33,264 bases of DNA, taken from Anaerolineales bacterium. Lineage in GTDB: Bacteria > Chloroflexota > Anaerolineae > Anaerolineales > Villigracilaceae. Positions 1 through 33,264 of the stretch are shown in pieces. The notes under the pieces were generated by a model that was given only the letters and a program-made list of their open reading frames with translations, ran no database searches and was not told where the DNA came from. The position numbers and the translations under genes are program-made. Within the stretch, counting starts at the first letter, position 1. Each line of letters begins with the position of its first letter. Location: positions 1 through 33,264 of the forward strand of contig DAOTVX010000038.1 in the NCBI GenBank assembly GCA_034436275.1, read 5' to 3'.

Positions 1-10
1 ATCCATCCTT

Positions 11-86
11 GTCATTGCGAGCCGCCGCAGGCGGCGAAGCAATCCCCTTGCTTGCCGGGAGATTGCTTCGCTACGCTCGCAATGAC
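11..86. repeat. MITE-like nested inverted-repeat module (A-B-B'-A'), copy 1, probably truncated at the window edge
   Basis: gtcattgcgag (11-21) and ggcgaagcaatcc (33-45), then the reverse complements gattgcttcgc (61-71) and ctcgcaatgac (76-86). The same four-part module recurs at 10789-10899 and 20905-20980. Confidence 0.8.
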
Positions 87-127
87 AAGAGGCAGAGGGT
101 TCTCCATTAGCCATGGTAGGTAGTTAC

Positions 128-175
128 GATTGCTTCGCCGAAAAACGGCTCGCCATGACATGGCTGAGTAGTTAC
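128..175. repeat. Half copy (B'-A' arm) of the same MITE family; 48-bp stretch identical to 12807-12854
   Basis: gattgcttcgccgaaaaacggctcgccatgacatggctgagtagttac occurs exactly at both places. It is bounded by tagttac on both sides here. Confidence 0.8.
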
Positions 176-206
176 AAAGAAACACATGGAGTGTGGCTCA
201 AATTTT

Positions 207-313
207 CGGGGGAAAACGAATCAACGAATGCAGACGGCGGACAGCGAACGACCGTAGCACAGGCTTTCCAGCCCATTGGGGAAGACCGTCCACGAACAGG
301 AAACGAATAAACG
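207..313. repeat. ~85-bp tandem-repeat family (about 1.3 units), related to 32679-32803
   Basis: gggaaaacgaatcaacgaatgcagacggcggaca...gaccgtagcacaggctttccagccc matches 32731-32790 at roughly 85% identity. The start of the next unit (ggaaacgaataaacgaatgcgg) follows. Confidence 0.7.
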
Positions 314-340
314 AATGCGGCGCGGTTATTCGTTTATTCG
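304..340. other. Perfect 13-bp stem-loop formed from repeat-unit sequence
   Basis: cgaataaacgaat (304-316), loop gcggcgcggtt, attcgtttattcg (328-340) as exact reverse complement. Confidence 0.7.
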
Positions 341-438
341 TGGTCAGATATTCGTTGACGGTTCACCCGCCAATACGATCCCGCCAGGGAATTGCATCTT
401 CCCGAAAAAACGTGCCACACCCAACACGATGCTCCTGC

Positions 439-467
439 TTGACAGAGCCTCTGCCTCAAGTATATAC
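439..467 (+). promoter_or_regulatory. Sigma70-like promoter for the SPFH-SPFH-S24 cassette
   Basis: TTGACA (439-444), 16-17 nt spacer, TATATA/ATATAC (461-467). A GAGGT ribosome-binding site at 506-510 lies 6 nt before ATG 517. Confidence 0.55.
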
Positions 468-516
468 TGATTTGCAAGGGACAACCGCGACCGAGACGAA
501 AGTTCGAGGTTCTTCT

Positions 517-2109
517 ATGAATATCCTGGAACGCTGGCTGGGTCATATCAATCCCTGGCTGGCCATTGCGCTGACGACTGCCCTGCTGGTCATCGGGATA
601 GTTCTGGACATCAGGGCCAAGCGCCGCGCCGGAAGACAACTGGCACCGGCGGATGTGCTGGCGTATCTGGCCTTCGGGCCGATTGCCATTCTGTTCGCCG
701 CAGGCTTTTGGGCCGCCGCGCAAACAGAGACGCTGTCCAGGGCAATGGCAAACGGCGTTATCCTCATGCTCTGGTTGATCCTGTGGAGCGTGCCACCAGC
801 AGTGATATATCTCCTGACGCGCCGTCACAGTGGCCGACGTGGTCTGCACACCGCCCTCTGGCACGTTTTTATCCTGTTCCTGGGCTGGTTGCTTGGCCGC
901 TCCTGGGGGCTGCTCCTGTTTTCCCTGCCTTTGCTGGGAATATTTTACTTCTACCTGCACCAGGCCGCGCTGGTAACGCTACCGGCCTCCCAACCCGAAG
1001 ACAGGGAGGAAAACCGGTTGCGCGCCCGGATACTGCGTTTCTATGCCTGGGGAATGCAATCGGCCATGTACGTGGTGGCCGATCACGCCGGTCGCAAAGT
1101 AGAACGACGCATTGCCGGCCCCATCGCGCGTGGATTTGGCGCGCCGGGATTGCTCTGGATGCGTTCCCATCAGGTCGCTGGCATCACCAGCGGCGTGGAA
1201 TTCCGCCGCGTGGATGGGCCAGGCGTGGTCTACCTGAACAGGCTTGAACGGCCCTTCCAGATTGTAGACCTGCGCAATCAACTGCGTGTTTCCACGTTAG
1301 ACGTCACCTCGCAAGATGGAATATCCTACAAAGCCATTCTGTTCATGGCGTTCCGTCTGGATCGAGAAGAATGGTCAGATCCGCTCTATCAAGCGATTTG
1401 CAAGGAGAATCCCTTACTCGAACGGGCCAGACGTCCTGCACGTCGGAATTCGACATACCCTTACTCCCCTCTGCGCGTTCAGGCAGTGCTGAGCAGAACG
1501 GGCATCAAAACGCACGGCGGAGAACAAACCACGCTGCACTGGGACGAATGGGTAGTATCACAAGTGGAAGAGGTAGCACGGCAGGAACTGCATCGGCATC
1601 CCATCAATTACTTCTGGCAAACAGCAGGGGGCGTGACCCAGGCGCTGGAGGACATTGCGCACGCCATTACCAATCAAGCCGGCCAGCGGCTGCGCCCGGC
1701 GGGGGTGCATTTGCTGACGGCACGAGTGGTTAACTTCCGCTTCTCGGATCAGACCGAAAAAGAGATTGACAGCATCTCCCAGCAGCAAATCGAATCCTGG
1801 AAATCCGTCTGGGAAAGAAAGCGGGAAGAGCTGCTTGCCCGATCAGAGGCCGAAGCCGCCCGCATGCAACAAGAGGCCTGGGCGTATGCGCAATCCCTGT
1901 TGTTGACTTCTATTGCAGAAGGATTTGAGCGAGTCAAACAACTCCATCCTGATCTCCCATCCTCCGCCATCGCCCTGCTCTTCCTCAGCGCCATTCAGGA
2001 CTACCTCACCCGCTACCAACCGGGTGAGGAAAGGAACCTGCAGAACCTTTCGGCGGCTCTGGGCCGCCGAAAACAGACCGGCCACAGTGACGCCGGTGTG
2101 GAGCACTAG
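517..2109 (+). CDS. Membrane SPFH/band-7-like domain protein (531 aa), paralogous to the next gene
   Basis: ORF 193..2109 trimmed to the first ATG with a ribosome-binding site. The earlier part of the ORF runs through repeat sequence. The N-terminus is a hydrophobic multi-helix region (LAIALTTALLVIGIVL; LAFGPIAILFAAGFWAAA; VILMLWLILWSVPPAVIYLL; FILFLGWLLG...). It is followed by a beta-rich segment and an E/A/R-rich helical tail (EKEIDSISQQQIESWKSVWERKREELLARSEAEAARMQQEAWAYAQ), as in stomatin/prohibitin-like proteins. Confidence 0.6.
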   Translation: MNILERWLGHINPWLAIALTTALLVIGIVLDIRAKRRAGRQLAPADVLAYLAFGPIAILFAAGFWAAAQTETLSRAMANGVILMLWLILWSVPPAVIYLLTRRHSGRRGLHTALWHVFILFLGWLLGRSWGLLLFSLPLLGIFYFYLHQAALVTLPASQPEDREENRLRARILRFYAWGMQSAMYVVADHAGRKVERRIAGPIARGFGAPGLLWMRSHQVAGITSGVEFRRVDGPGVVYLNRLERPFQIVDLRNQLRVSTLDVTSQDGISYKAILFMAFRLDREEWSDPLYQAICKENPLLERARRPARRNSTYPYSPLRVQAVLSRTGIKTHGGEQTTLHWDEWVVSQVEEVARQELHRHPINYFWQTAGGVTQALEDIAHAITNQAGQRLRPAGVHLLTARVVNFRFSDQTEKEIDSISQQQIESWKSVWERKREELLARSEAEAARMQQEAWAYAQSLLLTSIAEGFERVKQLHPDLPSSAIALLFLSAIQDYLTRYQPGEERNLQNLSAALGRRKQTGHSDAGVEH

Positions 2110-2114
2110 ACGCG

Positions 2115-3470
2115 ATGCCATTCCGACCTTCTTCCAACCCCGCCGACTGGCAGACTGGCGTTTACAATCGCCAGGAATTCGATCGCGATATAGCACAACG
2201 CCGGGTGCATCTGTGGCTGTCTTTTCTCGTGGCTACTCTGCCGGCAGGGCTGGTGCTTTTCGCCCTGTTGCAGTACGAACGCACCAGCAGGCTTTTCACT
2301 TCCTGGAACGCCTGGATATTAACGCTGCTCGGTATCCTCCCGTTAGCAATGTTATTCGACTTTCTGATAGTCAGAGCAGCCGTGCGGATCGCGGCGCAAT
2401 TCTTGCGCGAATTCTACCGGCCGCCTGAAGAGATCAACCCTGCACGAATCATCTGGTTTCGTCTGTACGGCATGTCAGATTTCACGAAAGTCGGTGAATG
2501 GCGGCAATTCCCTTACATCCTGGTCCGGGAAGGGAAATTGTTTGATGAAAAGGGTGACCATCAGGCCTGGATGGCGCAAAATCTGGGCGGGCCGCTGCGC
2601 CTGATTATTTTCGATGGCAACGCTCTGTATCTGGAACGAGGAGGCCGTTTTTCCCGCGTGGTTGGTCCGGGCCGTACCACCGCCTTTCTGGATTGGTTTG
2701 AAACGATCAAAGAGATCGTGGATACCCGCCCTCAAATGAGAGAGGACGCTCTGCTCCCCTGCTGGACGAGGGATGGAATTCGGGTCAACGTGACCGCGCG
2801 CGTGGAGTGTTCTTTAGGGAACCCGGCAGGCGAACAACGCAGGCTGCTCTATCCTTTCGATCCGGTGGCAGTCAGGAACGCCGTCGAACGCACCTCTGTG
2901 CGCATGCCCGACGGCAAAACACTCACCGAGATGAAAGGCTTGGATTTGGTCTGGGGGCAGGTGACCGGTGTGATACCGGATTATATTGGTCAATTCAAAC
3001 TGGACGAACTGCTCCTGCCCGAGCGAGGGGCCAGCCCAATCCTCAGCGCGGAAGCCACACAACACCTGCGCGACGCACTCAACCGGCTGACGCAACCGTT
3101 CGGTTACCACGTAACGAATGTGCAGATTACGCGTATCGAACTCCCTGCCGCCATCGAGGAACAGCGTGAACGCAACTGGCAGGCCGAACGGCAGAGTCTG
3201 GCGAATTTAATGCACGCCCAGGCAGAAGCGGCGCGCATTCGCGCCATCGAGCAGGCCCGCGCCGAAGCGCAACGCGACCTGATTCTGGCCATTGCCGAAG
3301 GCCTGAATCGCGATCCTACCCGGCGCTTTGCCGAACCGCTCCTCCTCGCCCTGACCAGCACGATTACCACCAGCCTGGCGAATCCGCTTGTGCCGCCTCT
3401 GCTGACTCCCGAAACGCTCCGCTCACTCGAGCAGTTAAAGGCCTTGCTGGAGGGGCAACATGAAACCTGA
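2115..3470 (+). CDS. Membrane SPFH/band-7 (stomatin/prohibitin-like) domain protein (451 aa)
   Basis: Two N-terminal TM helices (LWLSFLVATLPAGLVLFALL; ILTLLGILPLAMLFDFLIV). An SPFH-like core ends in TNVQITRIELPAAIEEQRERNWQAERQSLANLMHAQAEAARIRAIEQARAEAQRD, the typical coiled-coil tail. There is a 5-nt gap after the previous gene. Confidence 0.7.
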   Translation: MPFRPSSNPADWQTGVYNRQEFDRDIAQRRVHLWLSFLVATLPAGLVLFALLQYERTSRLFTSWNAWILTLLGILPLAMLFDFLIVRAAVRIAAQFLREFYRPPEEINPARIIWFRLYGMSDFTKVGEWRQFPYILVREGKLFDEKGDHQAWMAQNLGGPLRLIIFDGNALYLERGGRFSRVVGPGRTTAFLDWFETIKEIVDTRPQMREDALLPCWTRDGIRVNVTARVECSLGNPAGEQRRLLYPFDPVAVRNAVERTSVRMPDGKTLTEMKGLDLVWGQVTGVIPDYIGQFKLDELLLPERGASPILSAEATQHLRDALNRLTQPFGYHVTNVQITRIELPAAIEEQRERNWQAERQSLANLMHAQAEAARIRAIEQARAEAQRDLILAIAEGLNRDPTRRFAEPLLLALTSTITTSLANPLVPPLLTPETLRSLEQLKALLEGQHET

Positions 3471-4479
3471 AATTGAGCGCATCCTGCGCCTGATAACCTT
3501 CCCTCCCGATTGTGAGCCGCTGCGTGTACAACGCGAGCAGATATTTCTCATGTCCTCGCAAGAACTGTTAACTTTCCTGCTCTCTCTGGAGGATTTTCTG
3601 CAACAACCCTCGGCAGAGTTGATTCATGACTGCGCCTATCACTATCTGCTCGCCGGGACGATTGCCCTGGAGGAGAACAAAACGCGCCCGGCCCTTCGCT
3701 GGCTGGCACAAGCCGCCGATTCATTCCGCCGTCAGAACGATTTTTATAACGAAGCCCTGGCCTGCTGGCTCGCCGGCCTGGCCTGCGCGCGCGACCATCA
3801 GGTAGCCCAGGCAAAACGATATTATCAGCAGGCCAGCGATAAAATCAACTGCTGGGCTTCTCTGGAAGATCAAATGGAATCGAACATCTACCATCAAATC
3901 CGGCAGGGGATAGAGAGCAGTCTCGCGGCGACGCAGCAACCGCAGCCTGCCCCGGCCGGCGCCGCGACGGCAGCCGGGCCCGCAACCACCCTCAGTTTTC
4001 TCTCCCTGCGTTCCTTCCCCCATTTCGGGAGCGTTCAGGCAGGCCCCAACGGGCCTGTTTGGGCAGAAAGTGAAGGGACGGAAATCACGATAGCCATCGA
4101 CGGTTTCAGCATTGACACGGTAACCTACCGCGTTTTTTCTGTCCGACAAGGCGATAGCCGCATCAACCTGCAACGCCATCAACACTATGGTTTGGTTACC
4201 GTACATGGGGATAGCATGAACGCGGCCAAACCGGTACCCCTGACTGATGGCGATCTGGCGCTCTTCTACGCGGCAGACACGGCGGCCAACAATGAAATCG
4301 TCATCGCCTCCCACCCGGACGATAGCGGCTCCGGCTACCAGTATATGATTAAGCGCTGGCGAGCCAGTCAGCAGGCGTTCGTCTCAGAATCCCAAAAGGA
4401 ATATGAGCCAATCCCCTATGATCACCATCATCGCATCCTGGGCGTGGTGATTGCTGTCGCCAAACGGCCATCCCTTTGA
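3460..4479 (+). CDS. S24 (LexA/UmuD-like) autopeptidase-domain protein with TPR-like N-terminal domain; no HTH domain
   Basis: The C-terminus aligns motif-for-motif with the LexA C-terminal domain: VHGDSMN (Ser nucleophile), LTDGDLALFY, YMIKRW (Lys general base), ILGVVIAVAKR. The upstream segment FGSVQ-AG-PNG resembles the LexA Ala-Gly cleavage site. The start overlaps the previous gene by 11 nt. Confidence 0.8.
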   Translation: MKPEIERILRLITFPPDCEPLRVQREQIFLMSSQELLTFLLSLEDFLQQPSAELIHDCAYHYLLAGTIALEENKTRPALRWLAQAADSFRRQNDFYNEALACWLAGLACARDHQVAQAKRYYQQASDKINCWASLEDQMESNIYHQIRQGIESSLAATQQPQPAPAGAATAAGPATTLSFLSLRSFPHFGSVQAGPNGPVWAESEGTEITIAIDGFSIDTVTYRVFSVRQGDSRINLQRHQHYGLVTVHGDSMNAAKPVPLTDGDLALFYAADTAANNEIVIASHPDDSGSGYQYMIKRWRASQQAFVSESQKEYEPIPYDHHHRILGVVIAVAKRPSL

Positions 4480-4529
4480 TGCCTTCATCTCAGGGTTGTT
4501 CCTCATCGCCTGATATTCTGGCAAATCGC

Positions 4530-5468
4530 ATGATGACCGCGCGTTCTTCCTGTCTTCTCCTGGGCGCCGCCAGCCTGGACCTGATTGGCCGGCTGGAGGG
4601 AGAACTGCAGCCGGGCACGTCGAATCCGGCGCATATCCGCGCCGCTTACGGCGGCGTGGCGCGCAATGTAGCCGAAAATCTGGCGCGATTGGGAGAACAG
4701 GCGATATTAATGACAGCCGTCGGCGCGGATCGCATCGGCGAGGAAATCCTGAACCATACCGCCCAGGCAGGAGTGGATGTCTCTGTCTCTATCCGCAGCG
4801 AAGCGTTCCCCAGCGGCTTTTACCTGGCCGCCCTCGACCCGCGCGGCGCCCTGGCATTCGCTCTGGACGATATGCGCGTGATGACCAGCCTGACCCCCAC
4901 GGTAATACGCGAGCACCAGGCGCTCTTCCGCTCCGTCTCTCTGGTCTTCGTAGATGCCAATCTCTCCCCACAGGCGTTGAAAACCGTTTTTGCCCTGGCC
5001 AGGAAAGCCGGCGTACCCGTTTGCGCGGATCCCACCTCGGTCAGTCTGGCAGAGCGACTCAGGGAACATTTGCAGGATTTATTCTTGATTACGCCGAATA
5101 GTGCCGAGGCCGCCGTATTGACCGGTCAGCCTTTCGATCCGTCCGATGTGAACGCCGCTACCGCCGCCGCGCGCCGGCTGGTGGCTCTGGGCGTCCAGAC
5201 GGCAATCATCACGCTGGCCGAGTTCGGGGTCTGTTACGCCACTTCCGAGACAACCGGCCATATCCCGGCCCTGCGCACGAAAATCGTTGACCCGACCGGC
5301 GCGGGCGATGCCCTGACCGCCGCCGTCCTGTTCGGCCTGTTGAATGAGATTCCTCTCGATGATGCCCTGCGCCTGGGCGTTTCCGCCGCATCCCTCACCC
5401 TGCGCGCTGAAGGTACTGTAGACCCCCACCTTTCACTGGAACGATTATACGACCAGCTGCTGATATGA
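4530..5468 (+). CDS. psuK: PfkB-family carbohydrate kinase, probable pseudouridine kinase
   Basis: Ribokinase-like fold motifs (N-terminal LLLGAASLDLIG; C-terminal DPTGAGDALTAAVLFGL anion hole). Sits immediately upstream of psuG with an ATGA overlap. In-frame alternative starts exist at TTG 4476 and ATG 4479, which overlaps the S24 gene's stop. Confidence 0.75.
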   Translation: MMTARSSCLLLGAASLDLIGRLEGELQPGTSNPAHIRAAYGGVARNVAENLARLGEQAILMTAVGADRIGEEILNHTAQAGVDVSVSIRSEAFPSGFYLAALDPRGALAFALDDMRVMTSLTPTVIREHQALFRSVSLVFVDANLSPQALKTVFALARKAGVPVCADPTSVSLAERLREHLQDLFLITPNSAEAAVLTGQPFDPSDVNAATAAARRLVALGVQTAIITLAEFGVCYATSETTGHIPALRTKIVDPTGAGDALTAAVLFGLLNEIPLDDALRLGVSAASLTLRAEGTVDPHLSLERLYDQLLI

Positions 5469-6397
5469 ACTCATCATCGCTACGTATCGCCCGTACCCCC
5501 GAAGTCACTCAGGCCCTGCAACGCGGCCTGCCTGTCGTGGCCCTGGAATCGGCAGTGATCACGCACGGCCTGCCTCGCCCCAGCAACCACGCTCTGGCGC
5601 GCGGCATGGAGCAAGCCATCCGCGACGAAGGAGCAACGCCGGCCACGATCGCCGTCCTCCATGGTCAGATTCACGTTGGTCTGACCGCAGAGCAGCTCCA
5701 GCAATTAGCCCAGCAGAGCGACGCCCAGAAGATCAGTCCGCGCAATCTGGCCGCTGTGCTGCTGCAGAAAGGAAGTGGCGGGACAACGGTCGCCGGCGCA
5801 CTCTGGATCGCCCAACGCGCGGGGCTGAAGGTCTTTGCTACCGGTGGCATCGGCGGCGTGTATTCGCCGCTCACCCTGGATATCTCCGCCGACTTGCCCC
5901 TTCTGGCCGAGTCGCCCCTGATTGTCGTCTGCGCTGGAGCAAAGGCCATTCACGATTTGCCCGCCACCCTGGAATACCTGGAGACCGTTGGCGTGCCGGT
6001 CATCGGCTATCAGACCAACGAGTTTCCGGCCTTCTACTGGCGCGAAAGTGGCCTGCCGGTGACCATACGCCTGGATACGCCCAAAGAGGTGGCAGATTTT
6101 GCGCGCCTGCACTGGGGTCTGGGAATGCACAGCGCGGTGCTGGTCTGTCAACCTCCACCCCGTGAGCAAGCGCTGCCCCGCGCCGGGCTGGAAAGCCTGA
6201 TTCACCGTGTGCGAGCCGAGGCCGAGAAACAAAACATCCGCCGTCAGGCATTAACGCCGTTCCTGCTGCAGCGCCTGAACGATCTGACCCATGATGAAAC
6301 GCTGCGCACCAATCTGGCGCTCTTGCTGCACAACGCCTCGCTGGCCGCCCGCATCGCCTGCGCCATGCCTCTGGAAAAAACTCCCCAGACCATTTGA
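5465..6397 (+). CDS. psuG: Pseudouridine-5'-phosphate glycosidase
   Basis: VVALESAVITHGLPRPSN and FATGGIGGV motifs are characteristic of PsuG (indigoidine synthase A-like family). ATGA overlap with psuK. Confidence 0.85.
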   Translation: MNSSSLRIARTPEVTQALQRGLPVVALESAVITHGLPRPSNHALARGMEQAIRDEGATPATIAVLHGQIHVGLTAEQLQQLAQQSDAQKISPRNLAAVLLQKGSGGTTVAGALWIAQRAGLKVFATGGIGGVYSPLTLDISADLPLLAESPLIVVCAGAKAIHDLPATLEYLETVGVPVIGYQTNEFPAFYWRESGLPVTIRLDTPKEVADFARLHWGLGMHSAVLVCQPPPREQALPRAGLESLIHRVRAEAEKQNIRRQALTPFLLQRLNDLTHDETLRTNLALLLHNASLAARIACAMPLEKTPQTI

Positions 6398-6433
6398 AGG
6401 TCGCCATAAGCCGTTCCGAGAAACGCCCTGCCC

Positions 6434-7240
6434 GTGAACCCTATGAACGACTCGCCAGCCCTGTCCGTACGCTATACTCCTGGTGCGGCGGTTGCCGCGT
6501 CGGGGCAAGGGTATCGTTTAAGCGTCCCGGCAGGGAAAGGAGGAACATACCGTCTGGCGCAGTGCGATGACTATTCGCGGCGCAGTCGCAACCGTTTTCC
6601 TCATTATCCCCCCTTTTCCTTTTCCCTGCGGGCGCGCGTTTCAGCCGAAAATCTGCCCGGTACATGGGGTTTTGGCCTTTGGAACGATCCCTTCGGCTTA
6701 TCGCTGGGTTTCGGCGGCACGCCATTTCGTCTACCGGCTCTGCCGAACGCCGTCTGGTTCTTCTATGCCTCGACGGAAAACTATCTGACGCTGACCGAGA
6801 AGGTGTTTCTACCGGGGGAAGGAACGCGGCCGGTTCCGGCAAATGGGTTCTTCGCCGGGACATTTTGCTCACCGCGCTGGCCGGCCTGGCTTCTTGCGCC
6901 GGCGCTGGTCGGTGCGCCGCTGCTCTGCATTCGCCCTCTGGCCAGACTGGCGCGCCGGCTGGCAGCGCGCCTGATGCGTCAAGACGGCGCGGCGATCACG
7001 GTACCGGTCACCGAATGGCACACGTACACTCTCCACTGGTCAGCCCACATGTGCGAGTTCCGCATAGATGAGCGGCTTCTGTTCCGTACCGCTCTCTCCC
7101 CCGCGCCACCACTGGGCCTGGTCATCTGGATAGATAACCAGTACGCCGCTTTCACTCCACAAGGCCGCTGGGCTTATGGTACACTAACCAATCCGGCCAT
7201 GTGGCTGGACATTGAAAACCTGTCCTTGCGCCACGATTGA
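6434..7240 (+). CDS. Hypothetical protein, possibly a beta-sandwich (concanavalin-like) fold
   Basis: 268-aa ORF with coding-like composition. Motifs WGFGLWNDPF and LVIWIDNQYAAF suggest a jelly-roll domain. No confident family assignment. GTG 6434 or ATG 6443 start. Confidence 0.45.
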   Translation: MNPMNDSPALSVRYTPGAAVAASGQGYRLSVPAGKGGTYRLAQCDDYSRRSRNRFPHYPPFSFSLRARVSAENLPGTWGFGLWNDPFGLSLGFGGTPFRLPALPNAVWFFYASTENYLTLTEKVFLPGEGTRPVPANGFFAGTFCSPRWPAWLLAPALVGAPLLCIRPLARLARRLAARLMRQDGAAITVPVTEWHTYTLHWSAHMCEFRIDERLLFRTALSPAPPLGLVIWIDNQYAAFTPQGRWAYGTLTNPAMWLDIENLSLRHD

Positions 7241-7265
7241 GTGCCACTCTTTTTCAACAGAAAGG

Positions 7266-7913
7266 ATGGAATCGGCCAGAATGGATTTTTCTCTCGAAGA
7301 GGCGCTGAAACTGCTCTTTGCCATACTGGTTGGCGGGTTGATTGGATTCGAACGCGAGTTTCACGATAAATCCGCCGGTTTTCGCACCATCATCTTTATC
7401 ACGTTGGGCGCTACGCTGTTCACCATCCTGTCATTCCATTTTCTGGATAATAGCGCCCGCGTGGCCGCCAATATTGTGACCGGCATAGGCTTTCTGGGGG
7501 CCGGCGCCATTCTACGCGGGGAAGGCGGCAAAGTCGCCGGCCTGACCACGGCCTCAACCATCTGGCTGGCCGCCGCCCTGGGCATGGGCATTGGCCTTGG
7601 CCTGTACACCCTGAGCGGCATTACTGCCGTGATTATCCTGATCGTCCTCTGGCTTTTCCCTTCCTTCGAACACTGGCTGGACAATCTGCGCGATACACAC
7701 ACCTACGAAGTCGTGCTATCGCGCACGTCTCCCCGGCTGGACACGCTGGAAGCCACTTTCCGCTCCTGTGGGGTACGCGTTTTCAAACGGAACGTATGGA
7801 AACTGGAAACCCGCGTGGTGTGCACCCTGTACACAGTTGGCAGGAAACGTTGCCATCAACAACTCATCCCCCTGCTCCTGGCAGATACCGAGATTCTGGA
7901 GTTCCGTTACTGA
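7266..7913 (+). CDS. mgtC: MgtC/SapB family membrane protein
   Basis: LLFAILVGGLIGFEREFHDKSAGFRT...GIGFLGAGAILR...TTASTIWLAAALGMGIGLG are MgtC-family signature segments. The C-terminal ACT-like domain is present. The start is ambiguous (ATG 7266 or 7281). Confidence 0.8.
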   Translation: MESARMDFSLEEALKLLFAILVGGLIGFEREFHDKSAGFRTIIFITLGATLFTILSFHFLDNSARVAANIVTGIGFLGAGAILRGEGGKVAGLTTASTIWLAAALGMGIGLGLYTLSGITAVIILIVLWLFPSFEHWLDNLRDTHTYEVVLSRTSPRLDTLEATFRSCGVRVFKRNVWKLETRVVCTLYTVGRKRCHQQLIPLLLADTEILEFRY

Positions 7914-7924
7914 CGGAGGTTGCT

Positions 7925-8389
7925 GTGGATCATCTGGAGAATAACACCATTATCCAAATTGGCATTGTCGTCCGCGATGTCGAAGACGCGGCGACCCGGT
8001 ACGCTCAGATTTTTGGCGTTCCCAAGCCGCAAATCGTCGCGATCGCGGCCGATTCGTTCGCCAACACCCATTATCGCGGCCAGCCTTCGAACGCCTGGGG
8101 CAAAGCGGCCTTTTTCGACATGGGCGCGGTACAACTTGAACTCATTGAGCCGGTCGGCGCGCCCAGTACCTGGGAGGAGTTCCTGCGCCTCCACGGCGAA
8201 GGGATTCACCATATTGCTGTGCGCGTTGAGCAGCTGGAAGAGGCCCAAGCCTTCCTCGCCGCGCGTGGAATGCCGGTGGTCCAGTCCGGAGGCTGGGACG
8301 GTGGACGTTATGCCTATATAGATAGCGTGAAGCAGCTGGGCGCCATGCTGGAATTGCTGAAGTTCGATCGCGAAACGTCGCGCCAGTGA
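7925..8389 (+). CDS. VOC-family (glyoxalase/bleomycin-resistance/methylmalonyl-CoA-epimerase-like) protein
   Basis: GTG start 5 nt after a GGAGG ribosome-binding site, immediately after the mgtC stop. IQIGIVVRDVEDAATRYAQIFG ... GIHHIAVRVEQLEEAQAFLAARGMPV is the typical paired beta-alpha-beta-beta-beta VOC pattern. Confidence 0.65.
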   Translation: MDHLENNTIIQIGIVVRDVEDAATRYAQIFGVPKPQIVAIAADSFANTHYRGQPSNAWGKAAFFDMGAVQLELIEPVGAPSTWEEFLRLHGEGIHHIAVRVEQLEEAQAFLAARGMPVVQSGGWDGGRYAYIDSVKQLGAMLELLKFDRETSRQ

Positions 8390-8402
8390 TCATCACGCCC
8401 CA

Positions 8403-10622
8403 TCACCACAGGCGCATCTGAGCCGGCGCTTCGAGCGGATCGCTCGTCAGTTCACGCAGGAAATCCGCGCGGCTTAAATCGGGGATAGCGGCCAGGCGTC
8501 GCAGGGTACGGAACTTAAGGACACGCCAGCCCCGGTTCCATAAAGCCGCGAGCGCGGGATCGCGCCGCAGTTTATAGCTCAACAGACCGGCGCGCCCCCC
8601 AGGCAGAACCAGCAGGCTGTGTTCTGGAGGATAACGGTTCTGACGCAAAATTCTACCCACTACGGCGGAGGCGAGCAGGTAGAAGACAAAAGCCGGCTTT
8701 CCCTCCTCACTCCAGAGAATTAACCGTCCCGGCTCGCCGGTCACAGACGCCACAAACCCCAACCGCTGACCGAGGGCCTGTAGCATTTTGTTGACCGCCT
8801 CCAGGTCCGCGCGGCGCGCCGCGGCCTTGTCTTCCGAACGCAGGGCCCAGCGTCCATTGATTTCCATCGCGTAGGAAACCAACACCTGCTGCATCAGGCC
8901 CAGGGAAGGAGTCAAAAGGCCAGGCAGTTCTGCATTGACCGCCGTCTCAAGTTCGCCAGCCGAGGCCGAAGGGTGCTTCTGGAGATAGCGCACCAGAGCC
9001 ATTTCCACGCGGTCGGGCAAAGGGATTGTATCTTGCGCCCATTCCTCCAGCCCCCACAGCCCGCTTTCCAGGCTTTTTGCCTCACTGTAGTGAACAAACG
9101 CGCCAGACTGTAAGGCGCTCTGCAGCGGCGTATGAATCCTGGAGAGGTCTTCCTGACCATAAGCCAGAGAGCCTTCCACAGCCATTGCCTGCAACGCCGC
9201 GGCGTGCAGGTGCAAATAGGTGGTCGGCTCACCGCGTGCATTCAGGTAATCTTGCAAGGCCTGGCGGATCATTTCCACCGCAGGACGATTGAGCGGTACA
9301 TGCTCATAGGGGCGCTTGCGACAGAACAGTTGCACCGGGTCATGAGGGGTACGCAACGCCAGACCATTCAGATCGAAGCCGGCGCTCTCCAAAGCCACCA
9401 GCGTGGCGCTCAGGTAGGCAGGTTCCGGTTCCGCCACGAAGGCAAACAGCGGCGCATCCAGCGGCAGGGACTGCGCCAGGACACGGAAAGCCGCCGTCAG
9501 GGCCTCGGTATGCCAGTCCCAATCGTAACGCTGACGCCGCAACACAGCCTTGAAGGCGCTCACTGCAGAACGCCCCCATAGCCAGCCGGCCCATAACGCC
9601 GAGAGCGTCCAGAGAGCCTGATTGGGACGCGGGATCGCGGTCACGACAGCGCGAATGGGAAGGCCGGGCAGGCGCGCGGCGAGGTCGCGCAATGCGCCTT
9701 CGAACAGGCAAATGCCGCCAGGCGGCGCCGGGCGCGGCCAGTTGACCAGCGGCACCGCCGTTTGCGTCGTAGCCAGGGCCTCCGCGCCGCGCTCCAGCGC
9801 CAGCCAGAGGTTGTGTTCCAGAAAGCGCGCCGGAACCGTCATTTGTTTTGGGCGAGGGCGGTCTTCCGGATACGCCCACAAATTGCTGGCGACATCACAG
9901 GCAAAGAGCACCAGCGCGGTCAGGCAACGCCGTCGTTCCGGGGTGAGCGAAAGGCTATCCAGTTTGTTGATGATGGTGATGAGCGCATACAGGGCACGCG
10001 GCAGGTAGCAGTTCAAAGCGGCTTCCACATAGGGGCGATCCGGATCGTCCAGCGCCGCGACGCGTTCCAGCGCGCGAGCGCGATGGAGAGCCGTCGTCGC
10101 TGCCAGAATCGCCGCATGACGGCGGTCGCTTTCCGTGGTCGGAAATTCGCCCTCCTCCCCACAGGGACAGCGGTACATGCACGCCACGGGGGCCTCGCGG
10201 CCCTGCTCCCAGACGAAGGCTGTGGCAGGGATTTCGCGATGACAGCGTCGGCATTCGGTCTGGTAGAGCGACTGGAGGTGATTTTCCAGCCGTTCATCCC
10301 CCTTGCGCGCGGCGCCAAGCTCAGCCAGCGCGGCCTGAAACTCCTGACGCGTGGGCGCAGCCGCGCTCAATTCGAGCAGGAAACGCGCGACCGGATTGTT
10401 GACCGTTGCCAGGACGCGCCAGCCAGCCCGGGCCGCCTCTACAGGTAAATGTGGCGCGCTGCCAAATGGATCGAGCACCCAGCCCGCCGGTTGTTCCCCA
10501 GCCGACAGGACATGCTGCAACGCCGCCCGCGCCATGCCCTCCGGCAGCGGGGGAAGGAAACGCACCAGCGGACCGCTGGTCGGCGCCGCCCCCTCACCCC
10601 GAAGGTAAGCAATTTCTTCCAT
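8403..10622 (-). CDS. Large hypothetical protein (739 aa) with degenerate class-I methyltransferase-like N-terminal motif and Cys-rich zinc ribbon
   Basis: Long uninterrupted ORF. WVLDPFGSAPHLPVEAARAGWRVLATVNNP resembles the (L)DPFxGSGT SAM-binding motif of N6-adenine/N2-guanine MTases, but the GT is lost. CRRCHREIPATAFVWEQGREAPVACMYRCPCG is a Cx2C...CxxCxC ribbon. The rest has no recognisable family. Confidence 0.55.
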   Translation of the reverse strand: MEEIAYLRGEGAAPTSGPLVRFLPPLPEGMARAALQHVLSAGEQPAGWVLDPFGSAPHLPVEAARAGWRVLATVNNPVARFLLELSAAAPTRQEFQAALAELGAARKGDERLENHLQSLYQTECRRCHREIPATAFVWEQGREAPVACMYRCPCGEEGEFPTTESDRRHAAILAATTALHRARALERVAALDDPDRPYVEAALNCYLPRALYALITIINKLDSLSLTPERRRCLTALVLFACDVASNLWAYPEDRPRPKQMTVPARFLEHNLWLALERGAEALATTQTAVPLVNWPRPAPPGGICLFEGALRDLAARLPGLPIRAVVTAIPRPNQALWTLSALWAGWLWGRSAVSAFKAVLRRQRYDWDWHTEALTAAFRVLAQSLPLDAPLFAFVAEPEPAYLSATLVALESAGFDLNGLALRTPHDPVQLFCRKRPYEHVPLNRPAVEMIRQALQDYLNARGEPTTYLHLHAAALQAMAVEGSLAYGQEDLSRIHTPLQSALQSGAFVHYSEAKSLESGLWGLEEWAQDTIPLPDRVEMALVRYLQKHPSASAGELETAVNAELPGLLTPSLGLMQQVLVSYAMEINGRWALRSEDKAAARRADLEAVNKMLQALGQRLGFVASVTGEPGRLILWSEEGKPAFVFYLLASAVVGRILRQNRYPPEHSLLVLPGGRAGLLSYKLRRDPALAALWNRGWRVLKFRTLRRLAAIPDLSRADFLRELTSDPLEAPAQMRLW

Positions 10623-10752
10623 ACCTCAAGTCCCCTGCATACCCCAGAGAACACGGAAGACACGGATAAGTCCACTGCAAAATCGAACCGCCAGGGCACA
10701 AAGACGCCAGGCAAGATGAAGGAAACCTTCGTGGTGAATCTTCAAGATTTTG

Positions 10753-10934
10753 TAACTACCTCGACAATGTCATATTTCGGCATCGTTGTCATTGCGAGGG
10801 CGTTCTCTGCCCGAAGCAATCCCCTGGTAATTGGGAGACTGCTTACCTTGAGACTCGCAAAGAGATTGCTTCGGCGGCTATCGCCGCCTCGCAATGACAA
10901 GGGACAGATAATCTAACATTGTCGAGATAGTTCC
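10753..10934. mobile_element. Complete MITE-like element with terminal inverted repeats and a 9-bp target-site duplication
   Basis: Left TIR gtaactacctcgacaatgt (10753-10771) versus right acattgtcgagatagtt (10917-10933), 16/17 match. Flanking direct repeats caagatttt at 10744-10752 and 10935-10943. The interior carries the A-B-B'-A' module (gtcattgcgag 10789-10799 ... ctcgcaatgac 10889-10899). No transposase. Confidence 0.8.
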
Positions 10935-11102
10935 AAGATTTTTGCAGTGCCGTCACGGATGGCATAGAGAATTCTCGACTTACCTGCCAGCTCAGGTAGC
11001 GTTGATTGTTGAGCGCAGGAACCATCCACGAGCAGGTCGCGCATCCAAAAACAGAAGCCGGCGCGGGATCGGGCAGGATGGCCTTATCCCTGTTCCACCG
11101 CG

Positions 11103-12716
11103 CTAGGGGCTGAGAATGCAAACCTCATCGGGCGCCAGATGAAGTTTACCGGCCTTGAACGAGGCAGTCGAGGCGGCATGGCTCGAAAACAATATCTGCC
11201 AGGTGGTCGCCGGCAACAGATGGGAGTTCACCGAAAGATCGAGCGGTCGAGAGGAAAAATTCAGGCCGATGAGCAGCGTTTGCTCGCCGTAAGTGCGCAG
11301 GTAGGCCAGACCGGGCTGGCGCGCCTCACTGACGAGGTGAAAATCGCCACGCCGCAGCGCTACTTTCTCCCGGCGCAGGGCAATCAGGCGCCTGGTAAAA
11401 GTCAGCAATGAATCCTCGTCCTCGCGTTGCGCCAGGACATTCCGCTGCCGGTAATTCGGGTGAACAGGCAACCAGGGCCGGGACGTAGAAAAGCCAGCGT
11501 AGGGGCGGTCATCCCATTGCATGGGCGAGCGGCAGCCATCGCGCCCTTTGTAGAACGGCCAGTAACGTCGGCCGGGTGGGTCCAAAATCTCACTGCGCCG
11601 TAAGTGGATATCGCGCATGCCGATTTCCTCGCCATAGTACAGAAACGGCGTACCGCGCAGCGTGAGCAGCAAGCCGAGAACCACTTTGGCCCGCGCGTCG
11701 TCCTCGCCTCGGGCATAACGCGTGGCGCTGCGCGGCAAGTCGTGGTTACTGAGTACGTACGTGGGCCAGACACGATCGCCGACGGCAGTTTCCCAACGCT
11801 GAATGGCGCGCAGGAAGCGATCGGCGCGGAAGGGACAGGCAGTAAACTCGAAGTTGAACGCCGCATGAAGTTTGTCCGCGCCGCAATACGAGGCAGCCTT
11901 CTCCGGCGTCGCCAGGAACGTTTCCCCGACCGCATACCGTTCCGGGTATGAATCGAGCAGGGCGCGCAGTTCTCGCAGCAACGGGAACATCTCGGGCTGA
12001 TCGCAGTCGTACGTATGTTGCTGGCGGTCAAAACCGCGCAGCCCCCAGCGGGGCGGATTGTCACGGTACGCTGCATCCTTAAAGTAAACATTGAAAACAT
12101 CCAGACGGAAGCCATCCACGCCACGTTCCAGCCAAAAGCGGAAGACATCGAACATGGCCTGACGCACCGCCGGGTTGCGCCAGTTTACATCGGGCTGCTC
12201 TGGCAGGAACATGTGGTAATAGTATTGCCCCCGTTCCGGGACGTAAGTCCAGGCACGACCGCCAAAACAGGATTGCCAGTTGTTGGGCGGCCTGCCTACC
12301 CCTCGATCACCTTCAGGACGCGGGTCTTTCCAGAGATACCAGTCCTGTTTGGGGTTATCGCGCGAACGGCGCGATTCTTGAAACCAGGGATGTTGATCGG
12401 AAGTATGATTGAGGACCATGTCCAGAATAACGCGGATTCCCCGTTGATGCGCTTCCCGAACGAGCACATCAAAGTCCGCCAGACTGCCGAAACGGGGATC
12501 AACATCGCCATAATCGCTGACGTCGTAGCCGAAATCCTTATCCGGCGAGGGGTAAATTGGCGAAAGCCAGATGGCGTCCACGCCGAGTTCGGCCAGATAG
12601 TCCAGGCGAGCCGTAATGCCGGCCAAATCTCCCAGGCCATCGCCATTGCTATCGGCAAAGGAGCGCGGGTAAATCTGGTAGATGATACCGTCGCGCCACC
12701 ACAGGAAATCGTTCAT
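11103..12716 (-). CDS. GH13 alpha-glucosidase / oligo-1,6-glucosidase family protein
   Basis: N-terminal WWRDGIIYQIYPRSFADSNGDGLGDLAGITARLDYLAELGVDAIWLSPIYPSPDKDFGYDVSDY, then VILDMVLNHTSDQHPWF, GFRLDV and ... YYGEEIGM are the canonical alpha-amylase-family regions I-IV. Confidence 0.85.
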   Translation of the reverse strand: MNDFLWWRDGIIYQIYPRSFADSNGDGLGDLAGITARLDYLAELGVDAIWLSPIYPSPDKDFGYDVSDYGDVDPRFGSLADFDVLVREAHQRGIRVILDMVLNHTSDQHPWFQESRRSRDNPKQDWYLWKDPRPEGDRGVGRPPNNWQSCFGGRAWTYVPERGQYYYHMFLPEQPDVNWRNPAVRQAMFDVFRFWLERGVDGFRLDVFNVYFKDAAYRDNPPRWGLRGFDRQQHTYDCDQPEMFPLLRELRALLDSYPERYAVGETFLATPEKAASYCGADKLHAAFNFEFTACPFRADRFLRAIQRWETAVGDRVWPTYVLSNHDLPRSATRYARGEDDARAKVVLGLLLTLRGTPFLYYGEEIGMRDIHLRRSEILDPPGRRYWPFYKGRDGCRSPMQWDDRPYAGFSTSRPWLPVHPNYRQRNVLAQREDEDSLLTFTRRLIALRREKVALRRGDFHLVSEARQPGLAYLRTYGEQTLLIGLNFSSRPLDLSVNSHLLPATTWQILFSSHAASTASFKAGKLHLAPDEVCILSP

Positions 12717-12806
12717 CGCGGCCTCCAGTTGTGTATGTCATGGCGAGGAACGTTCTTTGCGACAAAGCACTCTCCAGGCAAGTCAATTTAGCCTGACAAA
12801 ATGGGA

Positions 12807-12854
12807 GATTGCTTCGCCGAAAAACGGCTCGCCATGACATGGCTGAGTAGTTAC
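12807..12854. repeat. MITE-family half copy, 48-bp stretch identical to 128-175
   Basis: Exact 48-bp identity. Preceded by ggga, as in copy 1 (56-60). Lies in the glucosidase-MFS intergenic region. Confidence 0.8.
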
Positions 12855-12940
12855 GCAAGATGAGTATTTGCCATCAAAATTATTGTACCAGAATCGGAAC
12901 GTCCCGAAGGTTTTTCCCAGGCGACAGGGTCAATATCCCT

Positions 12941-14266
12941 TCAGGCAGGCTGGTCCACGTGACGGCGCGGCGGCAAGATGGCCGGCACAAAGCGGGCAAA
13001 GAGCAGCGCGGCGCTGAAGCGTCCAATCGCCGAACACAGGAAAACCGCCTTATACCCCCACACAGTCACGATCCATGAGCCGAGGGCGGCGCCGCCGGCC
13101 AGCGAGAGAGTCACCATCATCTGGTAGAACGCCGAGTAGCGCGCCCGTCGCGAGGAAGGCGTCAGCGTCAGCAACAGGTTGAAGGAAACCAGATTGAAGG
13201 CGCCCCACAGAGCACCGCTGAAGATGTTCAGCGCCACCACATGCCAGAAACGCGTGATGAAAATCCAGGCCGCCGGCAAGGCAGGAATGAACAACATGCT
13301 GATCAACTGCACCCGGCGCGGCCCCCAACGATCCGAAAGCGCCCCCACCCGAGGCTGGACCAGCAAGCCAGCAATATTGGAGACAATTGTCGCAGCGCCG
13401 ACCATGACCGCGCTGAAATGTAACCCTTCGACCATGTACACGCTAAAGAACGGGCCGGCAATGTTTAGCGATAGATTCCACAACCCCATGACCAGACTGA
13501 GCGCCAGGAAGGCCGGTCGTGACCAGATATCTTTCAGCATCGTAACCACAGAAAATGGCGTTGCCTCCGGTTCTCTGGCCCTGACGCCATCTTCCGGATC
13601 GCGCAGATGCCAGAAGCAATAGGTGGAGATCAGCCCCAGGAAAAACGCCAGCCCCAGCGCGAGTTGATAACCTGTAGGAACAGGGAGGCGGGTAATGAGT
13701 TCACCCATCAGGTAAACGAGGGTAATGCCGGCAACGCCCATGGCAAAGTTGCGCGCGCCGAAGTAACGGCCGCGCCCCTCCAGCGGCACGACAGCCCCGG
13801 TCAGCGACATCCAGGCCGGATAGCCCAGATTCCCAAAGGCATCCCGCAAGACGGCCAACGCCATGCCGGCAAAAATGAGCGCCTGTCCCTGCAGCATCAG
13901 GGGAAGACAGGCCAGCAAGAGCACCATGAATCTCCCCAGAATTCCGCCAAACAGGATGGTAAGTTCCTGGCGGTGTCCCACTCTTTCCACCAGGAAAGCC
14001 GCCGGCAAGAGGAGGATCGCCGCACTCAGGCTGGAAAATGAACTCGTCAGACCAATCTGAGCGCGCGTTGCTCCCAACGCCAGGAGATAAAGGGACAGGT
14101 AGGTAACAATGATATTGTCGCTGGCCGCCGCAAAGAGACCATCGAAGAAAAACCAGGTGAGGTTGCGTTTAACCGCCTGGGGCAATGGTAACGCCCACTC
14201 TCCTCCCCAGGTAAAGCGCCGCGCCGCGCGCCGCGCGCGTACGATCAGTAGCGAAAAGTGCGACAT
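12941..14266 (-). CDS. MFS transporter
   Basis: 441 aa with about 12 predicted hydrophobic helices. Conserved MFS loop motif GHRQELTILFGGILGRF / DRWGPRRV. Confidence 0.8.
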   Translation of the reverse strand: MSHFSLLIVRARRAARRFTWGGEWALPLPQAVKRNLTWFFFDGLFAAASDNIIVTYLSLYLLALGATRAQIGLTSSFSSLSAAILLLPAAFLVERVGHRQELTILFGGILGRFMVLLLACLPLMLQGQALIFAGMALAVLRDAFGNLGYPAWMSLTGAVVPLEGRGRYFGARNFAMGVAGITLVYLMGELITRLPVPTGYQLALGLAFFLGLISTYCFWHLRDPEDGVRAREPEATPFSVVTMLKDIWSRPAFLALSLVMGLWNLSLNIAGPFFSVYMVEGLHFSAVMVGAATIVSNIAGLLVQPRVGALSDRWGPRRVQLISMLFIPALPAAWIFITRFWHVVALNIFSGALWGAFNLVSFNLLLTLTPSSRRARYSAFYQMMVTLSLAGGAALGSWIVTVWGYKAVFLCSAIGRFSAALLFARFVPAILPPRRHVDQPA

Positions 14267-14268
14267 AG

Positions 14269-14532
14269 TCAGATGCGCTCGAGACGGGATAGAGTCATTA
14301 TGAAAAGAATGGCGCGATGTTGCCCGCTCTCGGCTGGCAAACAGGCAGAACGAATCTGTTCCACGACGTCACTTACCTGATCATCCTCTACGCCCACCAG
14401 CAGGGTTACGTTCCCGCGCCGCAGGAACCCCCCGGTGCTGGCCAGGCGCGTGACACGATACCCACGCGCGACCAGCGCATGAACAACCTCGTCGCCGTCT
14501 ATATCCCGAACAATTGCGCAAATTAATTTCAT
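14269..14532 (-). CDS. Short PII-like DUF970/YaaQ (DarA-like c-di-AMP receptor family) protein, 88 aa
   Basis: MKLICAIVRDIDGDEVVHALVARGYRVTRLASTGGFLRRGNVTLLVGVEDDQVSDVVEQI closely follows the DarA pattern (MKLIvAiVqD.D...fRvTKLAtTGGFLr.GNtT...GVeD). The stop lies 2 nt before the MFS start, so the two are in an operon. ORF 14269..14646 trimmed to the internal Met matching the family N-terminus. The C-terminal region is shorter than B. subtilis DarA. Confidence 0.55.
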   Translation of the reverse strand: MKLICAIVRDIDGDEVVHALVARGYRVTRLASTGGFLRRGNVTLLVGVEDDQVSDVVEQIRSACLPAESGQHRAILFIMTLSRLERI

Positions 14533-14674
14533 GGCGCTCCTGACAGCGCCGCCTCCACGCATGAATTGGGCGGCAAAGAAAAACCATCGCGCACAATGCT
14601 CTTGCAAGGTAACACAGGGGAAATGTTTTGTCAAGCCATTTTTCACGGAGATTGTCTCGCCGCCTCAGCATCGG

Positions 14675-14703
14675 TTGACAATCTGCCGCGCCATTGATAC
14701 AAT
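14675..14703 (+). promoter_or_regulatory. Sigma70-like promoter for the serA-like/DUF1015 operon
   Basis: TTGACA (14675-14680), 17 nt spacer, TACAAT (14698-14703). It is followed by the direct repeats ttgtgcaat (14711-14719) and ttgtgcaat (14723-14731), a possible operator. Confidence 0.55.
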
Positions 14704-14796
14704 CAGCCCGATTGTGCAATTTTGTGCAATCCGTCGGGAAGACAAAAGCCAGAGCCAGACGGTGCCTTAATACTCTCTTCACCGAGGAGGAACTCC

Positions 14797-15714
14797 ATGA
14801 AAGTCCTGATTTGCGATAAAACGGAAGCCGAGGCGATCGAGAAAATGCGCGCCGCCGGTTTGACGGTGGATGTGCGCGATGATATCACGCCGGAAGAATT
14901 GCCTGCCGTGCTGCCCAATTATGATGGGTGCGTTGTCCGTTCCAGGACCAAGATTCGTCAGCCATTGATTGATCAGTGCCCGAATCTGAAAGTCATTGTG
15001 CGCGGCGGCGTAGGACTGGATAACATTGACGCCGACTACGCGCGCGCAAAGGGCATTACCGTGTTGAATACGCCACGCGCCTCCTCCGCCTCGGTCGCCG
15101 AACTGGCCATCGGCTTCATGTTCGCCCTGGCGCGTTCCCTGTATCAGGCTACGGCAACCATGAAGGCCGAAAAATGGGAGAAAAAGCGTTTCGAGGGCGA
15201 AGAACTGGGAGGAAAGACACTCGGTCTCATTGGCGTTGGCAATATCGGGCGCGAGGTCGCGCGTCGCGCCGCGGCTCTGGGCATGACCGTGATTGCCTGT
15301 GACCCCTACGTATCCCCGCAGGACGTCCCCGAAGTCCGACTGGTGTCTCTGAACGAATTGCTGGAGCGTTCCGATTACATCAGCCTGCACCTGCCCAAAA
15401 CCGCCGAAACGACGAACATGATTGGCGCAGAACAGTTTGCCAGGATGAAAGACGGCGTGCGCCTGATCAACTGCGCGCGCGGCGGCATCGTGGACGAGAA
15501 CGCCCTCTACGATGCGCTGGTCAGCGGGAAAGTGGCCGGCGCCGCCCTGGACGTGTTTGCCGAAGAGCCGCCTTCCGACTGGAGACTGGTTAAACTGGAC
15601 AACGTGATCTGCTCGCCGCACATTGGCGCCTCCACCAAAGAGGCCCAGCAACGCGTCGGCGCCGAGGTAGCCGAGAAACTGATAGAATTTGCCCGTGCGC
15701 ACGGGCTATGCTAA
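14797..15714 (+). CDS. serA: D-isomer-specific 2-hydroxyacid dehydrogenase, short 3-phosphoglycerate dehydrogenase-like (no ACT domain)
   Basis: GGAGG ribosome-binding site then ATG 14797. Motifs GKTLGLIGVGNIGREVARRA (NAD-binding GxGxxG), the catalytic region LINCARGGIVDE and SPHIGASTKEAQ typical of the PGDH subfamily. Confidence 0.8.
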   Translation: MKVLICDKTEAEAIEKMRAAGLTVDVRDDITPEELPAVLPNYDGCVVRSRTKIRQPLIDQCPNLKVIVRGGVGLDNIDADYARAKGITVLNTPRASSASVAELAIGFMFALARSLYQATATMKAEKWEKKRFEGEELGGKTLGLIGVGNIGREVARRAAALGMTVIACDPYVSPQDVPEVRLVSLNELLERSDYISLHLPKTAETTNMIGAEQFARMKDGVRLINCARGGIVDENALYDALVSGKVAGAALDVFAEEPPSDWRLVKLDNVICSPHIGASTKEAQQRVGAEVAEKLIEFARAHGLC

Positions 15715-15760
15715 TCCCTGCTGTGCCACGCACCCCCTGCGTGGCACAATTTTGTCTGCG

Positions 15761-17080
15761 ATGAAAACGTACCCTGCTCTTGGCGTTCAAATTCCACAAG
15801 TCTATCTGCCCAAAAACGGGATTGACCTGACCAAATGGTCCGTGATCGCCTGCGACCAGTTCACCTCGCAACCGGAGTACTGGCAGGAAGTGGAAAGGCT
15901 GGTCAATGGCAACCCCTCTACCCTGCACTTAATTCTGCCGGAAGCCTACCTGGGAAGGGCGGATCAACAGATGCGCATTCAGCGCATCCACGCCACCATG
16001 CGCGCTTACCTCGACCAGGGCCTGCTCGAACCGCACGAAGGGCTGATTTACGTTGAACGCACCGCCCTGGGCCGCACCCGTCATGGCATCATGCTCAGCC
16101 TCGATCTGGAACAGTACGAGTTCCGGCCCGGCTCATCGGCTTTGATTCGGGCTACAGAGGAAACGATTGTCGAACGCCTGCACCCGCGCGTGCAGGTACG
16201 TGAAGGCGCGCTGTTGGAACTGCCTCATATCCTGGTCTTGATTGACGATCCCCAAAAGATGGTCATTGAATCCCTGACTGCCCGGCGTGATACCCTGCCC
16301 AGGCTCTACGATTTTGACCTCATGTTGGGCAGCGGTCATCTGAGCGGTTACGCTGTGCCCGAAGCCTTGACCGAGCAGGTCATCGCCGCCTTACAACATC
16401 TTGCCCGCCCGCAAGATTTTCTGGCCAAATACAACTTTCCTCCCTCCGCGCAGGAAGCTGTCCTGCTCTTCGCCGTCGGCGATGGCAATCACTCCCTGGC
16501 CACCGCCAAGGCGGTTTGGGAAAAAATCAAATCCCGGGCAGGCATGAATCATCCGGCGCGCTATGCGCTCGTAGAAGTGGAAAACCTGCATGATGACGGC
16601 CTGGTGTTCGAGCCTATCCATCGCGTGCTCTTTGACGTGAAAGGGGATGTTCTGGCAGCGCTGCCGGCGTACTTTGGAAGTTCCTGCACCTGTACCTCCA
16701 TCTCCAGCGCGGACGAGATGGCCTCGCTGGTAGAGACGGCCTCGCCAGCCAGACAACGCTTCGGCCTGATTCAAGGGGGGCGCTGTCACCTCATTGAAAT
16801 CGAGGCCCCCGCCTCTCATCTGGCAGTCGGCAGTCTGCAAAACTTTCTGGACGATTTTCTGGCACGCGGCGGAGCGGCGAAAATAGACTATGTACACGGC
16901 GCCGAGGTGGTCATGCGCTTTGGCGACTCTCCGACGAACGCCGCCTTTTACCTGCCGGCGCTGGAGAAATCCGAACTGTTTAAGACCGTGATTCTCGATG
17001 GCCTCCTGCCGCGCAAGGCATTTTCCATGGGCGAGGCTGTCGAAAAACGCTTCTACATGGAAGCACGCCGCATCGCCTGA
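15761..17080 (+). CDS. DUF1015-family protein (conserved serA-associated protein of unknown function)
   Basis: 439-aa ORF starting MKTYPALGVQIPQVYLPK. Resemblance to the DUF1015 family and its frequent adjacency to serA are recalled from memory, not searched. A perfect hairpin gtgccacgca-ccccc-tgcgtggcac (15723-15747) sits between serA and this gene. Confidence 0.55.
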   Translation: MKTYPALGVQIPQVYLPKNGIDLTKWSVIACDQFTSQPEYWQEVERLVNGNPSTLHLILPEAYLGRADQQMRIQRIHATMRAYLDQGLLEPHEGLIYVERTALGRTRHGIMLSLDLEQYEFRPGSSALIRATEETIVERLHPRVQVREGALLELPHILVLIDDPQKMVIESLTARRDTLPRLYDFDLMLGSGHLSGYAVPEALTEQVIAALQHLARPQDFLAKYNFPPSAQEAVLLFAVGDGNHSLATAKAVWEKIKSRAGMNHPARYALVEVENLHDDGLVFEPIHRVLFDVKGDVLAALPAYFGSSCTCTSISSADEMASLVETASPARQRFGLIQGGRCHLIEIEAPASHLAVGSLQNFLDDFLARGGAAKIDYVHGAEVVMRFGDSPTNAAFYLPALEKSELFKTVILDGLLPRKAFSMGEAVEKRFYMEARRIA

Positions 17081-17283
17081 AGCAATCCCTGACCCACAAG
17101 ACCAACGGCAGATTCGCCAGATAAGGGAACGCCAGAAAGACACCTGCCTGCTGTAACGATGGCGCGGCGCTTCACGCTGGCATGGCGCGCAAGGGGAAAT
17201 GCACCTGCGCAACCCCGGACCAACCTGGTTGATTCTCCAGAGAATAGGGGATTCACGGTAAAATAAGCATAGAGGAGGTCGCT

Positions 17284-18129
17284 GTGGAGACAATAACCGC
17301 TGTCCGGCCATCGCCAATCGCCGGGACATGGTATGAGGGCAATCCTGATGCCCTGGCCCGGCAGGTGGATGGATATCTCAAGGAAGCGCAGATTCCGCCG
17401 CTGGAGGGCGAGGTAATTGCGGTCATTGCGCCACATGCCGGTCACATTTATTCGGGCGCGGTGGCCGGGTATGCTTTCGCTACCGTGCTTGGACGCACCT
17501 TCGATCTGGTAGCCATCGTCTCGCCCATGCACCACCCTTACAACGCGCCGTTGCTGACCACGGCTCATCAGGCCTATGCCACCCCACTGGGCCAGGTCAG
17601 GGTGGACAAAAAGGCTGTGGAGCGCCTTTCGGCACGCCTGGAAGCGACCCTGGGCTATGGCCTTACCCCGATTGCCTACGACCGCGAACATTCGCTGGAG
17701 ATCGAACTGCCCTTCCTGCAACGCGCCCTCCACGGCGAGTTCCGCCTGCTGCCGGTGATGGTGCGGGCACAGGCGCCCGCCATCGCGCGCGCCCTCGGCG
17801 AGGCGCTGGCCGAAACGCTCCGCGAACACAACGCCTTGCTCGTCGCCAGCACCGACCTCTCTCACTTCTACCCGCAGGCGGAAGCAGTACAATACGATAC
17901 CGAGATGCTGCGCTGCGTGGAATCCTTTGACCCCGAAGCCGTCTTTCGCGCCGAACTGGAAGAGCGAGGGTTCGCCTGTGGTCTGGGCGCGTTGATGACC
18001 GTATTGTCGGCGGGACGCGCCCTCGGCGGTAGCAGCGTAAAAATCCTGCGCCATGCCACCTCGGGCGACGTTACCGGCGACTATTCTTCCGTTGTTGGCT
18101 ACGGCGCAGCAGTAATCTTGAAGAAGTGA
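17284..18129 (+). CDS. Memo-like protein (AmmeMemoRadiSam system protein B family)
   Basis: GTG start 5 nt after GGAGG. AVIAPHAGHIYSGAVAGYAF ... STDLSHFYP ... HATSGDVTGD are the MEMO1 His/Asp metal-site motifs. Confidence 0.75.
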   Translation: METITAVRPSPIAGTWYEGNPDALARQVDGYLKEAQIPPLEGEVIAVIAPHAGHIYSGAVAGYAFATVLGRTFDLVAIVSPMHHPYNAPLLTTAHQAYATPLGQVRVDKKAVERLSARLEATLGYGLTPIAYDREHSLEIELPFLQRALHGEFRLLPVMVRAQAPAIARALGEALAETLREHNALLVASTDLSHFYPQAEAVQYDTEMLRCVESFDPEAVFRAELEERGFACGLGALMTVLSAGRALGGSSVKILRHATSGDVTGDYSSVVGYGAAVILKK

Positions 18130-18132
18130 CCT

Positions 18133-19749
18133 ATGACTCAATTGCGCATCACCGACGATCTGGACGCCTTGCTGGGTGTCTTGCCCGAAGACATTGTCGC
18201 CGCCGTCCATCGGGCTAACGATTACGACAATCTTCTGGAAATTATCCTCGATCTGGGGCGCGTCCCCACCGCGCGCTTTGTGGACCGCGAGGTCGTGCTG
18301 CGCGACAGCGAAGTGACGCGCGCCGAAATTGATTACGTGGACGCGCGTGTCGGCGAATTCGACGCCGATAATCGCGCCGGGATTGAGCGCACCCTACACC
18401 GTATCTCTGCCATCCGCAACCGACGCGGGCATATCGTTGGCCTGACCCTGCGCGTCGGGCGCGCCGTGTATGGGACAGTGGACATCATCCAGGACATTAT
18501 CGAATCCGGCAAGTCTGTGCTGATTCTTGGCCGTCCCGGCGTAGGCAAGACCACCCTGCTGCGCGAGGCGGCGCGTATCCTGGCCGAAACCAAGCGCGTC
18601 ATCATCGTGGATACCTCCAACGAAATTGGCGGCGATGGCGATGTGCCGCATCCGGCCGTCGGCAAGGCGCGGCGAATGCAGGTACGCGAGCCAATGTTGC
18701 AGCATGAAGTCATGATTGAAGCCGTGGAAAACCATAACCCGGAAGTCATCGTCATTGACGAAATCGGTCGCGAACTGGAAGCCCTCGCCGCGCGCACAAT
18801 CGCCGAACGCGGCGTACAACTCATCGGCACCGCGCACGGCAACACCCTCGATAACCTGCTCCTCAATCCAACCCTTTCCGACCTTGTCGGAGGCATAGAG
18901 GCCGTGACTCTTTCCGACGAAGAGGCCCGCCGGCGCGGGACACAAAAAACAGTGCTCGAACGCCGCGCTCCGCCAACCTTCGACGTGCTGGTAGAAATTC
19001 AGCAACGCGACCGTTTCGCGATTCACATGGACATCGCTCAAGCCGTGGATGCGTTGCTACGCGGCTACCCTCTCCCACCGGAGATTCGCTGGCGGGATTC
19101 TGAGGGCCAGATTCATGTTGAGAAAGCCCTGCCGGCCGGAAGTCCGCGTCCCGACTCCGAGTTCCGTATCGAGAGCAGCGGTCGCCTGCGGCGTGGCGGA
19201 CGCGAGGAGACGGCGGCTCTCCCCTTCTCCATCGCTCGCGCAACCACAGAAAGTCAGTCCGCCGCGTCAACGACCGCTTCCTTGCGACCAGTGCGCATCC
19301 ATCCCTACGGTGTGGCGCGTGACCGCCTGATGCAGGCCGCCAAACGCCTGGGAGTACCGGCTATGGTGGTCAAAGATTTGTCGGAAGCCGATGTGCTCGT
19401 CACCCTGCGCTCGTATTATCGCGATCGGCAACAAATCGTGACTCTGGCCGAACATCGCGGCCTGCCCATCTACGTCCTGCGCGCCAATACCGTCAATCAG
19501 ATGGAACAGTTCTTGATTGATCTGTTCAACCTGGCAGAAATCACCCCGCCGCCCGATGAGATGGAGCGCATTCGTACCCAGACCGAGGCCGCCATCGCGG
19601 CCGTCTTGAACGGCGAACGTTGGGTGGACCTGCCACCCGGCCCGGCGGCGGTACGGCGCATGCAACACGAGATGGCGCGCGCCGCCGACCTCGTCAGCCA
19701 TTCCTACGGCAAGGAGCCGCGGCGACACGTGCGCATTTTCCGCGAATAA
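18133..19749 (+). CDS. R3H-domain ATPase (SpoIIIAA-like P-loop NTPase; Ycf45-like)
   Basis: Walker A ILGRPGVGKTTLLRE and Walker B VIVIDEIG, then a C-terminal nucleic-acid-binding R3H-like segment. 4 nt after the Memo-like gene. Confidence 0.65.
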   Translation: MTQLRITDDLDALLGVLPEDIVAAVHRANDYDNLLEIILDLGRVPTARFVDREVVLRDSEVTRAEIDYVDARVGEFDADNRAGIERTLHRISAIRNRRGHIVGLTLRVGRAVYGTVDIIQDIIESGKSVLILGRPGVGKTTLLREAARILAETKRVIIVDTSNEIGGDGDVPHPAVGKARRMQVREPMLQHEVMIEAVENHNPEVIVIDEIGRELEALAARTIAERGVQLIGTAHGNTLDNLLLNPTLSDLVGGIEAVTLSDEEARRRGTQKTVLERRAPPTFDVLVEIQQRDRFAIHMDIAQAVDALLRGYPLPPEIRWRDSEGQIHVEKALPAGSPRPDSEFRIESSGRLRRGGREETAALPFSIARATTESQSAASTTASLRPVRIHPYGVARDRLMQAAKRLGVPAMVVKDLSEADVLVTLRSYYRDRQQIVTLAEHRGLPIYVLRANTVNQMEQFLIDLFNLAEITPPPDEMERIRTQTEAAIAAVLNGERWVDLPPGPAAVRRMQHEMARAADLVSHSYGKEPRRHVRIFRE

Positions 19750-19782
19750 CGGCACGGCTGACAACAAAAAAAGGAGATCACC

Positions 19783-20763
19783 ATGCAGTACCGGGAACTG
19801 GGACGTACAGGCTGGCAAGTGTCAACGGTGAGTTTTGGAGCCTGGGCAATTGGAGGCAGCTGGGGGCCGGTCGAGGATGCCGAATCCTGGGCCGCACTGG
19901 AGCGAGCGGTCGAACTGGGAGTAAATTTCTTTGACACGGCTGACGTGTACGGCGATGGACGCAGCGAACGCCTCCTGGGGCGTTTGCGCCGCGCCTATCC
20001 TCACATTTACATCGCCACCAAAGCCGGGCGACGCCTGAATCCTCATCTTGCGGAAGGCTACAATCGCGCCAATCTCACGGCTTTTGTAGAACGCAGCTTG
20101 CAGAATCTCGGCGTGGAAGCCATTGACCTGCTCCAGTTACACTGTCCACCGACGCCGGTGTATTATATGCCCGAAGTCTTCGGCATCCTGGACGATCTGG
20201 TCCAGACAGGCAAGGTACGTTACTATGGCGTGAGCGTGGAAAAGGTCGAAGAAGCCCTCAAAGCCATTGAATATCCCAACGTGCAGAGCGTGCAAATCAT
20301 CTTCAATATGTTCCGTCACCGGCCGGCCGGGTTGCTCTTCGAGCAGGTTAAGCAACGCCGCGTTGGCATTCTGGCGCGAGTGCCGCTGGCATCAGGCTTG
20401 CTGACCGGCAAACTGCGCCCGGATTCGTCCTTTGCCCCCGACGACCACCGCGCCTTCAACCGCTACGGCGAAGCGTTCGATCAGGGGGAAACCTTTGCAG
20501 GCGTGGACTACGAAACCGGCTTGCAGGCCGTAGAAGCCTTGAAGGCCATTTGTCCGCCGGGAATGAGCATGACGCAATTTGCTTTGCGCTGGATTCTGAT
20601 GTTCGAGGCAGTAACCTGCGCTATTCCCGGCGCCAAGCGACCGGCTCAGGTAGAGGAGAACAGCGCCGCCGCCGACCTGCCGCCGCTCCCCGCCTCAACA
20701 ATGGAACAGGTGCGCGCGATATACGACCGTTATCTCCGCCCACAGGTCCATCACCGCTGGTAA
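19783..20763 (+). CDS. Aldo/keto reductase
   Basis: MQYRELGRTGWQVSTVSFGAWAIGG...FFDTADVYGDGRSERLLG...IDLLQLH is the classic AKR N-terminal signature. AGGAG ribosome-binding site. Confidence 0.85.
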   Translation: MQYRELGRTGWQVSTVSFGAWAIGGSWGPVEDAESWAALERAVELGVNFFDTADVYGDGRSERLLGRLRRAYPHIYIATKAGRRLNPHLAEGYNRANLTAFVERSLQNLGVEAIDLLQLHCPPTPVYYMPEVFGILDDLVQTGKVRYYGVSVEKVEEALKAIEYPNVQSVQIIFNMFRHRPAGLLFEQVKQRRVGILARVPLASGLLTGKLRPDSSFAPDDHRAFNRYGEAFDQGETFAGVDYETGLQAVEALKAICPPGMSMTQFALRWILMFEAVTCAIPGAKRPAQVEENSAAADLPPLPASTMEQVRAIYDRYLRPQVHHRW

Positions 20764-20904
20764 TTTCCCCCAGGAGTGATACACTACCACCCTGCAAAAA
20801 AGAGGTTGAATCCACAACCCGTTATGATCACAAACGTAGATAGATAAATGTCCACGCAAAAGTTGTAGCAGGAATGTTGCTCTGTTGCAAACATTCTCAA
20901 AGCA

Positions 20905-20980
20905 TGTCACGGCGAGCGAAGCGAAGCAGTCTCCCGGCAGGCAAGCGGATTGCTTCGCCGCCCAGGCGGCTCGCAATGAC
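20905..20980. repeat. MITE-family copy (diverged A-B arm, conserved B'-A' arm)
   Basis: gtcacggcgagcgaagcgaagcagtctcc ... ggattgcttcgcc ... gctcgcaatgac. Flanked by imperfect inverted repeats atgttgctctgttgc / gcagcagaacat. Located in an AT-richer 458-bp intergenic region. Confidence 0.7.
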
Positions 20981-21221
20981 ATCATCGCAGCAGAACATAT
21001 GAAAACTTGCAAAATCATAGGGTTTTCGTATTGCGTGCAATAACTTTTGAAGGCACGCCGTAGATAATTCTGACTCGACTGCCAAAAGGCCCTGTTACCA
21101 TCCCGTACCCAGAACACGCGCCGTAACCTTCGGCGCGGGAACTTTGTGCTCCCAGCATTTTGCGCGCGGCCCTCTGGCAGTGGACTCAACCTTAATAAAA
21201 CCCTGACCTCTGGAGGCGACG

Positions 21222-23234
21222 ATGATCAGTTTACCTGCGCTCGGCTGGCTGGTATTGGGGATTGTTGTCCTCATCCTCTTAAGTGGGATTCGCTTCATCC
21301 CCAATAACCGCATTGGGATTGTAGAGAAACGCTGGAGCCTGTTCCACGGCTCGATTAAGAGCGGGCTGATTGCTTTGCACGGCGAGGCAGGCTATCAACC
21401 GCAGGTTTTGCGCGGTGGATTGCATTACCTGATGCCGATTCAGTACGTCGTGCACCGCATGCCCCTGGTGACCATTGCTCAAGGCAAAATCGGCTACGTA
21501 TTTGCCCGCGATGGTCGTCCACTGGAACCGGCCCAGGTGCTGGCCTCCAATGTAAAGGCCAACGATTTTCAAGACGTGCGTTCTTTTCTGGAAAATGGTG
21601 GGCAGCGCGGCCCGCAGCGGCTCATTTTGCGTGAAGGAACCTACGCCATCAATCTCGTGCAATTCATCGTAATCACAGAGGAGCACGTTTACGGCCTGTC
21701 CTTAAGCCGCGAAGAAGCGGCTACCATTTCCAGAATGGCCGCCGTTATTGCCGAACGCGATGGTTTTAAACCTATTGTCATTAAAGACACCGATGATAAA
21801 GTCGGAATCGTCACAGTGCACGATGGGCCTTCCCTGCCACAAGGGGAAATCATTGCTCCCATCGTAGGGGATGATCCAACGCAGCCGGAACTCTATCACA
21901 ACAACTTTCAGGATGCAGATAAATTCCTGGCCGCCGGTGGACGTCGCGGACGCCAGTTACAGGTGCTGGTAGAAGGCACGTACTACATCAACCGCCTGTT
22001 TGCCACTGTGGAAATGATCCCCAAGACGGTCATTGAGGTCGGGAATGTGGGCGTTGTGGTTTCCTACACAGGCGAAACGGGTGAAGATCTCTCCGGCAAG
22101 GAATACCGTCATGGAGAGCTGGTTGAGAAAGGGAAACGCGGCGTCTGGAACGAAGCACTCTTGCCGGGCAAATACGCCTTCAACACCTATGCCGGCAAAG
22201 TCATTATCGTGCCAACGACGAATTTCATTTTGAAATGGATCCGGAACGAGACCGGCGCCCATCGTTACGATGAAAACTTGACGGAAGTGTCATTAATTAC
22301 GAAAGACGCCTTCGAGCCGTCTCTGCCGCTATCGGTAGTCGTTCATATTGATTACCAGAAAGCGCCTCTGGTTATTCAGCGGTTTGGCGACATCAAGAAA
22401 CTGGTTGAACAAACGCTAGACCCTATGGTAGCCGCTTACTTCAAGAATATTGCCCAAACCCGCACCTTGATTCAACTGCTTCAGGAGCGCAGTGCGATTC
22501 AGCAGCAGGCCAGTCTGGAAATGAAGGAGAAATTTGCCCATTACAACCTGGAACTGGAAGAAGTCCTGATCGGAACACCCACCTCCCAGCCCGGCGATAC
22601 ACAAATTGAGACCATCCTCACCCAGTTGCGCGCCAGGCAGGTGGCTACCGAACAGGTCGAAACCTATGCACGCCAGCAGCAGGCCGCGTTGAAGGAACGA
22701 GAATTGCGCGAGGCCGAGGCGCGTGCACAAATGCAAAGCCGGCTGACCGAGGCCGAATTGAATATCAGCATTCAGACCAACCAGGGTAAGGCAGAGTATC
22801 AACGCTCGGTTCAACAAGCCGCCCAGATACGCGCCCTGGCAGAAGCGGAGGCCGAAAAAGTGGCTCGGGTAGGGATTGCTCAGGCGATGGCAATTGAAGA
22901 ACAGGTACGCGCCTACGGCGGGCCGCAATTCCAGGTAACGCAGCAGGTGCTTAATCGGTTCGCGGAGGCCATTCAGCAATCCGGCGTGGACGTAGTACCA
23001 CGGGTAGTCGTCAACGGCGGCGGGAAAGATGGAGAAGCCGTCACAGCCAACATCATGGAAGCCTTATTAACCCTGCTGCTGTCCGAACGGTTCGGGGCCC
23101 TTGCGAAAGAGACGCCGCAGAGTCAGCCGTCGCCTGCTGCGGAAACCGTGCGGGAAAAAATCAAGGCCGGTCTGGAGCAATCCAAACCGCAGGAAGACCG
23201 CCATGTCGAAAATCAGGCCGGGGAAGCGCAATAA
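21222..23234 (+). CDS. Flotillin-like SPFH-domain protein (YqiK/FloT-like)
   Basis: N-terminal TM hairpin (LGWLVLGIVVLILLSGI), SPFH core, and a long EA-rich coiled-coil region (QVATEQVETYARQQQAALKERELREAEARAQMQSRLTEAELN...AEAEAEKVARVGIAQAMAIEEQ) typical of flotillins. GGAGG ribosome-binding site. Confidence 0.8.
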   Translation: MISLPALGWLVLGIVVLILLSGIRFIPNNRIGIVEKRWSLFHGSIKSGLIALHGEAGYQPQVLRGGLHYLMPIQYVVHRMPLVTIAQGKIGYVFARDGRPLEPAQVLASNVKANDFQDVRSFLENGGQRGPQRLILREGTYAINLVQFIVITEEHVYGLSLSREEAATISRMAAVIAERDGFKPIVIKDTDDKVGIVTVHDGPSLPQGEIIAPIVGDDPTQPELYHNNFQDADKFLAAGGRRGRQLQVLVEGTYYINRLFATVEMIPKTVIEVGNVGVVVSYTGETGEDLSGKEYRHGELVEKGKRGVWNEALLPGKYAFNTYAGKVIIVPTTNFILKWIRNETGAHRYDENLTEVSLITKDAFEPSLPLSVVVHIDYQKAPLVIQRFGDIKKLVEQTLDPMVAAYFKNIAQTRTLIQLLQERSAIQQQASLEMKEKFAHYNLELEEVLIGTPTSQPGDTQIETILTQLRARQVATEQVETYARQQQAALKERELREAEARAQMQSRLTEAELNISIQTNQGKAEYQRSVQQAAQIRALAEAEAEKVARVGIAQAMAIEEQVRAYGGPQFQVTQQVLNRFAEAIQQSGVDVVPRVVVNGGGKDGEAVTANIMEALLTLLLSERFGALAKETPQSQPSPAAETVREKIKAGLEQSKPQEDRHVENQAGEAQ

Positions 23235-23374
23235 CAGGTCACGATCACCGCTCACCAATCCGTGCCTGACCATGCCGGTCCGCTCCGCAAAGTCAACGCC
23301 AGGGCAGGCAACCATTGCCGCTCCTGGCTCCCCAGGCCGCGCGTGCAGGTACAGGATTGACTGAAAATTACGCT

Positions 23375-24520
23375 ATGGCTCCTATACGGCGTACGGCTAA
23401 CCGCTACCTGATCATCGCTGTGCTCATGCTTATCCTGGGAGCGATAGGCTACTGGTTACGCGCCGTTTTCAAGCCCTTGCTTCTGGCCGCGTTGACGGCG
23501 TACCTGCTCTACCCGCTGGTACACTTCCTGCACACGCGCTTCAAGATGAAGCGGAAACTGGCCGCCAATCTGGTCTACTTCACCAGTCTGGCGGTGCTGA
23601 TTGCTCTGCCGGCGACGCTGATCCCGGTCCTGGCCGATGAATTGCAGACCATTATTGACGATTTGCTTCTCATTGTGGATCAAATCGAGGGCCTCCTTGC
23701 CCGCCCCTTTGCTCTCTTCGGCGTGACTTTCCACCTCCAGGCACTGGTGCCATCGTTCAAAGAGTCGCTGACAACGTTCCTGACGCCCCTGCCGCAAGAC
23801 GCCTGGCGGCTTATCGAGGCCACGTCCAAAAACGCCCTCTGGTTCCTGGTAGTCGTGGTCGGCGCCTACTACTTCCTGACCGGCTGGGAGGAGACGCGCG
23901 AATGGCTGATCGGTCTGGCGCCGCTGGAGTACCGGCCTGTGATGCGCCGATTATACGGCGAAATTCGCGCCGTCTGGCTGGCCTACCTGCGAGGGCAGTT
24001 GACGCTGATGGCTCTCGTCGCAGTGACATTTTCATTGCTCTGGACTATCATTGGCCTGCCCGGCGCCCTGATTCTGGGCCTGGCAGCCGGTCTGTTCAGC
24101 ATCATCCCCGATGTCGGGCCGTTCCTGGCCACGCTCCTGGCCGTCCTCGTCGCCTTGCTGGAGGGTTCCACCTGGATACCCTGGGATAACCTCTGGTTCG
24201 CGGTTCTGGTCGCCGGCCTCTATCTGGTGCTCATCAACATTAAGAATGTCTGGCTCCGCCCCTATATTCTGGGCCGTAGCGTGCACATGCACGAAGGTAT
24301 CGTGTTCATCGCGATCATTGCCGCCGTGGTGACAACCGGCATTCTGGGAGCATTCCTCGTCGTTCCCGTGCTGGCTTCGGCAGCCGTGCTATGCCGTTAC
24401 CTCTGGCGGCGTGCGCTGGGCGCATCTCCTTTCCCGGCCGCACAGACCACGCAGCGCGCTGCCGCGCGGGCAAAAAGCAAGAAAACATATCGCACTCTCA
24501 GGAGGAAGAAACCATCATGA
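23375..24520 (+). CDS. AI-2E family transporter (PerM/UPF0118)
   Basis: About 8 TM helices. The conserved C-terminal region [23 protein letters not shown]...[25 protein letters not shown] matches the AI-2E family signature. Confidence 0.75.
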
Positions 24521-25446
24521 GCATTACTTTCTCTGTCGTCGCTCCCATTTTTAACGAAGTAGAGAACATTCCTGAACTCTACCGTCGCGTGCGCGAGGTG
24601 ATGACGGCTACCGGCGAGACGTGGGAACTGGTGCTGGTGGACGACGGTTCCACGGACGGCTCTACCGAACAGATTCGCGCTCTGGCAAAGGAAGATACCC
24701 ACGTTCGCCCGGTGATCTTTGCCCGTAACTTCGGCCATCAGATTGCCATCACCGCCGGCTGGGACTACGCGCGTGGACAGGCTGTGATCATCATTGACGC
24801 GGATTTGCAGGACCCGCCGGAAGTCATCCCGGAGTTGATTGCCCGCTGGCGCGAGGGCTACGAAGTTGTCTATGCCGTGCGCGCGGAGCGCGAAGGCGAA
24901 ACCTGGTTCAAGAAGGCGACAGCGGCATTGTTTTATCGCCTGATCTACCGCATTACCGATGTCAAGATTCCTGTGGACACCGGCGACTTCCGCCTGATGG
25001 ATCGTAAGGTGGTGGACGTGCTGAAGACCATGCACGAGCGGCATCGTTTTCCGCGCGGCATGTCGGCCTGGGTAGGCTTTCGTCAGATCGGCGTACCGTA
25101 CAAGCGCGCGCCGCGCTTTGCCGGCAAAACGAAATACCCCTTCAAGAAAATGTTGAAACTGGCCCTGAACGCGATTACCAGTTTCTCCTATTTTCCCTTG
25201 CAACTGGCAACATACCTGGGCTTCCTCTCCGCAGGCATCGCCATTCTTGCCATCCCGCTGGTCATCATCACACGGCTGCTTGGCGCCCAGGCCTTTTTCG
25301 GTCAGGCCTCCACGCTCATTGCCGTACTGTTCCTGGGCGGCGTGCAATTAATTTCGCTTGGTGTACTGGGTGAATATATCGGGCGAATCTATGACGAGGT
25401 CAAGGGCCGGCCGCTCTATATCGTGCGCGAGGGGCCAGAGGACTGA
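24517..25446 (+). CDS. GT2-family glycosyltransferase (polyprenol-phosphate glycosyltransferase-like)
   Basis: AGGAGG ribosome-binding site. ATGA overlap with the upstream gene. [14 protein letters not shown] ... [12 protein letters not shown] ... [12 protein letters not shown] (DxD) motifs, plus two C-terminal TM helices as in DPM1/GtrB-like enzymes. Confidence 0.85.
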
Positions 25447-26250
25447 TCACGAGGGCGCTAACGCGGCACGCAAGGCGGACACGAAACGCGCCGCGTGCGC
25501 AACCGGCGTTTCACTCTGCCGCACGACTTCGATCAGCGCCGAACCGACGATGACGCCATCGGCCAGCCTCCCTACCTGGCGCGCCTGCTCTGGCGTGGCA
25601 ATGCCAAAACCGACCGCCAGCGGTTTATCGGTGACAGCCCGGGCGCGCTCCACAAAGGCGCTCAAATCGGGCGGCAGCGTCTGCCGCGCACCGGTTACGC
25701 CCGTCAGGGATACCAGATACAGGAAACCGGTCGTACGTTCCCCAAGCCGCTTCAGACGGTCAGGCGGCGTGTTGGGCGAGGCCAGAAACACCAGCGCCAG
25801 ACCGCTGTTCCGGCAAAGCATTTCTGCCTCCGCCGCCTCTTCCAGCGGTAAATCGGGCAGAATCAGCCCATCTGCCCCCGCCTGCGCCGCATCGCGAACA
25901 AACCGTCCCAGGCCATAGGCCAGCGCCGGGTTGAGGTATCCCATAAGCACGAGGGGCTGGGTCAGGCCACGCTGACGCAAGACGGCAGTCATTTCCAGGG
26001 CGCGCTCCACGCACATCCCCTGCTCCAATGCAACCTGCGTGGAATGTTGTATCGTAGGGCCATCGGCCAGAGGATCCGAGAATGGGATACCCAGTTCCAG
26101 CAAATCCGCGCCGGCCTGAGCAATCGCCATGATAATTTCCAGAGACAGGGAAGGATCGGGATAACCCAGGGTAAAGTAAGGCATCAGGGCCGCGCGACGC
26201 TGCGCGCGACAGGTTCGAAACAGGGTAGCCATGCGCTCAATGCCTGTCAT
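25447..26250 (-). CDS. trpA: Tryptophan synthase alpha chain
   Basis: [12 protein letters not shown] ... [18 protein letters not shown] ... GFGI are TrpA signatures. Start overlaps the trpB stop (ATGA). Confidence 0.9.
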
Positions 26251-27458
26251 GTTGCCCTCGCAAGAGAAGGGGTGGGATTTTCCATCAACAGAGCTTTCGT
26301 TACCGTATCCAGGTCTTTATCGCCGCGACCGGAAAGATTGACGAGGATAATCGTCTCCGGCGACAGAGCGGGTGCCAGTCGAATCGCCTCGGCCACCGCG
26401 TGCGCCGATTCAAGCGCCGGCAGGATTCCCTCCGTACGCGCCAGCATTTGAAAGGCGTCGAGTGCCTGCGCATCCGTCGCCCAGGTGTATTCAGCGCGGC
26501 CCACCGCGCGCAGGTAGGCATGTTCCGGCCCTACCGCCGCGTAGTCTAAACCGGCAGAAATCGAGTGCGTCTCGGCAATCTGTCCGTCCTCCGTTTGCAA
26601 AACAAAGGTGTACGTGCCATGCAGGACGCCAGGCCGCCCCAACTGCGTATCCGCGAAGCGGGCCGCATGACGTCCACTTTCGATCCCTTCGCCGCCGGCC
26701 TCCACCCCTATCAGGCGCACAGCGGCATCGTTCAGAAAGGCAGTAAACAGACCAATGGCGTTCGAGCCGCCTCCCACACAGGCCACACAGACATCTGGCA
26801 AACGTCCGGCCTGTTCCAGAATCTGGGCCCGCGCCTCATCGCCGATGACCCGCTGGAAGTCGCGCACGATGGTCGGGTATGGATGTGGCCCTAACGCCGA
26901 ACCGAGCAGGTAGTACGTATCGCGCACATTCGTCACCCAATCGCGAATCGCCTCGTTGATAGCATCCTTCAGGGTGCGACTGCCGCTCTCAACCGGCCGC
27001 ACTTCAGCCCCAAGCAAACGCATACGCAGCACGTTCGGCTGCTGGCGGGCCATATCCACGGCGCCCATATACACCACACACTCCAGGCCCAGCAGGGCCG
27101 CGGCGGTCGCGGTAGCAACACCATGCTGACCGGCACCAGTCTCGGCAATGATACGCCGTTTGCCCATGCGTTTGGCCAGCAGAGCCTGTCCCAACGCGTT
27201 GTTGATTTTATGGGCGCCGGTATGCGCCAGGTCCTCACGCTTCAGGTAGATTTGCGCTCCGCCCAGCGACTGGCTCAAGCGGCGAGCATGGAACAGCGGC
27301 GTTGGCCGCCCGGCGTATTTCTCCAGCAAGTCTTGCAACTCACTTTGAAAGATTGAATCGCGCCGCGCCGCCTCGTAAGCGGCCTCCAGCTCAGCAACTG
27401 CCGGCATCAAGACTTCAGGGATAAACTGTCCTCCAAAAGGGCCAAATTTTGCGTTCAT
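26247..27458 (-). CDS. trpB: Tryptophan synthase beta chain
   Basis: [29 protein letters not shown] (PLP lysine), GGGSNAIG, and the full-length 403-aa match to the TrpB pattern. Confidence 0.95.
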
Positions 27459-28120
27459 GGTTCCTTCTCCCAGGCCAGAGTTTCCAGGGCGGCGCGTGCC
27501 TGTTGCACGAACGCCTGCATTTTACACCGATCTTTCCGCCCCGGTTCCGCTTCCACGCCTGACGCCACATCCACACCCCATGGGCGGACCTGCTGCACGG
27601 CCGCGGCAACGTTTTCCGGCGTCAGGCCGCCGGCCAGCAAAATCGGCATCCAGCGCGCCACGCTGCGCGCCAGCGCCCAATCCGCCTGTTGACCGGTGCC
27701 GCCGTACTGTCCGCGCACCGCCGCATCCAGCAGGTAAGCCGGCGGCGCAGGACGGGGAGGATAGTGTAACAGCGCGGCCTGGAGATCGCGACCATTGGCC
27801 AGGCGCAGGGCCTTGAAGGCGCGCCCCCCAAGCGCCTGTATCGCCTCCGGCGTCTCATCCCCAGACAGTTGCGCCAGATGCAACCCACAGGTATCCAGAA
27901 GCGCCGCAATCTCTGTGGCCGGCGTATTGACAAAGACCCCAACGAGCGTGACGCCAGGCGCCTGTTCGGACACATGACGAGAGATTTGGGCACAGACCTG
28001 CGGCGTCACATAGCGCGGGCTTTTGGGGTAGAAATTGAATCCCAGCATATCCGCCCCGGCTTCCACCGCCGCCAGCGCATCCTCGAGCGTCGTCAGGCCA
28101 CAGATTTTCACCACGATCAT
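27455..28120 (-). CDS. trpF: Phosphoribosylanthranilate isomerase
   Basis: [38 protein letters not shown] is the canonical TrpF N-terminus. ATGA overlap with trpB. Confidence 0.9.
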
Positions 28121-28129
28121 CGTTTCACC

Positions 28130-28921
28130 TTACTTCCCGCAGAACTCTTTCACCTTTTCCGCCACATCCCTGGCCGTAACCAGCGCCTCGCCTACCAGAA
28201 TGGCATCCACACCGGCCTCGGCCAGGGCACGCGCCTCGCGCGCCCCGTGAATACCGCTCTCGGCCACCACGCAGACGGAAGCGGGAATGTACGGGCGCAG
28301 ACGAAAGGTTGTTTCCAGATTGACGGAAAAATCGCGCAGGTCGCGGTTGTTAATGCCGATCAACACCGGGGCACACTCCAGGGCACGCGGCAGCTCGTCC
28401 AGGCGGTGTACTTCAACCAGCGGCGTCATGCCCAACTGCCGCGCCAGCGCATGCAGGCGAAGCAGGGTAGGCTGGTCCAGGCCGGCGACGATGAGGAGCA
28501 CCGCGTCGGCGCCTGCGGCGCGCGCCTCATACACCTGATACTCATCACAGAGAAAATCTTTGCGCAGCAACGGCAGGCGCGGGACGAGAGCGGCAATCTG
28601 GCTCAGAAAATCGAGATGTCCCTGAAAGTACCGCTCATCGGTCAGGACGCTGATGGCGGCGGCGCCATTCGCCGTGTACAGGCGCGCCAGCTGCAGCGGG
28701 TCGAAATCCGGGCAGAGCACGCCCCTGGAGGGCGAGGCCTTTTTGACTTCAGCGATGAGCGCCGGCAGGGTATCGCTTCGTCCGGAACGCAAGGCGCCGA
28801 TGAAATCGAGCGCAGGAGGAGCGACCTCGGCGGCGCGTTGCACGGCTGCCAGCGGCCTGACCTGCCTGCGCCCGGCTACTTCCCTGCGCTTATGGGCAAA
28901 AATCTCATCCAGAATGCTCAT
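28130..28921 (-). CDS. trpC: Indole-3-glycerol-phosphate synthase
   Basis: IAEVKKASPSRG ... LRKDF ... GADAVLLI ... VVAESGI motifs of TrpC. Confidence 0.9.
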   Translation of the reverse strand: MSILDEIFAHKRREVAGRRQVRPLAAVQRAAEVAPPALDFIGALRSGRSDTLPALIAEVKKASPSRGVLCPDFDPLQLARLYTANGAAAISVLTDERYFQGHLDFLSQIAALVPRLPLLRKDFLCDEYQVYEARAAGADAVLLIVAGLDQPTLLRLHALARQLGMTPLVEVHRLDELPRALECAPVLIGINNRDLRDFSVNLETTFRLRPYIPASVCVVAESGIHGAREARALAEAGVDAILVGEALVTARDVAEKVKEFCGK

Positions 28922-28936
28922 TTTCGGCTTTGCGCT

Positions 28937-31900
28937 TCACGCCTGTCTGGCATTCACTTCGGCAAATTTCTGACTCTGCGCAACCAGCGCCTCCAGTCTG
29001 GCCAGGGCCGCGCCGCTATCCAGCGCCTGGCGCGCCTCCTCCAGAGCCGCCGTCAGGTCGCCGCTTTCTGCCGCCAGCGCCGCTGCCGCGTTCAGCAAAA
29101 CCACATCCCGGCGCGGTGAGCGGTCCTCACCGCTGAGAATCGCCCGCAGGGCAGCAGCATTCTCCTCAGGCGTTCCGCCGCGCAGATCATCCAGACTGAC
29201 GGGGCGCAATCCGAACTCAGCCGGGTCCAGATCAAAGGTGGTCACGCGGCCATCGCGCAAGGCGCTGACGCGATTCGGCCCGGCGGTCGTCAGTTCATCC
29301 AGACCGCCATACCCATGAACGACAAACGCGCCGCGACTGCCCAGTTCGCCCAGCACCTCGGCCAGCGGTTCGGTGAGCGCCGCGTCAAACACGCCGATCA
29401 ATTGATGCGTGGCTCCGGCGGGATTGGTCAGGGGGCCAAGGATGTTGAAAATCGTTCGCTGTCCCAGTTCACGACGCGGGCCGATGGCATGTTTCATGGC
29501 CGGGTGAAAACGCGGCGCGAAGATAAACCCGATGCCGACTTCTTCAATACAGGCCGCCACCTGTTCGGGCGTTAAGTCCAGATTGACGCCCAGCGCGGCC
29601 AGCACATCGGCGCTGCCACAGCGAGAGGAGGCGGCGCGATTGCCATGCTTGGCAACTTTCCGCCCGGCGCCCGCCAGGACGAACGCCGCCGCCGTGGAGA
29701 TGTTGAACGTGTGCCGGCCATCGCCGCCGGTACCGGCTGTATCAAGCAGGCTGCCGCCGTTCACCCGCACCGGCACGCGCGTCGCCTGGGCGCGCATAGC
29801 GCGCACACTGCCAACGATCTCGGCCACCGTCTCGCCCTTCATGCGCAGCGCCGTCAGGTAAGCGCCTATTTGAGCCGGCGTAGCCTGACCGCTCATGATG
29901 ACCTGCATTGCCTGCTCGGCCTCTTCAGCAGTCAGGTGTTGGTGCTGCAAGAGTTTGGCAAGAAATGGTTTTAACATATCAACCTCCTTTGCAGATGAAA
30001 CGGAGGGCGGCGTCTCGCCTTTGTTCGTCGGCGCGCCGCCTCTCACCGCCAGAAAATTGGTTAACAGTTCCTTCCCATACTGGGTCAGAATCGACTCGGG
30101 ATGAAACTGCACACCAAAGATAGGGTATTCCCTATGGCGCAGTCCCATCACTTCTCCTTCCGCCGTAGTCGCGGTCACCTCCAGCACCGGCGGCAACGGC
30201 TCTTTGACAATCAGGGAATGGTAGCGCGTTGCCTGAAACGGGCTGGGCAGGCCGGCAAACAAATCCCTGCCCTGATGTTGAATCAACGAAGTTTTGCCAT
30301 GCATCAGGCGCGGTGCGCGCACGACCTCGCCGCCAAAAACTGCCGCAATGCACTGGTGACCGAGACAAACGCCCAGCAGCGGGAGGCGCGGCCCCAGACG
30401 ACGAATCACCTCGTTCGAGATACCGGCGTCGGCCGGCGTCCCTGGTCCAGGCGAGATCACAATATGGGTGGGATTCAGCGCCTCAATATCTTCCACACGA
30501 ACGGCATCGTTGCGGAATACCCGGACTTCGGCCCCCAGTTCTTCCAGATATTGCGCCAGATTGTAGGTGAAGGAATCGTAATTATCAATCAGCACCACCC
30601 GCCAGCCGCGACCTTCAACCGCCGCCATACTCTCCGCGCCTTTGCGCCGGCCCTCGGCGTTCTCCACCGCCACCACCAGCGCCCGCGCTTTATTCAGGCT
30701 TTCCTGATACTCGCGCTCCGGATCCGAATCGGCGACGACCCCGCCCCCCGCCTGAATATGCACCGTATCGCCCTGCATCACCAGCGTGCGCAGGGTAATG
30801 CAGGTATCCAGCGAACCATCGTAGGAAAAGTAGCCGACCACGCCGGCATAGATACCGCGCGGCTGTCCTTCCAGTTCTTGAATAATCTGCATGGCGCGCA
30901 CCTTTGGCGCCCCGCTGACCGTCCCGGCCGGGAAGGTGGCCTGGAGCAGATCGAAGGCGTCCTGATCGGGGCGTAGTTCGCCCTCCACCTGCGAGACAAT
31001 ATGCATCACATGCGAATAACGTTCGATGACCATCTCTTCCGAAACATGGACGCTGCCGCCCAGACAAACGCGCCCGAGGTCATTGCGCGCCAGGTCCACC
31101 AGCATAACGTGCTCAGCGCGTTCTTTCGGGTCGGCCAGGAGTTCCTGTTCGATGGTCGCATCCTCGGCGGCGCTCTTACCACGTGGACGGGTGCCGGCAA
31201 TGGGGCGAATCAGGGCGCGCCGCCCCTCCAGGCGCACGTGCACTTCAGGCGAGGCGCCGATGAGGCGTAACGGGGCAGGTGCGGTCAGAGCGCCAAAATC
31301 GAAGTAGAACATGTATGGCGAGGGATTGAGGCGGCGCAGGGCGCGGTAAATATCCAGCGGCGTGGCGCTGGTCTTGCGACTCAACCGTTGCGAGGGGACC
31401 ACCTGAAAAATATCTCCGGCGCGGATGTATTCCTGAGCGCGGCGCACCATGCTCAGGTATTCTTCACGCGTCTTGTTGGAATGCATCCCGCCGGCGACCA
31501 TGCCGGTCGGCTCGGCCTGGCGTTCCGGCAGCGGCGCGTTCAGGCGCGTCTCCAGGTCATCGAGACGGGCGGACGCGGCCTCTATCTCCTGTTCATTTTC
31601 GGTCACTGCCAGCAACAGCAAGCGTCCATAGGCATGATCAAAGACAACCAGCGTGTTGGCCTGTAAAAAGATGGCTTCTGGCCAGGCGCGTTCGGGCTGG
31701 ATCGGCACCGTTGGTTCAAAGAAGCGCACCACGTCATAGCCCACATAACCCACCAGGCCGCCGACAAAGCGCGGCAGTCCCGGCACGTTGACCGCCTCGC
31801 GCATGCCCAGCGCGGCGCGCAGTAAGCGCAGTGGATTTTCGCCGTCCGTCAAGGCATGCCGCTCGACGCCTTCGGCAGTGTGAATCTCCCAGGCCCCATC

Positions 31901-32116
31901 CCGAAGCAGATAGGCCTTTTGCGGTCTGACGCCGACGAACGAATAGCGCGCCACCTGTTCGCCGCCGGTCACACTCTCCAGCAAGAACGAGGGTTGATGG
32001 TCAGCGAGTTTCAGGTACACCGATATGGGCGTCTCCAAATCGGCGTTGTGTTCGCGCAGCAGGACGCGCCGTTCGCCGCCAAGTGGAAAGACTTGTTGAT
32101 GAACATGGACTTTCAT
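28937..32116 (-). CDS. trpEGD: Trifunctional fusion: anthranilate synthase component I (TrpE) + glutamine amidotransferase (TrpG) + anthranilate phosphoribosyltransferase (TrpD), 1060 aa
   Basis: Single stop-free frame. TrpE part (SFLLESV ... ends [18 protein letters not shown]). TrpG part ([30 protein letters not shown] catalytic triad). TrpD part ([10 protein letters not shown]..., [11 protein letters not shown], ...). Start set at ATG 32114-32116, 6 nt after a GGAGG ribosome-binding site. The ORF is open upstream to 32230. Confidence 0.85.
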
Positions 32117-32535
32117 ACCTGCCTCCATCCAACAGCCGGTAAACAAAAATCTCCTCTCATCCGAGGGACGAGAGGAGATTCCCGTGGTGCCACCCTGATT
32201 AGGCTGGCCTGTCTCCTGCGCAGGAAACAAAAACCCGTCGGTCAGACGACGGGAAAAGGAAAGCCAGCCTCACTCGTTACGGGTACAGCCGGGTGCTTTC
32301 TCACGCCATGGGTTGCCATGACTGAAGCACCTTGTGCGCGAAGAGCGGCGATACCCTTTGCCCAGATAACGGTGGCAACTCCGGCGCGGGCTACTTGGCA
32401 ACGGCCTTTCGCCCTGCGGCTCCGAGAACCATTCAGCGCCGGCGTCTGGGTCGGGCTTTCACCTGGCCCCGACTCTCTGTACCAGCGTTTCAGCGCTTAC
32501 TCTTTCTCTTCACAGCCTTTCACACGTTCCATTGT
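32117..32535 (-). ncRNA. T-box riboswitch leader (presumed tRNA-Trp responsive) of the trp operon
   Basis: Minus-strand AATCAGGGTGGCACCACGGG (plus 32181-32200) matches the T-box consensus AAUUAGGGUGGNACCGCGG. It is followed immediately by a terminator with a 10-bp stem (32149-32158 / 32170-32179) and UUUUUGUUU. A second hairpin cccgtcg-tctgac-cgacggg + tttttgttt lies at ~32232-32262. Confidence 0.6.
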
Positions 32536-32542
32536 TGGCGGT

Positions 32543-32571
32543 TTTATACCAGATATAGACAACTTTGTCAA
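32543..32571 (-). promoter_or_regulatory. Sigma70-like promoter of the trp operon (extended -10)
   Basis: Minus strand reads TTGACA (32571-32566), a 17-nt spacer ending in TGG, then TATAAA (32548-32543). About 420 nt upstream of the trpEGD start, consistent with a T-box leader. Confidence 0.55.
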
Positions 32572-32617
32572 GGTCGCGCGCTCATAGTAATTACCTACCC
32601 GCTGTCATGGTGAGGTG

Positions 32618-32803
32618 AGGCGGCGATAGGGCCACGCCCGAGGCTCGCCCGAGTCGCCGCCGAAGCGGTAGACTGTAGACGCCCGTAGCACGGGCTTTCC
32701 AGCCCGTCGGGGGCAGGCCGCCAACGAATGGGAAAACGAATCAACGCACGCAGACCGCGGACGACCGTAGAACGGGCTTTCGAGCCCGTCGGGAGCAGGC
32801 CGT
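32618..32803. repeat. ~85-bp tandem repeat (two units plus a GC hairpin), same family as 207-313
   Basis: gacgcccgtagcacgggctttccagcccgtcgggggcaggccg (32679-32721), ccaacgaatgggaaaacgaatcaacgcacgcagaccgcggac (32722-32763), then gaccgtagaacgggctttcgagcccgtcgggagcaggccg (32764-32803). Each unit contains the hairpin acgggct-ttcc-agcccgt. Preceded by ggcggcga...tcgccgcc. Confidence 0.7.
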
Positions 32804-33264
32804 TCAGGAATAGGTACATCTTCGCCATAATGTCCAGTGGGGATCAGCGATCTTGACAGGGTTATTGTTCGAATAAGCATACCTATCATACCCCTGCACC
32901 CCCGGCGGAATGATGGTATCCGCACTCACAAACCGCCCCAGGGTGGGACTGTACCAGCGCGCATTGTAAAAGTACAGACCGAACTCTACCAGATGCGAGT
33001 ACTGCCCCGTGTACGTGTAGCGCGTCGACAGCGCACCCCTATTATACCGCTCCTCCCCCCACGGCCGATAGCGCACCTCGCTCACCACACGCCCAGCCCC
33101 GTCCACCACCAGGCTGGTTGAGCCTAGATGGTCGCCGAACAGGTAGTGCACCTGCCCACCCTGCCGCAACGCCACCCGCCGCCCGTTCAATTCGTAGTAC
33201 TTCGTCACCGGGTCGGTCGTGTACCGATACACCGTCTCCCATTCCGCCAGATTCCCCACCGCAT
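32804..33264 (-). CDS. RHS repeat-associated core domain protein, C-terminal fragment (gene continues beyond window); toxin tip essentially absent
   Basis: GLYFYNARWYSPTLGRFVSADT ... DRYAYSNNNPVKIADPHW matches the RHS-core signature (GLYYxRARYYDPxxGRFxSxDP ... RYAYxxNNPxxxxDPxG). Only 9 residues follow before the stop. Confidence 0.7.
   Translation of the reverse strand, partial: AVGNLAEWETVYRYTTDPVTKYYELNGRRVALRQGGQVHYLFGDHLGSTSLVVDGAGRVVSEVRYRPWGEERYNRGALSTRYTYTGQYSHLVEFGLYFYNARWYSPTLGRFVSADTIIPPGVQGYDRYAYSNNNPVKIADPHWTLWRRCTYS

Follow-up and report, generated by a model that had tools for sequence, protein, structure and literature searches.

In a 33,264-nucleotide stretch of DNA from an Anaerolineales bacterium (GCA_034436275.1, DAOTVX010000038.1:1-33264; hereafter the window), two paralogous genes for SPFH-domain membrane proteins, SPFH1 and SPFH2, were followed by a third gene that overlapped the second and encoded an S24 peptidase domain joined to a TPR-like helical domain. 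This SPFH1-SPFH2-S24/TPR cassette is the new finding here, and among open-access papers and bioRxiv preprints we found no description of an S24/LexA-like protein with a TPR or SPFH connection, or of the cassette itself. Self-cleavage by S24 proteins is among the best-understood molecular switches, and to our knowledge it is known almost only for inactivating DNA-binding repressors (LexA, phage CI) or activating UmuD. With modest confidence, we lean towards reading the S24/TPR protein as an adaptor that resides in the cytoplasm, cleaves itself and serves a heteromeric membrane scaffold of SPFH proteins, an arrangement that would parallel, by analogy, the known pairing of SPFH proteins with NfeD proteases while using a different protease fold.

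The S24/TPR gene occupied positions 3460..4479 of the + strand (exact ORF bounds) and encoded 339 amino acids. With its first 11 nt it overlapped SPFH2 (3460/3470), and a GGAGG motif lay 8 nt upstream of its ATG. Transmembrane prediction gave a soluble protein without a TM segment. The C-terminal S24 catalytic and dimerisation β-domain (aa 206-339; 4075..4476, +), delimited by Pfam, AF2 and Foldseek, matched Peptidase_S24 (PF00717) over residues 233-331 with 36.5 bits against a gathering cutoff of 23.3. Structure prediction, proposed in an earlier note on this DNA and run here with AF2, gave the C-terminal domain the fold of LexA, CI and UmuD' (rmsd 2.1-3 Å to their catalytic domains, TM about 0.70-0.75), and in a fragment run of residues 178-339 the S24 core had a pLDDT of 85-97. 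The top 38 Foldseek hits to the PDB for this domain were all LexA, CI or UmuD', with UmuD' showing the highest sequence identity among the structural matches (27-28%); searching PDB sequences with the full-length protein returned nothing meaningful. The S24 domain is confirmed as a true member of the Peptidase_S24/LexA-like superfamily.

The motifs that the earlier note had listed were all present in LexA order (FGSVQ-A194|G195-PNGPV, GDS252MN, TDGDL, MIK298RW and ILGVVIAVAK), and the LexA catalytic apparatus and Ala-Gly site that it had claimed were borne out residue by residue when the protein was aligned, self-consistently, to LexA of E. coli, CI of lambda and UmuD (hhalign probability 90%). 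Ser252 (nt 4213-4215, +), the nucleophile, aligned with LexA S119, CI S149 and UmuD S60; Lys298 (nt 4351-4353, +), the general base, with LexA K156, CI K192 and UmuD K97; and the predicted scissile bond Ala194-Gly195 (nt 4039-4044, +) with LexA A84-G85, CI A111-G112 and UmuD C24-G25. The surrounding cleavage-site region (aa 187-205; 4018..4074, +) followed the pattern P-x-[YF]-x-x-V-x-A|G-x-x-G and was defined by alignment, conservation and co-loss with the dyad. The site of lambda CI, in which the Ser and Lys positions are likewise conserved, reads FSHVQA|GMFSPE compared with FGSVQA|GPNGPV here. The site and the catalytic serine were separated by 57 residues, versus 35-37 in LexA, CI and UmuD, because the family carries its own β-hairpin insertion of ~22 residues (about aa 214-236, +) inside the S24 domain. 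In the AF2 models, built from shallow alignments of 13-16 sequences, the cleavage-site region was undocked, with pLDDT below 45 at residues 161-211 (full length) and 178-206 (fragment).

The S24/TPR family comprised about 180 representative clusters at 50% identity, to which a second homolog search, profile-driven and word-indexed, added only five sequences. Conservation was counted over 161 representatives sharing at most 50% identity. The dyad was retained in nearly all of them (S252 in 154/161, K298 in 153/161), and the site was similarly maintained, with P187 in 128/161, A194 in 142/161, G195 in 113/161 (a further 23 had Ser) and G198 in 141/161. Ser, Lys and Ala194 were thus conserved at 88-96%, and features kept in about 160 representatives at this level of divergence reflect more than chance. 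Losses of these three residues were associated (Fisher p 1e-6 to 2e-5), and site and dyad had disappeared jointly at least four times independently, each time in a lineage with intact close relatives. Such joint degeneration is as expected if the Ala-Gly site is the enzyme's own substrate, and at the level of sequence it argues that Ser, Lys and Ala194 would act as one self-cleavage unit. Catalytically dead members still sat in the SPFH cassette (L038 and P0164), one of which, P0164, kept an intact Ala-Gly; their retention implies an additional, cleavage-independent scaffolding role.

In TPRs, helix-turn-helix units of 34 residues, each with small residues at positions 8, 20 and 27, follow one another and stack into a right-handed superhelix. 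The N-terminal domain of the protein (aa 1-160; 3460..3939, +; AF2 and Foldseek) was all-helical, consisting of eight helices in helical hairpins with a pLDDT of about 90, and had a pI of 5.2. Its Foldseek matches were the TPR domains of sNASP, Sec72, CHIP/STUB1, Sti1 and KLC (E 3e-3 to 3e-2); it resembled three-repeat TPR domains and superposed on TPR domains as a whole. Two 34-residue repeats had been claimed earlier, and both carry TPR signature residues: in repeat 1 (aa 59-92; 3634..3735, +) G66, A78 and A85 take positions 8, 20 and 27, and in repeat 2 (aa 99-132; 3754..3855, +) G106, A118, Y122 and A125 take positions 8, 20, 24 and 27, with A78, A85 and A125 invariant or nearly so across the family. 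TPR_12 or TPR_2 Pfam matches occurred in 13 and 9 of 51 relatives. The repeats of the query itself fell below the Pfam TPR thresholds, which makes 'TPR-like', as in the earlier note, the right term. That this domain takes the place of an HTH was also upheld: it is an acidic helical repeat, and no HTH, LexA_DNA_bind or other DNA-binding domain was detectable in the protein with Pfam or NCBIfam. The Q/P/A-rich linker proposed between the two domains proved to be real (aa 161-186; 3940..4017, +), flexible and unstructured in AF2 (pLDDT 23-33), and variable in length and sequence across the family.

Upstream, SPFH1 (514..2109, +) encoded a membrane protein of 531 aa that has 4-5 TM helices at its N-terminus and also contains a divergent SPFH domain (Pfam Band_7 at 18.3 bits, below cutoff) and a coiled coil; its listed ORF starts at 193, and the ATG at 514 fits the orthologs, which were found in all related loci at 36-73% identity. 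SPFH2 (2115..3470, +) encoded 451 aa with a two-TM hairpin, an SPFH/Band_7 domain (50.6 bits), a coiled coil and a conserved hydrophobic C-terminal segment. The two proteins were paralogous (E 3e-12), and the best PDB sequence match of SPFH2 was the Pyrococcus horikoshii stomatin PH1511 (3bk6, E 1.7e-7). The SPFH domains of both were predicted to be cytoplasmic, on the same side of the membrane as the soluble S24/TPR protein. In all loci the S24 gene was immediately preceded by an SPFH2 ortholog, and the order SPFH1-SPFH2-S24 was kept without exception in the roughly 24 non-redundant loci whose upstream DNA reached far enough, which strongly reinforces the link to SPFH proteins that had been suggested. 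A PADLOC search gave no defence-system match for the cassette proteins, with only chance-level Csx21 hits (E about 0.03) and none at all for SPFH1 and SPFH2.

The 513 nt upstream of SPFH1 held dispersed palindromic repeats; the ACGAATNAACGAAT repeats had no matches in 58 related loci and were rejected as a conserved operator. A sigma-70-like promoter candidate (TTGACA-18-TATACT, 11/12 consensus matches; 439..468, +) was suitably placed about 45 nt upstream of SPFH1, the first gene of the cassette, and is weak evidence alone, two promoter-type sites being found in the region against 2.6 expected.

The computation established which domains are present, which residues correspond to those of LexA, CI and UmuD, how well they are conserved, that site and dyad are lost together, that the genes are linked in an operon and that the topology is same-sided; from this we infer the following course of events. 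The S24/TPR protein would be a LexA design in which the DNA-binding head has been replaced by a TPR-type protein-binding domain on a flexible linker. Its gene would be co-transcribed, and is probably translationally coupled, with SPFH1 and SPFH2, whose products, by analogy with HflK/HflC and flotillins, may form a hetero-oligomeric cage at the cytoplasmic membrane face. The S24 domain probably dimerises, and the intact dimer, as a bivalent adaptor, would bind through its TPR domains to the SPFH assembly or to a client that the assembly holds. In response to a signal, the loop with the cleavage site might then shift into the active site, much as happens in LexA under the influence of RecA* or high pH, whereupon Ser252 and Lys298 would cut their own chain at Ala194-Gly195. 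Cleavage would irreversibly split the TPR domain from the dimeric core, lowering avidity; the N-terminal fragment may present a ...V-x-A degron at its new C-terminus, for which LexA and IrvR offer parallels; and the SPFH complex would switch state. Points that weigh against this model are the undocked cleavage-site region, which does not refute it, the longer spacing between site and Ser, the intact Ala-Gly of the dead P0164 and the occurrence of the S24 subfamily in architectures without SPFH genes (described below). The original reading of a self-cleaving protein whose output is something other than DNA binding is thereby supported as far as sequence allows, since all of its parts that can be tested in silico hold. 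A more specific form, which we offer tentatively as a possibility, makes the S24/TPR dimer an integral third subunit of the SPFH1/SPFH2 assembly, with self-cleavage triggered by the state of the membrane or cage, not by RecA*, and releasing or destroying the TPR adaptor.

Several known systems bear on this adaptor model. Two paralogous SPFH genes side by side are shared with HflK/HflC-FtsH and flotillin cages, and a hetero-oligomeric membrane cage with a protease would be the expected likeness (PMC12005517, PMC11260169). HflK/C, however, face the periplasm and enclose the metalloprotease FtsH, whereas here the SPFH domains are predicted to be cytoplasmic and the S24 partner soluble. IrvR of Streptococcus mutans, a LexA-like protein whose RecA-independent autocleavage exposes a ClpXP degron, provides a precedent for use of the S24 module outside the SOS response, but unlike the S24/TPR protein it keeps an HTH and represses transcription (PMC7101444).

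A second reading gives the peptidase a substrate in trans. As a partner protease replacing NfeD/STOPP, the S24 domain would cut SPFH1 or SPFH2 while the TPR domain docks on the substrate; the conserved hydrophobic C-terminal segment of SPFH2 is one possible target, and such cutting may add to self-cleavage. [quoted passage not shown] NfeD is the partner in most SPFH1, SPFH2 and SPFH5 subfamilies (PMC2636767), yet none of the cassette loci had an NfeD gene called, and cleavage by UmuD and IrvR can be intermolecular (PMC7101444). Like NfeD/STOPP, the S24/TPR protein has the Ser-Lys dyad of a protease, and its gene shares an operon with an SPFH gene (PMC3795559, PMC2636767), but NfeD/STOPP has a ClpP-like S49 fold, TM segments and an OB-fold domain, in contrast to the soluble S24 and TPR domains here. 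Membership of the NfeD/STOPP family was rejected on the S24 fold and on the lack of an NfeD/ClpP Pfam match and of a TM segment. Whereas PH1510 cuts stomatin in trans, the S24/TPR protein carries its own conserved cleavage site, which was co-lost with the dyad. As far as we know, the S24 peptidases characterised to date cut nothing but themselves or an identical subunit. Ortholog alignments of the exposed parts of SPFH1 and SPFH2 contained no conserved LexA-like x-A-G site, and the catalytically dead L038 and P0164 persist in the cassette, so that we consider a trans-acting protease unlikely. The same alignments showed no conservation at the extreme C-termini of SPFH1 and SPFH2, which leaves a CHIP/Hop-style C-terminal-peptide clamp on them unsupported.

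Alternatively, the S24/TPR protein might be a RecA*-responsive DNA-damage factor of the UmuD/LexA type, with PHP or another nucleic-acid enzyme as its partner and the SPFH link secondary. UmuD' and LexA are the closest relatives of the catalytic domain in similarity, and the classical S24 proteins all respond to RecA* (PMC9926225, PMC7101444), although RecA-independent S24 proteins exist (PMC7101444). A PHP phosphoesterase gene lay divergently upstream of the cassette in most loci and also adjoined a 485-aa S24 protein of the same S24 subfamily that lacks the SPFH pair; it was, however, absent from the 513 nt upstream of SPFH1 in the window and not found in L017. Like UmuD, the S24/TPR protein is an S24 protein without a DNA-binding domain, ends in a C-terminal strand GVVI.V.K and would change protein-protein interactions through self-cleavage. 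UmuD has a 24-residue N-terminal arm and UmuC as its partner, whereas the N-terminal region here spans 194 residues and holds a full TPR-like domain, and no umuC/Y-family polymerase gene or recA occurred in the examined cassette neighbourhoods. The NCBIfam UmuD model NF007621 scored 19.9 bits against a cutoff of 110, and with the long N-terminal region and the missing polymerase gene this led us to reject UmuD proper. With LexA (E. coli, Mycobacterium tuberculosis and Thermotoga maritima) the protein shares the S24 fold, the Ser-Lys dyad, two domains joined by a flexible hinge and a loop ahead of the catalytic core that carries the Ala-Gly scissile bond. It differs from LexA in having a TPR-like repeat of ~160 residues in place of the winged HTH, in the ~22-residue hairpin between site and Ser, and in being encoded in an SPFH operon instead of by an autoregulated or stand-alone gene. 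LexA proper was rejected for want of a winged-helix domain and because TIGR00498 scored far below its cutoff (19.7 versus 110.95 bits, C-domain match only). We judge a DNA-damage role to be distinctly unlikely.

The constancy of the cassette might also be inherited Anaerolineae synteny only, the S24/TPR protein working independently of the SPFH pair. All named genomes in the family belong to one class (Chloroflexota/Anaerolineae), so inherited gene order could explain part of the linkage. Genes of a housekeeping-like kind were often adjacent as well: a PfkB-family kinase with pseudouridine kinase as its best match (4479..5468, +), whose start overlaps the S24 stop codon (TGATG; alternative starts 4476 or 4530), lay downstream in about half of the related loci and is not an obligatory cassette member, and an Indigoidine_A/pseudouridine-5'-phosphate glycosidase-like gene (5465..6397, +; Pfam 367.9 bits) was a frequent downstream neighbour. 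Two variant architectures were found outside the cassette, the 485-aa protein next to PHP and, again within the same S24 subfamily, a DUF4062-S24 protein without SPFH genes that adjoined TIR and NERD genes. Against synteny alone, the genes of the triad overlapped or abutted across the loci, with overlaps like the one here in six named loci (L001, L006, L009, L011, L014 and L017), the triad was retained at S24 identities of 27-47% while both outer flanks varied, and a 666-aa variant with a long N-domain still directly followed an SPFH2 ortholog. An association by descent alone seems to us highly unlikely.

A non-canonical transcriptional repressor with a cryptic DNA-binding N-domain is scarcely credible: P0028 is named 'SOS-response transcriptional repressor LexA' in the JGI annotation, most S24 proteins are repressors (PMC7101444) and non-canonical LexA proteins are known (PMC8565304), but the acidic N-domain yielded no DNA-binding family and superposes on TPR domains, with TPR Pfam matches in 13 of 51 relatives, and the repeats upstream of the operon were not conserved. 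Lambda CI is phage-borne and has an HTH, neither of which applies to the S24/TPR protein, and a phage repressor family was likewise rejected, as viral contigs gave only weak matches, to the S24 domain alone. Automatic annotation of family members as 'LexA repressor' misleads predictions of SOS regulons in Chloroflexota.

If the self-cleaving adaptor model is correct, the LexA paradigm would extend from gene regulation to the control of membrane protein complexes, with LexA-type autoproteolysis switching protein-protein contacts on a membrane SPFH cage, in one shot and without transcription. SPFH scaffolds would moreover have acquired Ser-Lys protease partners on at least two independent occasions, once with the ClpP fold of NfeD and once with the S24 fold. 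This bears on the old question of why the SPFH proteins of prokaryotes are so regularly accompanied by the Ser-Lys protease NfeD: that another Ser-Lys protease, of unrelated fold, takes the corresponding place in the operon speaks independently for a central part of proteolysis in SPFH function, and regulated proteolysis would then be an intrinsic, still unexplained part of SPFH biology. Since the S24/TPR protein is soluble and easily assayed, it offers a handle for testing this role. Beyond the cassette, the S24 modules fused to TIR-like DUF4062 and adjoining TIR and NERD genes suggest that the S24 module may serve generally as a releasable 'safety catch' for effector domains that do not bind DNA.

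The gene at 3460-4479 on the forward strand of the window (S24/TPR) encodes a 339-residue protein, in which Pfam placed Peptidase_S24 over residues 233-331 (36.5 bits, above the gathering cutoff of 23.3). By alignment, Ser252 (GDSMN) corresponded to S119, S149 and S60 and Lys298 (MIKRW) to K156, K192 and K97 of E. coli LexA, lambda CI and UmuD, respectively. Ala194-Gly195 in 'FGSVQAGPNGPV' fell on A84-G85, A111-G112 and C24-G25 of the same proteins, their experimentally known scissile bonds; the alignment was self-consistent. A profile of the family matched LexA with 90% probability (hhalign). The AlphaFold model of the full-length protein had a mean pLDDT of 75.6, and that of fragment 178-339 had a core pLDDT of 85-97 and a pTM of 0.75. 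Over ~96-100 residues, the modelled catalytic domain superposed on the C-domains of M. tuberculosis and E. coli LexA, lambda CI and UmuD' at an rmsd of 2.1-3 Å (TM ~0.70-0.75), and its best 38 PDB fold matches were all S24 proteins, with S26 signal peptidases far behind. The LexA motifs with their Ser/Lys dyad and the LexA-like Ala-Gly site that the earlier note had picked out were thus borne out, and since fold, dyad and site agree, the protein is, as judged from sequence and predicted structure, a member of the S24/LexA-like superfamily. Site and Ser were 57 residues apart, compared with 35-37 in classical S24 proteins, a spacing that model and alignment traced to a family-specific beta-hairpin of ~22 residues. 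The site loop was undocked in the AlphaFold models, which were built on shallow alignments; the LexA cleavage loop takes cleavable and non-cleavable positions alike.

The N-terminal 160 residues were modelled as eight helices (pLDDT ~90) and matched the three-repeat TPR domains of sNASP/Hif1, Sec72, CHIP/STUB1, Sti1 and KLC (Foldseek probability 1.0, E 3e-3 to 3e-2). Small residues at TPR signature positions 8, 20 and 27 were found in both repeats that the earlier note had pointed out, 59-92 (G66, A78, A85) and 99-132 (G106, A118, A125), of which A78, A85 and A125 were invariant or nearly so across the family. Pfam TPR models matched 13 of 51 diverse relatives, and a single 2,559-residue TPR protein matched positions 67-167 of the family profile 15 times. 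The domain was acidic (pI 5.2), and no Pfam or NCBIfam model of an HTH or other DNA-binding domain matched the protein, in agreement with the proposal that TPR-like helices stand in place of the HTH. The Q/P/A-rich linker proposed to join the two domains occupied residues 161-186 and varied across the family. No hydrophobic segment was predicted, so the protein is probably soluble. Identity with LexA was rejected on the HTH test and equivalog score, that with UmuD on architecture, partner gene and model score, and that with NfeD on fold and membrane anchoring; the NCBIfam LexA and UmuD equivalogs scored ~20 bits against cutoffs of ~110 and covered the C-domain alone.

A word-indexed search returned only 13 relatives, and an exhaustive profile search of 1.84 billion representatives returned 179 clusters at E <= 1e-30, mostly of 320-440 residues and aligned over the whole profile. 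All nine GTDB species matches and the named MAGs were Chloroflexota, mostly Anaerolineae/Anaerolineales, and viral contigs gave only distant matches to the S24 domain alone. Among 161 sequences of 50% or less mutual identity, Ser252 was kept in 154, Lys298 in 153, Ala194 in 142, Gly198 in 141, Pro187 in 128 and Gly195 in 113 (Ser in a further 23). Substitutions at Ser252, Lys298 and Ala194 tended strongly to go together (Fisher p values of 2e-5, 2e-5 and 1e-6; 155 sequences without a gap at any of the three, phylogeny ignored). Losses did not form one clade: family members P0042, P0064 and P0067, which carried such substitutions, each had intact nearest relatives, and P0061/P0070/P0130/P0069 made a fourth lineage. 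One would expect this pattern if the enzyme cuts itself at Ala194-Gly195. A dead homolog reading VRDG, GHGMN and VRRY still belonged to the SPFH1-SPFH2-S24 cassette (described below) at locus L038, and the survival of such copies implies an additional, cleavage-independent role. In P0164, both dyad residues had become Asn with Ala-Gly intact; its close relative P0028 was intact, and the loss is therefore apparently recent. P0028 is automatically labelled 'SOS-response transcriptional repressor LexA' by JGI/IMG, a label its domain content does not support. The closest non-identical relative, P0002 (416 residues, 55% identical), carried a ~75-residue C-terminal tail (~340-416, …GYAELVSLVGGKKDVADRLIEVEQKRDPKSSRSDCISRAIAKLLHDRQP) without counterpart in the query, and several others (P0061, P0075 and P0117) had C-terminal extensions of ~200 residues with no Pfam match.

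In the window, S24/TPR was the third gene of a tight array, after SPFH1 (514-2109) and SPFH2 (2115-3470), overlapping the latter by 11 nt and preceded by GGAGG 8 nt 5' of its ATG. A near-consensus promoter-like site lay at 439-468, and no convincing internal terminator was found in the array. SPFH2 matched Band_7 (Pfam, 50.6 bits), with P. horikoshii stomatin PH1511 as closest solved relative, and had a predicted two-TM hairpin whose K/R-rich flanks would place the SPFH domains in the cytoplasm; SPFH1 was a divergent paralog (E 3e-12) with 4-5 TM helices. Related loci came from exact-protein look-ups, from GTDB genomes and from JGI metagenomes. In all of ~24 non-redundant loci whose upstream sequence was long enough, SPFH1-SPFH2 directly preceded the S24 gene in the same orientation, a linkage that is new relative to the earlier note. 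This cassette was kept at S24 identities as low as 27%, while the outer flanks varied (DnaA, FTHFS, HisKA, ETF, CSD etc.); no NfeD gene was called in any cassette locus examined. S24/TPR evolved faster (27-48% identity) than SPFH1/2 (36-73%), PfkB/Indigoidine_A (53-85%) and PHP (54-64%, the nearly identical loci L019 and L020 aside). Even a 666-residue variant with a longer N-region directly followed an SPFH2 ortholog (34% identity, E 1e-67).

The best-supported reading is that S24/TPR is a LexA-like, two-state self-cleaving protein with a protein-binding rather than DNA-binding head, which pairs on the cytoplasmic side with a heteromeric SPFH scaffold. The S24 domains of LexA, CI and UmuD dimerise; by analogy this one would too, so that the intact protein would be a bivalent TPR adaptor. 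RecA* is the default trigger of the S24 family. That the membrane-scaffold setting never varies speaks for a non-SOS signal, and autocleavage of IrvR is RecA-independent (PMC7101444). Self-cleavage at Ala194-Gly195 would detach the TPR domain from the dimer and may expose a ...V-x-A C-terminus, like the ClpXP degron left after cleavage in LexA and IrvR (PMC7101444). The computational evidence hangs together and the family is of good size; the biology that we infer is restricted to one bacterial class. The self-cleaving switch is already known, and the output domain and conserved partnership are new: we found no description of S24 with TPR, S24 with SPFH, or this cassette in full-text searches of open-access papers and bioRxiv.

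[quoted passage not shown] They are the closest functional parallel, S24/TPR having a different Ser-Lys fold in the same operonic niche, which keeps a trans-acting protease role a live, if rather unlikely, rival. We do not favour it because the protein has its own conserved site, co-lost with the dyad, because SPFH1 and SPFH2 show no conserved site of LexA type, and because catalytically dead members are still found in the cassette. A soluble S24/TPR protein makes the SPFH-protease question testable. An SOS/UmuD-like system centred on the PHP phosphoesterase neighbour is somewhat less probable still; a divergent PHP/PHP_C gene lay upstream of SPFH1 in most loci, and the 485-residue P0122 (unassigned N-region of ~290 residues; L057:436-1893, L058:570-2027, contigs of only ~2.4 kb) adjoined a divergent PHP gene without an SPFH pair between, hinting that the PHP-S24 linkage may have significance of its own. 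Mere synteny with the SPFH genes we consider about equally improbable, given to the same small degree of belief, and a cryptic repressor, in a protein with no DNA-binding match, is very unlikely.

A different exception, P0113 (L053:919-2583; family profile E 1e-43), joined the S24 module to an N-terminal DUF4062 (TIR-like) domain in place of TPR. It had TIR_2, NERD and DUF7662 neighbours, surroundings that look like a defence island, and no adjacent SPFH genes; its architecture suggests reuse of the self-cleaving module for regulating other domains that do not bind DNA.

PfkB (pseudouridine kinase-like) and Indigoidine_A (pseudouridine-5'-phosphate glycosidase-like, 5465-6397) were attached to the cassette by overlapping stop and start codons (4479-6397 together; TGATG at the S24/TPR-PfkB junction), and one or both lay downstream in ~2/3 of loci. 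PHP had weak matches to nucleoside bisphosphate phosphatase and RNase RNM, and the three genes together lend the block an unexplained nucleotide/RNA-turnover flavour. The promoter-like site was preceded, at a distance of 100-250 nt, by three copies of ACGAAT(A/C)AACGAAT (214-231, 301-318, 328-341), arranged as a direct repeat and an inverted one; the motif was absent from all 58 related loci and is thus not a conserved cassette operator. At L038, ~1.8 kb of extra DNA (3460-5320) separated SPFH2 from the dead S24/TPR gene. In one sub-lineage (L051:9145-12124, L052, L006:6957-8314), the cassette was followed by an ORF of 118-123 residues and then a Trypsin_2 (HtrA-like) protease gene, the L051 product being fused to WD40 beta-propellers (815 residues) at the locus of dead P0164. 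A small palindromic repeat was dispersed over the window (8-89, 148-162, 10785-10901, 12827-12841, 20969-20983), with a perfect 15-nt inverted repeat, CTTGTCATTGCGAGC / GCTCGCAATGACAAG, around a second hairpin (34-71). Members of the 15-mer family numbered 7 against 0.14 expected, and the copy at the left end stood at the position that the divergent PHP gene has in related genomes.

Follow-up and report, generated by a model that had tools for sequence, protein, structure and literature searches.

The analysed window, a stretch of 33,264 nt from an Anaerolineales bacterium (contig DAOTVX010000038.1), carries on its reverse strand the tryptophan operon trpEGD-C-F-B-A, with trpEGD as first cistron behind a T-box leader (Table 1). 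The leader matched the full Rfam model RF00230 with 105.1 bits (gathering score: 93), and GAA-UGG was found at the identical position in eight of eight related leaders. Homologous leaders precede the fused genes of six relatives (L001, L082 and L085 to L088) and also the unfused genes of L003. The T-box match runs into the terminator hairpin at its 3′ end; the terminator scan, limited to loops of 8 nt or less, did not list this hairpin. The T-box riboswitch would control the entire operon by sensing uncharged tRNA-Trp. Among the downstream genes, trpB scored 631 with TIGR00263 (cut-off: 392).

Table 1. Features of the trpEGD locus. Positions are nucleotides of the window, except for the Pfam domains, which are given as residues of the 1097-aa frame; subtracting 38 converts these to the 1059-aa numbering used elsewhere.
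Feature	Position	Strand	Remarks
T-box leader RNA	32161..32522	-	Rfam RF00230; Trp (UGG) specifier
T-box terminator hairpin	32141..32179	-	ATCTCCTCTC / 11-nt loop / GAGAGGAGAT, then TTTTGTTT tail; read from the sequence
Shine-Dalgarno (SD) GGAGG	32122..32126	-	5 nt before ATG 32116-32114
trpEGD	28937..32116	-	single ORF, 1059 codons + stop
TrpE domain, aa 1-489	30650..32116	-	PF04715 + PF00425; TIGR00564; anthranilate synthase component I
E-G linker, aa 490-505	30602..30649	-	pLDDT <50 at residues 490-502
TrpG domain, aa 506-693	30038..30601	-	PF00117; class-I glutamine amidotransferase
G-D linker, aa 694-713	29978..30037	-	pLDDT <50 at residues 694-713
Internal start signal	29975..29989	-	AAGGAGG 29983-29989, 5-nt spacer, ATG 29977-29975 (Met714); in frame
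TrpD domain, aa 714-1059	28940..29977	-	PF02885 + PF00591; anthranilate phosphoribosyltransferase
Anth_synt_I_N (PF04715)	64-205 in 1097-aa frame		Pfam
Chorismate_bind (PF00425)	255-514 in 1097-aa frame		Pfam
GATase (PF00117)	546-727 in 1097-aa frame		Pfam
Glycos_trans_3N (PF02885)	754-816 in 1097-aa frame		Pfam
Glycos_transf_3 (PF00591)	827-1076 in 1097-aa frame		Pfam
trpC (indole-3-glycerol-phosphate synthase)	28130..28921	-	PF00218, E 1e-84
trpF (PRA isomerase)	27455..28120	-	PF00697
trpB (tryptophan synthase beta)	26247..27458	-	PF00291; 4-nt overlap with trpF
trpA (tryptophan synthase alpha)	25447..26250	-	PF00290; 4-nt overlap with trpB

The ORF listing contains one open frame over 28937..32230 (-), with 1097 aa counted from a TTG and the stop codon at 28937-28939. 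Within this frame, the ATG at 32116-32114 opens the sequence MKVHVHQQ and yields a protein of 1059 aa. This ATG is likely the true start because GGAGG lies 5 nt upstream (anti-SD duplex energy: -9.3 kcal/mol), because the T-box leader and its terminator fill positions 32141-32522, and because homologues are also ~1059 aa long. The TTG at 32230 was rejected as a start, as it lies inside the T-box leader. Five Pfam domains follow each other in the frame (E-values 1e-25 to 4e-94). The preliminary description had claimed a TrpE-TrpG-TrpD fusion in a single ORF, with no stops over 3.2 kb and short linkers at two in-frame junctions. All of this was borne out: the 1059-aa frame is uninterrupted and contains all three domains complete, the same ORF occurs in independent assemblies, the linkers comprise ~16 and ~20 residues, and both peptides quoted for the junctions are present in the translation. 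The Anaerolineales trpEGD is confirmed as a genuine in-frame TrpE-TrpG-TrpD fusion.

Each domain was assigned by NCBIfam models, motifs and predicted structure. The TrpE domain scored 543.2 bits with TIGR00564 (trpE_most; cut-off: 517.7; model positions 1-454 of 455), was mostly modelled by AF2 with a pLDDT of 80-95, and matched solved TrpE and PabB structures in Foldseek with TM-scores of 0.84-0.92. In the family alignment of 17 fusion proteins, the motifs LLES (45-48), NPSPYM (264-269), PIAGTR (305-310) and EH (335-336), an 11-residue motif (395-405), H369, E469 and E472 were invariant, as were, residue by residue, E47, S48, N264-Y268, A307-R310 and G398-K405. Which of these residues are catalytic is known from TrpE of Serratia, Salmonella and Sulfolobus; LLES and NPSPYM are the tryptophan-feedback motifs. 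The TrpG domain scored 242.3 bits with TIGR00566 (trpG_papA; cut-off: 121.05), and its triad C584, H672 and E674 was invariant in the family alignment. For the TrpD domain the TIGR01245 score was 420.6 bits (cut-off: 199.05), PF02885 and PF00591 matched the expected N-terminal helical bundle and alpha/beta domain, the motifs GTGGD (795-799), KHGNR (823-827) and DE (940-941) were conserved in the alignment, and TM-scores to solved anthranilate phosphoribosyltransferases were 0.92-0.96. The earlier statement that all catalytic motifs are intact thus agrees with the alignment.

PabB and PabA models, among them TIGR00553, PRK09070 and PRK07649, also matched strongly, because the families are close, and a single protein often serves as both TrpG and PabA. 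The chorismate and amidotransferase domains could be PabB/PabA, the aminodeoxychorismate synthase of folate synthesis, or one domain could be a dead remnant; the first two tryptophan steps would then not be catalysed by this protein. We consider this very improbable: TIGR00564 was matched above its cut-off whereas all PabB and other TrpE-subtype models remained below theirs, LLES and NPSPYM are conserved along with every catalytic residue, and the gene is the first of a complete trp operon behind a T-box with UGG specifier.

A protein search recovered the same E-G-D order in ~24 clusters at 90% identity (~105 member sequences) of 1050-1076 aa, which were 55-100% identical to the window protein and came from independent NCBI, JGI, ENA and Logan assemblies, where the operon was the same as well as the architecture. 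All named members are Anaerolineales/Anaerolineae. A near-identical contig in JGI sample 3300009503 has this ORF as well, and the identical protein P0003 is present on five contigs (of the three shown, two are from different NCBI assemblies and the third from a Logan run). Among close relatives the linkers are in frame, conserved in length and partly conserved in sequence; across the family the E-G linker varies in sequence, with equal length in close relatives.

These data bear on the possibility that a sequencing or assembly error erased a stop or shifted the frame between separate trpE, trpG and trpD genes. Such genes normally lie next to each other, with stops and starts that overlap or abut, and the sister MAG L003 has the three genes separate: trpE and trpG overlap in ATGA, trpG and trpD are one codon apart, and a TAA stop is found where fused genes have a Lys codon (AAG). 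An overlooked stop or frameshift is practically ruled out, since ~24 clusters from independent assemblies, obtained from different samples and with different assemblers, share the architecture; P0003 does so identically on its five contigs, and the linkers of close relatives keep both frame and length. An artefact is thus hardly conceivable and in practice refuted.

The claim that a contiguous fusion would be uncommon held in that few full fusions were found; they are rare but not unique, since the architecture recurs elsewhere, including in eukaryotes. In the first protein search, the full six Pfam domains at near-fusion length were found only in P0001-P0024, P0028, P0029, P0031 and P0035. 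Beyond the window clade, E-G-D fusions occur in Acanthamoeba castellanii (P0028 cluster, ~1125 aa), Creolimax fragrantissima (P0035), the Logan sequence P0029 (1172 aa), a second Anaerolineae lineage, that of L089 (P0021-P0024), and a distant low-GC prokaryote, contig L090 (P0031, 1022 aa). They have the domain order of the window protein and intact motifs, and in L089 and L090 the gene also heads a trpC-F-B-A operon. P0028, P0029, P0031 and P0035 are 40-41% identical to the window protein, with unrelated linkers and no Met at the G-D junction, and L089 and L090 fell apart from the window clade in a neighbour-joining tree without support values. An independent origin is therefore probable for the fusions of other lineages. 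The annotated genome of Acanthamoeba has the fusion gene divided into separate models.

A library of representatives at 50% identity contained no triple-fusion representative; its best match was an 855-aa protein that aligned to the TrpE and TrpD parts of the query in two stretches (689 bits). As triple fusions exist yet none appeared, this library is too lossy to estimate the frequency of the architecture. Among 80 loci listed from GTDB representative genomes there was at least one triple fusion (L001), in a scan that is no census, as it used a single protein and patterns such as FGVQFHPE, which match any TrpG. The same scan provided unfused comparators.

The G-D half of the protein belongs with known bifunctional enzymes. 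It scored 696.4 bits with the bifunctional TrpG/TrpD model PRK14607 (NF011201; cut-off: 670; model positions 1-530 of 534) and was 63-76% identical over full length to ~540-aa bifunctional TrpG-TrpD proteins of Anaerolineales and Chloroflexota MAGs. A search with a junction-spanning query of 451 aa returned G-D bifunctionals and P0025 only, under a candidate pre-filter that excluded P0001-P0024. PRK14607-type proteins (~540 aa), which occur in many Chloroflexota, Actinomycetota and Bacillota MAGs, share the linker motif KE-x-D-MLKPF with trpEGD. They begin at TrpG, however, and have a separate TrpE partner, whereas trpEGD adds a TrpE of 489 aa and a linker of ~16 aa before TrpG. The additional N-terminal TrpE falls outside the definition of the PRK14607 family. 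Given the identity of the G-D half to TrpG-TrpD proteins, an upstream trpE was probably joined to a pre-existing trpGD of the type common in Chloroflexota, and the fusion would since have been maintained in an Anaerolineales clade.

The anthranilate synthase-phosphoribosyltransferase of E. coli and Salmonella is a TrpE2(TrpG-TrpD)2 complex. Like trpEGD, it contains the three catalytic modules in the N-to-C order E, G, D, with TrpG and TrpD covalently linked, and the predicted composition agrees, but its TrpE is separate, whereas in trpEGD this subunit is covalently attached too. The score with the enteric TrpG/TrpD model PRK09522 was below the cut-off (423.8 versus 738 bits), so the G-D part is of a TrpGD lineage other than the enteric one. 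Control also differs: a T-box precedes trpEGD, in contrast to TrpR and leader-peptide attenuation in enterics.

Fused TrpE(G) is known from Rhizobium, Azospirillum, Legionella and others (PMC2395257, PMC1854888). Proteins of this type (TIGR01815 'TrpE-clade3', PRK13566) carry E and then G in one chain, as trpEGD does, but no TrpD. The window protein scored far below both cut-offs (TIGR01815: 402.1 versus 739.15; PRK13566: 462.7 versus 645) and its TrpE is of the ordinary trpE_most type, so the E-G junction is an independent fusion. The ADIC synthase PhzE (PDB 3r75, 3r76) likewise joins a chorismate enzyme to a following GATase by a linker, but acts in a different pathway and lacks TrpD. Its Foldseek alignment with the AF2 model covered ~700 columns at ~20 Å rmsd, so the domains are arranged differently in the model and in PhzE. 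PhzE forms an intertwined dimer and has a much longer linker. Among multi-domain tryptophan enzymes, fungi have TrpG-TrpC-TrpF. A Euglena polypeptide has five catalytic domains for tryptophan synthesis (PMC2395257). Both are precedents for at least three tryptophan activities per chain, but they combine other sets, none being TrpE, TrpG and TrpD.

In the AF2 model, the chain folds into three confident domains, and the two linker segments in Table 1 are the only ones of more than four residues with a pLDDT <50. With a pTM of only 0.53, the model gives low confidence for how the domains are placed relative to one another, and likewise for whether TrpG pairs with TrpE within its own chain or, as in PhzE, with that of the partner chain. 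Apart from the PhzE alignment, all Foldseek matches covered single domains, and the structure search found no solved structure of the triple fusion or of TrpG-TrpD together with TrpE. By the activities of the known families, the TrpG domain would hydrolyse glutamine and pass the ammonia to TrpE, TrpE would convert chorismate to anthranilate under tryptophan feedback, and TrpD would form phosphoribosyl-anthranilate by condensing anthranilate with PRPP. Two flexible linkers (~16 and ~20 residues) would tether the three folded domains. Taking the enteric TrpE2(TrpG-D)2 complex and the TrpD dimer as analogues, we propose that the protein is probably an (EGD)2 dimer with a fixed 1:1:1 stoichiometry. 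Taken together, the sequence evidence makes it highly likely that the product of the ORF is a true trifunctional enzyme, uniting anthranilate synthase with anthranilate phosphoribosyltransferase, located in a T-box operon and derived by addition of trpE onto trpGD.

The preliminary description had also placed the first two steps of tryptophan biosynthesis in one polypeptide. The fusion itself stood, but the polypeptide may not be the sole product, as an internal SD and an in-frame ATG lie at the G-D junction. Of the 20 in-frame ATGs in trpEGD, that of Met714 has the strongest anti-SD pairing (-12.5 kcal/mol); the junction ATG also ranks best in L085 and L086, and second in L087, L088 and L089. 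The G-D linker is variable in sequence except for its last few codons. The junction Met is kept in 22 of 25 fused relatives and in all 14 sequences of an alignment with bifunctional TrpGD relatives, and free-standing TrpD homologues begin exactly at this position. Judged from these comparisons, Met714 is the initiator of the ancestral TrpD. The E-G linker of the fused relatives compared has neither a conserved Met nor an SD. A 346-aa 'free TrpD' (P0273) that clustered with P0008 was rejected as a split gene; it is a fused gene cut by the contig end.

Because of the strong SD and the retention of Met in 22 of 25 relatives, a free TrpD may also be made, that is, the gene would give two products, the full-length TrpE-G-D and a free TrpD of 346 aa started from AAGGAGG-5 nt-ATG at Met714. 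In addition to the rank of the junction ATG (window gene, L085 and L086), the Met counts in the fused and TrpGD proteins and the shared start of free-standing TrpD, this is consistent with a purine-rich element that is coded by different amino acids in three subclades (KE, KGE/KGD and RRKG) while the remaining linker has diverged. L001 has lost SD and ATG jointly, the eukaryotic fusions and the L090 fusion lack the junction Met, and on the truncated contig of P0273 the gene caller chose the internal ATG. On the other hand, Leu replaces Met in three family members, so Met is dispensable; this exchange is conservative, and MLKP could be kept because the first helix of TrpD begins with it. Furthermore, linkers rich in K, E and G are purine-rich anyway, with AAG and GAG the expected codons at 60% GC, and a second in-frame ATG, in the GATase domain (EGEVM), is SD-like from amino-acid conservation alone. 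Weighing these points, we regard the production of free TrpD as possible, though not probable. It refines the trifunctional reading and does not replace it; if it occurs, its consequence would be excess phosphoribosyltransferase or TrpD subunits that dimerize with the fused chain.

Going further, selection might keep an internal ribosome binding site and start at the old trpD start, so that one mRNA would yield both the 115-kDa TrpE-G-D and free TrpD, with fused and split states one point mutation apart, and likewise in the bifunctional TrpG-TrpD family. We consider this rather unlikely. If such dual production were real, many 'bifunctional' tryptophan enzymes of Chloroflexota and beyond would be dual-product loci. 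The retained internal start signal offers a concrete test case for reversible gene fusion and fission.

No report of a TrpE-G-D polypeptide was found in the literature, where 'trpEGD' denotes gene order only; a mention in subscription papers is possible. The triple fusion combines two well-known fusions, E-G and G-D, and is apparently undescribed. It means that one chain can span anthranilate synthase and phosphoribosyltransferase, an arrangement that has apparently arisen several times, in bacteria, protists and possibly archaea, and that leaves the known chemistry and regulation of the pathway unchanged. The protein could serve as a simple scaffold for structural studies of the synthase-phosphoribosyltransferase complex. 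It is also suited to testing how anthranilate passes from one active site to the next, and to metabolic engineering for the production of tryptophan or anthranilate. The fused proteins are currently annotated as 'bifunctional', 'component I' or 'hypothetical', which is an annotation problem.

The trpEGD gene lies on the minus strand, where an open frame runs uninterrupted from 32230 to 28937 (ORF listing). The TTG at 32230 was rejected as its start codon, as it falls within the RNA leader, and the ATG at 32116, with GGAGG 5 nt upstream, yields a product of 1059 aa, equal in length to the homologues. The coordinates 28937-32116 of the preliminary description are therefore right. That description had proposed TrpE, TrpG and TrpD in one chain with two in-frame junctions and intact catalytic motifs. 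Our analysis supports this reading, with activities inferred from known families, and both of the junction peptides it quoted were found in the translation. Pfam detected five domains in the order Anth_synt_I_N, Chorismate_bind, GATase, Glycos_trans_3N and Glycos_transf_3 (E-values 1e-25 to 4e-94). Curated NCBIfam cut-offs were passed for the equivalog models of TrpE (TIGR00564), TrpD (TIGR01245) and TrpG/PabA (TIGR00566) and for bifunctional TrpG/TrpD (PRK14607). The motifs are indeed intact: an alignment of 17 fusions showed as invariant the TrpE motifs (LLES, NPSPYM, PIAGTR, EH, H369, an 11-residue motif and the E469/E472 pair), the TrpG triad C584, H672 and E674, and GTGGD, KHGNR and DE of TrpD.

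We considered whether an assembly error could have created the fusion. Among 5.8 billion protein clusters, a homologue search found a JGI protein (P0001) near-identical to the window protein and 23 further clusters with 55-88% identity. These 24 clusters from independent assemblies hold about 105 sequences (NCBI, JGI, ENA, Logan), all of 1051-1076 aa and each with all six Pfam domains; named carriers of the close fusions are Anaerolineales or Anaerolineae MAGs. For nine of them the DNA context was examined, and each has a single ORF followed by trpC-F-B-A. P0003 occurs in identical form on five contigs, of which the three shown represent one Logan run and two NCBI assemblies. Close relatives have in-frame linkers of conserved length. 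Given the number of sequences, the shared operon context and the conserved in-frame linkers, all with the same architecture in independent assemblies, an assembly error is not credible. We conclude that the fusion is real and adds a third module to a known bifunctional fusion.

An AlphaFold2 model from a 45-sequence alignment (mean pLDDT 84, pTM 0.53) contained three confident domains and two linkers (490-502 and 694-713) with pLDDT <50. The predicted pattern is three folded modules on flexible tethers, without confident relative arrangement. In Foldseek, individual modules matched solved structures of TrpE/PabB (TM 0.84-0.92) and AnPRT (TM 0.92-0.96). PhzE has the same order of chorismate enzyme and GATase as the window protein; it aligned with the model only at about 20 Å rmsd (Foldseek). 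By analogy with the known families, glutamine would be hydrolysed at C584/H672/E674 and the ammonia handed to the TrpE active site of its own or a partner chain, the TrpE domain would convert chorismate to anthranilate under feedback inhibition by tryptophan via the LLES/NPSPYM site, and the TrpD domain would condense anthranilate with PRPP. TrpD enzymes dimerize by an N-terminal helical bundle, and enteric bacteria have a TrpE2(TrpG-D)2 complex; for these reasons the simplest expectation would be an (EGD)2 dimer of fixed 1:1:1 stoichiometry, possibly plus free TrpD.

The two junctions appear to differ in age. A second protein search, with a query covering both junctions, yielded ~540-aa TrpG-TrpD bifunctionals in very large numbers, many from Anaerolineales or Chloroflexota MAGs. 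Those aligned showed 63-76% identity over the entire G-D half of the window protein and a shared linker ending, KE-x-D-MLKPF, indicating that the G-D fusion is older and widespread. Judged from these comparisons, the new element is the in-frame addition of trpE to trpGD. The E-G part scored far below the cut-offs of the classical TrpE(G) fusion models (TIGR01815, PRK13566), so this E-G junction is a separate, independent event. In the unfused sister MAG (L003), the end of trpE overlaps trpG as ATGA, and trpG ends ...GGT ATG TAA GAG GTG CCT GTG ATG TTA AAA. The stop occupies the position of AAG (Lys) in the fused genes and is followed by an SD and by the first TrpD residues, MLKPYLAK. A single point mutation would thus be enough to switch G-D between split and fused. 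In this locus (2391-3005) trpG and trpD share a frame, with one TAA codon between them. In an NJ tree built without bootstrapping from concatenated E+G+D segments, the window clade (window, L081-L088, L001) was sister to L003; the L089 lineage (fused; P0021-P0024) had the unfused L052 as neighbour, and the low-GC prokaryotic fusion L090 had a Thaumarchaeota locus. This tentatively suggests at least three prokaryotic origins of the E-G-D fusion plus eukaryotic ones.

The most interesting lead is a start signal inside the fused gene. The G-D linker of the window ends GCA AAG GAG GTT GAT ATG, in which a perfect SD precedes Met714, the exact first residue of free-standing TrpD homologues. When anti-SD duplex energy was computed 5' of every in-frame ATG, this site gave the strongest pairing in the window gene (-12.5 kcal/mol vs -9.3 at the true start); the junction site also ranked first in L085 and L086 and second in L087, L088 and L089. 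Of 25 Anaerolineales fusions, 22 have the junction Met and three have Leu instead; 14/14 sequences in an alignment with TrpGD relatives also have the Met. The eukaryotic fusions and L090 lack it. An alternative reason for keeping this Met would be structural constraint on the N-terminal end of the first TrpD helix. The purine-rich element is encoded by different residues in three subclades (KE, KGE/KGD, RRKG), between which the rest of the linker has fully diverged; such codons may also follow naturally from a K/E/G-rich linker. L001 has lost both SD and ATG, and L082 carries CTG for ATG with the SD retained and a TTG adjacent. No comparable conserved start signal was found at the E-G junction by junction comparison and anti-SD energies. 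Taken together, these sequence features are suggestive, but not conclusive, of free TrpD also being translated from the fused mRNA. In L086, the true trpEGD start (about 5986-6003) and the internal TrpD start (G-D junction) share the same 15 nt (AAGGAGGTTCCCATG), perhaps by chance, perhaps through copying of an initiation region.

The preliminary description had called the fusion uncommon. This holds, yet the fusion is not unique. Among 80 loci kept from the matches listed in a scan of GTDB representatives, L001 alone combined E, G and D in a single ORF; where the contig of another locus spanned all three parts, it carried either trpE with a fused trpGD or three individual ORFs. No PDB chain covered more than two of the modules. 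The searchable papers mention only trpGD and trpEG fusions (PMC1854888; PMC2395257), describe no TrpE-G-D polypeptide and use 'trpEGD' solely as shorthand for gene order. Public databases carry triple-fusion proteins under misleading names. One such E-G-D protein, about 1125 aa long (P0028), comes from transcript assemblies of Acanthamoeba castellanii; the Neff annotation splits its gene on one contig into ELR21148.1 (371 aa, partial component I) and ELR21146.1 (706 aa, 'anthranilate phosphoribosyltransferase'), probably a gene-model error. Further E-G-D fusions occur in Creolimax fragrantissima (P0035), in a 1172-aa sequence (P0029) and on a prokaryotic contig of 45% GC that carries the operon EGD-C-F-B-A (P0031, locus L090). 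Identity to the window protein is only 40-41% for all four, and their linkers are unrelated. On these comparisons the triple fusion is conserved in a clade and recurrent elsewhere; to a specialist it is a neat yet unsurprising extension of known Trp-pathway fusions.

A large family of direct TrpE-TrpD fusions of about 836-896 aa has no GATase between the modules (P0027, P0030, P0032-P0120, P0121; one member named 'Candidatus Udaeobacter'), and was likewise not found in the papers searched. P0123 (1345 aa), P0138 (1313 aa; TrpD match at residues 113-376) and P0240 (1213 aa) matched two or three query parts in unusual positions and may be further multi-enzyme Trp fusions.

Features of the trp region and T-box leaders of related loci
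Feature	Position	Strand	Remark
AAGGAGG (perfect)	29983-29989	-	5-nt spacer to ATG
In-frame ATG, Met714	29977-29975	-	G-D junction
trpC, trpF, trpB, trpA		-	directly 3' of trpEGD, same strand
Complete T-box leader	32161-32522	-	Rfam 105 bits vs gathering score 93
Terminator hairpin and U-tract	32179-32141	-	closes T-box leader
Second GC-rich hairpin	32234-32253	-	inside T-box leader
RHS-repeat protein, C-terminal part	32804-33259	-	window right end
T-box leader, L001 (fused)	5604-5918		
T-box leader, L082 (fused)	9627-9951		
T-box leader, L085 (fused)	5621-5956		
T-box leader, L086 (fused)	5646-5959		
T-box leader, L087 (fused)	5636-5946		
T-box leader, L088 (fused)	972-1281		
T-box leader, L003 (unfused sister)	470-797		

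Within the operon, trpF/trpB and trpB/trpA each overlap by 4 nt. T-box leaders with GAA-UGG, a Trp codon, at the specifier position precede the trp operon in the window and seven related loci (six fused relatives and the unfused sister); no match reached the gathering score in L089 and L090. The leader confirms the operon as a tryptophan-responsive biosynthetic unit, an ordinary feature since T-box control of Chloroflexi trp genes was reported previously (PMC2494555). The second hairpin (CCCGTCG...CGACGGG, then TTTTTGTTTC) is placed in the variable region ahead of the T-box sequence, and its tail, TTTTTGTTT, is the same as that of the real terminator ~90 nt downstream. This hairpin resembles an intrinsic terminator in sequence and could represent Stem III, a tandem terminator or an early one. 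Just upstream of the leader, an RHS-repeat ORF, matched by TIGR03696 (RHS repeat-associated core domain) with E 1.8e-17, continues off toward the edge of the window.
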